From the NCBI GenBank assembly GCA_010909165.1, contig VJWM01000063.1, forward strand, positions 1,240,001 to 1,304,000: DNA of 64,000 bases. Direction: 5' to 3'. The stretch comes from Anthoceros angustus. Lineage: Eukaryota; Plantae; Anthocerotophyta. Below are positions 1 to 64,000 of this stretch, in pieces. The notes beneath the pieces were generated by a model that was given only the letters and a program-made list of their open reading frames with translations, searched no databases and had not been told where the DNA came from. A program made the translations under genes and the position numbers. How positions within the stretch are numbered: position 1 is the first letter of the stretch; each line of letters opens with the position of its first letter.

Positions 1-25
1 GGCCGGGGTGTATGCACTTTCCAAC

Positions 26-2490
26 ATGCCTGTGGCGGCGTCCGCGATCTACTTTTTGAATCTCAGGGGAGATGTGCTCATCAATCGGCTGTATCGCGAC
101 GATGTCGGGTATGATCTCGCTGACTGGATGCGGTGGAGCAAGCTCTTCTTTGCTGATGGATAAGATTAAGTATGTTTCTGCTGGGATACTGCAGAGGGAA
201 CATGGTTGACGCCTTCAGAACACATATCATGCAGACAAAGGATCTGGGGACGTGTCCTGTTCGGCAGATAGGAGGCTGCTCCTTCCTGTACATGCGCATC
301 AGCAATGTCTACATCGTCACTGTCGTCAGCACAAATGCAAATGCCGCTTGTGCCTTCAAGTTTGTTGTCGAGGTGCGCGTTTCTGCCCTGCTTTGCTTGA
401 AGTCAGCTCTCCCGTAAATTTGTTTTTTGCTTCCTTGTCGGTCCGATTCCGATCCTTCGTCTCGTTTTTTGAATATCCAACAACAGGCCGTCTCACTCTT
501 CAAATCTTACTTTGGAGGGGCATTCGATGAGGATGCTATCCGTAACAATTTTGTGCTCATTTATGAGTTGCTGGACGGTAGGCTCTTTAGTCTTCCAGAT
601 TGATGCTTCCTGGTGCAAGTGGAAGAAAGGTTAGGGTGAGGGTAAACGGGGGCTGATTTCAGTGTGCGGTGTCGTCTGCTTTGACTCTTGTAGAGATCAT
701 GGATTTTGGCTATCCTCAGAATCTCTCTCCAGAGATTCTCAAGTTGTACATTACTCAGGAAGGTGTGCGGTCTACTTTCTCCTCTAAGGTAATGCAAAGT
801 CCCTCCATTGACATATGTACGTCAACGCTAGTTCAGATTTTCGTCCCTGTGCTAACAAAATCTCTCTTTCGTCTCTCGTTTCGTTTTGGATTGCCCCTCC
901 TTCAGCCCCAAGATATGAGACCTCCTGTGAATGCCACTCTCCAAGTGACAGGAGCTGTTGGCTGGCGAAGAGAAGGACTTGTCTATAAGAAGAATGAGGT
1001 GAGTCAACTTTCAGGTCATTGTGGAGAACGGGCGCTTTCTGTTTCCTCTCACACGTTTTTGTAACTTATGGGCATCGTATGTGCAGGTTTTTCTCGACAT
1101 TGTGGAGAGTGTCAACCTTTTGATGTCACAGAAGGGTATGTGTGCTATCTGGTGTTGAGTTAGTTGGTCTCCCAGTAATGATCTATCCTCTTCATATTCT
1201 GCCTTTTTTTTTTTTTCCAGGTACAATTTTGCGATGTGATGTCACAGGAAAAATCCTGATGAAATGCTTTCTTTCCGGCATGCCTGAACTGAAACTTGGC
1301 CTCAATGATAAAATCGGGCTAGAGAAAGAAGCTCAAGTTAAAGCCCGTCCTTCAAGAAGGTACTGTTTCATCTTGCATTTCTTTTCTTGTAGTGCTGTTC
1401 TTGTAGTGGAAGTGGAGACTGAGAATCCTGGGTGGGGTATGCAGTGGTAAGACGATTGAGCTTGATGATGTCACCTTTCATCAATGTGTGAACTTGACGA
1501 GATTCAACACAGAAAAGACTGTCAGCTTTGTCCCGCCAGATGGAGAGTTTGAGCTGATGAAGTAAGCTGCAGCACTGATATCAGCTTGTTGATGACGGCT
1601 GGCTTGTACTACAGTTTGTGGTGGTAGTGAGTGAACTCCATTTTCTGGCAGGTATCGAATAACTGAGGGTATCAATCTTCCATTTCGGGTGATTCCAAGT
1701 ATTAAGGAGTTGGGCCGTACCCGGATGGAAGTGAATGTGAAGGTAGTCCTTCGCTGGGTGTCCATTATAGTTGTATGCATCCGCAGAGAGGAGGAGTAAA
1801 CTGTTTTGGTGAACGGTTTGTAATTTGCAGGTCAAAAGTGTATTCGGAGCGAAAATGTTTGCTTTAGGTGTTGTTGTGAAGGTGCCGGTACCAAAGCATA
1901 CAGCTAAGGCAAACTTTCAAGTGACTTCTGGCCGTGCCAAATACAATGCTGCTGTGGATTGTTTGGTCTGGAAGTAAGTACATCACAGGCAGCTAGCCTG
2001 AGTTCTTGCCCTGGTATCTGCTTATGTATGAAAGCTCAATAATAATGATGTTTGCAGGGTAAGAAAATTTCCTGGACAATCAGAACTGACGATGAGTGCG
2101 GAGGTCGAGCTCATCTCAACGATGGTGGAGAAGAAGGCTTGGACAAGGCCACCTATACAGATGGAGTTTCAGGTAATTTGAACGAAATCTCTTCAGTTGA
2201 GGCGTCAGCCTGTTCATCCAGGACTGAACTGAAACGCGGGAAATTGTTCCAGGTACCTATGTTCACTGCATCAGGTTTGCGGGTCCGGTTTCTCAAGGTA
2301 CATACACTTCTCATAGGACGCGTTCAAAAAACGCTAAGGGATTTATTGCTAGCTTTCTCCTCATATGGATGTATTGGGTCCTTGACTAATGCCAGTCATG
2401 TACGAGCAGGTTTGGGAGAAAAGTGGATACAGCACGGTTGAATGGGTGCGGTACATAACAAGGGCCGGCTCGTATGAGATCCGGTGCTGA
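26..2490 (+). CDS. AP2M: AP-2 complex subunit mu (clathrin adaptor medium chain), multi-exon
   Basis: Spliced exons give [43 protein letters not shown]...[25 protein letters not shown]...[23 protein letters not shown]...[44 protein letters not shown] at 26, TGA at 2488-2490, GT-AG introns. Confidence 0.97.
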
Positions 2491-2741
2491 CAAACATATC
2501 AATACAGAACGATCCTAGGGCAATTTGTTTTCTTGAAAGGCTGTATTCTAACAGTCCAATCGTAGCAACCATAATTTCAAAAATAAGTTTGTCTGGGCCA
2601 TTCCAAATTGTATCAGTAGCATTCCCCAGAGCGTTCTTCTGTTGACACAAGTCACGTTTGAGTCCTTTGGTCTTGTAATCCTTCTAGTAAATATATCATC
2701 TGATGGCTTGTTTGCGTCTCCACACATTCATTGTTTCACCT

Positions 2742-2888
2742 GGGGCAGTGCGCGCTTCGACATTTTCACAATTCCACTAGGGCCAGTGCGCGCTTCGACA
2801 CATTCACAGTTCCACTGGGGGTAGTCCGCGCTTCGACATATTCACAGTTCCACTAGGGCCAATGAGCGCTTCGACACATTCACAGTTT
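2742..2888. repeat. 38-bp tandem repeat x~4 (alternating A/B units)
   Basis: Units GGGGCAGTGCGCGCTTCGACATTTTCACAATTCCACTA / GGGCCAGTGCGCGCTTCGACACATTCACAGTTCCACTG and two more, downstream of the AP2M stop. Confidence 0.9.
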
Positions 2889-3297
2889 AAATAGTGGCTG
2901 CTTCAAAGGTGCGAATGGATGCCGAATTCAAGTAGCAGAAAGTTCCACCTCCCCAATTCAGGATTCTGCAATAAGCTAGCCATTCCAGACTTACTTTCGC
3001 TTGAACTAAACGGACGAGGTTAAGTCGCTAAACATGGAGGGCCAGAAGTGGATGCTCGCATCTTCCAAACCCTGCTTCCTGGCTCGTAGCTATGCCGAAT
3101 GCCTCTAAAAGGGTTCAGAGACGGCCCAAAAAAAAATGCAGTGGTTGCAGTGAACCAACCTGATCCTGAAACAGAAAAACGATGGAATCAAAGCAGACTA
3201 GTGAGCACCCAGGTGAACCATAAGTCCTGTCGAGCTCAGCACGACAGGAACCGGCTTCCAGACAGCTGAGTGCCTCGATTTCTGCCACTGCTCCAAG

Positions 3298-3903
3298 TCA
3301 GAGATAGATTCTGTGCGCATCCTTGGGCGACAGTTTCCTCCTACACGATGGACACTTCTTCTGAGTCCGAATCGCCGCGGTAATGCAGTTCCTACAGAAC
3401 AGATGGCCGCACACGGTGGACATTTCCTCCTTCATCACATCTAGGCAGATGGCACATGCAAGCCTCACAGGCACCTGCTGCGCAACTCCCCGCGGCTTCT
3501 TCGCTGCCTGCGGCATCTCCTTGATCACAACACAGTCGTCACTCGAGTCATAATACCCTTGCCGCCGCTGCCCTAGGGCTTGCCCTGCCCGCCCTGGATG
3601 AAGCTCCACGGTCTCCCGATTCCGGCTCCGTTGCATCCTCCTGTCACGCGACGCAGACGCCCTGGCCCGGGCAATCGACTGGGGCGAGGAAACCTGCACA
3701 TCGTCATCCTCCTCGTCGTCCAAAATGATGGTGGCGTTGCCTGGCATGTTGCTCCCCTGCCCAGACGCACTCTTCTCCTCCGAGTCCTCCCGCTCCTCCC
3801 GCAAGGGCAGATTAAGATCCACTATCTGCCTGTCCCGTTTCCGTTTCCTGCTCACCACCTCCTCCCCGGACGTTGCCTCCGCCCTGCCGCCCCCCGTTGC
3901 CAT
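3298..3903 (-). CDS. RING-HC E3 ligase, RNF4/STUbL-like (SUMO-targeted), single exon
   Basis: C-terminal C3HC4 RING CAICLDVMKEEMSTVCGHLFCRNCITAAIRTQKKCPSCRRKL. SIM-like hydrophobic/acidic motifs upstream (IVDLN, IILDDEEDDDV, CVVIKE). Start taken at ATG 3903 (GCCATGG); alternative in-frame ATG at 4005. The track start at 4047 is a GTG. Confidence 0.85.
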   Translation of the reverse strand: MATGGGRAEATSGEEVVSRKRKRDRQIVDLNLPLREEREDSEEKSASGQGSNMPGNATIILDDEEDDDVQVSSPQSIARARASASRDRRMQRSRNRETVELHPGRAGQALGQRRQGYYDSSDDCVVIKEMPQAAKKPRGVAQQVPVRLACAICLDVMKEEMSTVCGHLFCRNCITAAIRTQKKCPSCRRKLSPKDAHRIYL

Positions 3904-4776
3904 GGCCGTCACGCTTTGCCCATGTGCGGGCCTCCACACTCTCCCACCTGCGTCTGGGACCACCACCCGTGCCACCCCAACATGCAGCCCTTGCCCCAGC
4001 CGCATCGATGCCACCTCCCTGCACCCACTCACGACGAGCAACCACACATGCAGTCAACCACCTCCTTTCAAACCCTACCAGGCACAAGGCTACGACAACC
4101 ACCACGCTACCACTTCGCCACGGCCTGCATCAATTTATCCCAAAACCCAACCAAGCCACACCTTCCGGCCTTCGCCAGTTGCTCCACAATTGCCTGCGAG
4201 CTTCAATTCCTCGCCCCTGAACTGGATACTACTTCACGAAATACGAAGGATCGCTGCTCCTCCTTCTTCTTCTGGGACCTTCCTCCTCCAAGCTCAGCCC
4301 TCAAGATGGTACACACAACAAATTAGGTCGTGACGATGTCCATATATACAAGCAACAACACATCGTTAATCAGCACCACCACTGCGATGATGCTATGGCA
4401 TACATGCCCTTTGTTGCAGTGCCACACCCGGCGAGTTACGGATTTTGTGAGTGGCCCACAACTTGCTCGCGTCTTCCTTACGTTTCTATCCTTTCTGGAG
4501 GAGTCGACTGCTCAAGACTTTAGTGCCGACTGCTACGTTCCATTCCCGGACACGATCCGATCCGATCCGTTCATGCAACATCTATGTCAAGACTTTCTTT
4601 TGCCGCAGCAGCGGATACCTCGGCTCCGCACCATATTCACAACCAGGAAGACGGCTTCAGCCGCAACCACATCGTCACCCCGCTTCACGGGCGTTACATT
4701 AACTTAACTGCGCGCTAACCGCGGTCAGGATGGGGGTTTAGTCTTGTCACATTTGGTGGCATGGAGGAGCCAGGGA

Positions 4777-6803
4777 TCACGAGTTGGGGCCTTGGTCGCG
4801 CGCTTGTCTCAGAGCTTCGATGCATTTCCTGATCTGCAAGAGGGTGGGGGGAGAGTGAGTTGGTGTCAGTACGTGTGATGGGCAGCGCAAAATGCGGGGT
4901 TGGAGAGGGAAGGCCAAGCACCTCGAACAGGCCGTGGTGCATTGCGCATGCTTGCTCGAACCAGTAGAGAGCCGAGTTGTAGTCCTTGATGGCAGCATAG
5001 CAGAGTCCTAGGCCTGCAGGCATGTGCCAGCGTTCTGGAGGTTAGGGTTTGAGGATGTGGGGAGAGCCAGGTGCAAAATGGTGCTGAGGTGAGAAGACGA
5101 ACCGCTCCGGGCAGCGAAGTGGTACGGGTTCAGTTCCAGCGTGGTCTTGCAGTCCTGTATAGACTTATCATAGTCCTGCCATGGAGCTTGGTTCAGTTCT
5201 CGGCTAGGTTGAGCAGGAACATGAACAGGACGATAGGGTTTGTGATAGGACGGCACTTACTCCCATGAGGTAGTGAACAGTTGCCCGCTTGTTGTAGCCT
5301 TCCGCAAAGGAAGGTGCCTGTTCTATTACCTGGGCAGGGAAGGGATGGTGAGATGATGAGGGTAAAGGAAAATGACAACGCTGCGAAATGGTGACAACCT
5401 GTGTGAAGATATCCCTGGCAGCAGCATATGTGTCTGATTTCTGAAGGAAATTGACTCCCTTCTGCACAGGAGGATTGGTTCCGTCTTAACTATCATGCTG
5501 CCGATGACAGCGGTCAGGGCAATTAGCTGTGAAGAGCTCACCTGAAGGAGTCCGTCTGCTTCAGGATTTCCTGAACGCATGAAGATTTTCCACAGTGCCT
5601 GAAACGGATTGGATGTGATCAGTTTGCACATCCACATCACACCAATGGAAATAATGGAGAGGACCTAAGTGCACCTTTTCTGTTCTGTACATGACTGCAG
5701 CATTGCTGTCCAGTAGCCCGGTTATCAAGCTCGATAGCACTCGTCCGTCTCCATGTTCTCCCAGTGCCTTCAGCAGCCCGATACTGGCGGTCAGCACACG
5801 AACTAGAAGGGTCCCAGACACAGGCAGAGAGGACTCTCCTACCACCGCAACTTACATCAACAGCTTCAAGCTTCTGGCTAAGGTCCCCTGTTTTCAGCTG
5901 ATCCACCTTCCGCAGCAGAAACTGGAAAGCACAGAGACAACAGTGAATAAAAAGTGTCCACCACCCAACAACAGGTGGCTGAAACACTACAACCCCCAGA
6001 CACAAGTGGAACTGACCTGCTCGGTAGGCGTTAGCTGACCCTTCAAATCCTCCAGCTGGTCCCGCAACCTGGGCAGAAGCTTTACAGCCATCATCCTTGA
6101 CTGCAATCGGTAGCCTATCTGTATGACACCGGTAGTTACCAGACCTACCTACGATCACTGGAGCAAGAGGTAACAAACATAGCAAGTGCAAGCACCTCTT
6201 CGCTTCTGCATAGTTCTCCTCTGATACCACCACTGCCAGCTGCCTGCAACACAGTCACATCAGGGAAACAACCACCCAAAATGTAATAACTCCAACACAG
6301 GAGCTGCATCCATACCTTCCCAACAGATATATTCGTTCCCACACATCTGCCTCCTCTACTCCCATATCCATGTCATGTGGCACAGCACAGAGCTGCTGCT
6401 ACAGTTTCAATTTTCAGTGAACACCAAGACACCACTTTCCAGGCTTCCACCAAAGACGCAACGCAAAAACACACCTTCCACATGCTGCCTACAGGTGCCG
6501 GTAACCTCATCACACCCATCTTCTTCTTCACCACATACCCAGCATAACCAGTGCTCACTGATGGTTGCTCAGATAGAATTCCTACAACAAACGGTGAATT
6601 CCGTGAACGTTACCCTCACTTCCAAATTGACTGTTTCAAACGACAGCCACAACCAGCAAACAACAGAGGGAAATACAAGGGTGCCCATTACTGGAGCCAG
6701 AAGATGTGCAGCTGACACAGGATACCCAATCCCCCATGGATGGAGCCATCCGCGGGGCACTCGTGAAGCCCATCTTCAGCCCAGATGTGTTGACGGCCGC
6801 CAT
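4777..6803 (-). CDS. UVR (UvrB/C motif) + HEAT-like + TPR protein, multi-exon, possibly plastid-targeted
   Basis: Hand-spliced: ...ERIYLLGRQLAVVVSEENYAEAKRLRDQLEDLK (UVR)...EAVDALGEHGDGRVLSSLITGLLDSNAAVMYRTEKALWKIFMRSGNPEADGLLQKG (HEAT-like)...VIEQAPSFAEGYNKRATVHYL..DYDKSIQDCKTTLELNPYHFAARSGLGLCYAAIKDYNSALYWFEQA (TPRs)...DQGPNS*. The 3' exons are solid. The 5' start (ATG 6803, MAAVNTSGLKMG) is tentative. Confidence 0.75.
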
Positions 6804-7185
6804 ATATGTAACGCTACCACATACCCAATCCCCTCAATTCCTTAACCGCTACAGCATCAACCTTCCAAGCTTCAAGGCGTACCCGAGAGGCCCAGCTGCC
6901 AACCAACTCACAATCTCCAGCAGTTCCAAAATAATTAGATCTGACACTTGGCACTGGCAATGTCCCAGAGCTATGCTGTGGTTTCTAGTTCGTTCCTGCG
7001 TTTCATGAGCCAACGGAGGTAACCAGTGAGCATGAGGCGAGCTCGAACTCCATTTACAAGTTTGGTTTCTCATTTTCTTTTCAAGCTACTTATCGACCAA
7101 TTTTTAGGAATTAAGAGCCACTGAGGGAGAGATGATTTGGGCGTTGAAGGCAGCTTGGCGCACCAACTCGTTCGTCCGAGCCTAT

Positions 7186-7550
7186 AGCTGAACAAAGCAG
7201 TGCGTACCGCTCATGATTTGCCTACACCTCAACTCAACTCTATTTTCACTAAAAACTCGTTTGTCAAAGTCTATCGCTGAACAAAGCAATGCATACGATG
7301 GGTGATTGCCTGTATTTAACTCCATCGCTTAGCGAAGTAGGGCATATGATGGATGATTGCGTGCATCTCAACTTCATCACTGAACGAAGCAATACACACG
7401 ATGGATGATTTTCTGCATCTCATTCTCATTGAAAAATCGTTTGCCTGCATCTCATTCTCATTGAAAACTTGTTTGTCTGCATCTCATTCTCATTGAAAAC
7501 TTGTTTGTCTGCATCTCATTCTCATTGAAAACTCGTTTGCCTGCATCTCA
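7186..7550. repeat. Composite minisatellite: 51-52-bp units followed by 32-bp units
   Basis: GCTGAACAAAGCA...-type units at 7186, 7276, 7327, 7379, then CTGCATCTCATTCTCATTGAAAACTCGTTTGC x4 from 7413. Confidence 0.85.
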
Positions 7551-7692
7551 ACATGTATTGGCCAAGTTATATACACAATTAATTATACATGAGTAAATAG
7601 AATAGTCATTAATTTTGACATATAAAATATAGATGGTAATTCAAGATGCAATAAAAATTTAATCTAAATATTATATAATTTATAATATCAAG

Positions 7693-7714
7693 ATATATAT
7701 ATATATATATATAT
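7693..7714. repeat. (AT)11 microsatellite
   Basis: Direct reading. Confidence 0.9.
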
Positions 7715-8296
7715 CATAGATAAGAGGCATTTGATGTTTAAGAAAACTGAAGATGGTATGGATATTTTTCCTTCTTCCATGTACTGTAGATGGTAGATCA
7801 ACATAGCCTTAAGAAGTGAATCAATTCTCAATCTAAATGCTAGATAAAATTAAAATATTCGATATATTTATTGTAACCTAATCTAATACCCAAAGTGTCT
7901 TTGATTCATATCACATCGAGATAAGAAGCATTTGATTTAAGAAAAACTAAGTTGGTACCAGTATGTTCCTTCTACCACTTCCTGTTAAAAGATCCAAAAT
8001 TTTTTGAGTCCAAGAATGTATAATTGTACATATAATATCCCAATCACAGGTGTTCAGAATTGTTAGAATCCAAGAATATATAATTGTACATATAATGTTC
8101 CAACAATAGGTGTCGAGGATAAACTTCATAATTTCGACCCAACTCAAAATATTTTCTCCAATTCATCGTGCAATGATAGTTGTTTTAAGCATAAGATCAA
8201 TGGAATATCTTGTTCTCCCCTTATATTTTGCTGCGCAAGTATAGGTTGCCAAAAATATCCCTCATAGCCTCCTATGTTTTCAAAAAGTGATTCCCA

Positions 8297-8565
8297 TCTA
8301 CATCTTCTGTAGATTAATGTTTTTCTAGAAGTAAATGAACTTGTATGTGTCTCACAAAATCATGACAGGTAATATCACCATTTGGAAGAGTCATGTTATG
8401 TGTACCATCTAGGACATCGGAAACAATTTGATTTCTATCCTGAGATACTTGAGGAGTATTCTTTGTCTCTATGACATAGAAGAGGACATCTATTTTGTCC
8501 AGCACAAAGTATTGCACCCAACAAAGCCTTCAATTAACATAAAATGAAGTCAATGTATGCCATCC
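8297..8565. repeat. Decayed dispersed repeat, copy 1 (homologous to 15993-16620)
   Basis: TACATCTTCTGTAGATTAATGTTTTTCTAGAAGTAAATGAACTTGTATGTGTCTCACAAAATCATGACAGGTAATAT aligns with 15993 onward; CACCCAACAAAGCCTTCA is shared with ~16540. Confidence 0.7.
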
Positions 8566-8578
8566 AACAATGAAGAAA

Positions 8579-9600
8579 TGGAGACTTTATAAAATGGACG
8601 AGATGAGAAAACCCATCTACCCCAAGCCGATGGGGAACACCCCATTAAAGGGCCAAGGGCCAAGGGAGGCTAGCCCCCCCTGAATGTCGATCCCGAAACT
8701 ATCAACCGCCCCAAGTATGTCAAGGTTAGAGATAAGAAAAGGCCTACCTACAATCGGTGCCGCTAATGCCGCGTCTCCCGCGCTCGATGTCGTCCTGCAA
8801 ACAGCGTTGGCCAACGCCCTCTACAGGGTGATGGAAACCTACTGTCGAAAGAAAGCCACCACATAGGAAAGGGGGAGACCCGCCCCGTTCCGTCGACCGT
8901 GGTAGGCCATAGCACAATCCTTTATGAGCCGTCCGAAATCCTTGCCCATGGCCTCGTGGGTCTCGATGGAGAGGGGGATGAAGGTATGGCCATCCTGCAT
9001 AGGCATGTACTTGTGTACTTTGGATGTTACACATCCCTTCGCCGCCGAACCCGAAGGATTGATGATGACGTGCTCACAAACGGTGTTCCGGGTAGGGTCC
9101 GTTACAACTACATCTGCAACAAAGATTTGATCCCCCTTGGTTAGAAACAGATCCGCCCTAAGCGACAAGCCATTGCGCAGGGTATATGGGCGCTCCCTAT
9201 ACGGAAGAAATCCTCTCTCCTTGGCCATCGAGAACATGACATCGTGAACGGCATCATGTGCAGCGATACGCTGCCCTCCAGCTAGACAGCGAGCCAAGTG
9301 GGACCCAGAGTCGTCAAGAGGGCCCAACAGAAGCAAAAAGATAGAGAACCAGCCAAAGACGGGATCAAGCCCAGGCGGAACCTCATCGCAGTAGAAAAAG
9401 AGGTTGGTGCGATTCGGAAAGCCTAGATGCACAGCAGAGCCAAAAACCAAGAGCTCGCTCCCTTCCCCGAGCAAGAGCGGACGCAAGCCCGAGCTGGCCA
9501 GGTAGTGGTAAAATCCAGAAGAAGGGCCCTTTGCGCCTTCTCCTATAGAGGGGCCTGAAGGCAATGCAGCCCGTCCACAAAGAGCGTAGAAAAAAGGGGC
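8579..9600 (-). mobile_element. Decayed 3' part of a non-LTR retrotransposon with restriction-like endonuclease (CRE-like clade)
   Basis: Two-frame translation: RSCSGKGASSW...TSFSTAMRFRLGL...CFC[1-bp frameshift]LDDSGSHLARC (zinc knuckle) ...AAHDAVHDV...RE...LRADLFL...VADVVVTDP...KVHKY...FIPLSIET...FFRQ*VSITL*RALANAV. No RT core is present. Confidence 0.75.
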
Positions 9601-9666
9601 ATGGCCGCCCTAGCCTGCGAGGATAAGGAATCCCTAGCCAACCCTAGGGAAACTTGCAAGGGGAAG

Positions 9667-10148
9667 GCCCTTACGGGCTGCCCGTCGTGAGCCTTACGGT
9701 GCCGTCGTGAGCCTTGCAGGCTGCCCGTCGTGGAGCCTTCTGGTGCCCGTCGTAAGAGCCTTCACGGGCTGCCGTCGTGAAGAGCCTGCCCGTCGTGGAG
9801 CCTTCTGGTGCCCGTCGTAAGAGCCTTCTGGTGCCCGTCGTCAAGAGCCTTCACGGGCTGCCCGTCGTGAAGAGCCTTACGGGCTGCCTGTCAGAAGAGC
9901 CTTACGGTGCCCGTCGTGGAAGAGCCTTACGGGCTGCCCGTCGTAGCCTTACGGGCTGCCTCGTCAGAGCCTTACGGGCCGCCTCGTCAGAAGAGCCTTA
10001 CGGGCTGCCCGTCGTAAAAGAGCCTTACGGGGCTGCCCCGTCGTATGAGCCTTACGGGGCTGCCCCGTCGTATGAGCCTTACGGGGCTGCCCCGTCGTAT
10101 GAGCCTTACGGTGCCCGTCGTGAAGAGCCTTACGGTGCCCGTCAGAAG
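9667..10148. repeat. ~25-bp GC-rich tandem array (~20 degenerate copies) with an internal palindrome
   Basis: Consensus AGCCTTACGGGCTGCCCGTCGTGAAG; core ACGGGC-T-GCCCGT is a perfect inverted repeat. Confidence 0.92.
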
Positions 10149-10150
10149 AG

Positions 10151-10333
10151 GCATAAAGCAAGAATTGAATATGCATAAGTAAAATACAAAAGTGTTATGT
10201 AGAGTATATAAGCCTATCCACTAGGCTAAGCACCCCTTCACTTAGACAACCCTTGATATTAATAACCCTAAACATAACTACCCTAGGGTTTAACCCGAAG
10301 CGAGTTAGTTTAACCACGAACACCCTCCCTTAA
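10151..10333 (-). mobile_element. Inverted 3' LTR (truncated, 172 bp) preceded by polypurine tract
   Basis: Minus strand reads TTAAGGGAGGG|TGTTCGTGGTTAAAC..., matching the 10548 LTR with 6 mismatches in 172 bp. The last ~30 bp of the LTR are missing. Confidence 0.88.
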
Positions 10334-10547
10334 GCGCAACGAGCTGAGGGAGTCAGGGCGCGACTGAAGCACGGGAGTCTTCACGTGAAGGAGGCCACGG
10401 CAGGACGGTCACGAGGCAGGAGCTAACAAGCGGGGCTTAAACAGGCACACTCATCAATGAGCAAGGACGTGAGCTGGGGAAGGATGGATTCAGCCATAAA
10501 TCTGACATCCGCGTATGCAGCACTCCTCACCATCATCTTTCAGGCAG

Positions 10548-10749
10548 TATTCGAGGTTAAACTAACTTGCTTCGGGTTAAACCCTGGGGTAGTTATATTT
10601 AGGGTTATTAATATCAAGGGTTGTCTAAATGAAGGGGTGCTTAGCCTAGTGGATAGGCTTATATACTCTACATAACACTTTTGTATTTTACTTATGCATA
10701 TTCAATTCTTGCTTTATGCTCTCTTTTTCCTGCTCTACCATTTTCAACA
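10548..10749 (+). mobile_element. 5' LTR, 202 bp
   Basis: TATTCGAGG...TTTTCAACA (TG start changed to TA relative to the other copy), TATA-like TATATA inside, directly followed by the PBS. Confidence 0.88.
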
Positions 10750-10762
10750 TGGTATCAGAGCC
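10750..10762 (+). promoter_or_regulatory. Primer-binding site (initiator Met tRNA)
   Basis: TGGTATCAGAGCC immediately after the LTR end CA; canonical plant copia PBS. Confidence 0.93.
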
Positions 10763-11275
10763 ATGACAAAAAGGCTATGGCTCCTGATCCTCATGGCCAG
10801 GCTATTCGATACCGATACCTCGGTCGATCCTGGAGTTTATCAGACCTGATCCATCGATTATGGGTTGAGGCTGTTGATACATTAGTATGATAAGCTTATT
10901 TGTATGTTTGCACAACCAAAAGGATCTTATGATCGTGTATATAGTGTTTCGTCTATGTGCTTGAATAGACGAACGTGCAGAGTCTCGATCTACAACTACC
11001 ATCCTACATACTTCCGCTGCCTAGCAGGAAGAAGAAATGAAATTCTAATTTATATGGTCTGATTTTCTGGTCAAAAACAGGAAAAGCAGCAGGGACTTCA
11101 ACAGGACTCAGTAGCATTTTTCTATGCTGGCTGAATTTTGTTAAAATCTCTACTCTTCTCCCTGCACGACAGAATTAGCGTATCTACATATAATTATGAC
11201 ACAATTTCCAAAATCATGATTCAGACCTCTAATTCTAATAGATGAGGTATTATCTTGCGCTTGATCTACACCATA

Positions 11276-11590
11276 ATGCCTTCCCGTAGGCGCGGTCGTC
11301 GCAGACCTACACAGAACAGGGAAACAAATCAGCCCAGTGCAGTTGAAGCACAGCAGGAAATTTATTTTGCTGACCAGAATACTCACAATTTGGGCAATGG
11401 TGTGGTGACTGACCGTGATTTTCTGGCCTGGCGCATTGACAATCTACATGCCCAACTTGTCCATGTAATCCTTATGCAGGGTGCTGATTATATGACGCAG
11501 ACCCGAAGGATTATTACCAGAATTGACAAAATCTCTGCTGAAATTTCACAGATTGGTGGGCGCCTGGATCTCCTCATTCAGGAATTATAG
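11276..11590 (+). CDS. Extra 104-aa ORF in the copia 5' leader, unknown function
   Basis: ATG 11276 to TAG 11590: MPSRRRGRRRPTQNRE... basic N-terminus and heptad-like C-terminus (IITRIDKISAEISQIGGRLDLLIQEL). Confidence 0.45.
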   Translation: MPSRRRGRRRPTQNRETNQPSAVEAQQEIYFADQNTHNLGNGVVTDRDFLAWRIDNLHAQLVHVILMQGADYMTQTRRIITRIDKISAEISQIGGRLDLLIQEL

Positions 11591-11988
11591 TGCCCCAACC
11601 ACCCTGAACCCATCTCCATGGTGCAGCCAGCAGTGGGATTGTTCCTGCCTACCCTGTTGCCCACTCCTGAAAAATCGGATGCAAATCGTTAGGGTTTCGC
11701 ATGAACAGACAGTTCATGTGAAAGGGCATTTTAACATTAGGGTTTTATGAAACACATCTGTTCACACTGTCGTTTCGCAGCAAGCATGTCGTTTCATGGC
11801 TCCCCTTTGTGCCCCAATTTCCCTTAGCATTGTAGATACACCTTTGCACAGGTAGATCACTCAGTTAGTCAACAATGTATGGATGATTGGCTACTAGAGG
11901 ACTTGGCTGAATCCCTTTCTCACCTCTTTTTTTTGGAAGACTGGTTGATGCTGGCCAAGCCATCTTGAACACAGGCCAACCTGCAAAT

Positions 11989-13197
11989 ATGTCTAACGTC
12001 AATCCTCCTCCTCCTCCTCCTCCGCCACCACTTTCCCCTCCTCTGCCCCCTCCTCCACCTCCTGGCTCATATAACCCTGTTTTCACATCTGAATTGAAAG
12101 AGAAGGACAGGTTTAATGGTCAAAACTACGAGGTGTGGAGAGTGCGGATGAGGTCGACACTACTGGCTAGAGGAGTCTGGGGCATTGTAGATGGCTCTAT
12201 TCGTGAGCCAGCTCCCACTGCCCTTACGGGAGAGAAGGACAAATGGGCTCATGCTAACAGCATTGGCATTGCCCTCCTTGACTCTGGCCTGACTGAGGAT
12301 CTTATTCCTCAGATTGAATTCCTTACTAAGGCCCAGTGAGATCTGGTCACAATTGGAAAGCCAATACAAGATCAACAATGTCCTCACACTCTGTACATTG
12401 CGCATGGAGTTTTATGGACTAAAAATGCGAGAAGGAGACAAAGTTCTTGCTCACACCAGCAAACTTAGACACCTTCGAGCCCAACTTACCTCCCTCGGTA
12501 CTATGATGGACAAGGTGGACGTGATTGCTCAGTTGCTCATCAGCCTGCCACCCAGTTACCAGAACTTCGTATCTGCCCACAATGTTCCCATCCGACATGC
12601 TATGGCTGCCGGTGCTTCTGGGAGACAAGTTACTATCACCTTAGACGAGGTGATAGGGGCCCTCTTCCAGGAAGAGCAAAGCAGGCTCATGTTAGGGTCT
12701 GGAAAATCCAAAGCTGACAGAGTGCTCACAGCTTTCCGTGGACGAGGGTCACAGAAAGACAAGACGCGGATACAGAATTCACACCAGGGAATTAATCGCC
12801 ATGAAGGCCAACGCAATGATGCAGGTCCTTCTGCTAAACGTACTGGAACTTGTAACTGGTGCGGCAAACCTAGTCATTGGGCTAATGAATGTAGGAAAAA
12901 GAAAGCTGGGGAGCCACGAAAGCCTTCTCATCCTACTGTCAGCGCTGTTGTTCGTGACAAGCCTGCAAAATCAAACAAGCCAGCAGTCAAGATCCTAACA
13001 GTCTATTTGTCTACCTTAACAAGTGATGGAGCAACCTGGTACCTGGATTCTGGGGCTACAACCCACATATGCAGGGATGAGTCCCTCTTCACATCCATAA
13101 CTCCCTCTTCTAGTATAGACAGAGTGTACTTAGGGGATGAGCGTAACACCACTAGCCTGCAGATACTAGGACAGGGTTCCTGCACATTCATGTTTAC
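11989..13197 (+). pseudogene. gag-pol: Copia gag + aspartic protease (frameshifted, truncated)
   Basis: FNGQNYEVWRVRMRSTL, LLISLPPSY, CCHC knuckle CNWCGKPSHWANEC, protease WYLDSGATTHIC. One extra C near 12332 (AAGGCCCAGTGAG) shifts the frame. Confidence 0.9.
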
Positions 13198-15994
13198 CTT
13201 TAGCAAGACAAGTGAAGTCAAGACGATAGAGATCATGCTCAGGTAGGGCCTTGAAGATGCACACAGAGGGTGAGTCCTTTCTTAAGAAGCAACAGGAGCC
13301 TTCTTGAGCTGTTAGCTGGAAGCTTCCAAGTTTAAGAAGTCTACTTAGTGACAGCAGGTTTTTGGCCATGCTGGGCACATATAGAACCTCTGTCAGGGTT
13401 AAAGTAGATCCATCACTTAGCGGAAGATCCTTTTTACGTCTGTCCAATGGGCACGACCTGGGGTATCTAGGAATTGGGATACAGTACTAACAGAGTGCTG
13501 TATATCAGGTCTAGTCCAGTTACTGATGAAGATCAGGCTGCCGACAGCCTGACGATATGGCACATCAAGCATTTCCTGCTTATCATCATCTGTGGCAGGA
13601 GACTCATATCTGGTGAGTTTTGTGCCTGCAGCGCCTGGTGTAGAAGCAGGATGAGCCTGTCCCATGTGAAACCTGTGAAGAATTTCCGCTATGTATTTGT
13701 GTTGGTGAATGATCAGCAGACCTTCTGACCTAACCCTGAGAACCTGGATTCCCAAGCAGAATAGCAGGTCACCGCTGTCTGTCATTTCAAACGTGTTTCT
13801 TAACAAAGTCTTGACATGTGACAGGATAGCAGGGTTGCTAGCCGCAAGTATGACATCGTCGACATAAAGAGCAAGGATAACATAAGCAGATCTGTCTCGA
13901 AACATGTAGACGTTCAAGTCAGCTGTGCATTGTGTGAAACCCAGAGACTTCAGGGCAGTATCGCATCTTTTATACCAGCGTTCTGCACTTTGCTTTAATC
14001 CATACAGGCATTTAATTAATAGACAAACGTGGTCAGGATGTGCAGGGTCAACATAGCCTTCCGGCTACTCCATGTACAATTCCTCCTCAAGGATGTCATG
14101 GAGGAAAGCCGTGCAAACATCCATCTGTTGTAGCTCAAGGTAATATTCCGCTACAAGAGCCAGAATCATACGAATAGATTGGGCACGCACTACAGGAGAA
14201 AAAATCTCTTGGTAATCCAAGCCTGCAACTTGGGTAAACCCCCTGGCGCACAGCCTTGCTTTATATCGAGCTATATGTCCTTGTGCATTGAGCTTGTGTT
14301 TGAACACCCACTTACAGGTGATTGCTTTTCTTTTGGCAGGTCTAGGAACAAGACGCCAAGTACCATTTTTGATCAAGCTGTTATACTCGTCGTCAACAGC
14401 GAATTTCCATTTGTCCTTGTCTGGTCCAGTGAGTGCCTCTGTGAGAGAAGTTAGCTCTGGAGGCACATCTGGAGGTGAAGAAACTGCTGAAGCAGCATGA
14501 CGTCTGAAGTCTATGCTGGCATATGGAGGTTCCTTCCATTCGGAAGGTGGAGGTCTGTGCCTTGAGGAGCGGCGTGGGCCTACATCCTCGGCGTCTTCCT
14601 GAGGGCTGAGGTGGCTCATCGTCCTCATCAGGTATGTCATCCATCACCTGTGGACCCGGATTGTCCACAAATTCCAAGTCGTCATCTGGATTTTCAGCAT
14701 CCTGTTCAACATGATCGAAATCTAACCCATTCAGGTCTACTGCAGGTGCCAAAGGATCTGGCTGGTTATCATCGTCACCAGCAGTAGGACGTGGAATGGA
14801 TTTTCAGCATCCTGTTCAACATGATCGAAATCTAACCCATTCAGGTCTACTGCAGGTGCCAAAGGATCTGGCTGGTAATCAGCGTCACCAGCAGCAGGAC
14901 GTGGAATAATTGGAGCTGGTGCTGGATTGCCTGCAGGTAAGTTATGGACGATGCCATCAACATCCAAGGGATACAGAGATAAAAGACCAGGTGTGTCCTC
15001 GAGAACTGCGTCTTCAGAGTCAGCTTGCTGCTCAAAGGGATCATGTGGTTCATCTCTCAATGGGGCAGACTGAAGGGGTTCCAAAAACGTAACGCTTCTC
15101 GCAAGAACAGGTTGCCTGGAAATTGGATCAATCAGCTTGTATGCCTTGACTATTTCACTATAGCCCACAAAAATAAGGCGCTTTAAGCGATTGTCTAACT
15201 TCCGTCGTTTTTCTGCAGGTAGATAAGCATAGGCCTTAGAGCCAAAGATCCTAAGATGAAGGAGGCTCGGCTTGCGTTTCCAGAACAACTCGAACGGTGT
15301 TGTGTTAGAGACAAGAGAGCTAGTGGGCAGCCTGTTTACTATGTAGGATGAGGTGACCATTGCTTCTGCCCAGTAGGGTGATGGGAGACCTGACCACAGC
15401 AGCATGGCTCGGGTCATGCCCATTAAGGTCTGGTTTTTCCTTTCAGCAACTCCATTCTGTTGCTGCGTATAAGGCACGATTAGCTGGTGGATAATTCCTT
15501 GTGTGGTGAAGAGGTTTTCGAAGGACTGATTCACAAACTCTGTGCCATTATCAGATCTGAAGATCTTGAGGAAACAGCCTGTCTGGCGCTGCACGGTGAT
15601 CAACCAGTCTTGGAACAGAGGGAAAGTGTCATTTTTCCTCTTCATAGGAAACGTCCATGTGTATCTCGTATAGTCGTCTGTAATAGTGAAGTAATAATCT
15701 GCCCCACCAAGTGAAGAAACCTGAAGGCGGCCAGAGATATCAGCGTGCACTAATTCCAGAGGTTGAGAGGATCTGTGAGCTGGGCCTGTTGGGAAGGGCT
15801 GTTCCTTCTGTTTAGCAAGGGCACATGTCTCACAGAGGGGAAGTGCCTTTAGATGAGCAGGAAGAGGCTCACGATAGCAGTCACTGTTACTTAGGGATGC
15901 TAGGGCTTTGCGATTCAGATGTCCAAGCCTTGCATGCCAGAGAATGGACTGCTGTTGAGCCGATAGGTTTCCTGCACTTGTAGAATTAGCTTTA
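13198..15994 (-). pseudogene. pol: Copia pol block (GAG-pre, integrase, RT; then post-protease linker), inverted and permuted
   Basis: Minus strand from 15994: ANSTSAGNLSAQQQSILWHARLGH..CETC; integrase TDDYTR/RSDNGTEF/NGVAERKN; RT CKWVFKHK..YKARLCARGFTQ..QMDVCTAFL..LYVDDV..WTDVKRIFR; then LSDGSTLTLTEVLYVPSMAKNLLS..DLYRLDFTCLAK. Contains a TAG at 14065, a frameshift near 14600 and a 110-bp duplication. Confidence 0.92.
14687..14907. repeat. 110-bp tandem duplication within the integrase-RT linker
   Basis: TGGATTTTCAGCATCCTG... at 14687 and 14797; 3 substitutions between copies; length is not a multiple of 3. Confidence 0.9.
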
Positions 15995-16620
15995 CATCTT
16001 CTATAGATTAATATCTTTCCAGGAAGAAAATGAGCTTGTATATGTCATACAAAATCATGACAGCTAATATTGTCGCGATTTCGAAGATGCATGTATAGCA
16101 ATTCCCTAACATAGCAGAAGTGAAGAATTTAAGGGGAGGATATTATCTGCACAACCTTTCTGTGGCGAAGATGTACGCTGCCAAATACAGGAAAGGTGCC
16201 AAGGTCTTCGAGAGCACTTGGCACGAGGATTCCAGCACGCTTCTTTTTGGTAGAGAGGGATTACCAAAACTTACTTTGTAGGAAAGAAAAGGAGAATAGA
16301 AGGAGATCATGGTACGATACTGGCCATTTTCTAAGTAAGCTTGTTCACCAACTACTTGGAACATTTGGCAGAGAATTTGAACCACATTTGTCTTACGAAC
16401 CTAACAAATTATGCATCACTCTAAACTTTCTAGAGGCTAAAGTGACTAGTCTAAACATACATACAACGTAGATTTTGAAACCACGCCTCCAATCTCCACG
16501 ATATGAACGAAGACCTCCATTTTGTCCAATGCAATGTATTCCACCCAACAAAGCCTTCATCAATAGAAAATGCAGTCGATGTATTCCACCCAACAAATCC
16601 TTCATTCAATAGAAAATGAA
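15993..16620. repeat. Decayed dispersed repeat, copy 2 (with internal 45-bp duplication at 16534/16579)
   Basis: Homologous to 8297-8565 in the same orientation; ATGTATTCCACCCAACAAA occurs twice at 45-bp spacing. Confidence 0.7.
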
Positions 16621-17336
16621 CTCATTCTTGTTCATAACAAGAGCCGTCTAGCAAAATAGTCCGTCTAGCAAAATACTGCTCAAATTGGTGATAGAATAGC
16701 ATCACACCACACTTAAGCATAAAAGAAGATTTATATCCATTTTTGTTTAATGCAATGTGTTCTATCCAATAAAACTATTGATCAGTAGGAAATGAAGTGG
16801 ATCGTGCTCATAACATTAGCCTTTTAGGATGATAGATAGCATCCCAGCACACTTAAGTGCTGAAACCAAACTATGTTTGTGCACTTCACCACCTCACATA
16901 CCTTTTCTTATCCTTTTAATTTGAACAAATGAGAGATTCGGTTTTATGGGTGAATTTAAAATTTGAATTTGGTTTTTGAATGTTTGAATATCAATTTTAT
17001 GACGAGGGTGACAATGTACACTAGGTGGGGGATTTTTTGAATTGGATCAGAACTTAACTTAGGACGTTTTCAAGACAAAAATTGCTAGTGCTAGTTTCTG
17101 TTTAGCCAGTATGTGGCGAAGGTCCTGACGATTGTAACGATGCGTTGAGTGGATCGCAGGGCTGCAGGGTGGTTGAGCCATCGGAATGTGCGTCGTGTGG
17201 ATTCAGACTCTGCCAGATTAGGTCTGGAGCTGATCGTGCACGGGAGCTCAACGGACGCAGAGCGCATGTTTCTTGTCCAAACTCCGCCGGTGCATCTTTT
17301 CATGGTAGCCCCGAGCCGTGTGTGCTGCTTCAAGCG

Positions 17337-20023
17337 ATGGGAGTTCCCCGTCAGATTGATGGCCTGAAATCGCTATGCTTGATACCTGGAGCGAGTGATT
17401 TCACGCTGCACGGGAGCGGGCCATGGAAGCGGCTGTCGCGTTACCCGGGCCTGGCCACTGCACTCACCGTGGTCGGTGCTGGAGCTGCAATTCTGGCCTT
17501 GAGATACACAGGCAATTCGGTTCGTGTTGCGTGTGTATATACTCCCTTGAGTTGGAGGTGGTGTAACCCCTTGGTGAAGGAGCTAGGAGTGCCTGGACTC
17601 AAGAACCCTGGCAACAGCTGCTTTCTCAACGTCATCCTGCAGGCATGAAGCATGGCTGGAGTCTGGTGCTGCAATTGATGTTTTATGCTTTCGGTTGGGA
17701 GCTCAAGGGCTGGTGTCTTATTTTCGCAGGCATTGGCAAGCTCTGAGGAGTTCATATCCTTTCTGGCACTCGATTGCCGGTTAGCCAGGCGGAATAACTA
17801 TAGCTTGCGTTTGGCAGCACCTTTGCTAGAACTTCTAACTGGTAGGTGAGAGAGAGTGGGTGAATTTGTGGATGCATTGTGGCAGCAGGCAAAGCAAACT
17901 GGTCTGTCCATTTGTGTGTGTTGCTATGCCAGAGCTCTCCGAAACGACATTTGAACGTAAGGTGGCAGATTCTGGTGTTGTGATGCACATCCTCGAACGC
18001 TCTTCAAGGGGCTTCGATCTTAGCCGGCAGCAGGTATGTGCTCGTGTTATGGCTTGCAAGGTGCGTTCGTATCTCAGGTGCTTTAGTTGAAAGGGAACGG
18101 GGTGAATGATGTGGAGTGTTGTGCAGGACGCTGCAGAGTTCCTTAATCGTCTGGCAGAACTGTTGAAAACAGAGCGTAATGCCTTCTTTCAGAAATTGCA
18201 ACCAGATGTGGACTCGTTTGCAGATGTTCCGCTCATAGCTAGTGATGCGAATCCAAGTGCGCGATGCAGTAGAGTCGCGTCTGAGGACAGTAAGAGGCAG
18301 AGGTTGCTGTGTCCACTGGAGGGAAGAACTCAAAGTTTGATGTTCTGCCAGAAGTGTCATCACAAGGTTGCAAGATGTACAAGCCCTCAGTGTGCTTTTC
18401 TTAGATTTCTGTGCAGCTGCTCAGGGAAAATGTACAAAATATGCAACAGCTTGTCCTTTTCTGACATTGCTCATGCAGTTCCCGAGCAACTTGGAAGGTT
18501 TCACCAGCATCCCCCTTGCACTTCCAAGCAAGCGTGGAATCGTTGTGAGTAGTCTGATGCTTCTCTCCATAAGAAGACCCATTCTTTGTTATCACCCCGG
18601 AGCCACTTACATCATCAATGGTTGCAGACGGAAGGATGTGATCTCAGTCGTTGTCTCAACCAGTACACATCAGTTGAGGTGGTTTCTGACTTCACATGCA
18701 TCCGGTGTACACATCGAGCTTCAGCACAACTCCAGCAGGAGCATGAGTTCCTCAAACATCTTGTAGGTAGTCAGTTGCTTCTTTCACGATGATTTTGCTG
18801 TTCAATTGAAGAGTGCGCTGTTCTTTGACTGAGCTCATCGACCGGCTGACAGATAACAGCATGTAATTTGGATGACGAGTGCCACTGTAAGGATGTGACA
18901 GTTCAAATGGGAGGAACATGGAGGAAGGTGAATACACAGGTTCATAGACGCCTCATGATATCATGTGCTCCAAAGGTGATCTTCATGATGCATAATCCTG
19001 TCCTCAAACATACTTAATCTGCTCATCCTTCTGGGGGTCATCTTGGTCCTAGGAGGGTTTGTCACGAGTTATTTTCTGCAGATCTGTGACTGCTATTGCT
19101 AGTTTCATTTTCCTTTGCTGTGACTGACAGGGCGTACCTGAAAGTGGGGCTAACAAATAACTGATTTGTATGTCATTTGAAGGTGACTGATGCTGTGCAT
19201 CCTTGAGCTGTGCAGGTTTTGTGCCTTCAAATTCCTCGAGCAAGGTGTAGTAATTCTGATGGTCATGCACGACCGCAAAAATTGAAGGTTGGTGATAACG
19301 TTTCAGCTGGTTTGGGTCATGACACTGCAGTTTTTTCTGTGTGAAGTCTTTGCTCTTGGAACTCAGGCTGTTGTCATGGGTTCGGGACGCTCTTGTGCCA
19401 AGATCAACATGACGCTGACGCCAAGGTCTAAATGTAGGGTCATGTCAAATTCCCAACATCACTGGACCTGTCCCAATGCATGATTACAGGCGTGCATACA
19501 GATACACAAGGTGATGATACTATTCCTCAGATTTTGCTTCTGCTCATGGAACTGCGTTTGTCAGTTACTTCTTTGATGCCCCTGGGACCCAATAGTCGCT
19601 GCTGCTTGATGTTTTTTGACAATCTCACCGCCCATACCCCTAGCAGACACGCCAGCTCGCTTGAGTATGCAAGGTGATGGGAATGCTGGTGACCTGGTGC
19701 CTGTTGGTCAACAAAGTGCTACAGGAGGTACGTCGTCTGAGAGGATAAGCCCAAGAACCATGTACGAGCTGCTATCCGTGGTCGAGCATCAGGGTTATGT
19801 ACCCGATAGTGGCCACTTTGCGGTCTATCGAAGGGTGAGGATTTCTAAGCCGAAGGGTGACATCGACAGGCGTCGGAGCCAGCCCCGGGACAGTGCTGAA
19901 GTACCTGCATCTGGCCGCACTGTCTGGTTTAAGGTGTCAGACTCTGAGGTGTCCAGAGTTTCTGAAGAGGTTGTCCTGAAGGCTGAGGCTTCGCTTCTAT
20001 TCTACCAGCAAATAGCTGATTAA
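17337..20023 (+). CDS. UBP27: Ubiquitin carboxyl-terminal hydrolase 27-like (USP30-type), multi-exon
   Basis: N-terminal hydrophobic anchor (LATALTVVGAGAAILAL), Cys box VPGLKNPGNSCFLNVILQALAS, QQDAAEFL, His box VVEHQGYVPDSGHFAVYR, WFKVSDSEV...EASLLFY*. The start ATG is inferred and some internal exon borders are approximate. Confidence 0.88.
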
Positions 20024-20781
20024 AGGGCAATACGCAATCAACTCTTTAGGTGCTCCTTGTCACGTCGCTGTCACCTTCCTCTTCTGGATGTTGTGATTTG
20101 TCAGGTGGGACTATCAGCACCCTGCTCAGTCGCTGTATGGGGCTGATCGGAGATCAGTGAATGAGACGGAATTCCCCAACAGAAGTAGGAAGCTGACCAT
20201 TGTGAGTATTCGTCCTTGTCTGTTCTGAATTTTTCGAATCATGCTGTGCTTCAGAAAGCCCCTAACTTGGTGACTAAAATTTCTTGCGGCAGCACCAGTT
20301 GGAGGTAACGCTGGCCTGGACCGTTGGAGCTCGCACCGTGAAACCAGATGCAGTCACTCTAATCTAGCGGTGAACCTCATGGCCTAAAGCCACCCTCGGA
20401 CTACATTCTTTGAGACTCCAAAGTCTCCTTTTTTTTCTGAATCCTTGGAAAGGAAGAACACTTGTGCAGCCTGTAGCATGTTCGTTCTATGGAGCTCCAA
20501 CCTTGCAACCTGATGGATTTATCGGCTAGACAAGCCGGTGGAAGGGAAAGTACAGAACGATTTCTACCGAATCCATTTTGGCGCGCATACAAAAAAGCGG
20601 CTCGTCATTTTATCAAGCTCCAACCTGCGCAACCCCAATACACGCACCAGATATGTATGTATGTACATAGCTCGCCACTGACGTCAGTGCAGATGACCGT
20701 GCGAGGCAGCGAGACCCAGCCGATGCGATGCCGAATTAACCCGCCAGTGGACGCCCGGTATCGGCACAGGTCGGGAGAGCG

Positions 20782-22350
20782 ATGTCGGGACGGGCATTGT
20801 CCCTGCTGGTAGCAGGAGCGGGGCGGAGAGGCATCCGGAGGCCATGGTCGGATGTGGGCAGCCATGGATGGCACGCGGAGAGGGTGGCGCATGCTGCGGG
20901 GGCCAGAGATCTGTCCAGCGAGGGCTCGCCATCCCCGTCCTCGGGGCCCTCGGGCTTGGCTGCGCTGCGGGAGCGGCTGGCGTCCGGCGATGGGCCGAGT
21001 CTGATGGATTTTATCGGCCAGACAAGCCCGGTGGAAGGCTACTCCGTGGAGGTTGGCAGCAAGAAGGATCCCAAGGCCAAGCCTGCGTGGATGAAGCGGG
21101 TCATCCCCGGGGGCGACAAGTACACCGCCATCAAGGCCCAGCTGCGAGAGCTCAATCTGAACACAGTCTGTGAGGAGGCCAAATGCCCCAACATCGGGGA
21201 GTGCTGGAGTGGCGGGGAGACCGGCACGGCCACGGCCACCATCATGATCCTGGGAGATACCTGCACTCGGGGATGCAGGTTGGTGTGCTCGTCAACGGCC
21301 TTGTGGATTTAGGGTTTGTGTTGGGGTTGGTGGTGCTGGATGTGGTGAACAGCAGGCTGGTTTGCTTATCGCAGATTTTGTGCTGTGAAAACGTCTCGTG
21401 CTCCCCCCCCTCCAGATCCTGAGGAGCCTCGGAAGGTGGCAGAGGCTGTTGTGGCATGGGGCGTTGACTACATTGTGCTCACAAGCGTGGACCGGGATGA
21501 TCTGCCGGACCAGGGAAGCAACCATTTTGCTGAGACTGTGAGGTTGTTGAAAAGTAGCAAGCCGTCCATGCTCGTGGAGGCCTTGGGTGAGCCCTGCCTC
21601 TCGTGTCGTTTTCCCCGCTGTTAGGGTTTGGTGGGCAGCAGGGAAGGAAGGAATTTCGGATGCTTTTCCTGCCTGTATGGGGATTGTTGTTGACAAGGTA
21701 TAATTGTTTGGATGGTGGTTGCAGTCCCGGATTTTCGTGGGGAGCGTGAGTGCGTGGAAAGAGTGGCTCTGTCGGGGCTTGATGTGTTTGCACACAATGT
21801 GGAGACAGTGGAGGAGCTGCAGATGAGTGTGCGAGACCACAGAGCAAACTTCCGACAGTCCGTGGACGTGCTGAAGATAGCCAAGGCTGTAGCTCCCTCT
21901 GGCACTTTGACCAAGACGTCCGTCATGCTCGGTTGTGGAGAGACTCCGTCGCAAATTGTGCGAACATTGGAGAAACTCAGGGAGGCTGATGTTGATGTTG
22001 TGACATTTGGTCAATATATGCGACCAACGAAGAGGCACATGCCTGTTTCGGAGTATGTGACTCCGGAGGCCTTTGAAGAGTATAGGAGGCTGGGCATGGA
22101 AATGGTAATTTGTGTGTCGCAACCTGAATTTGTCCAGCCCTGGCCGGCCCTTGATCATCATATGTACCAGGTCCCTTGCTCTGTTCGTAGTGTCATGAGT
22201 TGATTGTTTGTTCGCTGTAATGTGCAGGGTTTTAAGTATGTGGCCTCTGGGCCCCTGGTAAGGTCCTCTTACAAAGCTGGGGAGTATTATATCAAAAACA
22301 TGCTGGACAGCAGCAGGGAAAAATTGCAGGTGGCCTCTGCTGCCCCTTAG
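20782..22350 (+). CDS. LIP1: Lipoyl synthase, mitochondrial-type (radical SAM)
   Basis: [30 protein letters not shown] (CxxxCxxC), [42 protein letters not shown]; TAG at 22348-22350. Confidence 0.96.
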
Positions 22351-22535
22351 ACGAACGGAACAAAGGGTTCCTGTGACGCCGAGAGCAGGATTGAAGGCTC
22401 TGCCATATTGTTTTCGATTCACCAATTTTAGGTTTGCCAGGCCAAACCCGACAAGATTGTTTTTGTCATAAATCAGGAACTTTTCATCATAGGGAAGAGT
22501 TTGACGGAGTCGGATGTCCCCTAAAGTACCACAGC

Positions 22536-23756
22536 TCATGATGGACGAAGTTGCAGATCTGCAGCCAAGTACATAATCTTGACCATCCGTTCTGAAAAAG
22601 AGGGAAGCCTCTCGACAAACCGGCGATTCCATGTAGTTTTGGCCATGACAGGTGTTGCAATCGTCTTGTAAACTAGTAAATGACTGAACTGGTTCTTTGG
22701 TTCTCGTGTGGCTGGGCTGTCGGGCATGTGATATCAATTCTACAGAGGAAGTTATGATACTTCTGAACGTCCCAACCCACCGGGTGACAAATATGCGACT
22801 CACGCAGAGTTCCTGCTGTCCTTCGCAGATGCTGCTCCTTCGATGGATGGTTGGTTGTGGGCAGTTGAAGTCGTGGCACACTTATCAGACAGACTAAGCA
22901 ATCCTGCTGCACCACTTGACTTGCAAAAACAGGACGCTGCACTAGCTGGTCCAGTGGCACGGTCTCAGCTTACTTGTAAACAGTGGGCAATAATGGGAGG
23001 CACAGCATATCCTTCGTAGTTCTTGCGTGTGATTTGCGGAGGACAGAAGTCTCACCAACTCTAGCTCCCGGATAGCTGCTCCCCGTCACATGTGTACACT
23101 ACTCTGATCTCCCACAGTCCAGCCTCCCAGTTCTGCCAGCCTTGTACCGAAACGCAGGTGTACCACACTCTGGTTGATGCAACCACTGTGTTTGCATTTA
23201 TAGTGATCAGTGTAGGGCACCCCACCTGGAGCTCTGAGAGCACTTGGCAAATCTCACACGTATGAAGTCTCCCCTGAGCAGTGCAGGACTTGTAAGCCAT
23301 GTGCGAGAAAACGAGGAACGGGACAAGCGGGGACTCCTTGTCAGGACGACAAAAGGTAACCACTCTCATCTGCCTGCAGATTGTGGTTGGCAGAAAAGGA
23401 TGTCCAGCCTCCAGCCATAACACAGCTTAACGTCCCACAGCCCACCAAGTACATGCGCATACAGTATGTACATGTAAACAGACAATCTGAAGCAGCAGCC
23501 CAGAGAGAGACACTTTCATCAGGTTCTGGTTCCGGAGCTCTGCGAATTCAAGCTGCCCCCAATGCATGTGTGTGGCCGCCCACAACACGCTCCGATCACA
23601 ATCTCTCTGTTGGCTGTTAAGTACATAGCAACCACTCCTCGCAGGCCTGCCCGCAGCTGAGGCGAGTGGGGGCATCATGTACAGGCCGTAACAGGCATAG
23701 CATGATGCGTCTCATCAAAGTGCTCCAACGTTCACCAAATCTGTACTGGCCGCCAT
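22536..23756 (-). CDS. Putative multi-exon gene of unknown function
   Basis: Strong donors (TTG|GTGAAC, CAG|GTGGGG, TTG|GTGAGA, TGC|GTGAGT). The last three exons join in frame (AIRELEL-LVQRPVFASQ...GTL-LYKTIATPVMAKTTWNRRFVERLPSFSERMVKIMYLAADLQLRPS*). The middle exons could not be phased. Confidence 0.3.
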
Positions 23757-24855
23757 AGCTCGTGGCCCCCCTGGTAGTTGCGGCCTTGAAGGAGAAGAAT
23801 CCAGGCATCCAGCCACCCACAAACCCCGGAACCCAGCCTGGTCCCATGGGTGGCCCGGCGCGGCCGCCGCGCGTCCGCGACGCATGAAATCTCGGGTCGG
23901 GCAGGGGATCCCGGGCCGGCCATTCCAAATGGCGCGACCCTCTCACCGGACCAAGCTTTAAATGCTGTTTAATGGCGCCTTACTGCGCATCGCGGCGCAT
24001 TGCGTTGCATTTGCGTTGCATTGCACACTGCAAACGCAGGCGCGGAGGCTAAGGGAAAGCCCGGCCTGAGGGCGAGCTTGCATTTTCGTGCGTCTGTGGC
24101 TTCACGACCCGAGCATCGTCCACGCGCTGCACATGGGGTCCCTGCGCGAACGCCTCTGCGGTAAGACATTTTCCGCTCTGCGGTGTGCCGATGATCAGCC
24201 GTCCTGGAGCCTGGAACAGGCTGAAAGGATCGGATCCTTGGAAGCCCGGGTAGAGAGGTCCAGTCGCTGGTTGCACTGCGTCTGAATTTTTCCTGGAAGA
24301 TCACCGGTTATGGCCGCCGGGGCTCGGACTAGCTTGCACCAGTTCTGGACTCCTCGGATTGCGAGAGAAGAGGAAAGGGGAGAGGAAAGGGAGGGGAAAA
24401 GGAGAGGAAAGGGATGTCCTTGTTCTTGCTGCTTCCTTGAACTTTCGCTCTCGGTTTTGCACCGCGGGTCCTTTCGACGTTGAGCATGGATGTTTTGAGA
24501 ATTTTGCGGCGGGCATGCATGTTTGCATGACTGTGTTCTTCGTAGACCTCTTGGAATCTGTTTCTAGGGAATTTGGCCGTGTGTTGCGGTTAGCCTAGAT
24601 GCACTGCGTTTTGAGATGGGAGAGGTAATGTAGGTAGTGGAGTTGTCACATTGAGGTTCCAATTTGGCTGCAGTTTGGGTGGGGCTTGATTGTGGATGCT
24701 CTCTTGGAGAGCACCAGTCTGACTCTCCTTGCGTTTTTTCGCCTCTCAAGATTAGGGGGTTGGAGTAAGCTTCACCAGCTGTCGTGGGAGGACAACTGTT
24801 CTGGCCAATGTATTTGGGGGGATCGGGTCCTGCTTTTGGAAGCATGTATGGAGGT

Positions 24856-26529
24856 ATGGAGGGCGCAAATGAAGGCAGGCGCCGTTTGCTCAACGGGGCG
24901 AGAAATGCCTTTGGCTCCATTGGGGATTGCAGCACCGAAGGGCGTTCCGGTCAGACAGTGGTGTCGGACATGGATGGGACGCTGCTGCGATCCAGAAGCG
25001 CTTTCCCGTATTACATGTTAGTGGCTTTTGAGGCCAGCGGTATGATCCGCTCCTGGTTGCTTCTTATGGTGGCGCCCTTGGCCTGGCTGATGTACCACCA
25101 TGTTGCGGAAGCCATCGGAATTCAGATGCTCATCTTTGTGGCCTTTGCTGGACTCCGGGTGAGCGAGATTGAGTCTGTGGCCAGGGCTGTGCTCCCGAAG
25201 TTTTATGCGGAAGATGTTCACGCCCAGACTTGGAAAGTGTTCCAGAGCTTCGAGAGACGGATAATCCTGACTGCCAACCCGCGGATCATGCTCGAGCCCT
25301 TTGCCAAAGACTATTTGGGTGCGCAACATGTAATCGGCACAGAGGTGCAAGTGGCGAAAGTATGGGGGCGAGAATTCTGTACTGGATTGGTGGCCAGGCC
25401 AGGAGTGATGGTTGGTGTGAAGAAGGAGGTGGCATTGCGACGGGTTCTGGGTGACACAGTAGCGGATGTGGGACTCGGTGATCGGCCTACAGATTTTCCG
25501 TTCATGAGCATGTGTAAGGTCAGTTTTGATTGCGTTCTGCCTGAAGTGTGTTTCCGAAGGGACTCGTCCTGACGAACAAGAGCATTGTAAATTTTGCAGG
25601 AAGGGTACCTTGTGCCGAAAGAGGAGAACGTGGAGGCTGCACCCAGGAGTAGTCTTCGTAAGACCATGTACTTTCACGATGGCCGCTTGGTGCGACGGCC
25701 AGAGCCCAGCGTTGCCTTGTTCACACTCCTCTGGCTACCGATCGGATTTGGGCTTGCATTGTCCAGAATACTCATCGCGACACATGTGCCCAGAAGCTGG
25801 ATTCCCTTCGTCTACTGGATAATGGGCATTCGTTTGTCTGTTAAGGGCAATCCTCCACCACCTGTTCGCACTGGTGCTGCTGGAAAGGGAATTCTGTTCG
25901 TCTGTACTCACCGCACACTTTTAGACCCCGTGTTCCTGTCTGTGGCCCTTGGACGGCATGTTACAGCAGTGACCTACAGCATCAGCCGTGTCTCCGAAGT
26001 ACTGTCACCTATCAAGACGGTACCCCTCACTAGAAACAAGGAGATGGATGCTGCCAATATCCATAAGCTGCTGACTGAAGGAGATGTCGCGATTTGTCCT
26101 GAGGGCACCACCTGCAGAGAGCCTTTCCTGTTGCGCTTCAGTGCTCTATTTGCCGAATTGTCAGACCAGATTGTGCCAGTAGCCATGACGAACAGGCAGA
26201 GTATGTTCCACGCCACAACCGCTAGAGGATGGAAGGCAATGGATCCTTTCTTCTTCTTCATGAATCCCCTTCCCATGTATGAAGTTACCTTCCTGGAGAA
26301 ATTGTCCCCTGCTCAGCTGAGAGGGGCCAAGTACACAGATGCCGAGGGCAAAGAGGGAGAGCTCACAGCAATCGACGTAGCCAACAATGTGCAAAGGCTG
26401 TTGGCTGACGCTTTGGGATTCGAGTGCACAAATCTCACAAGGAAGGAGAAATATAACGCACTTGTAGGGACAGATGGGTTTGTGTCAAATTCAACATCAT
26501 GGAAATTGGGAGGGCTTGTGGGAAGCTAA
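24856..26529 (+). CDS. GPAT: sn-2 glycerol-3-phosphate acyltransferase, GPAT4/6/8 clade (HAD phosphatase + acyltransferase), 2 exons
   Basis: [43 protein letters not shown] (HxxxxD), [10 protein letters not shown]. Intron 25519-25599. Start could be ATG 24808, 24844 or 24856. Confidence 0.95.
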
Positions 26530-26748
26530 ATAAAACGAACAGAACTGCCTACCTTTTCAGGATGTAAACATTATGTAATGGGTAGAGGTATCTTCTACAC
26601 ATTATGATTGATAAAAGACTTCTTTTATATTTTTGTATTGTGATGAATACTTATTCAAATATTTAAAATATCTTTCGATCATGATTAATATCTATGAATA
26701 TTATTGGGTACTTGTTAGGGCCAGGTTTCTACAACGTTTCTACCGTGC

Positions 26749-26890
26749 TTTGGAAGTAGCCTTTGGATCCGGCCCATGTGTAGCCAGTCATCCAGGCAAT
26801 GTTTGGAATTTGGAAGTAGCCTTGGATCCCATGCATGTGTAGCCAAGGCAATGTTTGGAAGTAGCCTGGATGCCGTGGGTGTGTGACCAA
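26749..26890. repeat. Degenerate tandem repeat (TTTGGAAGTAGCCTTGGATCC... x3)
   Basis: Three recurrences of TTTGGAAGTAGCC with TGTGTAGCCA/GGCAATG spacers. Confidence 0.7.
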
Positions 26891-27012
26891 GCATCTAGGC
26901 ATTACAGGCTAGCTATGAGGATGTGTGTGTTATCACTATATGCAAGACAATAACAATTAGGACGGTATTGTCTTATGAGTTCAATGGCAATCTACACAGG
27001 AGCAGGCCATGA

Positions 27013-27127
27013 GCCTGCCTTCCTAGCCCGCAGTCTTGGCCTCTAGGCCACCACCTTGGCTCTAGGCTGCCTTCCTAGCCCACAGTCTTGGCCTTTAGGC
27101 CACCACCCTGGCTCTAGGCTGCCTTCA
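27013..27127. repeat. 52-bp tandem repeat x2.2
   Basis: GGCTGCCTTCCTAGCCC(G/A)CAGTCTTGGCCT(C/T)TAGGCCACCACC(T/C)TGGCTCTA. Confidence 0.9.
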
Positions 27128-28698
27128 TGTGAGAATGTGTGTTACCCTCTTAAGTTTTACCTTACTTAGGAAATGTAATTATAGTGTTAAAATATAGTGG
27201 GATTATTTATTATTATTTATGCTAAAATATAGTGGATTATTTATTATTTATTTATATTAAAATAAATTAGAATGATTTATTATTAAGTTAAAATATTGTT
27301 GGATTATTTACTAATAAATAAAGTTTAATCAAGACAAAAAGATAAATGACCCGCTTAGGCGTTGTGGGATTAACCCTACGTTGATTGAGTTTTTACATAG
27401 TTACTATTTAGTGGTCTCTTTTTGTCATCTCTGTCCCCAACATCCTTAACCATAAATTGAGTAAGATTTAAAATAGTTTTTTTTTTGTCAGGTTCATCAC
27501 AAACCTTGCCCCATTGTGATCAGCTACCTGCGAACTCGAGGACAAAGGAAATGAAAATATAGGAGAGCTGCAAGAAGCTTGGTGAATGGTATTGAACTTG
27601 AAGCAAACAACTCCTCTAGTAGGAGGAGCTCCTCCGTCGTCCTCCTCCGTGAGGAGATCCTCTGTCCCTCTACCTCTTCTGTGGGGATGTCTTATGTCCC
27701 TCAACGTCCTCTGTCCCTCGACATCCTCCGTGAGGAGTTCCTCTGTATGTACAGATGCACACTAGGAAGGTGGAGATGTAAGAGACTTTGGGAGCCTCCG
27801 ACATCAACACGTCCCAGTGGGCAATGGCTTGATAAAAAAGAATGGTAAGAATAGTGCCCCAGTCCAACAAACTTCTCCTGGGACATCTCTCAAATCACGT
27901 GGAGGTGAGAGTTGCCCAAGTTAGTCTTCCTTTTCGCAAAAGTCAAGCCAAGCAAAATCTTGGCGAGGAGGTTCCACTTCCTCTCCTTGAACATGGAGAT
28001 GCTCCAACCATTTCCTAATGACCCAACCTGCTCAGGAGGTCGTAGGAACATCTCCATTGCCCCCTGGGCAACTCATAGACCAAGGTAGGGTTGCGTAATG
28101 CCAAGGTGATATCCTATAGGGCCACTCCATGCCTAGCTCCTTGGCATATGCATGCTTCTTAAAAGCCAACAAATTCCGATGTGAGATTTATATCCATGGG
28201 CTGGCATTCAAATTCCGGCATGGGCCTCTTGCCCCTTTGCTTGGCTATCGAAGTTGGACGAATTGGCTTTCTTCTTCCTCCAGGCTGTGTGGGCGTCCTA
28301 CCACCATCTTGGGCAGCCTTCCCCATCTGCACAATTAGGGCTAAAAACAAGGAAAGAAACTTGGGAGAGGTAAGAGAGGTAGCTAGCTGGCTGGGAGTAT
28401 ATAATGGAGAGCATTTAAGGCAAAGAGAAAAGGACTGGCGAGCAAATGAGGAAGCACAGCTCCTTGCTCTCTTTGACCCCCGTAGTGCCCAAGAGAACTC
28501 TTCCAAGCTGCCTGATTGCTCTCACACCCGTTGCTTTCTCATAGCCTCCAAGCTCCAAATTGGAATTACTACACAAAACAGTAGCCTTGGCCTTCGCTTG
28601 CCGCCACACACCCACACAATCTACACGCTTGCTTGCCTCCACACCACACTCTCACCAGCTCTAGCAATTCGCATGGAGAGACCATAGATGGCTCTCCT

Positions 28699-28742
28699 CC
28701 TAAACTCTAAACCCTAAACCCTAAACCCTAAACCCTAAACCC
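28699..28742. repeat. Interstitial plant telomeric repeat (CCCTAAA)x~6
   Basis: CCTAAA CTCTAAA CCCTAAA x4 CCC, i.e. Arabidopsis-type TTTAGGG on the minus strand. Confidence 0.92.
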
Positions 28743-28850
28743 TTCCTCAGACTTTCTTGGTTGCTTCCACAACACCACACAAAACCCTACTTTACTAGGG
28801 TTTTAGCTTGCAAGTACATGCAGGCCAACCTTATCTGCCAGATACACTTG

Positions 28851-28940
28851 GATTGGATGGCTGACAAGTGTCCTTGCCAACTGTCACGATTCAACGATTG
28901 GATGGCTGACAAGTGTCCTTGCCAACGGCCACGATTCAAC
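28851..28940. repeat. 45-bp tandem duplication
   Basis: GATTGGATGGCTGACAAGTGTCCTTGCCAAC(TGT/GGC)CACGATTCAAC x2. Confidence 0.9.
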
Positions 28941-30539
28941 TGCCAAAACGGGTGCCCATCCTAATTTATCCTAATTACTATGTATGTTTGGATGCATAGC
29001 CATGCAAGCTGGCCCTCCTAGAGCATGTTTTTCAAAACGTGGTCCTACATGCCTGTTCCGGGAACATCCTACCTAGTCTCTTCCTATTTTTTGGTCAGGT
29101 AAATTCTAAAAATTATCTGTAAATCACCAAAATAAAAAAGCTTCTTACCCATTTCTTCTATGATTCTTTCCGTTTCTTCCCATTCTTTCACAAAAATCAG
29201 GTTGCCCAAACTTCTATGTTCCACAGCCGAATGTAACGGTACAACAAGGTGGCCCTCAAGAAATATATATGCTAGCCCAAACGGAATGGTGGAAAGGGAT
29301 GTACAAAGTTAGAATAAATATCATGACTTGGTAACTTGCTCACAAGGACACGCACAACCGACGTTAACCCCCTGATCATTTATTTTACACAACCTAGGTT
29401 AGCAATCTCAGTGTGGTGGACATGTCTGGCTCAACATGTGGAAACTTGCTAAGATAAAAAAGATGAGCAACAACTTGTTCAAAAGCAGATCTTTTTGTCC
29501 TAATATTTATACGTCTTAATTTGTTATGAGAGGTGCACCTTATAGCTAAGGCATCATATTATTATAATTTCAAAATATTTTACAAGTTTTGCATTAAAGT
29601 TCTCAATATTATGTTTTATTGGTGGAGAAATTTCTCTTTAATTTACACTCATGCATTGAATGAAATCTTTTCCATGCTTTCTTTTTCATTCTGATTTGCT
29701 CTTTTATTAAGATTACTTCTGGCTACATCTATGTTGTAGAATCGTAAGATCTTGTACAACCGTCTAGACTTGTTCACCTTCAAAAACGGCTTTTTGGCTC
29801 ATATTATAAACCTTCCAAGTATGTACCGTAGTTTGTGTTCATTTATATTTTTGACGTATTTTTGACGTTACATAATATATCGTTGAAGATGATTGCGGTA
29901 CTCTCTATGCATTGATATTGTAGGATGACGAGAAAGCCACAAAAGAAGTGCGACGATATCATTAAAAAGGGTTCTACGTCCAGTGGTAGCCGCCCTAAAA
30001 AACCTCAAGAGCGTATTCCAGAAGAGGTTGACAGGTGCAATGATAGCTGCCTTCAAAAATCTCGAAAGCCTCAACCAGAAGTTGTGGAAGGGAAATTAAG
30101 ATTCTCGAGGAGTCCCATTAGACTTCAACTGGTCAAATCGGGATTACGTGGGAGGCCTATCAGACGTCACTCGATGATTGTGAAACGCAATTTGGAAGTA
30201 AGTGATTCAATCATGCAAGTTTGGATTCATTAAGTACAAGATTGATTCGAGCTGTTGTTCATATGGACTATTACTACATGTGTGAAGATTTAATGCTCAC
30301 TTCACGTTTTTTGTTTTCTAGAAATTGTACTGTGGAACATGTTTACTTGGTGTTCCGATAACGCTTGAGAGATATGCAACTAAAGAAGAAAAACGGGTAA
30401 ATGTGAACAAACTTTTTTTGGGTGAAAATGTGTTGCAACTTGGGTTTAATAAGAGTAGGTTCATGGTTGTGATAGTTTGTCCTCTCACGAGATTGTAGGA
30501 CGTGCCAAGTAGCCTCAAACGTTTGGCTAAGTATCAAGA

Positions 30540-30741
30540 GGAACACAATCTAGACCACCATGAGTTTGTGGCAGATCTCCTTCCTTAGCTTAGATGTAGA
30601 AGGTTACCATATGACACATTGATGTCTCGTTCTCCTTAAGGAACACAATCTAGACCACCATGAGTTTGTGCCAGATCTCCTTCCTTAGCTTAGATGTAGA
30701 AGGTTACCATATGACACATTGATGTCTCGTTCTCCTTAAGG
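30540..30741. repeat. 100-bp tandem duplication
   Basis: GGAACACAATCTAGACC...CTCCTTAA at 30540 and 30640; one substitution (GTGGCAGA/GTGCCAGA). Confidence 0.93.
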
Positions 30742-31515
30742 TTTCGGCCACGCATAAGGTGGAATGCATATTTTTGCTTGGTATGAGGAGTAACTTAGGT
30801 TTTGGCTAGGTATGAGGAGGAATTCATATTTTAGCTAAGGAGGAGGAGCAATTCACAATTTAAATTGTCACTCTTGCTAGCTTTTCAAAGCCTGAGAGCC
30901 AAATTGTTGTCTTCCAATTACAAGTTCTCTCTTATTGCACAAGGTAGTTTTTTTAGCTTTCTAGGAGCAGTGTTGCCCTTTCGCTATTCGCTAGGGTTTT
31001 TCTCTTGATTAACAAAGCTGAGGTAATCAATATATATATATATAACCTAGGAGCCTATTGCTTTGACAGTTTCGTTCGACTTGTTGCCTTCCTTACCGGC
31101 CGGTTCGCTCTACTTGGCCAAGATAGATTTTTTAGCTTTTTAAAAGCCGAGTTGCTATTTTTCTATTTAATTTTCTGTGATTTTTACCTTGATTAATATG
31201 CTGAGGTTTTATATATATATATATATATATGTATATAACCTAGAAGCTTATGGGTTTGACAATTTCATTTGAGGTTACATGTGATTAAATAAGCTTGGTT
31301 GTACTTTTTCTTACTTTATTTATGCTTGATTTTAACACTAAGAAATTTGTAGTATTCTTGTAATTAGGTAAGTTGAACGCGGTAAATTATTAGCTGCAAA
31401 AAATTCTACCGATGATATGAACTGTAAATTGCTAGTCCTAAGATGTGTAGTAATGACAATGCAAGGTGTTGTACTTGAAGCAATACATACATATTTAGTT
31501 TACATACATAAAATA

Positions 31516-31693
31516 CACCAGTGTTAAGTAGGCCCTTCCCTATCTCGAACGGCCACATCTTGGGGGCGGTTGGGGGGTTAAAGGGTAGATTAGTGCGGGG
31601 ACACGCCCCCCGGCGCCTGATGCCCGGTCGGTGGGTTGTCTCCACTTGGGGGTAGATGGGATTTCCCATCTTGTTCTTTTTATAAAGTCTCCA
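31516..31693 (+). mobile_element. Short 3'-terminal fragment of the same CRE-like family as 8579-9600
   Basis: GTAGGCCCTTCCCTATCTCGAACGGCCACATCTTGGGGGCGGTTG and TTGGGGGTAGATGGGATTTCCCATCTTGTTCTTTTTATAAAGTCTCCA match the minus strand of 8579-8770. Confidence 0.65.
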
Positions 31694-32256
31694 CATTCCC
31701 ATAAAGTACATCAATTTCCGACAAATTTAACATAAATGATCATCATAGGCTCCTTTTTTAGACTGTAATGGCAAGTATTACAATCTTATTCTGATGATAT
31801 ATGATATATCCCCGGGAGAAGCCATTATATCAACTGGTCATGGATAAACTTTTTATGCCTAAGTTTTATTTTCCGAGTTCTTTTACATTATTGAGTTCAT
31901 ATAAAGAGTTAAAAATGTCAACTTTGTTCCTTGCAAGTTGGGAGACTACCTCGTCACGGCGATGTTGTGATACTTGTTGGTGATACTGTGGTGTTAAACT
32001 TATGTGGTGATACCTGTTTGATCGTTTCATCTGTCCCTTGTCGTATTTGTGTCTCTTTGAAGCGGCATCGGTTTTTGGGCACCCAGTCATAGATGTTCAG
32101 ACTTGGTCTCTGTCCGCCTCCGTCGCATGGGAAGAGCCACAAACAAATGCCAAATTGGAAGCTCTAGGGTTTCAGTATGCTGTGATGTAGGATTCCAGCA
32201 AGGAAGAGATGCCAGTTGAAATGACGTCATGGTGAATTTGGATTCAGCAGGATGCT

Positions 32257-33990
32257 ATGGAGCCTGTGTCGTTGCTTGCACCAAGCACCAGTGTCGCATT
32301 GATGGTGGCAGACGACAAGGGCGCTGAAGACGCATCCTGTGCAAAAGACAAGAGAGTGTGCGCAGCGCAAGTGGGCCTGGAACAATCGCGGAGAGGCTGT
32401 TCCCTCGAGCCTTCCTTGCCAGAAGAAGCAGGTGGTTGGGTAGAGGTGTCAGCTGACGCGGGTGTTTCACAGGAAACTGATGGGACCTTGCGTAAGAAGG
32501 TGGCATTCAGCGTGCCTTTGGAGAGTGGCAAGAGTCAGAAGTCCGGGTTCTGGTCTGTTGTCAGGGACTCGTTGAATGCGGGGGAGACAAAAGGGGTGTC
32601 TGGTGAAGATGATAAGCAGGGCAAGGGCAAGGGCAAGGGGTTCAGCCTCGCCATGGATGAGTGCTCCACAGCCTTGAAAGCCTTGCTTGATGCAGGGCCG
32701 CCTCAGTGGATGCCTGATAGCGCTGCTTTCGCGTGTATGCAATGCGGTGAGTCGTTTCGGCCGCTCACTTGCGGCAGGCACCATTGCCGCTTCTGTGGGG
32801 GCCTCTTCTGTCGCTCATGCTCAAGTGCCCGCTGTTTGTTGCCTGTCAGATTCCTGACCAGGGATCCGCAACGAGTATGTGATAGTTGTTATGAGAGGTT
32901 GGAACCAATACAGGCAACACTGATGACCAGTGTGAGCAACGCTTCGCAGCTTGCCACGCATGATGTCACCGACTCTAGCTGCATGAGGGGTTGGGTGAAC
33001 AGCCCCTTAGGGCTATCAATGCAGCAAGAGATCTACAAAGCCACCAACACTCTCCGCAATTACTCTGACCAGGTGCTGCTTCCCATTTGCTCCCTTCCAG
33101 CACTGCCCTTCCTAAGCCACTTTTCCATGCTCCCTTCATCCCCCGGTGATGAAGATTCTTCTGAGCTTCAAGGCTACATTGCAGTGTTCTGCTCTCGTGA
33201 GCAGTTCTTCACCTATTTTGTAACTCTTACAGATCGGCAAGCTAGAACCAGAGAAATCGATACCTGACTCTGTGCTGAGAGGAGCCAAAGGACTGGCCAT
33301 CATCACAGAGATCAAAGCAGGGGTGGTTGTCACCTACAAGGTGGGCACTGGGCTGGTGGTTGCTCGCAGGGTGGACGGCTCCTGGTCTTCACCGTCTGCC
33401 ATAGTCTCCTGTGGGCTGGGGTGGGGACCCCAGGTGAACACGCCACCGTCACGCGCATCCCCTGCTCCCTGCCTCCCACATGCCCTAACTGCCACTATCT
33501 GTTGCAGGTTGGCGGAGAACTGACGGACTTCATCATCGTGCTTCAAACCAAGCGAGCAGTAAAGGCCTTTGGAGGCCGTGTCCACCTCTCCATGGGCGCT
33601 GGCCTCAGTGCAGCAGTCGGGCTTGTGGGTAGAGTCGCAGAGGCAGACGTGCGAGCTGGAGATGGCGGTGCAGCTGCCTGTTACACCTACAGCTGTAGCA
33701 AAGGTCTCTGAGTTCAGCGTTCAGGCCCGTCAGGTGAGCTACCGTCATCCAGCACCACAAGTGCGTACCACTCATTTCTTGCGTGTGATGCTGCAGGAGC
33801 CTTTGTGGGCTGTTCTCTGGAAGGAAATGTCGTTGCCACCCGGTATGCCATGAACACACGCTTTTATGGAGACCCGTGTGTCACAGCCCACGACATCCTC
33901 TTCGGGCCAGTTCCCAGACCTAAGGCAGCTGCACCCTTGTACTCAGTCCTTAACGCCCTCTTCCGTCAGGTCGACCTTGAATCCAGCTAG
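32257..33990 (+). CDS. FYVE zinc finger + Ysc84/SYLF actin- and lipid-binding domain protein (SH3YL1-like)
   Basis: WMPDSAAFACMQC...RHHCRFCGGLFCRSCS...RVCDSC (FYVE), then IPDSVLRGAKGLA...GTGLVVARR..GSWSSPSAI...GGELTDFIIVL...GAFVGCSLEG (SYLF). Four exons. Confidence 0.92.
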
Positions 33991-34359
33991 CAAGTGCCAG
34001 TCTTTTGCCAATTCTCTGATTGAACTTCCGGATTCTTCTCAGCCCCACAGGGAACCTAGGTTCTGGTCTTGTCAGATACAGCTGTCGGATGAAAATCCTT
34101 CCCATCGACCTGGATACACCACCTCTACATGATACATCTCTCGTATACATACTTACACACGAGGAACATACATACCCTAACAAAAGCACATCGTCCATTA
34201 GCGAAAAACGAACAAGGAGGGTGGCAATCATCTCTGTGTCTGTGCAACAACCTCAATCCGCTGTGCAATGCAGCCAGATGCGACCATCTCTGAAGCCAGT
34301 GAGACATGCTTCATGAGCATTATGAAACTAGTTACAGCTGCTGGCTACCTACTGGCTAG

Positions 34360-34656
34360 CTACTCCTTGGGAGCGGCAGCCGCAGCTGCAGTCTCGAGCT
34401 TGGGAGTGTCGTGGGACACATAAGGCTTGAAGCTGCAGGTGGAGAGATCAGGAACGATGTATTTGGGGAGCTTCTCCTCCATGAACTGGTAGCCTCCCTT
34501 GCGAGTGTGGCGGCCGGTGGAGATGCAGCCCTTGCCCTTGTAGAAGTTCTTGGGCCCTCTCTTGGAGGTGAGCACCTTCTGCCCCCTGGTGGGCACACGC
34601 CGCCCGATACCCATCAGTGCCTGCATCGCCCGCATCGCCTGCCCCAGCTGCACCAT
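34360..34656 (-). CDS. MRPL41: Mitochondrial ribosomal protein mL41 (yeast MRPL27 family), intronless
   Basis: LTSKRGPKNFYKGKGCISTGRHTRKGGY...PKYIVPDL...FKPYVS. Confidence 0.92.
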   Translation of the reverse strand: MVQLGQAMRAMQALMGIGRRVPTRGQKVLTSKRGPKNFYKGKGCISTGRHTRKGGYQFMEEKLPKYIVPDLSTCSFKPYVSHDTPKLETAAAAAAPKE

Positions 34657-34697
34657 TTCCCTCCTCCGTGTGCGCCAAACCCTACCGCAACACGGCG

Positions 34698-35375
34698 ATG
34701 GAACCGCAGCCGCAAGGGGAATCGGCAGAAGCCGCAGCGAGTCTAGACTTTTTTTCGGAGGATTTCGATCCCTTGCTGGCTCTCAAGACGGAAGGTTTGG
34801 AGCCCCCGAATCCCAGAGTTCGGCCACTGGACAATCTCAACAGGTGCAGGGCGATCCTTCCGAAAGAGGTCCCCGACGCTCTGGCTAACGCGCCAGCGAA
34901 GCAACCGCGGTCGGCGGAATCGGTGGCTGCGCAGGAGCGGGCTAAGGCTAAGACCTCCGTGCTGGTGGAGAAGGCGGCCGAGCGAGCGCGGCGGGTGAAG
35001 ATCTTGGACGTGCTGGCCGAGAAGCTGGAGCTGGGGCCGCTGTCCCTTTTGGTGGACTGCTTCCGGCGGCGGGGAAGGGTTCAGGTCTGGACTCGCCACG
35101 GCAAGGGCCCACGCGGCGTGCTCACGGGGTACCTCCAGGCCATGGACAAGCACATGAACCTGGTATTGCGGGATGTGGATGAGGAGTACACTGTGCGGCG
35201 GAGAGTTCCCAGGCTGGTCAGGGTTCGAGGTCGGGGCAAGGCGGCACCACTAGATCAGGAGGCCGAGCCGGAGATGGAGCTTAGACTCTTTCCCAGACTG
35301 GAACACCGCAGGAGACACTTGCAGCAGATTTTTCTCAGAGGCGACAGCATCATCATGGTGAGGAAGCTGGTGTGA
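34698..35375 (+). CDS. LSM11: U7 snRNP-type Sm-like protein LSM11-like, 225 aa, intronless
   Basis: N-terminal LDFFSEDFDPLLAL motif; Sm1 GPLSLLVDCF...RHGKGPRGVLTGYLQAMDKHMNLVLRDVDEEY; long insert; Sm2 RHLQQIFLRGDSIIMV. Confidence 0.82.
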   Translation: MEPQPQGESAEAAASLDFFSEDFDPLLALKTEGLEPPNPRVRPLDNLNRCRAILPKEVPDALANAPAKQPRSAESVAAQERAKAKTSVLVEKAAERARRVKILDVLAEKLELGPLSLLVDCFRRRGRVQVWTRHGKGPRGVLTGYLQAMDKHMNLVLRDVDEEYTVRRRVPRLVRVRGRGKAAPLDQEAEPEMELRLFPRLEHRRRHLQQIFLRGDSIIMVRKLV

Positions 35376-35979
35376 TAGCCGGCAGGCGATGTGAATGCAA
35401 TGCGAGAACCAGAGTCTGAGAAGCTTACTCCAGGGTGACAGCGTTCCCGTTGTGGAGGAAGGACCCTGCGCGGCTCCTTGAGCAAGAATCTGAGGCCGTA
35501 GTGGAGAACTTCTTCTGCTGAGAGTGTCTCGGAAGGAGGCTGGTAGTTTTGCCACAATGCGCCTCCTTTGATGATGGGAATGATGCGAGCTCGCTCCCAT
35601 CTAGAAAACAGCCACATTGTGGGAAAACGATCGGCATCCTACTGAGAAGAATTGGGAACTCGAGTCCGCCAGACCTCGCTGCTCTCCTACCCGCAAACTC
35701 GAACAGTGTGACTCGAGGAATTGTGAATTTACGTTTGGAGAGGCCGTCATTTTATGCCTAGGTCGCGGCTACCTCCTGCTCCCTCATCCCTAGTCCAGAC
35801 CAGAGCCCTAGGTTTAGTTAACTCTTGTACCCGGTCAAGGGATAGATAATCGATATGATTTTGTGATGTATGTACTGTCTCCGCTAGATTTATGTCATAA
35901 TAAATAAGGCCAAAAGTATTAGCACGGCAAGGCTATCGTCTTGAGAACGCTGATTTGTGTGTCTGTGGCGGGAGATGAA

Positions 35980-38642
35980 ATGGCCGCTATGACGAATGTC
36001 AGGGTGGCGTACGTTGCATCTGGAGCGAGTGTGATCAGGTGAGCAAGAGGGAAGCACTTTGTTGTCCATGACGAGGCGGTGATGGGCGCACAGGATTTTT
36101 TTGAGTCTTTGGAATGACGGTAGGATTCGTTCTTGATGCAGGGGGAGAGCAGTATGGAATCCTCAGCCTCGCATTTTGTTGCCGTGCAGCGGTGCAGCCA
36201 GGTTTGCAGCTGGCGGGAGAGTTTTGAGGCTGACTACCGAGCAGCGGCGGGGAGCGGGGGCTGTCCAGGCTGTTCGGCAGCTGGAACAATGGACATCAGA
36301 GGACGGCGAGGAGACATTGGAGGGGCGCGCAGCTGAACTCGCACGCAAGAGGCAGAGGGTTAAAGGTTGGCGGTGGTTGTTGCGGATGTTTTTGCAATTG
36401 TGGTGATGGTGGCATGATTTTTTTTCCCGGGACTGACAGTGCTGTGCTGCTTGTTTCAGCCCGGCTTAACAGAGGAAGAGGTTGGCCTACAAGTTATGAA
36501 CTTATGCAGGAGAAAATGTTGCCTGCCGTTATGAGCCCGAAGTCTGGAGCTCTTGTGAGATTCATCAAACAGCAGAGTGACATGCAGATGGTTTGGAGTG
36601 CTCTTGATTCCATGCCTCCAGGACACGAGTCTTGGGAGGATATCATCAGTGCAGCACTGGAGCTGAGGCGCCAGCAGGATTGGCCTCACGTGATTCAGGT
36701 GCGTGAGTAGCTGTGGCCCTCGTGGGAGGTGTTGGGTGTTACTGTCCTGCTGCATAACTCTGAATATGTTTGCATCTTTGCAGATATATGAATGGGTGCT
36801 TCAGAACAAGACTTTCAAGTATGACGTTGGCTGTTATAACCACCTCATCGAGGCATATGGAAAGAACTCTCAGATCAAAGAAGCGGAGAAGGCTTTCAAG
36901 TCAATGAAGAAGGCAAATTGCATTCCGACTGAGGGCACTTACAATGCTCTCATGAATGTGTATTCAAAGGCTAACATGATGGAGAAAGCAGAGGAGTTAT
37001 TCTATGACATGCAACGCCGTGGATACACTCTGGGTATGCCCTCTCGTGTGCATAACAGCACCCTACTTGTACCTCAGCTTTGCTATTCTTGCTAGTCTGA
37101 AGTAGGTTCACTTCAAATCCAGTGGGAGAGCGGTGTGAGACCATCTCTCGTTCTTGCTTTTCTGCCATCTAGAGTGCTACAGAAAGCAGACTATGGGTGT
37201 GGGGTTGTTTTGTAGCTTAGAATGGCTGTATAGACTCAAATGACATGATTATGATTGGCCAGGGGCTGTCTTTTCTCAGGAGTAACCACCTTCAACACAT
37301 TGCTCGGTGTGATGAGCAAACGTGGTCATTTTCACAAGGCGGAGCAGTTGCTCAGCATGATGCGGAAAGCAAAGTGCTCACCAACAACAACTACATTCAC
37401 ACTGCTGATCAATGCATATGGGAAAGTAAGGCTTCATTGCGAATTTCGCATGCTAGGTGTCCCCACTTTGAGAATTAAGCAGGCTGACCCTAGTTCGTGT
37501 GTGCCAGGCAGGCTTGCCACAAAAAGCTCAGCGCTTGTTTAATGGGATGCATACAGATCTCTGTGCCCCCGATATTTATGCTTTCACTGCACTTATGAAT
37601 GCTTATGCAAGGAGTGGAGATTGTGAGAAGGCCGAAGAAATATTTGCTGAGATGCAAAGGTTTGGCTATGAGCCAGACATATATGCATACAATGCTCTCT
37701 TGGAAGCCTACAGGTTGGAAAGTCTCTGACACCCTTTACTTTGTGCATGGACGTGGAGGGCTAGGGTTGACGCTAATGGGAACTGCTAACAGTTGCGATG
37801 GTCATCTGCCCTGTTGTCAACCAGTCGTGCAGGTCTTGCTGCTGGAGCATCTGAGGTATTCAGCACAATGCAACAAAGGGGTATCACTCCGGATCAGGTG
37901 TCTTATAACATCATGGTAGATGCCTACGGGAGGACGGGATCTTGTGCTGGTACGTGCAGACGTTTAAGTTGGAATTCCTAACTAGAGCATGAACCTTTTA
38001 AGGCAAATCTGAGCACTGTTGCGGTGGTATAGTAGAGTAGTTTCGCCTTCTGATGTACTGGGTGTACTCATGCTTGCAGAAGCAGAACGCATTTTTGAGG
38101 AGATGGCAAAGGTCGGCTTTAGACCAACGATGAAATCATATGTACTGCTGTTAAGTGGATATGCCAAATCAGGACGGCTGCCAGATGCAGAGAAGCTTGT
38201 GAAAACCATGGAAAGCTCTGGGCCGTCTCCTAATCTCATAGTGTATAACTGTCTTCTGAATGCCTATGGGCTTGCAGGAAAGTTTGACAGGATGGAGAGC
38301 TTATTTGAGTTCCTGGACCAAGGGACGAAAAAACCAGATATTACAACCCTTAACACTGTTATCAATGCGTACGGACATGCTGGTTCTGTGGAAACCGCAG
38401 AAAAAGTGTTTGCATCTATCGATGAACGAGGACTGAAGCGGGATGCAACCACTTGGACATCATTCATGGGAGTTTATGCTAAAAGGAAGCTGTTCCGAAA
38501 ATGCATACAGCTATTTGAGAAAATGGTGAAGGAGGGCTGCTGCCCAGACGCAGCCACAGTTAGCGTTCTCTTATCTGCATGCCGTAGCCCGGAGCAAAGA
38601 CAGGAGGTGTCAGAGTTGCTTCAACGCCACTCCTTCAGTTGA
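35980..38642 (+). CDS. P-class pentatricopeptide repeat protein, intron-rich (At2g35130-like from memory), likely organellar
   Basis: Transit-peptide-like start MAAMTNVRVAYVASG; SWEDIISAALELRRQQDW; about 10 PPR motifs (CYNHLIEAYGK, TYNALMNVYSK, AFTALMNAYAR, SYNIMVDAYGR, TWTSFMGVYAK); ends VLLSACRSPEQ...HSFS*. Confidence 0.9.
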
Positions 38643-40893
38643 TTATCAGAATCCAAGGCCGTCTACTTTTGGCCCGGTTTCACTCCATTTCCCACCTTCT
38701 GCAAGTGGAGAAACTGGAGAATAGAGGTGACGTCCATATGTAGATGATGCAGCAGTTTAGGCCATTGCCAGCTCATGGGGAGGAAGTCAAGTGTCAAGTA
38801 CCTGCTAAATATCCAGGGACTTGCCGTTGGCAGTCCAATTCTGACATGACACATATAGAGCGGCAATTGAGAAAGGCAAGTTACTGGACGCGATTCGGGC
38901 TTCTCAATTTGTACATGTGCTCTGAAGTAGCCGATGTCTACATGGTGTGACCAAGGCCCGTTGTGTGAGCTTCAAGTTGTTACTAACACATCCTGATAGG
39001 AGAATGGAGTAGAGAAAAGCAAGACTAGGTAACCAAATGCAGTGATAGAACCGATTTGTTAACCGTGAAGTGTTTGTTACTAATCTCTAATCATAGCCAC
39101 GGGTGAAAAGACGGAGATGTGAGTCTGGCTAGTTTTTTGGTTGAGCTGCCAATGAGAACAAGACAAGAAGCGTATTTGCAAGGTATGTGGATTGTATGGA
39201 AAATTTGGAACGGACTATCTAGTGGTCTACTGCCATGACGGCGGGGCTCAAAAACCCGACCATCATCATAGCTGTGCCTGTCCATGACAATGACGACACT
39301 ACATTGTGGTGGGACAACCAGCCCACCTCGCCCATCTACTGTCTGTCCGATGTCTATGCGCTAATCCATGCTTCACTCTCTTACTACGAACGTAACAAGA
39401 GAGGAGCTCCTAGGCGGCATATTAAAGCATTATCATGAACACCAGCCGCAGCCCTCACGTTCTGCTGCCTTAACTCCTCAATAAGCAACTTTTCTTGGAA
39501 TGCCTTAATTGTCCCAGGAAGATTTTCATTATTACACTGGATGCCTTATTATGTGTGTCCAAATGGCTTAGGCCAAATGGACACACATTTATAAGAACGT
39601 GATTATTAAGCATCCTGCGCTTGGATGTACTTGCATATCAACAGCTGTAGCTTGTAGCTGGACCACTAGTTTGAAGATCAATAGTAATATAATAAAACTC
39701 ATCAATAAAGTTTCTCACCGTTTGTGAAGGGTTCAGTCTTTAAATTAGCCATCGTCTAACTCAATTTGCTCATAAGTCAATTATAATACCTGCCAAATTC
39801 CAACATATGTTGTCTTTTGCATTATTTGACCAATACACTATCCTCAATATTTTCTCTGGTATAGGGACTTACAACAACCTCCTAAGTGCAGTGAATCACC
39901 AGACGTAGATGCCGGTAATAAATCCTTTCAAAGCCACCTTGCCTCCTTTGTCTAGCGTCTACATCTTTGTATGCTACAAATAAGTTACAAACAGAAGCCC
40001 ACTACTAGCCAGCCATCCTAGCCCACTTCTTGAGTAGCAAAAATTCCGCTAACCCCATAAGATCATCAATGGGACCTCATTAATCAGCAAGATCAGCAAT
40101 GAGACGGCGGGACCCATCACTGATCCCTTCAGCAGACCCGAAGTACGTGGGCATATTAGAGAGCTACGTTGTGCAGCTAAAATTGGTATATAGAGTGCTT
40201 CATGAGTAGTTTCTGTATTTTTGTTTTTCTATTTTGGAGGAAAGAAACTGCAAACACATAAATACCATGTGTAGCGACAACTCGAAGGCCTCGGGAAGTG
40301 AGCAATAACTTGTGGTTCATACCAGACCAAACCACAGGTCGGAAAAGGTTCGTCTGAGAGAGAGCTTGTGGACCTTAGGTCCTTATAATCGATTCCCCAC
40401 CCCTTCCCCGTTCTCCGCTTCTCCTCACCTTGTGGAGCTCTCCGCTTCTTCTCGCCTTGTGGAGCGGCAGCCTGCCTATCTTCAAGCACCGGTTGTGCTG
40501 CTCATGGCGGCAGTTGTTGACGCCTTCTTGGGCCATCTCCTTTCCCTTGGACCTCACTATCTTTGGTTCAAGGTTCTTACATCTTGGTGTGTTGGATAGG
40601 CTCGGGCCGAGTGTGAGAGGACAGGGATCATCGCCCCCTTATTTCACTTACAAGCACAATGGCCTTTAGAGAAGAATTATCCAGGTTTGAGGAAGTGAGA
40701 GCAAGAGGCATTGCGTGACCCACTTCGCTGTGGTGGTCTCACCTCCAAGTCTTTGGAAGTATCAAGGGGAATGGGGAAAAAATAACAAACGGCATCATAC
40801 ATCACAGTGTCACAAACGTCTCTTCCAAACACATAAGAAGCACATGAGGCCAATCGAATTTGTGTTTCCTGTCTGACATCCACGTGCAAGGAA

Positions 40894-42340
40894 GTGAGGT
40901 TTAGCTTTAAACCATTTGGTGGTGCTTCTGCTGCTGAAATGGTGCCTCTGAATCTTATGAATCCAAGAGGGGGAAGCCTTGGCGATGCTTCACCTCTTAT
41001 TGTGGAGCCTTATGTCTACTACCAATTTTTCTCCGACTTCGACTATCAGCCTCGCCAAGGGCTCACCGAGTGTGCTGATAATGGGATTCTCCAGGGTCTA
41101 TCCTAAACGCCCCTGTATGCCAACTACTTTTATGACCTTCTTAAGCTCGTTACCTAGCATATTTTGGTTGTGCCATCCCAGGGACATACAGCGGATCAGA
41201 AGGGGGACACTGCCAAACCCAAAAAGAACACACCCCATCCCTGCCCACCCATTTCTTTGAAGTGCTTTACTGAGATCCTATTGTACGCCAACAGGCGGGA
41301 GTTGAATGTCCTGACCTATGAAGGTTACCGGTTCCTTAAAGACCACTGTACGCACATCTTGCGGGCTCATGGGCTCTACTGTAAGATAAGTTTCCCTTTT
41401 CCTATTGTCTGTTCAATTTTGCAAGAGATTCCTTTGTCCTGTTAACTTGTCTTGCTGTCTTGGTAACATCTTGCTTCCTCTAACTTGTGATGGGCTACAT
41501 ACGTAAAGCTACTTCCAACCTTGGTTTTTCTTTGAAAGATGAGTGGACACTGAAATAAGATTTTACGTTTGCTGTATTTATCCATGCCATTCAACTGGCC
41601 ACTATGGATCCTTGTTTGCCAGTCCTAATCAAGGAAGGGTGTGAGTCCTTGTGAAGAGCCATATTGCAAGTTGTTATTGATAAGTTTTAGACTATGGCAA
41701 ACAATACAATATGGTCTCAATAGAGGAGCTTTCTGGTCACATCACCACTCTAAAGGCCAGTGATCCCGGCATATTTGAGAAGATTGTGAATTTTGCGAAG
41801 AGAGGCTCAAACGACACTTTGGTGGCCAACTTTTCCTCGACAATTTCTCAACTTCATCCGACATCGCAAAGTGTGTCAGTGTGACCTATTAAGGACGAAG
41901 ATCATCAAGGGCCACCAAAGGATAGGTGTTGTCTGTGGATGGATGCTGCGTATCTCTCAAACTATGCTTCTAAAACCAAGAACATTGTTGACAGGGAGTG
42001 TCTAATGGCATATAATTCGGTTTGTAGCATTTTGGAGGCTTTAAATATTGATCTTTTTCATTCTGAGGATGATGTACCAGTCTGTTGTGAAGACACCCCC
42101 ATTGGACAAGGTTGTAAAGACCCGTTTCCTCGTTTAAAGATAACATGGACAGATCCTCAATTTCACTTTCACCTTCAGTGTCACCTTCTTCTGATGATGA
42201 AAATGCTTAGACAGCTGATGTAAAACAATTGGTCTCACCTTCATCTAATGATGAAAATGCCTAGACAAATGATGTAAAATAATTTGTCTCAGATTCTTCT
42301 GATGAAAATGCCTAGAGAGGTGATGTAAAACAATTTGAGG
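40894..42340 (+). pseudogene. Decayed ORF remnants, probably transposon-derived
   Basis: Near-continuous reading frame broken by stops (...GILQGLS*TPLYANYFY...). In-frame 51-54-bp acidic repeats at 42187-42335 (SDDENA*TADVKQ, x3). Family not recognised. Confidence 0.3.
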
Positions 42341-42583
42341 TGGATTGACCTTCGGTTTCACATTTGTACTGATTTCATGCGATTTACATTAAGCACGGCT
42401 ACAATCATAAAAGTAGCAGGATTGAGGTTCTTGGCTTCTGGCCAAAGAATGCACTCAATTTACAAGTATATTTCCGATCAGCATGTGCACAAAACAATGC
42501 AGGATAAGATTTGTCAGGCTCTGATTGAAGGGTTGCTTGATATGGAGGCCTTGGAATTGGAAAGATAGGTATTTATGAATGCA

Positions 42584-42960
42584 CACTACAAGATTTTTAC
42601 AACGATGCAACGGTATTTTTACAACGATGCAACGGTATTTTTACAATGGGTTTTACAATGATATTTACAACATTATCTAGGAACCTATTGTAAATCCGCC
42701 CATTATAGTGGATGCGTAAAAGTTGACGTTGTAAATAGGATAATCTTTATGTCACTTTAGCCCCTCGGGGATGTAAATGAATGGCTCTTTGTAAGTTGGG
42801 TTTGGTAGTAAGTTTGGTGCCACGTTAGCATGCCTACAAGATTGAATGCATTAACAACGTGGATAACATTTTTGAAGTATTTTACAACGATTATAACAAA
42901 GAGCCTAACAAGACTACAACCATGGGATGTACAAGTGCAATAACAGAAGGTTTTACAACA
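42584..42960 (+). mobile_element. CACTA-type transposon terminus with subterminal repeats
   Basis: CACTACAAGA at 42584 followed by repeated TTTTACAA(C) motifs in both orientations, including a 22-bp tandem TTTTTACAACGATGCAACGGTA. Partner TIR not found. Confidence 0.5.
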
Positions 42961-44737
42961 TCCCTTATTTGCTTGAATACATATGTATTCAAGCATCGCA
43001 TAGAAACCTCTAATTTGTAATTGAGACGTTTTGTCCCAATTAGTGGCAATTCAATTCATCTTACAGATGTCTAGGCGTAGCGGACTAGCTTGATAGAAGA
43101 AGCAGATCTTCTCAGAGGATTCTTATAAATTGCGATGATCGTAGGTCTAGCTAATGCTTTGCTTTAGTTAGGATGGGCCTCGAATGTCGGCGAGGACATG
43201 GGTGCATTTGGCATGAGACTATCCTCTTTCTATTACTGGCTTCTGCCATCACTGGGCAATGCGGTCGTTGTGCGGGTAAGAGAAATGAGTCATTTTTTAG
43301 ATGCCCGGCGATGATATTGGGCGTGTCCCACCATCCATGGGATCTGTGACCCAAGGCCTTTCACTAGTGCAGCACCCGATATTCGCCCCTATGCCTCCCT
43401 CCCATTTTTTGTGTTCCACCTTAACCCTCCGGCAGGGGCTATTGTGGTGGATACTCATGTAAATACCTATGTACTCTCTTCATAGTCCACCTCCAACATT
43501 CTTGAGCTCCTTTCTCACCTGGTTTGTTGGGTTGCTTGCAGCAGGGCCGCAATTGTAGTTGCTGCTCTTCTTGCCTCCTAATGAGCGCGAGGCTCTCTAC
43601 TCAATTTCCTTACCACGTCTGTTATCTCTCATTCTCATGGCTCCTGGCTAACATGTATCATACATTTCACATATCAACACTCTTGGATAGTACAAAGGCT
43701 TGATTTGCAGAGCCCAGCTCGTTTTGCAGAGCCCATTTCAAATATTCCGTGATTATGAAGGCACTTCAAGGAAATTATGACAAGAATTAATTGCGATTAC
43801 CTATGGCACAAACCTCGTGCAAGCCTTGTGACCAAATGCAATTATGTGGGAAGGACGTGGGCGGTCTCAATGAAGATAATTGTACACACCAATGGAGATG
43901 GAGAAACTACTCGCTTTTAAATCTGCTCGTGCATCAAGTCAGGTGATCTTCTTTCGTGGAGAGAAGTTGGTTGTTTTCAATCCTCGTCCCCATCATTATT
44001 TAGACAGTTGATGGAGTGATTGAGCTATTTCTTCGCCCCATATTGCATTCTATGTTGATTATTGCTTTTTGTCTCACTTGTGCAGATGTGCATATGTGTA
44101 CGATTTGCTTCTATCACTTTGAAGCTATACCATTTCTATTCCACAGCGGTGCTTCCACCCTTAGTGGACATAAGTAAATTTGTTGTTTTATTGTTATTGG
44201 CTAGTGTGTATGTCTCATAGGTACTTTGAGGAATCTTGAGGTCGAGGTTTCTAGCCTCTCGCACCCCAACGATTAATTCTAGTTCCAGTGACAATAATCC
44301 GGGGTGAAATATAATGACTATATATAGGAACTCGTTTGGTTTCTTTAGTAAATTTGAAGATGTTATATAGATATTTCAAAGTACACATCGAAGTACTCAG
44401 TTTGAGCAGGAATATAAAAGCTTGAAGAGGTAAAATCAAACTTATGAAGTTGTGGGTGTGATGTTGATACTGAGAGTTGAAACTTGGAAGTGACTTATAT
44501 TACCCTCCAAAATTCAAAAAGGTCCTGTCAACTTGTCTCTACGACAGCCTACGCACGTAGCATCGTGGGTGAAGATGATGAATCGGGTCCTCAACACTTT
44601 TAATGGATGGTGGAAAGTGTTTGTATTGGCTGAATTGTAGGAGTGCCTTCACGAGTGTAATGTGGGGTTCCCAGGTAACCCTATTCCCTAAAAACTCACG
44701 TTACATCACACAAACGACGAGGCACATTTTAGGCGGT

Positions 44738-44935
44738 TGGCAAGTTGAGTCCTTCGAATCAGAGAGTTTGGGTGGGTTTATTTTTAGATGCACTTGGATA
44801 TCTCCAACCTAGAGCATGCCTATACTGGTAAAGTCTGGCAGGTTGAGTCCTTCGAATCGGAGAGTTTGGGTGGGTTTATTTTTAGATGCACTTGGATATC
44901 TCCAACCCAGAGCATGCCTATATTGGTAAAGTCTG
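44738..44935. repeat. 98-bp tandem duplication
   Basis: GTTGAGTCCTTCGAATC(A/G)GAGAGTTTGGG...GGTAAAGTCTG at 44744 and 44842; a few transitions between copies. Confidence 0.9.
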
Positions 44936-45955
44936 TAGTAAGTAAGGGAACAACATTATACGAAATTCGGGTCGGATGTCATATAGAAACACAAACTACA
45001 CCGTTACTTCGTTATTTTGGCTTCCTTGCTTCTTCACCATTGACCATTCCCGCCTTGAGGAGAAGGCATGCGGCTTGAACATAGCCGCACATTATCATTT
45101 GAAACTTACATTTTCTTATGCGCATTATCATTTAAAACTTACATTTTCTTATGCCATAGACAACCATGCTCTCCACACCCGCCATAAATACCCCAAATCC
45201 CTAATCAATAGGACGCAAGGATATGAGTGAAGTTTTGAAAAAGGTTGAAGATGAGTGACAAGTGAATGCACGCCACCATGAGGTAGCGTAAACAGGCCTT
45301 GGCCACTGCGTTTTAGTCAACCGGTATTGACTGCTTTTCTATTAGTAAGTATCGATTATTACGGACATTTTAAAACATTCACATTAACCCGGAAGAAAGG
45401 CTCCGAGAATATCGCTGCGGGTTTGGGTTACATGGGAACCAACAGAAGTATCATATTGGTTCTGGGTTCTCAATATATGTAGTAGACAGTAGATGTTCGT
45501 GAACAGCTTGCGTGAATGCAGGCTGTCATTTTTACTGTTTGTTACGAGGGGAGGGGAAGTCATGGGTGCGGAGACGGGAAGGTGCTCTCCCCTTGGACGT
45601 GACAGCCAAGGATAATAGGCTGACAGAGAGCAACCCCGTTGTACAGCGTGTTTACGTTTGTGTGAGGATCTTTGTTGGGTCTCCCGATTTGCTTCGCCCC
45701 CGCCAGCCACGCATGCCTAGCTTGCAATTCTGCTCAGTTTGACCGGCATTCCTGCTGGCATTCCAGCTGCTGCTGTGGGGGAGGCAGGCAGACGCAGGTT
45801 GAGCTCCGAGGGAGCCTGCACCCCATCATGGATCATGCTGCAGGCTGAAAGCTGGAGGATCTGGATGGTAGGACTGCCTTGCCTGCTGCTGGCACCGTGC
45901 TACTGCCCAATTCTGGTGGGAGTGCCCTGGGCTTGTGAGATACCGTCCCCGCGCC

Positions 45956-58793
<12,838 letters not shown>

Positions 58794-60806
58794 CATGGTT
58801 TAGCGCTCTGAAAACCCACAATGCAGGCCCCACTTGGAAACGCCCTGCTCTCCCTCCCGTTCCTCCTCCGTCCTTGTAAGGTAAGCGTATGACATAAACA
58901 TGTGTTTCATTGTGAGTTCTTCCCATCTGCAGATTCTTACCATGCACAGGTGTGCTGTCAGGATCCTGTGATGTGTCTACAACTCCGAGGTGTAACAAGG
59001 AAAGGAGCAGTGTTTACTGTGCCCGATGCAGGTTTAGAAACGTCATGCCCATCTAGATTTCTCTCATTGAAACATGACTCTCGAATGATTGCAAAGAGCA
59101 GCGCATTGTTCAGGACATCTGTCAGGTTATTGTATCATTCATTTATGTTATGCCTACCTATATGGTGAGAAAATGCGGGAGGGAAATTTTGTCCTTTTGG
59201 GTTATTTCGCCAAAACAAGATATTTTCCGCTCCGCTTCCCAATCCGACACGCTGGACTTGTGTCGGATACTTTTGGCGGTGCGCGGGAGTTTAGAACAAT
59301 TAGACGAGATTTCCTATGAGGCCTAAGTCGCCAGCCGGCCAGGAAATGCGCAGCTCGACAGGTCCGTCCAAAGCTCTTAGCGTGAATAGTATGGATCTGC
59401 TGTGATGCCGCAAGTGTGGTACAGCTCACGAGCTTCGCATTCTGGCAGCGGCGTCTTCTCAGAACAAGGGATGGCCAACAGTGGCAGGATCCTTCGAATC
59501 AACCTCGGCAGGAACAAGCTCGCCTGTGGCGTATGCCTGGAGGGAGGCAGCGGGATTCAATTGCCGCGAGCGAGCGTGTCGAGGCCTCCATCTGCACAAG
59601 CTCAGCACAGGTCCAAAGTTTAGCAGGATGGTGTGCACAAAGCCTGTGTCGCCAATCCTCGGGCGCCCCGGTATGAATCGTCCTAGGCTTTCCTTGATTT
59701 TTTCTTGATTGGCACCTTTCTTGAGCTCTGTCTTTGTGAATTCTGTGGATCTGTTTCGCACCAGACTGTCTCTTTGGTATGAACCTACACTGACGGTGAT
59801 GGCATTGTTCTAATGGCTCAACACACTTCCTTCCGCCTCCTTTTTGCTGCCAAAGCTCTCTGCACCTAGTGTTGCTCTAAATCAGAATTTTTGACGACTA
59901 CTTCCTGGCCAGAAAAGAGCGTGACGCCCCGGCTCTGATCGGCTGACGCTCTGTTTCAACAGGACTTTGCTCAGGCAGAAGTGCCTTTCGCATCCTGGCG
60001 TTGATCCTCATGTCTTTCATGTTGTCTGTCACGCAAGTGTCGGCGAGACGACTGATGCTCACGGCAGGTAATGCTTTTATCTCATGCCACCATCGTGCAT
60101 ATCTACTAGCTATTCAATACAAAGAAAACAATAGAGATGGTTCAGTTCTTTTCTTCTAATTTTCACACTTCATCCGGATCCATGGTAACACAGGTGAGGC
60201 TGTAAAATCTGCTGCAAGGGCAGAGTTAGCAGAAAGTGACGTGCGATCAGATTATGTTGATCCCAGTCCCGATCCTCATTATCCTCCTCCTTACTATGTT
60301 TATCCTCCATTTCGAGGAGACAAATACACCACTCCTCATTTCAAAAGGTTGCTTTTATTCGACCACTTTAGTGCCAATGTGGTTCAAGGTTCAAGCACCC
60401 CCGAGGAGACCTTTTCTCAGTTCAATGTTGCTCAAGACCCGCCGTTAATATAATAGCACCTTAGAGAATAGGACTTCCAAGAATTGGACTTCTTACACGC
60501 AGGTGGTTCTTGTAGTCACAAACACAAGTGAGTAGCTCAAGCCTTTTGTTTTGTAGGCTTTTGATGAATGCAGACATGTAGTGCGATGGAGTTTTGCTGC
60601 ACCTCGTGTATGTACAAAGTATTGTTAATAAAATATTGTACATTAATATGAAATTTTATTTCTTCAAGAGATCAATGAGGACTATGCCTCGCAGGATATG
60701 TAATGGGAGACGAACCTCCGGAAGGGAAATGGAGCTAGGACCGTGTCTTTGAAATCAGAGCTAGAAGTGAAGTGCAAGGCTTTTATATGATATCACAAAC
60801 ATGGGA

Positions 60807-62862
60807 AGGCCGGGAATCCACAGTATGAGCTAGAAGTGAAGTGGAAGTGGAATACATGAGAACCGCAATGTGGAAGAATGAAGACGGATTCGACTTAAGA
60901 TGGGGTAAGCTAGTACGACACGGCACATAGGTTAGCAAGGCTAAAGATTGTGTGGACAAGTGATGGGAGGGCAGCGGTGCACCCAATCTCACCAGAAAAT
61001 GAAAACGGGCATAGAAAGCTTCACCGGCGAGCGGCGAGTGGGAGGTGCGCAGCCAGAGTGATGACTCCAATGCGGGCTGCGAGGCAAAGGACAAAGCCAA
61101 CAGGAGCAACTACATCAAACACGGAGATATGGGTCAACGGTTCAAAGAGAAGTAGGTGCAGAGTGAGATCGCTACCAGCCTACTCCCAACCACCTACAGA
61201 CACTTACCGCTGCCCTTCACTCTCAAACCCCAGCTGCCCAGAAGAAAACAAGGGGAGGCGGAGAGGGCGGTCCGCCCCCGGTCCCGCCTCGAAAACGATG
61301 GTAATCGAACTGGAGCCCAAGGTTAGCTAACCCCACATAAATGCTGCCTCCCGCGCCTCTTCCGTAGCACAGCCACAAGTGCAACGCAGCCCCCTGCACT
61401 GCACTGAACGCCACAGACTTCGCCGAGACTTCACGCTCGGCCAGTCAAGCGCGTTTTATTACGCTACGCTCGGCTGTGGTACATAAACGCGCAGGCCGGG
61501 AATCCACAGTATGAGCTAGAAGTGAAGTGGAAGTGGAATACATGAGAACCGCAATGTGGAAGAATGAAGACGGATTCGACTTAAGATGGGGTAAGCTAGT
61601 ACGACACGGCACATAGGTTAGCAAGGCTAAAGATTGTGTGGACAAGTGATGGGAGGGCAGCGGTGCACCCAATCTCACCAGAAAATGAAAACGGGCATAG
61701 AAAGCTTCACCGGCGAGCGGCGAGTGGGAGGTGCGCAGCCAGAGTGATGACTCAATGCGGGCTGCGAGGCAAAGGACAAAGCCAACAGGAGCAACTACAT
61801 CAAACACGGAGATATGGGTCAACGGTTCAAGAGAAGTAGGTGCAGAGTGAGATCGCTACCAGCCTACTCCCAACCACCTACAGACACTTACCGCTGCCCT
61901 TCACTCTCAAACCCCAGCTGCCCAGAAGAAAACAAGGGAGGCGGAGAGGGCGGTCCGCCCCGGTCCCGCCTCGAAAACGATGGTAATCGAACTGGAGCCC
62001 AAGGTTAGCTAACCCCACATAAATGCTGCCTCCCGCGCCTCTTCCGTAGCACAGCCACAAGTGCAACGCAGCCCCTGCACTGCACTGAACGCCACAGACT
62101 TCGCCGAGACTTCACGCTCGGCCAGTCAAGCGCGTTTTATTACGCTACGCTCGGCTGTGGTACATAAACGCGCAGGCCGGGAATCCACAGTATGAGCTAG
62201 AAGTGAAGTGGAAGTGGAATACATGAGAACCGCAATGTGGAAGAATGAAGACGGATTCGACTTAAGATGGGGTAAGCTAGTACGACACGGCACATAGGTT
62301 AGCAAGGCTAAAGATTGTGTGGACAAGTGATGGGAGGGCAGCGGTGCACCCAATCTCACCAGAAAATGAAAACGGGCATAGAAAGCTTCACCGGCGAGCG
62401 GCGAGTGGGAGGTGCGCAGCCAGAGTGATGACTCAATGCGGGCTGCGAGGCAAAGGACAAAGCCAACAGGAGCAACTACATCAAACACGGAGATATGGGT
62501 CAACGGTTCAAGAGAAGTGCAGAGTGAGATCGCTACCAGCCTACTCCCAACCACCTACAGACACTTACCGCTGCCCTTCACTCTCAAACCCCAGCTGCCC
62601 AGAAGAAAACAAGGGGAGGCGGAGAGGGCGGTCCGCCCCCGGTCCCGCCTCGAAAACGATGGTAATCGAACTGGAGCCCAAGGTTAGCTAACCCCACATA
62701 AATGCTGCCTCCCGCGCCTCTTCCGTAGCACAGCCACAAGTGCAACGCAGCCCCCTGCACTGCACTGAACGCCACAGACTTCGCCGAGACTTCACGCTCG
62801 GCCAGTCAAGCGCGTTTTTATTACGCTACGCTCGGCTGTGGTACATAAACGCGCAGGCCCGG
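60807..62862 (+). repeat. Tandem triplication (~681-686 bp) of the proximal upstream region of the second GPAT
   Basis: Units start AGGCCGGGAATCCACAG at 60807, 61493 and 62174 and end ...GTACATAAACGCGC. The copies differ only by small indels. The last unit ends ~55 bp before the GPAT ATG. Confidence 0.95.
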
Positions 62863-62910
62863 GGAGGCGAAGGCGAAGGCGAAGGCGAGGAGAGCGCGGG
62901 AGCGGGGAGG

Positions 62911-64000
62911 ATGGAGACGCAATGCAATTGCCCGTTTCCCGTGGTGGCCAAATGCAGCTCGGTGGACAGGGAGAAGCAGACGGTGATCTCGGATCTGGAC
63001 GGGACGCTGCTGCGCGGGAGGAGCTCGTTTCCTTATTTCATGCTGGTGGCGTTCGAGGCGGGCGGGGTTTTGCGAGCGGCCGCGCTGCTCATGGCCGCGC
63101 CGCTGGCCTGGCTGCTCTACCATTTCGTGTCGGAGGCGGCGGAATTCAGGTGCTCGTCTACGTCACGTTCGCGGGGCTCAGAGTCGCGGACATCGAGTCT
63201 GTGGCGCGGGCGGTGTTGCCGAAATTCTACACGGAGGATCTGCACGCTGAGACGTGGCGGGTGTTCTCCGCCTTCGGGAAGAGGTGTGTTTGTGTAGCGT
63301 GTTGGGAATGAGAGACGTTCTGAGATGGTGCATGCAGTGGCAGGCCTGATTCGGAACATTCGTTCTGCAGGTATGTCCTGACCGCGAATCCCCGCATCAT
63401 GATCGAGCCCTTCGCCAAGGAGTATCTGCAGGCGGACGCGGTGCTGGGAACGGAGATTGAGGTGACGCGCGGGGGCAGAGCCACCGGGTTTGTGAAGAGG
63501 CCCGGCGTGCTGGTGGACGCGCTCAAGGCGCAGGCCATGGTGAAGGCGTTCGGGGCCAGCACGCCTGATGTCGGGCTCGGGGACCGCAGGACTGATTTTC
63601 CGTTCATGGCGCTCTGTAAGGTACTGTTCCTCAAGCACGACACGGTGGAGTGGTGGAGCCTGTGCTCTGCCATCCGCTCGGTGCGGTATCGAATCCGTTT
63701 CTCGCTTCACGCGATGTAAATGAATTGCAGTTCGTCGGATTGCACTCAACCGTGCGGATGTGTGGTGTCACAGGAAGGGTACGTTGTGCCGAGCGATGTT
63801 AGAGTGCAGGCGGTTGCGAAGGACGGCCTTCCGAAGCCCATGGTGTTCCACGACGGGCGGCTGGTGCGTAGGCCGACCCCGCTGGTGGCTCTCTTGACGC
63901 TGCTCTGGTTTCCCATCGGGTTCGCGCTGGCGGTGGCCCGCATCGCGGCAGGTTCCCTGCTACCGATGCCCCTGGTTTACTACGCCTTCCGGTGCCTGGG
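62911..64000 (+). CDS. GPAT: Second GPAT4/6/8-type acyltransferase (partial, runs off window; apparent 1-bp frameshift)
   Basis: [22 protein letters not shown]..; one G missing near 63141 (GCGGAATTCAGG where the paralog has GGAATTCAG, G-I-Q); introns 63284-63370 and 63621-63773; [22 protein letters not shown]. Confidence 0.88.

Follow-up and report, generated by a model that had tools for sequence, protein, structure and literature searches.

Positions 10146–15994 of the window, the whole 64-kb stretch of hornwort DNA that was analyzed, are occupied by a single Ty1/copia element in pieces, a decayed and non-functional copy. Its coding part is arranged as A, rc(B), rc(C), that is, a first segment in native orientation followed by two segments that are each inverted, and this arrangement is confirmed. 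The explanation that we favor, at about even probability, is that one dead Ty1/copia element was scrambled by a multi-break rearrangement with error-prone rejoining. A preliminary description of this DNA had proposed that B and C left their place as a circle and returned inverted. That interpretation is partly supported; it is one of several equivalent histories and not the most economical. Two features were absent from it: the loss of RNase H and the presence of the 3′ LTR and polypurine tract, inverted, ahead of the 5′ LTR. The block formed by B and C is only part of a larger scramble.

Table 1. Features of the rearranged element and its right flank, in window coordinates
Feature	Position	Strand	Description
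Inverted 3′-type LTR copy	10146–10322	−	without the last 24 nt of the LTR
Polypurine tract TTAAGGGAGGG (minus-strand letters)	10323–10333	−	directly upstream of the inverted LTR
Spacer	10334–10547	−	214 nt; contiguous with the polypurine tract; far end joined to the 5′ LTR tip
5′ LTR	10548–10749	+	202 bp; starts TA(TG)TTCG, ends TTCAACA
Primer-binding site TGGTATCAGAGC	10750–10761	+	1 occurrence in the 64-kb window
Leader		+	~1.2 kb between the primer-binding site and gag
Segment A	11989–13192	+	gag and first half of the protease barrel; Pfam DUF4219, Retrotran_gag_2/3, Pol_BBD positions 1–52
J1 filler TTTAC	13193–13197		5 nt, between the end of A and the end of B
Segment B	13198–13420	−	223 bp; second half of the protease barrel and linker; LSDGSTL...DFTCLAK
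J2	13418–13421	−	end of C joined to start of B; TAGC on plus, GCTA on minus
Segment C	13421–15994	−	2574 bp; pre-integrase, integrase core, SH3-like domain, and RT to KRIFR; Pfam rve, SH3_retrovirus, RVT_2
Tandem duplication	14687–14906	−	110 bp, 97% identical; integrase-RT linker, inside the 2797-bp B+C block
J3, right-hand CTTTA	15990–15994		same as 13198–13202; last TA also starts the flanking repeat
Right flank repeat	15993–16596	+	homologous to 8299–8570, 79–86% identity; not copia

Domain content and native order

The domain order of the element is that of Ty1/copia, with the integrase upstream of the reverse transcriptase (RT) on one strand (Pfam: gag, Pol_BBD, rve, SH3_retrovirus, and RVT_2). 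Segment A starts with the gag ATG at 11989 and contains one frameshift near 12336. Its gag-protease frame, open between 12293 and 13243 of the plus strand, runs to ...GQGSCTFM before reading through into FTFSK...; in this plus-strand frame, ...LQILGQGSCTFM is followed by unrelated residues. Segment B is recognized as positions 49–80 of Pol_BBD with E = 3.5e-7 (Pfam). Segment C is read from the minus strand, 15996 to 13420, in one frame that extends from CKANSTSAGN... to ...KRIFR and is interrupted by one stop (14065–14067) and by a frame break at the 110-bp duplication. In tblastn searches, segment C is also matched by the proteins P0247, P0186, and P0001.

The native order of these segments can be read from three alignments. 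The Pol_BBD model, which has 81 positions, is split between A (positions 1–52) and B (positions 49–80). The protein P0118, which came from the representative search, aligns through residues 9–153 with 12734–13189 on the plus strand and through residues 155–175 with 13420–13358 on the minus strand. Similarly, residues 1–36 of P0001 align with 13315–13208 and residues 46–354 with 15990–15061, both on the minus strand. Since the Pol_BBD model is split at A/B, and since P0118 crosses A/B and P0001 crosses B/C, the native order is A-B-C. The preliminary description had given this order and had placed A on the plus strand and C followed by B on the minus strand; its segments, strands, and coordinates agree with the reading frames, Pfam, and tblastn, and its native order is upheld by the Pol_BBD split, P0118, and P0001.

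For each of P0001, P0118, and P0121, the source is given as a Logan contig of 5601 nt, and all three probably come from one related element in which gag, protease, and integrase follow the usual order. The native sequences at A/B, at B/C, and at the 3′ internal end are deduced from proteins that are 50–62% identical. Word searches gave no match at E ≤ 1e-10 for the gag-protease ORF and a best match of only 62% identity for the integrase ORF, so that no close family member was present in the searched collection at that length. One metagenome scan returned 0 matches to the deduced native B/C join, with wobble positions left open, and a second one 0 confirmed loci for relatives of the integrase.

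When the 64-kb window was searched by tblastn with four full-length polyproteins, each domain was found exactly once, and RNase H was found nowhere in the 64 kb. The RT match stops at KRIFR, which corresponds to residue 1235 of 1410 in P0247. With the pieces numbered in native order, the signed order in the window is −5 (3′ end), +1 (5′ LTR to A), −2 (B), −3 (C), and piece 4 (RNase H) is gone. The origin of B and C from the same element copy as A is supported. This copy is functionless, with its frameshift in gag, its stop in the RT, and both RNase H and an intact 3′ end missing.

LTRs and 5′ region

The end of the 5′ LTR was set by the canonical primer-binding site that follows it, which matches the initiator methionine tRNA, and its start was set by the limit of the match to the inverted copy. 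The 5′ LTR begins with TA in place of TG; the LTRs are otherwise of the TG...CA kind, and the inverted copy, read in LTR orientation, starts with TGTTCG. The inverted LTR at 10146–10322 differs from 10548–10725 by six substitutions and one indel over ~178 nt (~3.4% divergence). Because it is preceded directly by the polypurine tract, it is assigned as the 3′ LTR; purine runs of at least 9 nt occur at ~0.2% of window positions. Its truncated end adjoins a 27-nt tandem array on the left. The 3′ LTR and polypurine tract (10146–10333) are therefore observed upside down, 214 nt ahead of the 5′ LTR.

The 214-nt spacer has no second match within the window and, from its sequence context, is presumed to be the element's non-coding internal stretch nearest the 3′ LTR. 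The outer boundaries of the composite, 10145/10146 and 15994/15995, have no repeat in common, so there is no 5-bp target-site duplication, and the original outer ends of the element have not been kept.

Junctions between the segments

At J1, the sequence ...GRGTCIFRLQDG... of P0118 is collinear residue for residue with ...GQGSCTFM/LSDG... of the window, and the same alignment at A/B is obtained when ...GRGTCIFRLQDGTDLRLDDVLYVPSMAKNL... of P0118 is set against ...GQGSCTFM/LSDGSTLTLTEVLYVPSMAKNL.... This collinearity places the end of A at the ATG of 13190–13192, with no residue lost at A/B, and since the P0118 alignment leaves no room for it, TTTAC is filler. The same five letters recur at J3 (15991–15995) and near J2; a 5-mer is too short to be called templated.

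At J2, C ends with ...CGC TA, where relatives continue with Y-L (KRIFRYL in P0247), and B starts with CTA, natively preceded by the G of A's terminal ATG. From the ATG end of A and the conserved R-Y motif of the relatives, J2 likely carries a 4-nt GCTA microhomology. The GCTA overlap at 13418–13421 had been pointed out before, as had the CTTTA at 13198–13202 and 15990–15994, and both are present.

At J3, the homology of the right flank begins exactly at TACATCTTCT, position 15993, in the alignment to 8299–8396. With homology starting there, the TA of the right-hand CTTTA may belong to the flank, and the secure duplication is AAG. The duplication at B/C thus spans 3–5 nt, and J3 carries a 2-nt microhomology, TA. 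By chance, a 5-mer would be common to two random window positions with p = 0.001, and a 3-mer with p = 0.017. Of the 5-bp repeat that had been described for this site, a duplication at B/C stands, but it may be as short as 3 nt, the TA being possibly flank. The B/C join had also been rebuilt as a seamless LAKAN. That join is indeed in frame, but it is not the only reading: the frame is kept either with a single TAAAG (LAKAN) or with zero duplication and the TA taken from the flank (LAKEANS). Among relatives, the linker from the protease to LWHARLGH is 22 to 29 residues long, so a few codons may be missing at B/C.

A proposed multi-break rearrangement of one element

In the favored explanation, the element would have been broken at at least three points: in the middle of the protease (A/B), in the protease-integrase linker (B/C), and at the border of RT and RNase H (the end of C). 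The pieces would then have been rejoined by error-prone end joining of the kind that leaves microhomology and filler and is carried out by polymerase theta. The 223-bp segment B would have been put back upside down in its own place, the 2574-bp segment C likewise, and the RNase H part would have been lost. The 3′ end, composed of the polypurine tract and the 3′ LTR, would have been placed upside down ahead of the 5′ LTR, probably during that event as well. Both the repair pathway and the single-event origin are what we infer from the layout and its scars.

Support for cutting and rejoining comes from the breakpoints, which neighboring segments have in common: A stops where B starts, with no residue lost, and B and C overlap by 3–5 nt at their shared border. 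Common breakpoints, together with the presence of every part just once, indicate one molecule that was cut and rejoined rather than independent copies or simple copying. For independent breaks on an element of ~5 kb, two coincidences within a few nucleotides would have a probability, by our arithmetic, of the order of 1e-6. The signed order contains five breakpoints and would need at least three inversions and a deletion, so that by this reasoning a single multi-break event is the more parsimonious account. Successive simple inversions, of which at least three plus a deletion would be required, were rejected as a candidate.

The scars at the three junctions are a 5-nt filler (J1) and microhomologies of 4 nt (J2) and 2 nt (J3). 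In Arabidopsis, the footprint of polymerase-theta end joining consists of microhomologies of ~2–3 nt and short fillers (PMC10923293), and the J1–J3 scars fit end joining of this type. Similar to the junctions seen in polymerase-theta joining and T-DNA capture in Arabidopsis (PMC10923293) and in Ty1 cDNA capture in yeast (PMC11372161), the hornwort junctions show microhomologies of 2–4 nt and a short filler. The likeness to DNA captured at breaks also includes the small number of end bases lost and, at either outer end of the composite, the absence of a target-site duplication (PMC10923293, PMC11372161). The hornwort locus differs from the polymerase-theta cases in that the pathway is read from the scars only and fillers shorter than 6 nt cannot be mapped to a template. 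The yeast captured cDNA pieces are mostly short (PMC11372161), unlike the hornwort composite. Clustered breakpoints, random orientation of the pieces, and the loss of one piece are likewise found in chromothripsis-like events and chromoanasynthesis; the difference is the scale, which here is that of a single 5-kb element.

Inversion, circular permutation, and other histories

Circularization of B+C at J2, reopening at B/C, and inverted reinsertion give rc(B) rc(C), which is the product of a flip of B and a flip of C. The two routes have the same three breaks and three joins and differ only in their order in time. Because the circle and the two in-place flips yield one string, the layout is not diagnostic of a circle. 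Nor does it separate cutting and rejoining from a circle stage or from serial template switching. Circular permutation had been offered as the hallmark of a circle, a claim that fails for two segments, where the outcome is no different from flipping each of them on the spot. Likewise, the microhomology closure that had been proposed is supported in that C's end is joined to B's start, likely through GCTA, but a circle is not the required route to it, since two flips give an identical string. Of the signs by which a circular translocation can be recognized, a closure junction between the outer ends of the block is present, namely J2, and an order flip beyond the reach of local inversions is not, rc(B) rc(C) being in-place flips. 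The methodological use of the locus lies here: for two adjacent segments, "inverted and circularly permuted" means two in-place flips and is no evidence of a circle.

The circle model itself, in which a ~2.8-kb circle of B+C was closed at GCTA, reopened at B/C by a staggered cut, and reinserted inverted in place, is quite unlikely. At J2, the outer end of B does meet that of C, as they would in a closed circle, and there is a 3–5-nt duplication at the point of reopening; moreover, circular intermediates with microhomology scars are known from cattle and human duplications (PMC7450558), and LTR retrotransposons form eccDNA (PMC7197481). Nothing in the product demands a circle, however, because it equals two in-place flips, and a return to the exact base of departure, the end of A, would be an extra coincidence. 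Neither a TGTT nor an AACA tip is present at 13198 or 15994, as an integrase-mediated insertion of the block would show, so integrase was not involved; the 5-bp repeat, which had been read as an integrase stagger, is the element's own sequence and shares two of its five nucleotides with the flank, and that reading is set aside. The model also leaves the lost RNase H and the inverted 3′ LTR unexplained. In the cattle color sidedness case and the human cSDP segmental duplications (PMC7450558), as in the hornwort block, there are a junction of the outer ends, new ends that were internal, and only microhomologies and small indels. In those cases, however, the permuted copy sits at a distant acceptor site with its orientation retained, and it is the distant site and retained orientation that make them diagnostic; the hornwort block lies in its own place, inverted, with no donor/acceptor pair. 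The order flip in cattle and human (PMC7450558) is beyond local inversions, whereas the hornwort layout amounts to two local flips. A similar degree of doubt attaches to replicative serial template switching of the MMBIR/FoSTeS type, in which a fork broken at the end of A would have copied B and then C backwards and jumped to the right flank, leaving out RNase H and the 3′ end. Such switching would account for the microhomology or filler seen at each junction and for the 3–5-nt overlap where copied stretches meet, the 110-bp tandem duplication shows replication slippage in the same element, and mechanisms of this kind have been considered for similar flips (PMC7450558). Identical start and stop bases in the copying, with A/B exact, would be unexpected unless the templates ended there, no duplication exceeds 5 nt, and the upstream inverted 3′ LTR is not accounted for. 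Template switching is thus a possible route that fits the exact reuse of breakpoints less well than cutting and rejoining does.

Two further explanations, both very unlikely, place the origin of the layout outside a single rearranged molecule. In one of these, two or three copies of one family came to lie side by side through nested insertion followed by deletions, as when a plus-strand element inserts into a minus-strand one. The 5′ LTR tip at 10548 abuts DNA that is contiguous with the inverted 3′ LTR and polypurine tract, and the two LTR copies are ~3.4% different, both of which would suit nesting. No segment occurs twice, however, and an intact minus-strand copy would present rc(C) before rc(B), the opposite of what the window contains. 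In addition, the agreement within 0–5 nt of the end of A with the start of B, and of the end of B with the start of C, would be unexpected if the pieces were independent. Simple deletion from a nested pair was rejected as a candidate since it would yield rc(C) ahead of rc(B), as was homologous recombination between inverted copies, which by reasoning would leave the elements collinear. The other is an assembly or read artefact, arising for example from chimeric or palindromic reads. The locus is rich in repeats, as such an artefact would favor, but the three junctions lie within 2.8 kb and include a piece of 223 bp, so that single long reads should cover all of them; assemblers would not be expected to invent such joins at non-repeated sequence, and the junctions carry biological scars. 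Misassembly thus seems unlikely, and of the histories considered, the multi-break rearrangement of one element remains the favored one.

A possible extrachromosomal stage

The molecule that was broken may have been unintegrated cDNA, either linear or an autointegration circle, whose later capture at a chromosome break left no target-site duplication; this is a serious possibility, though clearly short of probable. Capture of retrotransposon cDNA at chromosome breaks is known in yeast (PMC11372161). A more specific form, in which the 5.85-kb composite 10146–15994 would be the fossil of an autointegration inversion circle that underwent more breakage and rejoining before a chromosome break took it up with no target-site duplication, is unlikely. 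Here, the 5′ LTR tip would have been attached at a point 225 nt upstream of the 3′ LTR.

The geometry of the locus is that of autointegration if the spacer, which is contiguous with the polypurine tract and putatively the element's own DNA, is so assigned correctly. The second LTR-tip junction of autointegration and its 5-bp duplication are not preserved, the 3′ LTR being cut by 24 nt and abutting the tandem array. As for the preserved LTR-tip junction at 10547/10548, it is expected from an autointegration circle, from end joining of free cDNA, or from ordinary insertion beside what is left of another element. A separate insertion 225 bp away may have left the inverted 3′ LTR behind, and if so, the LTR-tip junction is ordinary and silent on an extrachromosomal stage. 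Autointegration as the source of J1–J3 was rejected, there being no LTR tips at those junctions.

By itself, the locus is of little importance, since rearranged, non-functional transposon relics like this one are common in plant genomes. Should the spacer turn out to be the 3′ end of this same element, the locus would preserve, in a chromosome, the rare trace of a product of autointegration or of extrachromosomal cDNA; to our knowledge, only particle or eccDNA sequencing has otherwise revealed such products. An autointegration fossil, if true, would document the return of a retrotransposon "suicide" or eccDNA product to a plant genome and its fixation in the germline. In the passage of PMC7197481 that treats autointegration of Ty1 and Arabidopsis SISYPHUS, citing Garfinkel 2006, the inversion circles have LTRs in opposite orientation that are separated by an inverted internal portion, as is seen in the hornwort element. 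The joining of an LTR tip to putatively internal DNA of the same element at 10547/10548 is a further likeness to the circles described in that passage (PMC7197481). As characterized there, the Ty1 and SISYPHUS products are extrachromosomal dead ends in particle DNA, whereas the hornwort composite is chromosomal.

Features within and flanking the copia element

The two LTR copies of the scrambled copia element together form an inverted repeat. A transcript of this repeat would form a long hairpin, from which small RNA could arise. The leader, which extends from the primer-binding site to the gag ATG, is unusually long at 1.2 kb, and the ORF that it contains has no Pfam match. Farther into the element, in segment C, the 110-bp duplication breaks the reading frame; it is a separate lesion of the slippage type within this element.

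Features in and around the copia element
Feature	Window position	Strand	Description
Unclassified repeat, first copy	8299-8570		79-86% identity between copies
ORF, 241 aa	8839-9564	-	between first repeat copy and tandem array
Tandem array	9660-10145		~18 units of ~27 nt, GAGCCTTACGGGGCTGCCCCGTCGTAT and variants
LTR inverted repeat	10146-10749		178 bp, spacer 225 nt
Copia leader	10762-11988		
ORF, 111 aa	11255-11590		inside leader
Tandem duplication	14687-14906		110 bp, 97% identical; acidic integrase-RT linker
Unclassified repeat, second copy	15993-16596		
ORF fragments	17145-20100	+	include ...GLKNPGNSCFLNVILQA

On the left, the truncated, inverted 3' LTR adjoins the tandem array. The join reads ...GTCAGAAGAG followed directly by GCATAAAGC, and the AAGAG at this position is an imperfect overlap with the LTR. 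The 241-aa ORF, which has no Pfam match, may belong to another mobile element. Sequence to the left of 8299 does not match anything near the copia element.

On the right, the second copy of the unclassified repeat starts exactly at the end of the copia block and carries ~400 bp more than the first. Immediately right of the element, the ORF fragments probably represent an intron-containing host gene, and the motif that they include resembles a ubiquitin-specific protease Cys box.

Follow-up and report, generated by a model that had tools for sequence, protein, structure and literature searches.

An intact, intron-less LSM11 orthologue in the hornwort Anthoceros angustus and its putative link to U7-type histone mRNA processing

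The window analyzed here, a stretch of 64,000 nucleotides from Anthoceros angustus, carries a complete single-exon gene whose 225-residue product is, with high confidence, an LSM11 orthologue and not SmD2. The gene is intact, transcribed and under strong purifying selection, and it was inherited vertically through the non-flowering land plants. Derived from SmD2, LSM11 is the subunit that defines the U7-type Sm ring jointly with LSm10. In the textbook view, hairpin-ended histone mRNAs cut by the U7 particle belong to animals and a few algae, while plant histone mRNAs are polyadenylated; polyadenylation does hold for the land-plant mRNAs examined to date, those of flowering plants. According to our analysis, a role in a U7-type histone 3′-end pathway appears to be the best-supported mechanism for the hornwort gene, and we assign this reading a probability of roughly 0.6.

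The open reading frame starts at an ATG at 34698 and ends at a TGA at 35373-35375, with 225 codons and 0 internal stops on the plus strand, exactly where the initial annotation had placed it (34698-35375). It lacks introns, and RNA contigs from a sister species are colinear with the window over 33795-35108. A second hornwort likewise encodes its orthologue in one exon (L001, 6001-6717). The protein is built of four parts: an N-terminal block, a long helix, an Sm fold, and an interruption of about 40 residues between Sm1 and Sm2 (Table 1).

Table 1. Features of the LSM11 locus and its neighbours, in window positions
Feature	Position	Strand	Basis or remark
Mitochondrial ribosomal protein gene (Pfam MRP-L27, 3.8e-21)	34360-34656	-	Head-to-head with LSM11
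41-bp spacer between the MRP-L27 and LSM11 start codons	34657..34697	.	Telo-box-like AAACCCTA at 34677-34684
LSM11, complete single-exon CDS	34698..35375	+	ORF list and sequence; 225 aa + TGA
LSM11_N-type motif block, residues 16-55 (LDFFSEDFDPLLAL...PPNPRVRPLDNLNRCRAILP)	34743..34862	+	Alignment to human LSm11 ~21-56
Predicted long helix, residues 73-110, between N-terminal motif and Sm fold	34914..35027	+	AlphaFold2, pLDDT 72-91
Sm1 part (N-terminal helix, beta1-beta3, DKHMN loop), residues ~113-164	35034..35189	+	Pfam LSM, model strands, Foldseek
Sm1-Sm2 insert, ~40 residues, with RGRG stretch	35190..35309	+	Alignment; pLDDT ~54 at residues 181-190
Sm2 motif RRHLQQIFLRGDSIIMV, residues ~205-225	35310..35372	+	Aligned to human RHINQIFIRGENVLLV
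3′ UTR, at least this far	35376..35787	+	Same-species RNA contig 35318-35787 (X2 record 13); strand inferred
PPR-repeat gene downstream of LSM11	35931-37034 and beyond	+	RNA contigs, two species

The Sm fold was recognized by Pfam LSM over residues 141-222 (E-value 8.7e-11). In the AlphaFold2 model it contains five strands, among them 127-134, 137-149 and 155-175, and the Sm core reaches pLDDT values of 85-95 in a model with a mean of 73.7. Within Sm2, the residues R206, R214, G215 and D216 do not vary across the family alignment, and the IFLRGD motif is present. The insert between Sm1 and Sm2 is modelled in large part as an extended beta3-beta4 hairpin, with a low-confidence loop of only about 17 residues. 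With about 40 residues it is the shortest of the plant family, where the other members align with inserts of about 55-75, and it is about twice as long as that of SmD2. The initial annotation had described a split Sm fold with a long insert. The split is there, with about 40 residues lying between the two halves, but the length is weak as an argument, the insert being the shortest in plants and far below the human one.

The N-terminal motif on which the initial annotation also relied proved more solid. FDPLLAL occupies residues 23-29 (34764-34784) within LDFFSEDFDPLLAL, which pairs in the alignment with LDVSSDSFDPLLAL of human LSm11, giving an exact identity over 7 residues at the equivalent position. 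Among 13 plant and algal homologues, F18, F23, A28, L29, L34, P37, L44, L54 and P55 are invariant. Pfam LSM11_N (PF28412) is recorded as a precomputed match on the orthologues, including a hornwort protein that is 73% identical. When the N-terminal half was used as sole query against the PDB, this short query returned no significant match; the weight of the motif comes from the 7-residue identity, the invariance across the family and the LSM11_N matches of the orthologues. Judged from the alignments, the N-terminal motif is a better diagnostic of LSM11 than the Sm1-Sm2 insert.

In animals, the N-terminal region of Lsm11 binds FLASH (PMC5636114). No part of the N-terminus is better conserved in our family alignment, from algae to gymnosperms, than the equivalent region, and FLASH-type binding, known for animals only, may by analogy extend to the hornwort block. 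Downstream of this block, the start of the predicted helix 73-110 aligns by position, with weak sequence similarity, to residues 107-118 of human LSm11, which form a helix holding CPSF73 (PMC12774660). On the model, the hornwort helix could be the equivalent of the CPSF73-contact helix. The hornwort protein keeps the first of these two animal elements clearly; of the second, it retains a helix in the matching place and no more.

To assign the protein to a family, we compared it with PDB chains at several levels. As a single sequence (phmmer), it matched human LSm11 with an E-value of 1.7e-12 and the best SmD2 chain with 7.6e-6. A profile of 13 plant and algal homologues gave 3.7e-23 for human LSm11 against 1.2e-12 for the best SmD2, and the Sm domain by itself gave 9.6e-11 against 1.5e-6. 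LSm11 was ahead of SmD2 by 14-35 bits in every sequence comparison. A Foldseek search of the PDB with the AlphaFold2 model placed LSm11 chains of U7 snRNP cryo-EM structures at ranks 1-4, followed by SmD2 chains, and in the feature space of a protein language model its nearest neighbours were clusters of arthropod and nematode proteins with Pfam LSM11_N. The view of the initial annotation that this is LSM11 rather than SmD2 is therefore borne out: LSm11 comes first and SmD2 second by sequence, profile, Sm domain and fold. The assignment is one of score comparisons, the gene tree having been built without SmD2 sequences; an Sm-domain search for plant SmD2 sequences returned one hornwort fragment.

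The closest sequences to the window protein are a Logan-assembled protein (P0001, 73% identity) and a transcript fragment from Nothoceros aenigmaticus whose Sm1 and Sm2 blocks are identical to those of the window protein. These nearest relatives are hornwort sequences, in agreement with the land-plant setting first proposed. In a maximum-likelihood tree, the window protein and P0001 are paired (support 100/97) and are sister to all other land-plant members, which come from mosses, the lycophyte Diphasiastrum, ferns and gymnosperms. Support for the clade of land plants is 94/88, and Chara, Mesostigma, Chlorokybus and the chlorophytes fall outside it. As the gene tree mirrors plant phylogeny, we take the hornwort gene to be vertically inherited.

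No LSM11 from a flowering plant or a liverwort was found in two word-indexed searches that give source names. The same was true of those top matches that could be named when 1.84 billion representatives, clustered at 50% identity, were searched exhaustively with HMMER; many of the matches are unnamed. Named matches came from mosses, a lycophyte, ferns, gymnosperms, Chara, Mesostigma, Chlorokybus and many chlorophytes. This distribution is suggestive of a loss of LSM11 in flowering plants, not proof of it.

The architecture of the gene differs between these lineages. In Ceratodon, the coding sequence of LSM11 is divided among about seven segments that span 3.1 kb (L003, 6001-9088), and in Diphasiastrum among about seven that span 4.3 kb (L004, 6001-10345). 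For the single exon of the hornwort lineage, either all introns were lost or a retrocopy took the place of the original gene. Several algae have the LSM11 module inside much longer predicted proteins, namely Chara braunii (P0044, 1247 aa, named N-acetyltransferase domain-containing by one source), Mesostigma (P0046, 804 aa) and Coccomyxa (P0031 and P0032, about 585 aa). Either genuine fusion or the merging of gene models may account for these long proteins.

The neighbourhood of the gene is conserved as well. LSM11 stands head-to-head with the MRP-L27 gene, and the same pair is present in the second hornwort (L001, 5605-5892 on the minus strand and 6001-6717 on the plus strand). Since the second hornwort shares this arrangement, the 41-bp spacer suggests a conserved bidirectional promoter. 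The full order MRP-L27, LSM11, PPR is kept in the second hornwort contig, the one that encodes P0001. The PPR gene contains three GT..AG introns (36036-36138, 36364-36457 and 36696-36780) confirmed by RNA in two species, and their short lengths of 85-103 nt fit a compact genome of the hornwort type.

Comparison with the orthologue of the second hornwort (L001) gave a dN of 0.16 and a dS of 1.5-2.3, which is saturated, corresponding to a dN/dS of about 0.07-0.1. The lowest dN, 0.065, was found in the Sm1 region. Contigs from two sequencing runs (X2 and X3) were used as evidence of transcription; both are RNA runs, because the neighbouring PPR gene is spliced in them at its three GT..AG introns. 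In the same species, contigs cover 33769-34995 and 35318-35787, leaving a gap at 34996-35317, and contigs of the sister species, about 92% identical, cover 33795-35108, so that most of the LSM11 gene is covered overall. Expression is supported in an amount that cannot be quantified from these contigs, which are unstranded, the first being merged with neighbouring genes and the 3′ part having a low depth (about 5). As the contigs are unstranded, we infer the strand of the 3′ UTR. In a separate comparison, the window differed from the contigs of X1, a run labelled DNA from the same sample as the RNA run, at five positions (34874, 35264, 35448, 36462 and 36538), all five differences being C>T on the plus strand. 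Possible causes of this one-way pattern are bisulfite-type treatment, damage and strain SNPs.

What the protein does can be approached by analogy with the animal particle. In the mechanism that we favour, a seven-member ring would form on a short U7-like guide RNA, with the Sm domain in the place of SmD2 and an LSm10-like protein beside it. A FLASH-like adaptor would dock on the conserved LDFxSxxFDxLxAL...RPLDNL block and recruit the CPSF73/CPSF100/symplekin cleavage module. Ahead of the Sm fold, the long helix may help to retain the nuclease. The particle would then cut replication-dependent histone pre-mRNAs downstream of their 3′ hairpin. Ring partners, guide RNA, adaptor binding and histone substrate are what we infer from the gene, and the step from an LSM11 gene to a putative U7 pathway is a reasonable one.

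Within the window, a six-frame scan for histone motifs detected no histone genes and a pattern scan detected no canonical histone stem-loop. Rfam gave no match in the window to U7, to the histone 3′ stem-loop or to another relevant RNA, either at gathering score or with E up to 10. A U7-like RNA would be short, with a guide at its 5′ end, an Sm site and a hairpin at its 3′ end. The Sm site of U7 snRNA is non-canonical; the spliceosomal type reads AAUUUUUGG. The plant snRNA promoter element TCCCACATCG occurred at chance level only, both in the window and in L001.

Work released as a preprint in October 2026 (bioRxiv 10.64898/2026.10.14.759114) reports that green algae and land plants have homologues of LSM10 and LSM11, that SLBP occurs in mosses and seed plants, and that FLASH is widespread outside animals. 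It also describes hairpins at bryophyte and gymnosperm histone genes, with a diagnostic GC pair and loop U, under a criterion that accepts any 6-bp stem with a 4-nt loop, with one mismatch, at ≤300 nt from the stop codon. Because this detection is permissive, the plant stem-loops are weak evidence, and we regard them as unproven.

A broader proposal, which we hold to be rather doubtful, is that hornworts and all non-flowering land plants possess a complete U7-type particle. It would consist of LSM11, an LSm10-like protein and RNAs with an snRNA promoter, an Sm site and interchangeable 5′ domains that guide it to different histone genes, and the whole set would have been lost at the base of the flowering plants. 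If true, this loss would explain why flowering plants alone have purely polyadenylated histone mRNAs.

To understand whether the favoured mechanism is the right one, readings that dispute the identity or the function of the gene have to be weighed against it. One such reading takes the product for a diverged paralogue of SmD2, or for some other Sm protein of the spliceosomal or LSm type, extended at its N-terminus by unrelated sequence. SmD2 was indeed the second-best family in every search, as expected since LSM11 derives from SmD2, but the advantage of 14-35 bits for LSm11 holds in every sequence comparison, the Sm domain by itself included. The extension of 112 residues bears the LSM11_N motif, the language-model neighbours are animal LSM11 clusters, and the moss and Micractinium orthologues are named LSm11 in public sources, which together make this reading very improbable. 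Membership in SmD2 was considered on its own and rejected for a protein of 225 aa with a 112-residue extension, for which SmD2 always came second to LSm11. The least probable of the readings, in our estimate, is that the gene has no function, being either the intron-less remnant of a processed copy or an open reading frame that is not expressed. An intron-less hornwort gene, set against about six introns in moss and lycophyte, does have the look of a retrocopy, and the RNA depth is low. Against this stand the intact frame, the dN/dS of about 0.07-0.1 between two hornwort lineages at saturated dS, the conserved gene neighbours, the RNA contigs at both ends of the gene in two species, and the Nothoceros transcript fragment with its identical Sm blocks.

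More serious, though still short of probable, is the possibility that the gene is a true LSM11 orthologue which no longer acts on histone messages, either forming a ring of the LSm10/LSm11 type on another small RNA or working with the cleavage machinery on other transcripts, while histone mRNAs in this plant are polyadenylated. Orthology and purifying selection demand just some conserved function, and the published hairpin evidence for plants is permissive. A precedent exists in a non-histone role reported for U7 snRNA in human cells, the repression of LTR12 elements and lincRNAs (PMC11417402). Yet the region equivalent to the FLASH-binding segment is the best conserved of the N-terminus from algae to gymnosperms, which argues that a role in recruiting the adaptor and the nuclease was kept. 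The chlorophytes that carry the same family (Volvox and relatives of Chlamydomonas) are the very plants with accepted hairpin-ended histone mRNAs. A histone-linked role is also in keeping with a family that seems to be missing from flowering plants, where histone mRNAs are polyadenylated. For these reasons, we retain a role in U7-type histone 3′-end processing as the preferred reading.

The initial annotation presented LSM11 in a land plant as a surprise, which it is not. The Physcomitrium patens protein XP_024359265.1 already bears the name 'U7 snRNA-associated Sm-like protein LSm11' in public sources, the Micractinium orthologue is called 'U7 snRNA-associated Sm LSm11', the family is curated in Pfam as LSM11_N, and the 2026 preprint includes land-plant LSM10 and LSM11. 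Literature that pairs LSM10/11 with Arabidopsis is silent on plant copies. Both the gene family and the idea of U7 in plants are therefore on record, and the window gene is not new. What the window adds is a hornwort member, the strong constraint on it, the apparent absence from flowering plants and the intron-less state of the hornwort gene. In hornworts, mosses, lycophytes, ferns and gymnosperms, a constrained LSM11 keeps the animal nuclease-adaptor motif, and our searches found none in flowering plants. This distribution suggests a pathway that persisted for several hundred million years before being lost.

Compared with known systems, the hornwort protein matches the LSM11 of other land plants and green algae (Physcomitrium patens XP_024359265.1, Ceratodon, Sphagnum, Diphasiastrum, Ceratopteris, Ginkgo, Cryptomeria and Micractinium), at 52-57% identity from end to end. 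These orthologues share its domain order and carry both Pfam LSM11_N and LSM. It stands apart from moss and lycophyte LSM11, whose genes have about six introns, by its intron-less gene and by the shortest insert of the plant family. SmD2 shares the Sm fold, the extended beta3-beta4 hairpin and the N-terminal helix, but is a protein of about 110-118 aa without the 112-residue N-terminal extension and without the LSM11_N motif. Human and animal LSm11 (PDB 6V4X, 8G1U and 9N96 chain D) is the best match in sequence, profile and fold. Like the hornwort protein, human LSm11 has LDxxSxxFDPLLAL at the equivalent N-terminal position, a helix ahead of the Sm fold, the Sm1 DKxxN and Sm2 IFxRGD motifs, and an Sm fold split by an insert. 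It is longer (360 aa against 225 aa in the hornwort), its Sm1-Sm2 insert spans about 130 residues against about 40, and the sequence of its CPSF73-contact helix (107-118) is not recognizable in the hornwort protein.
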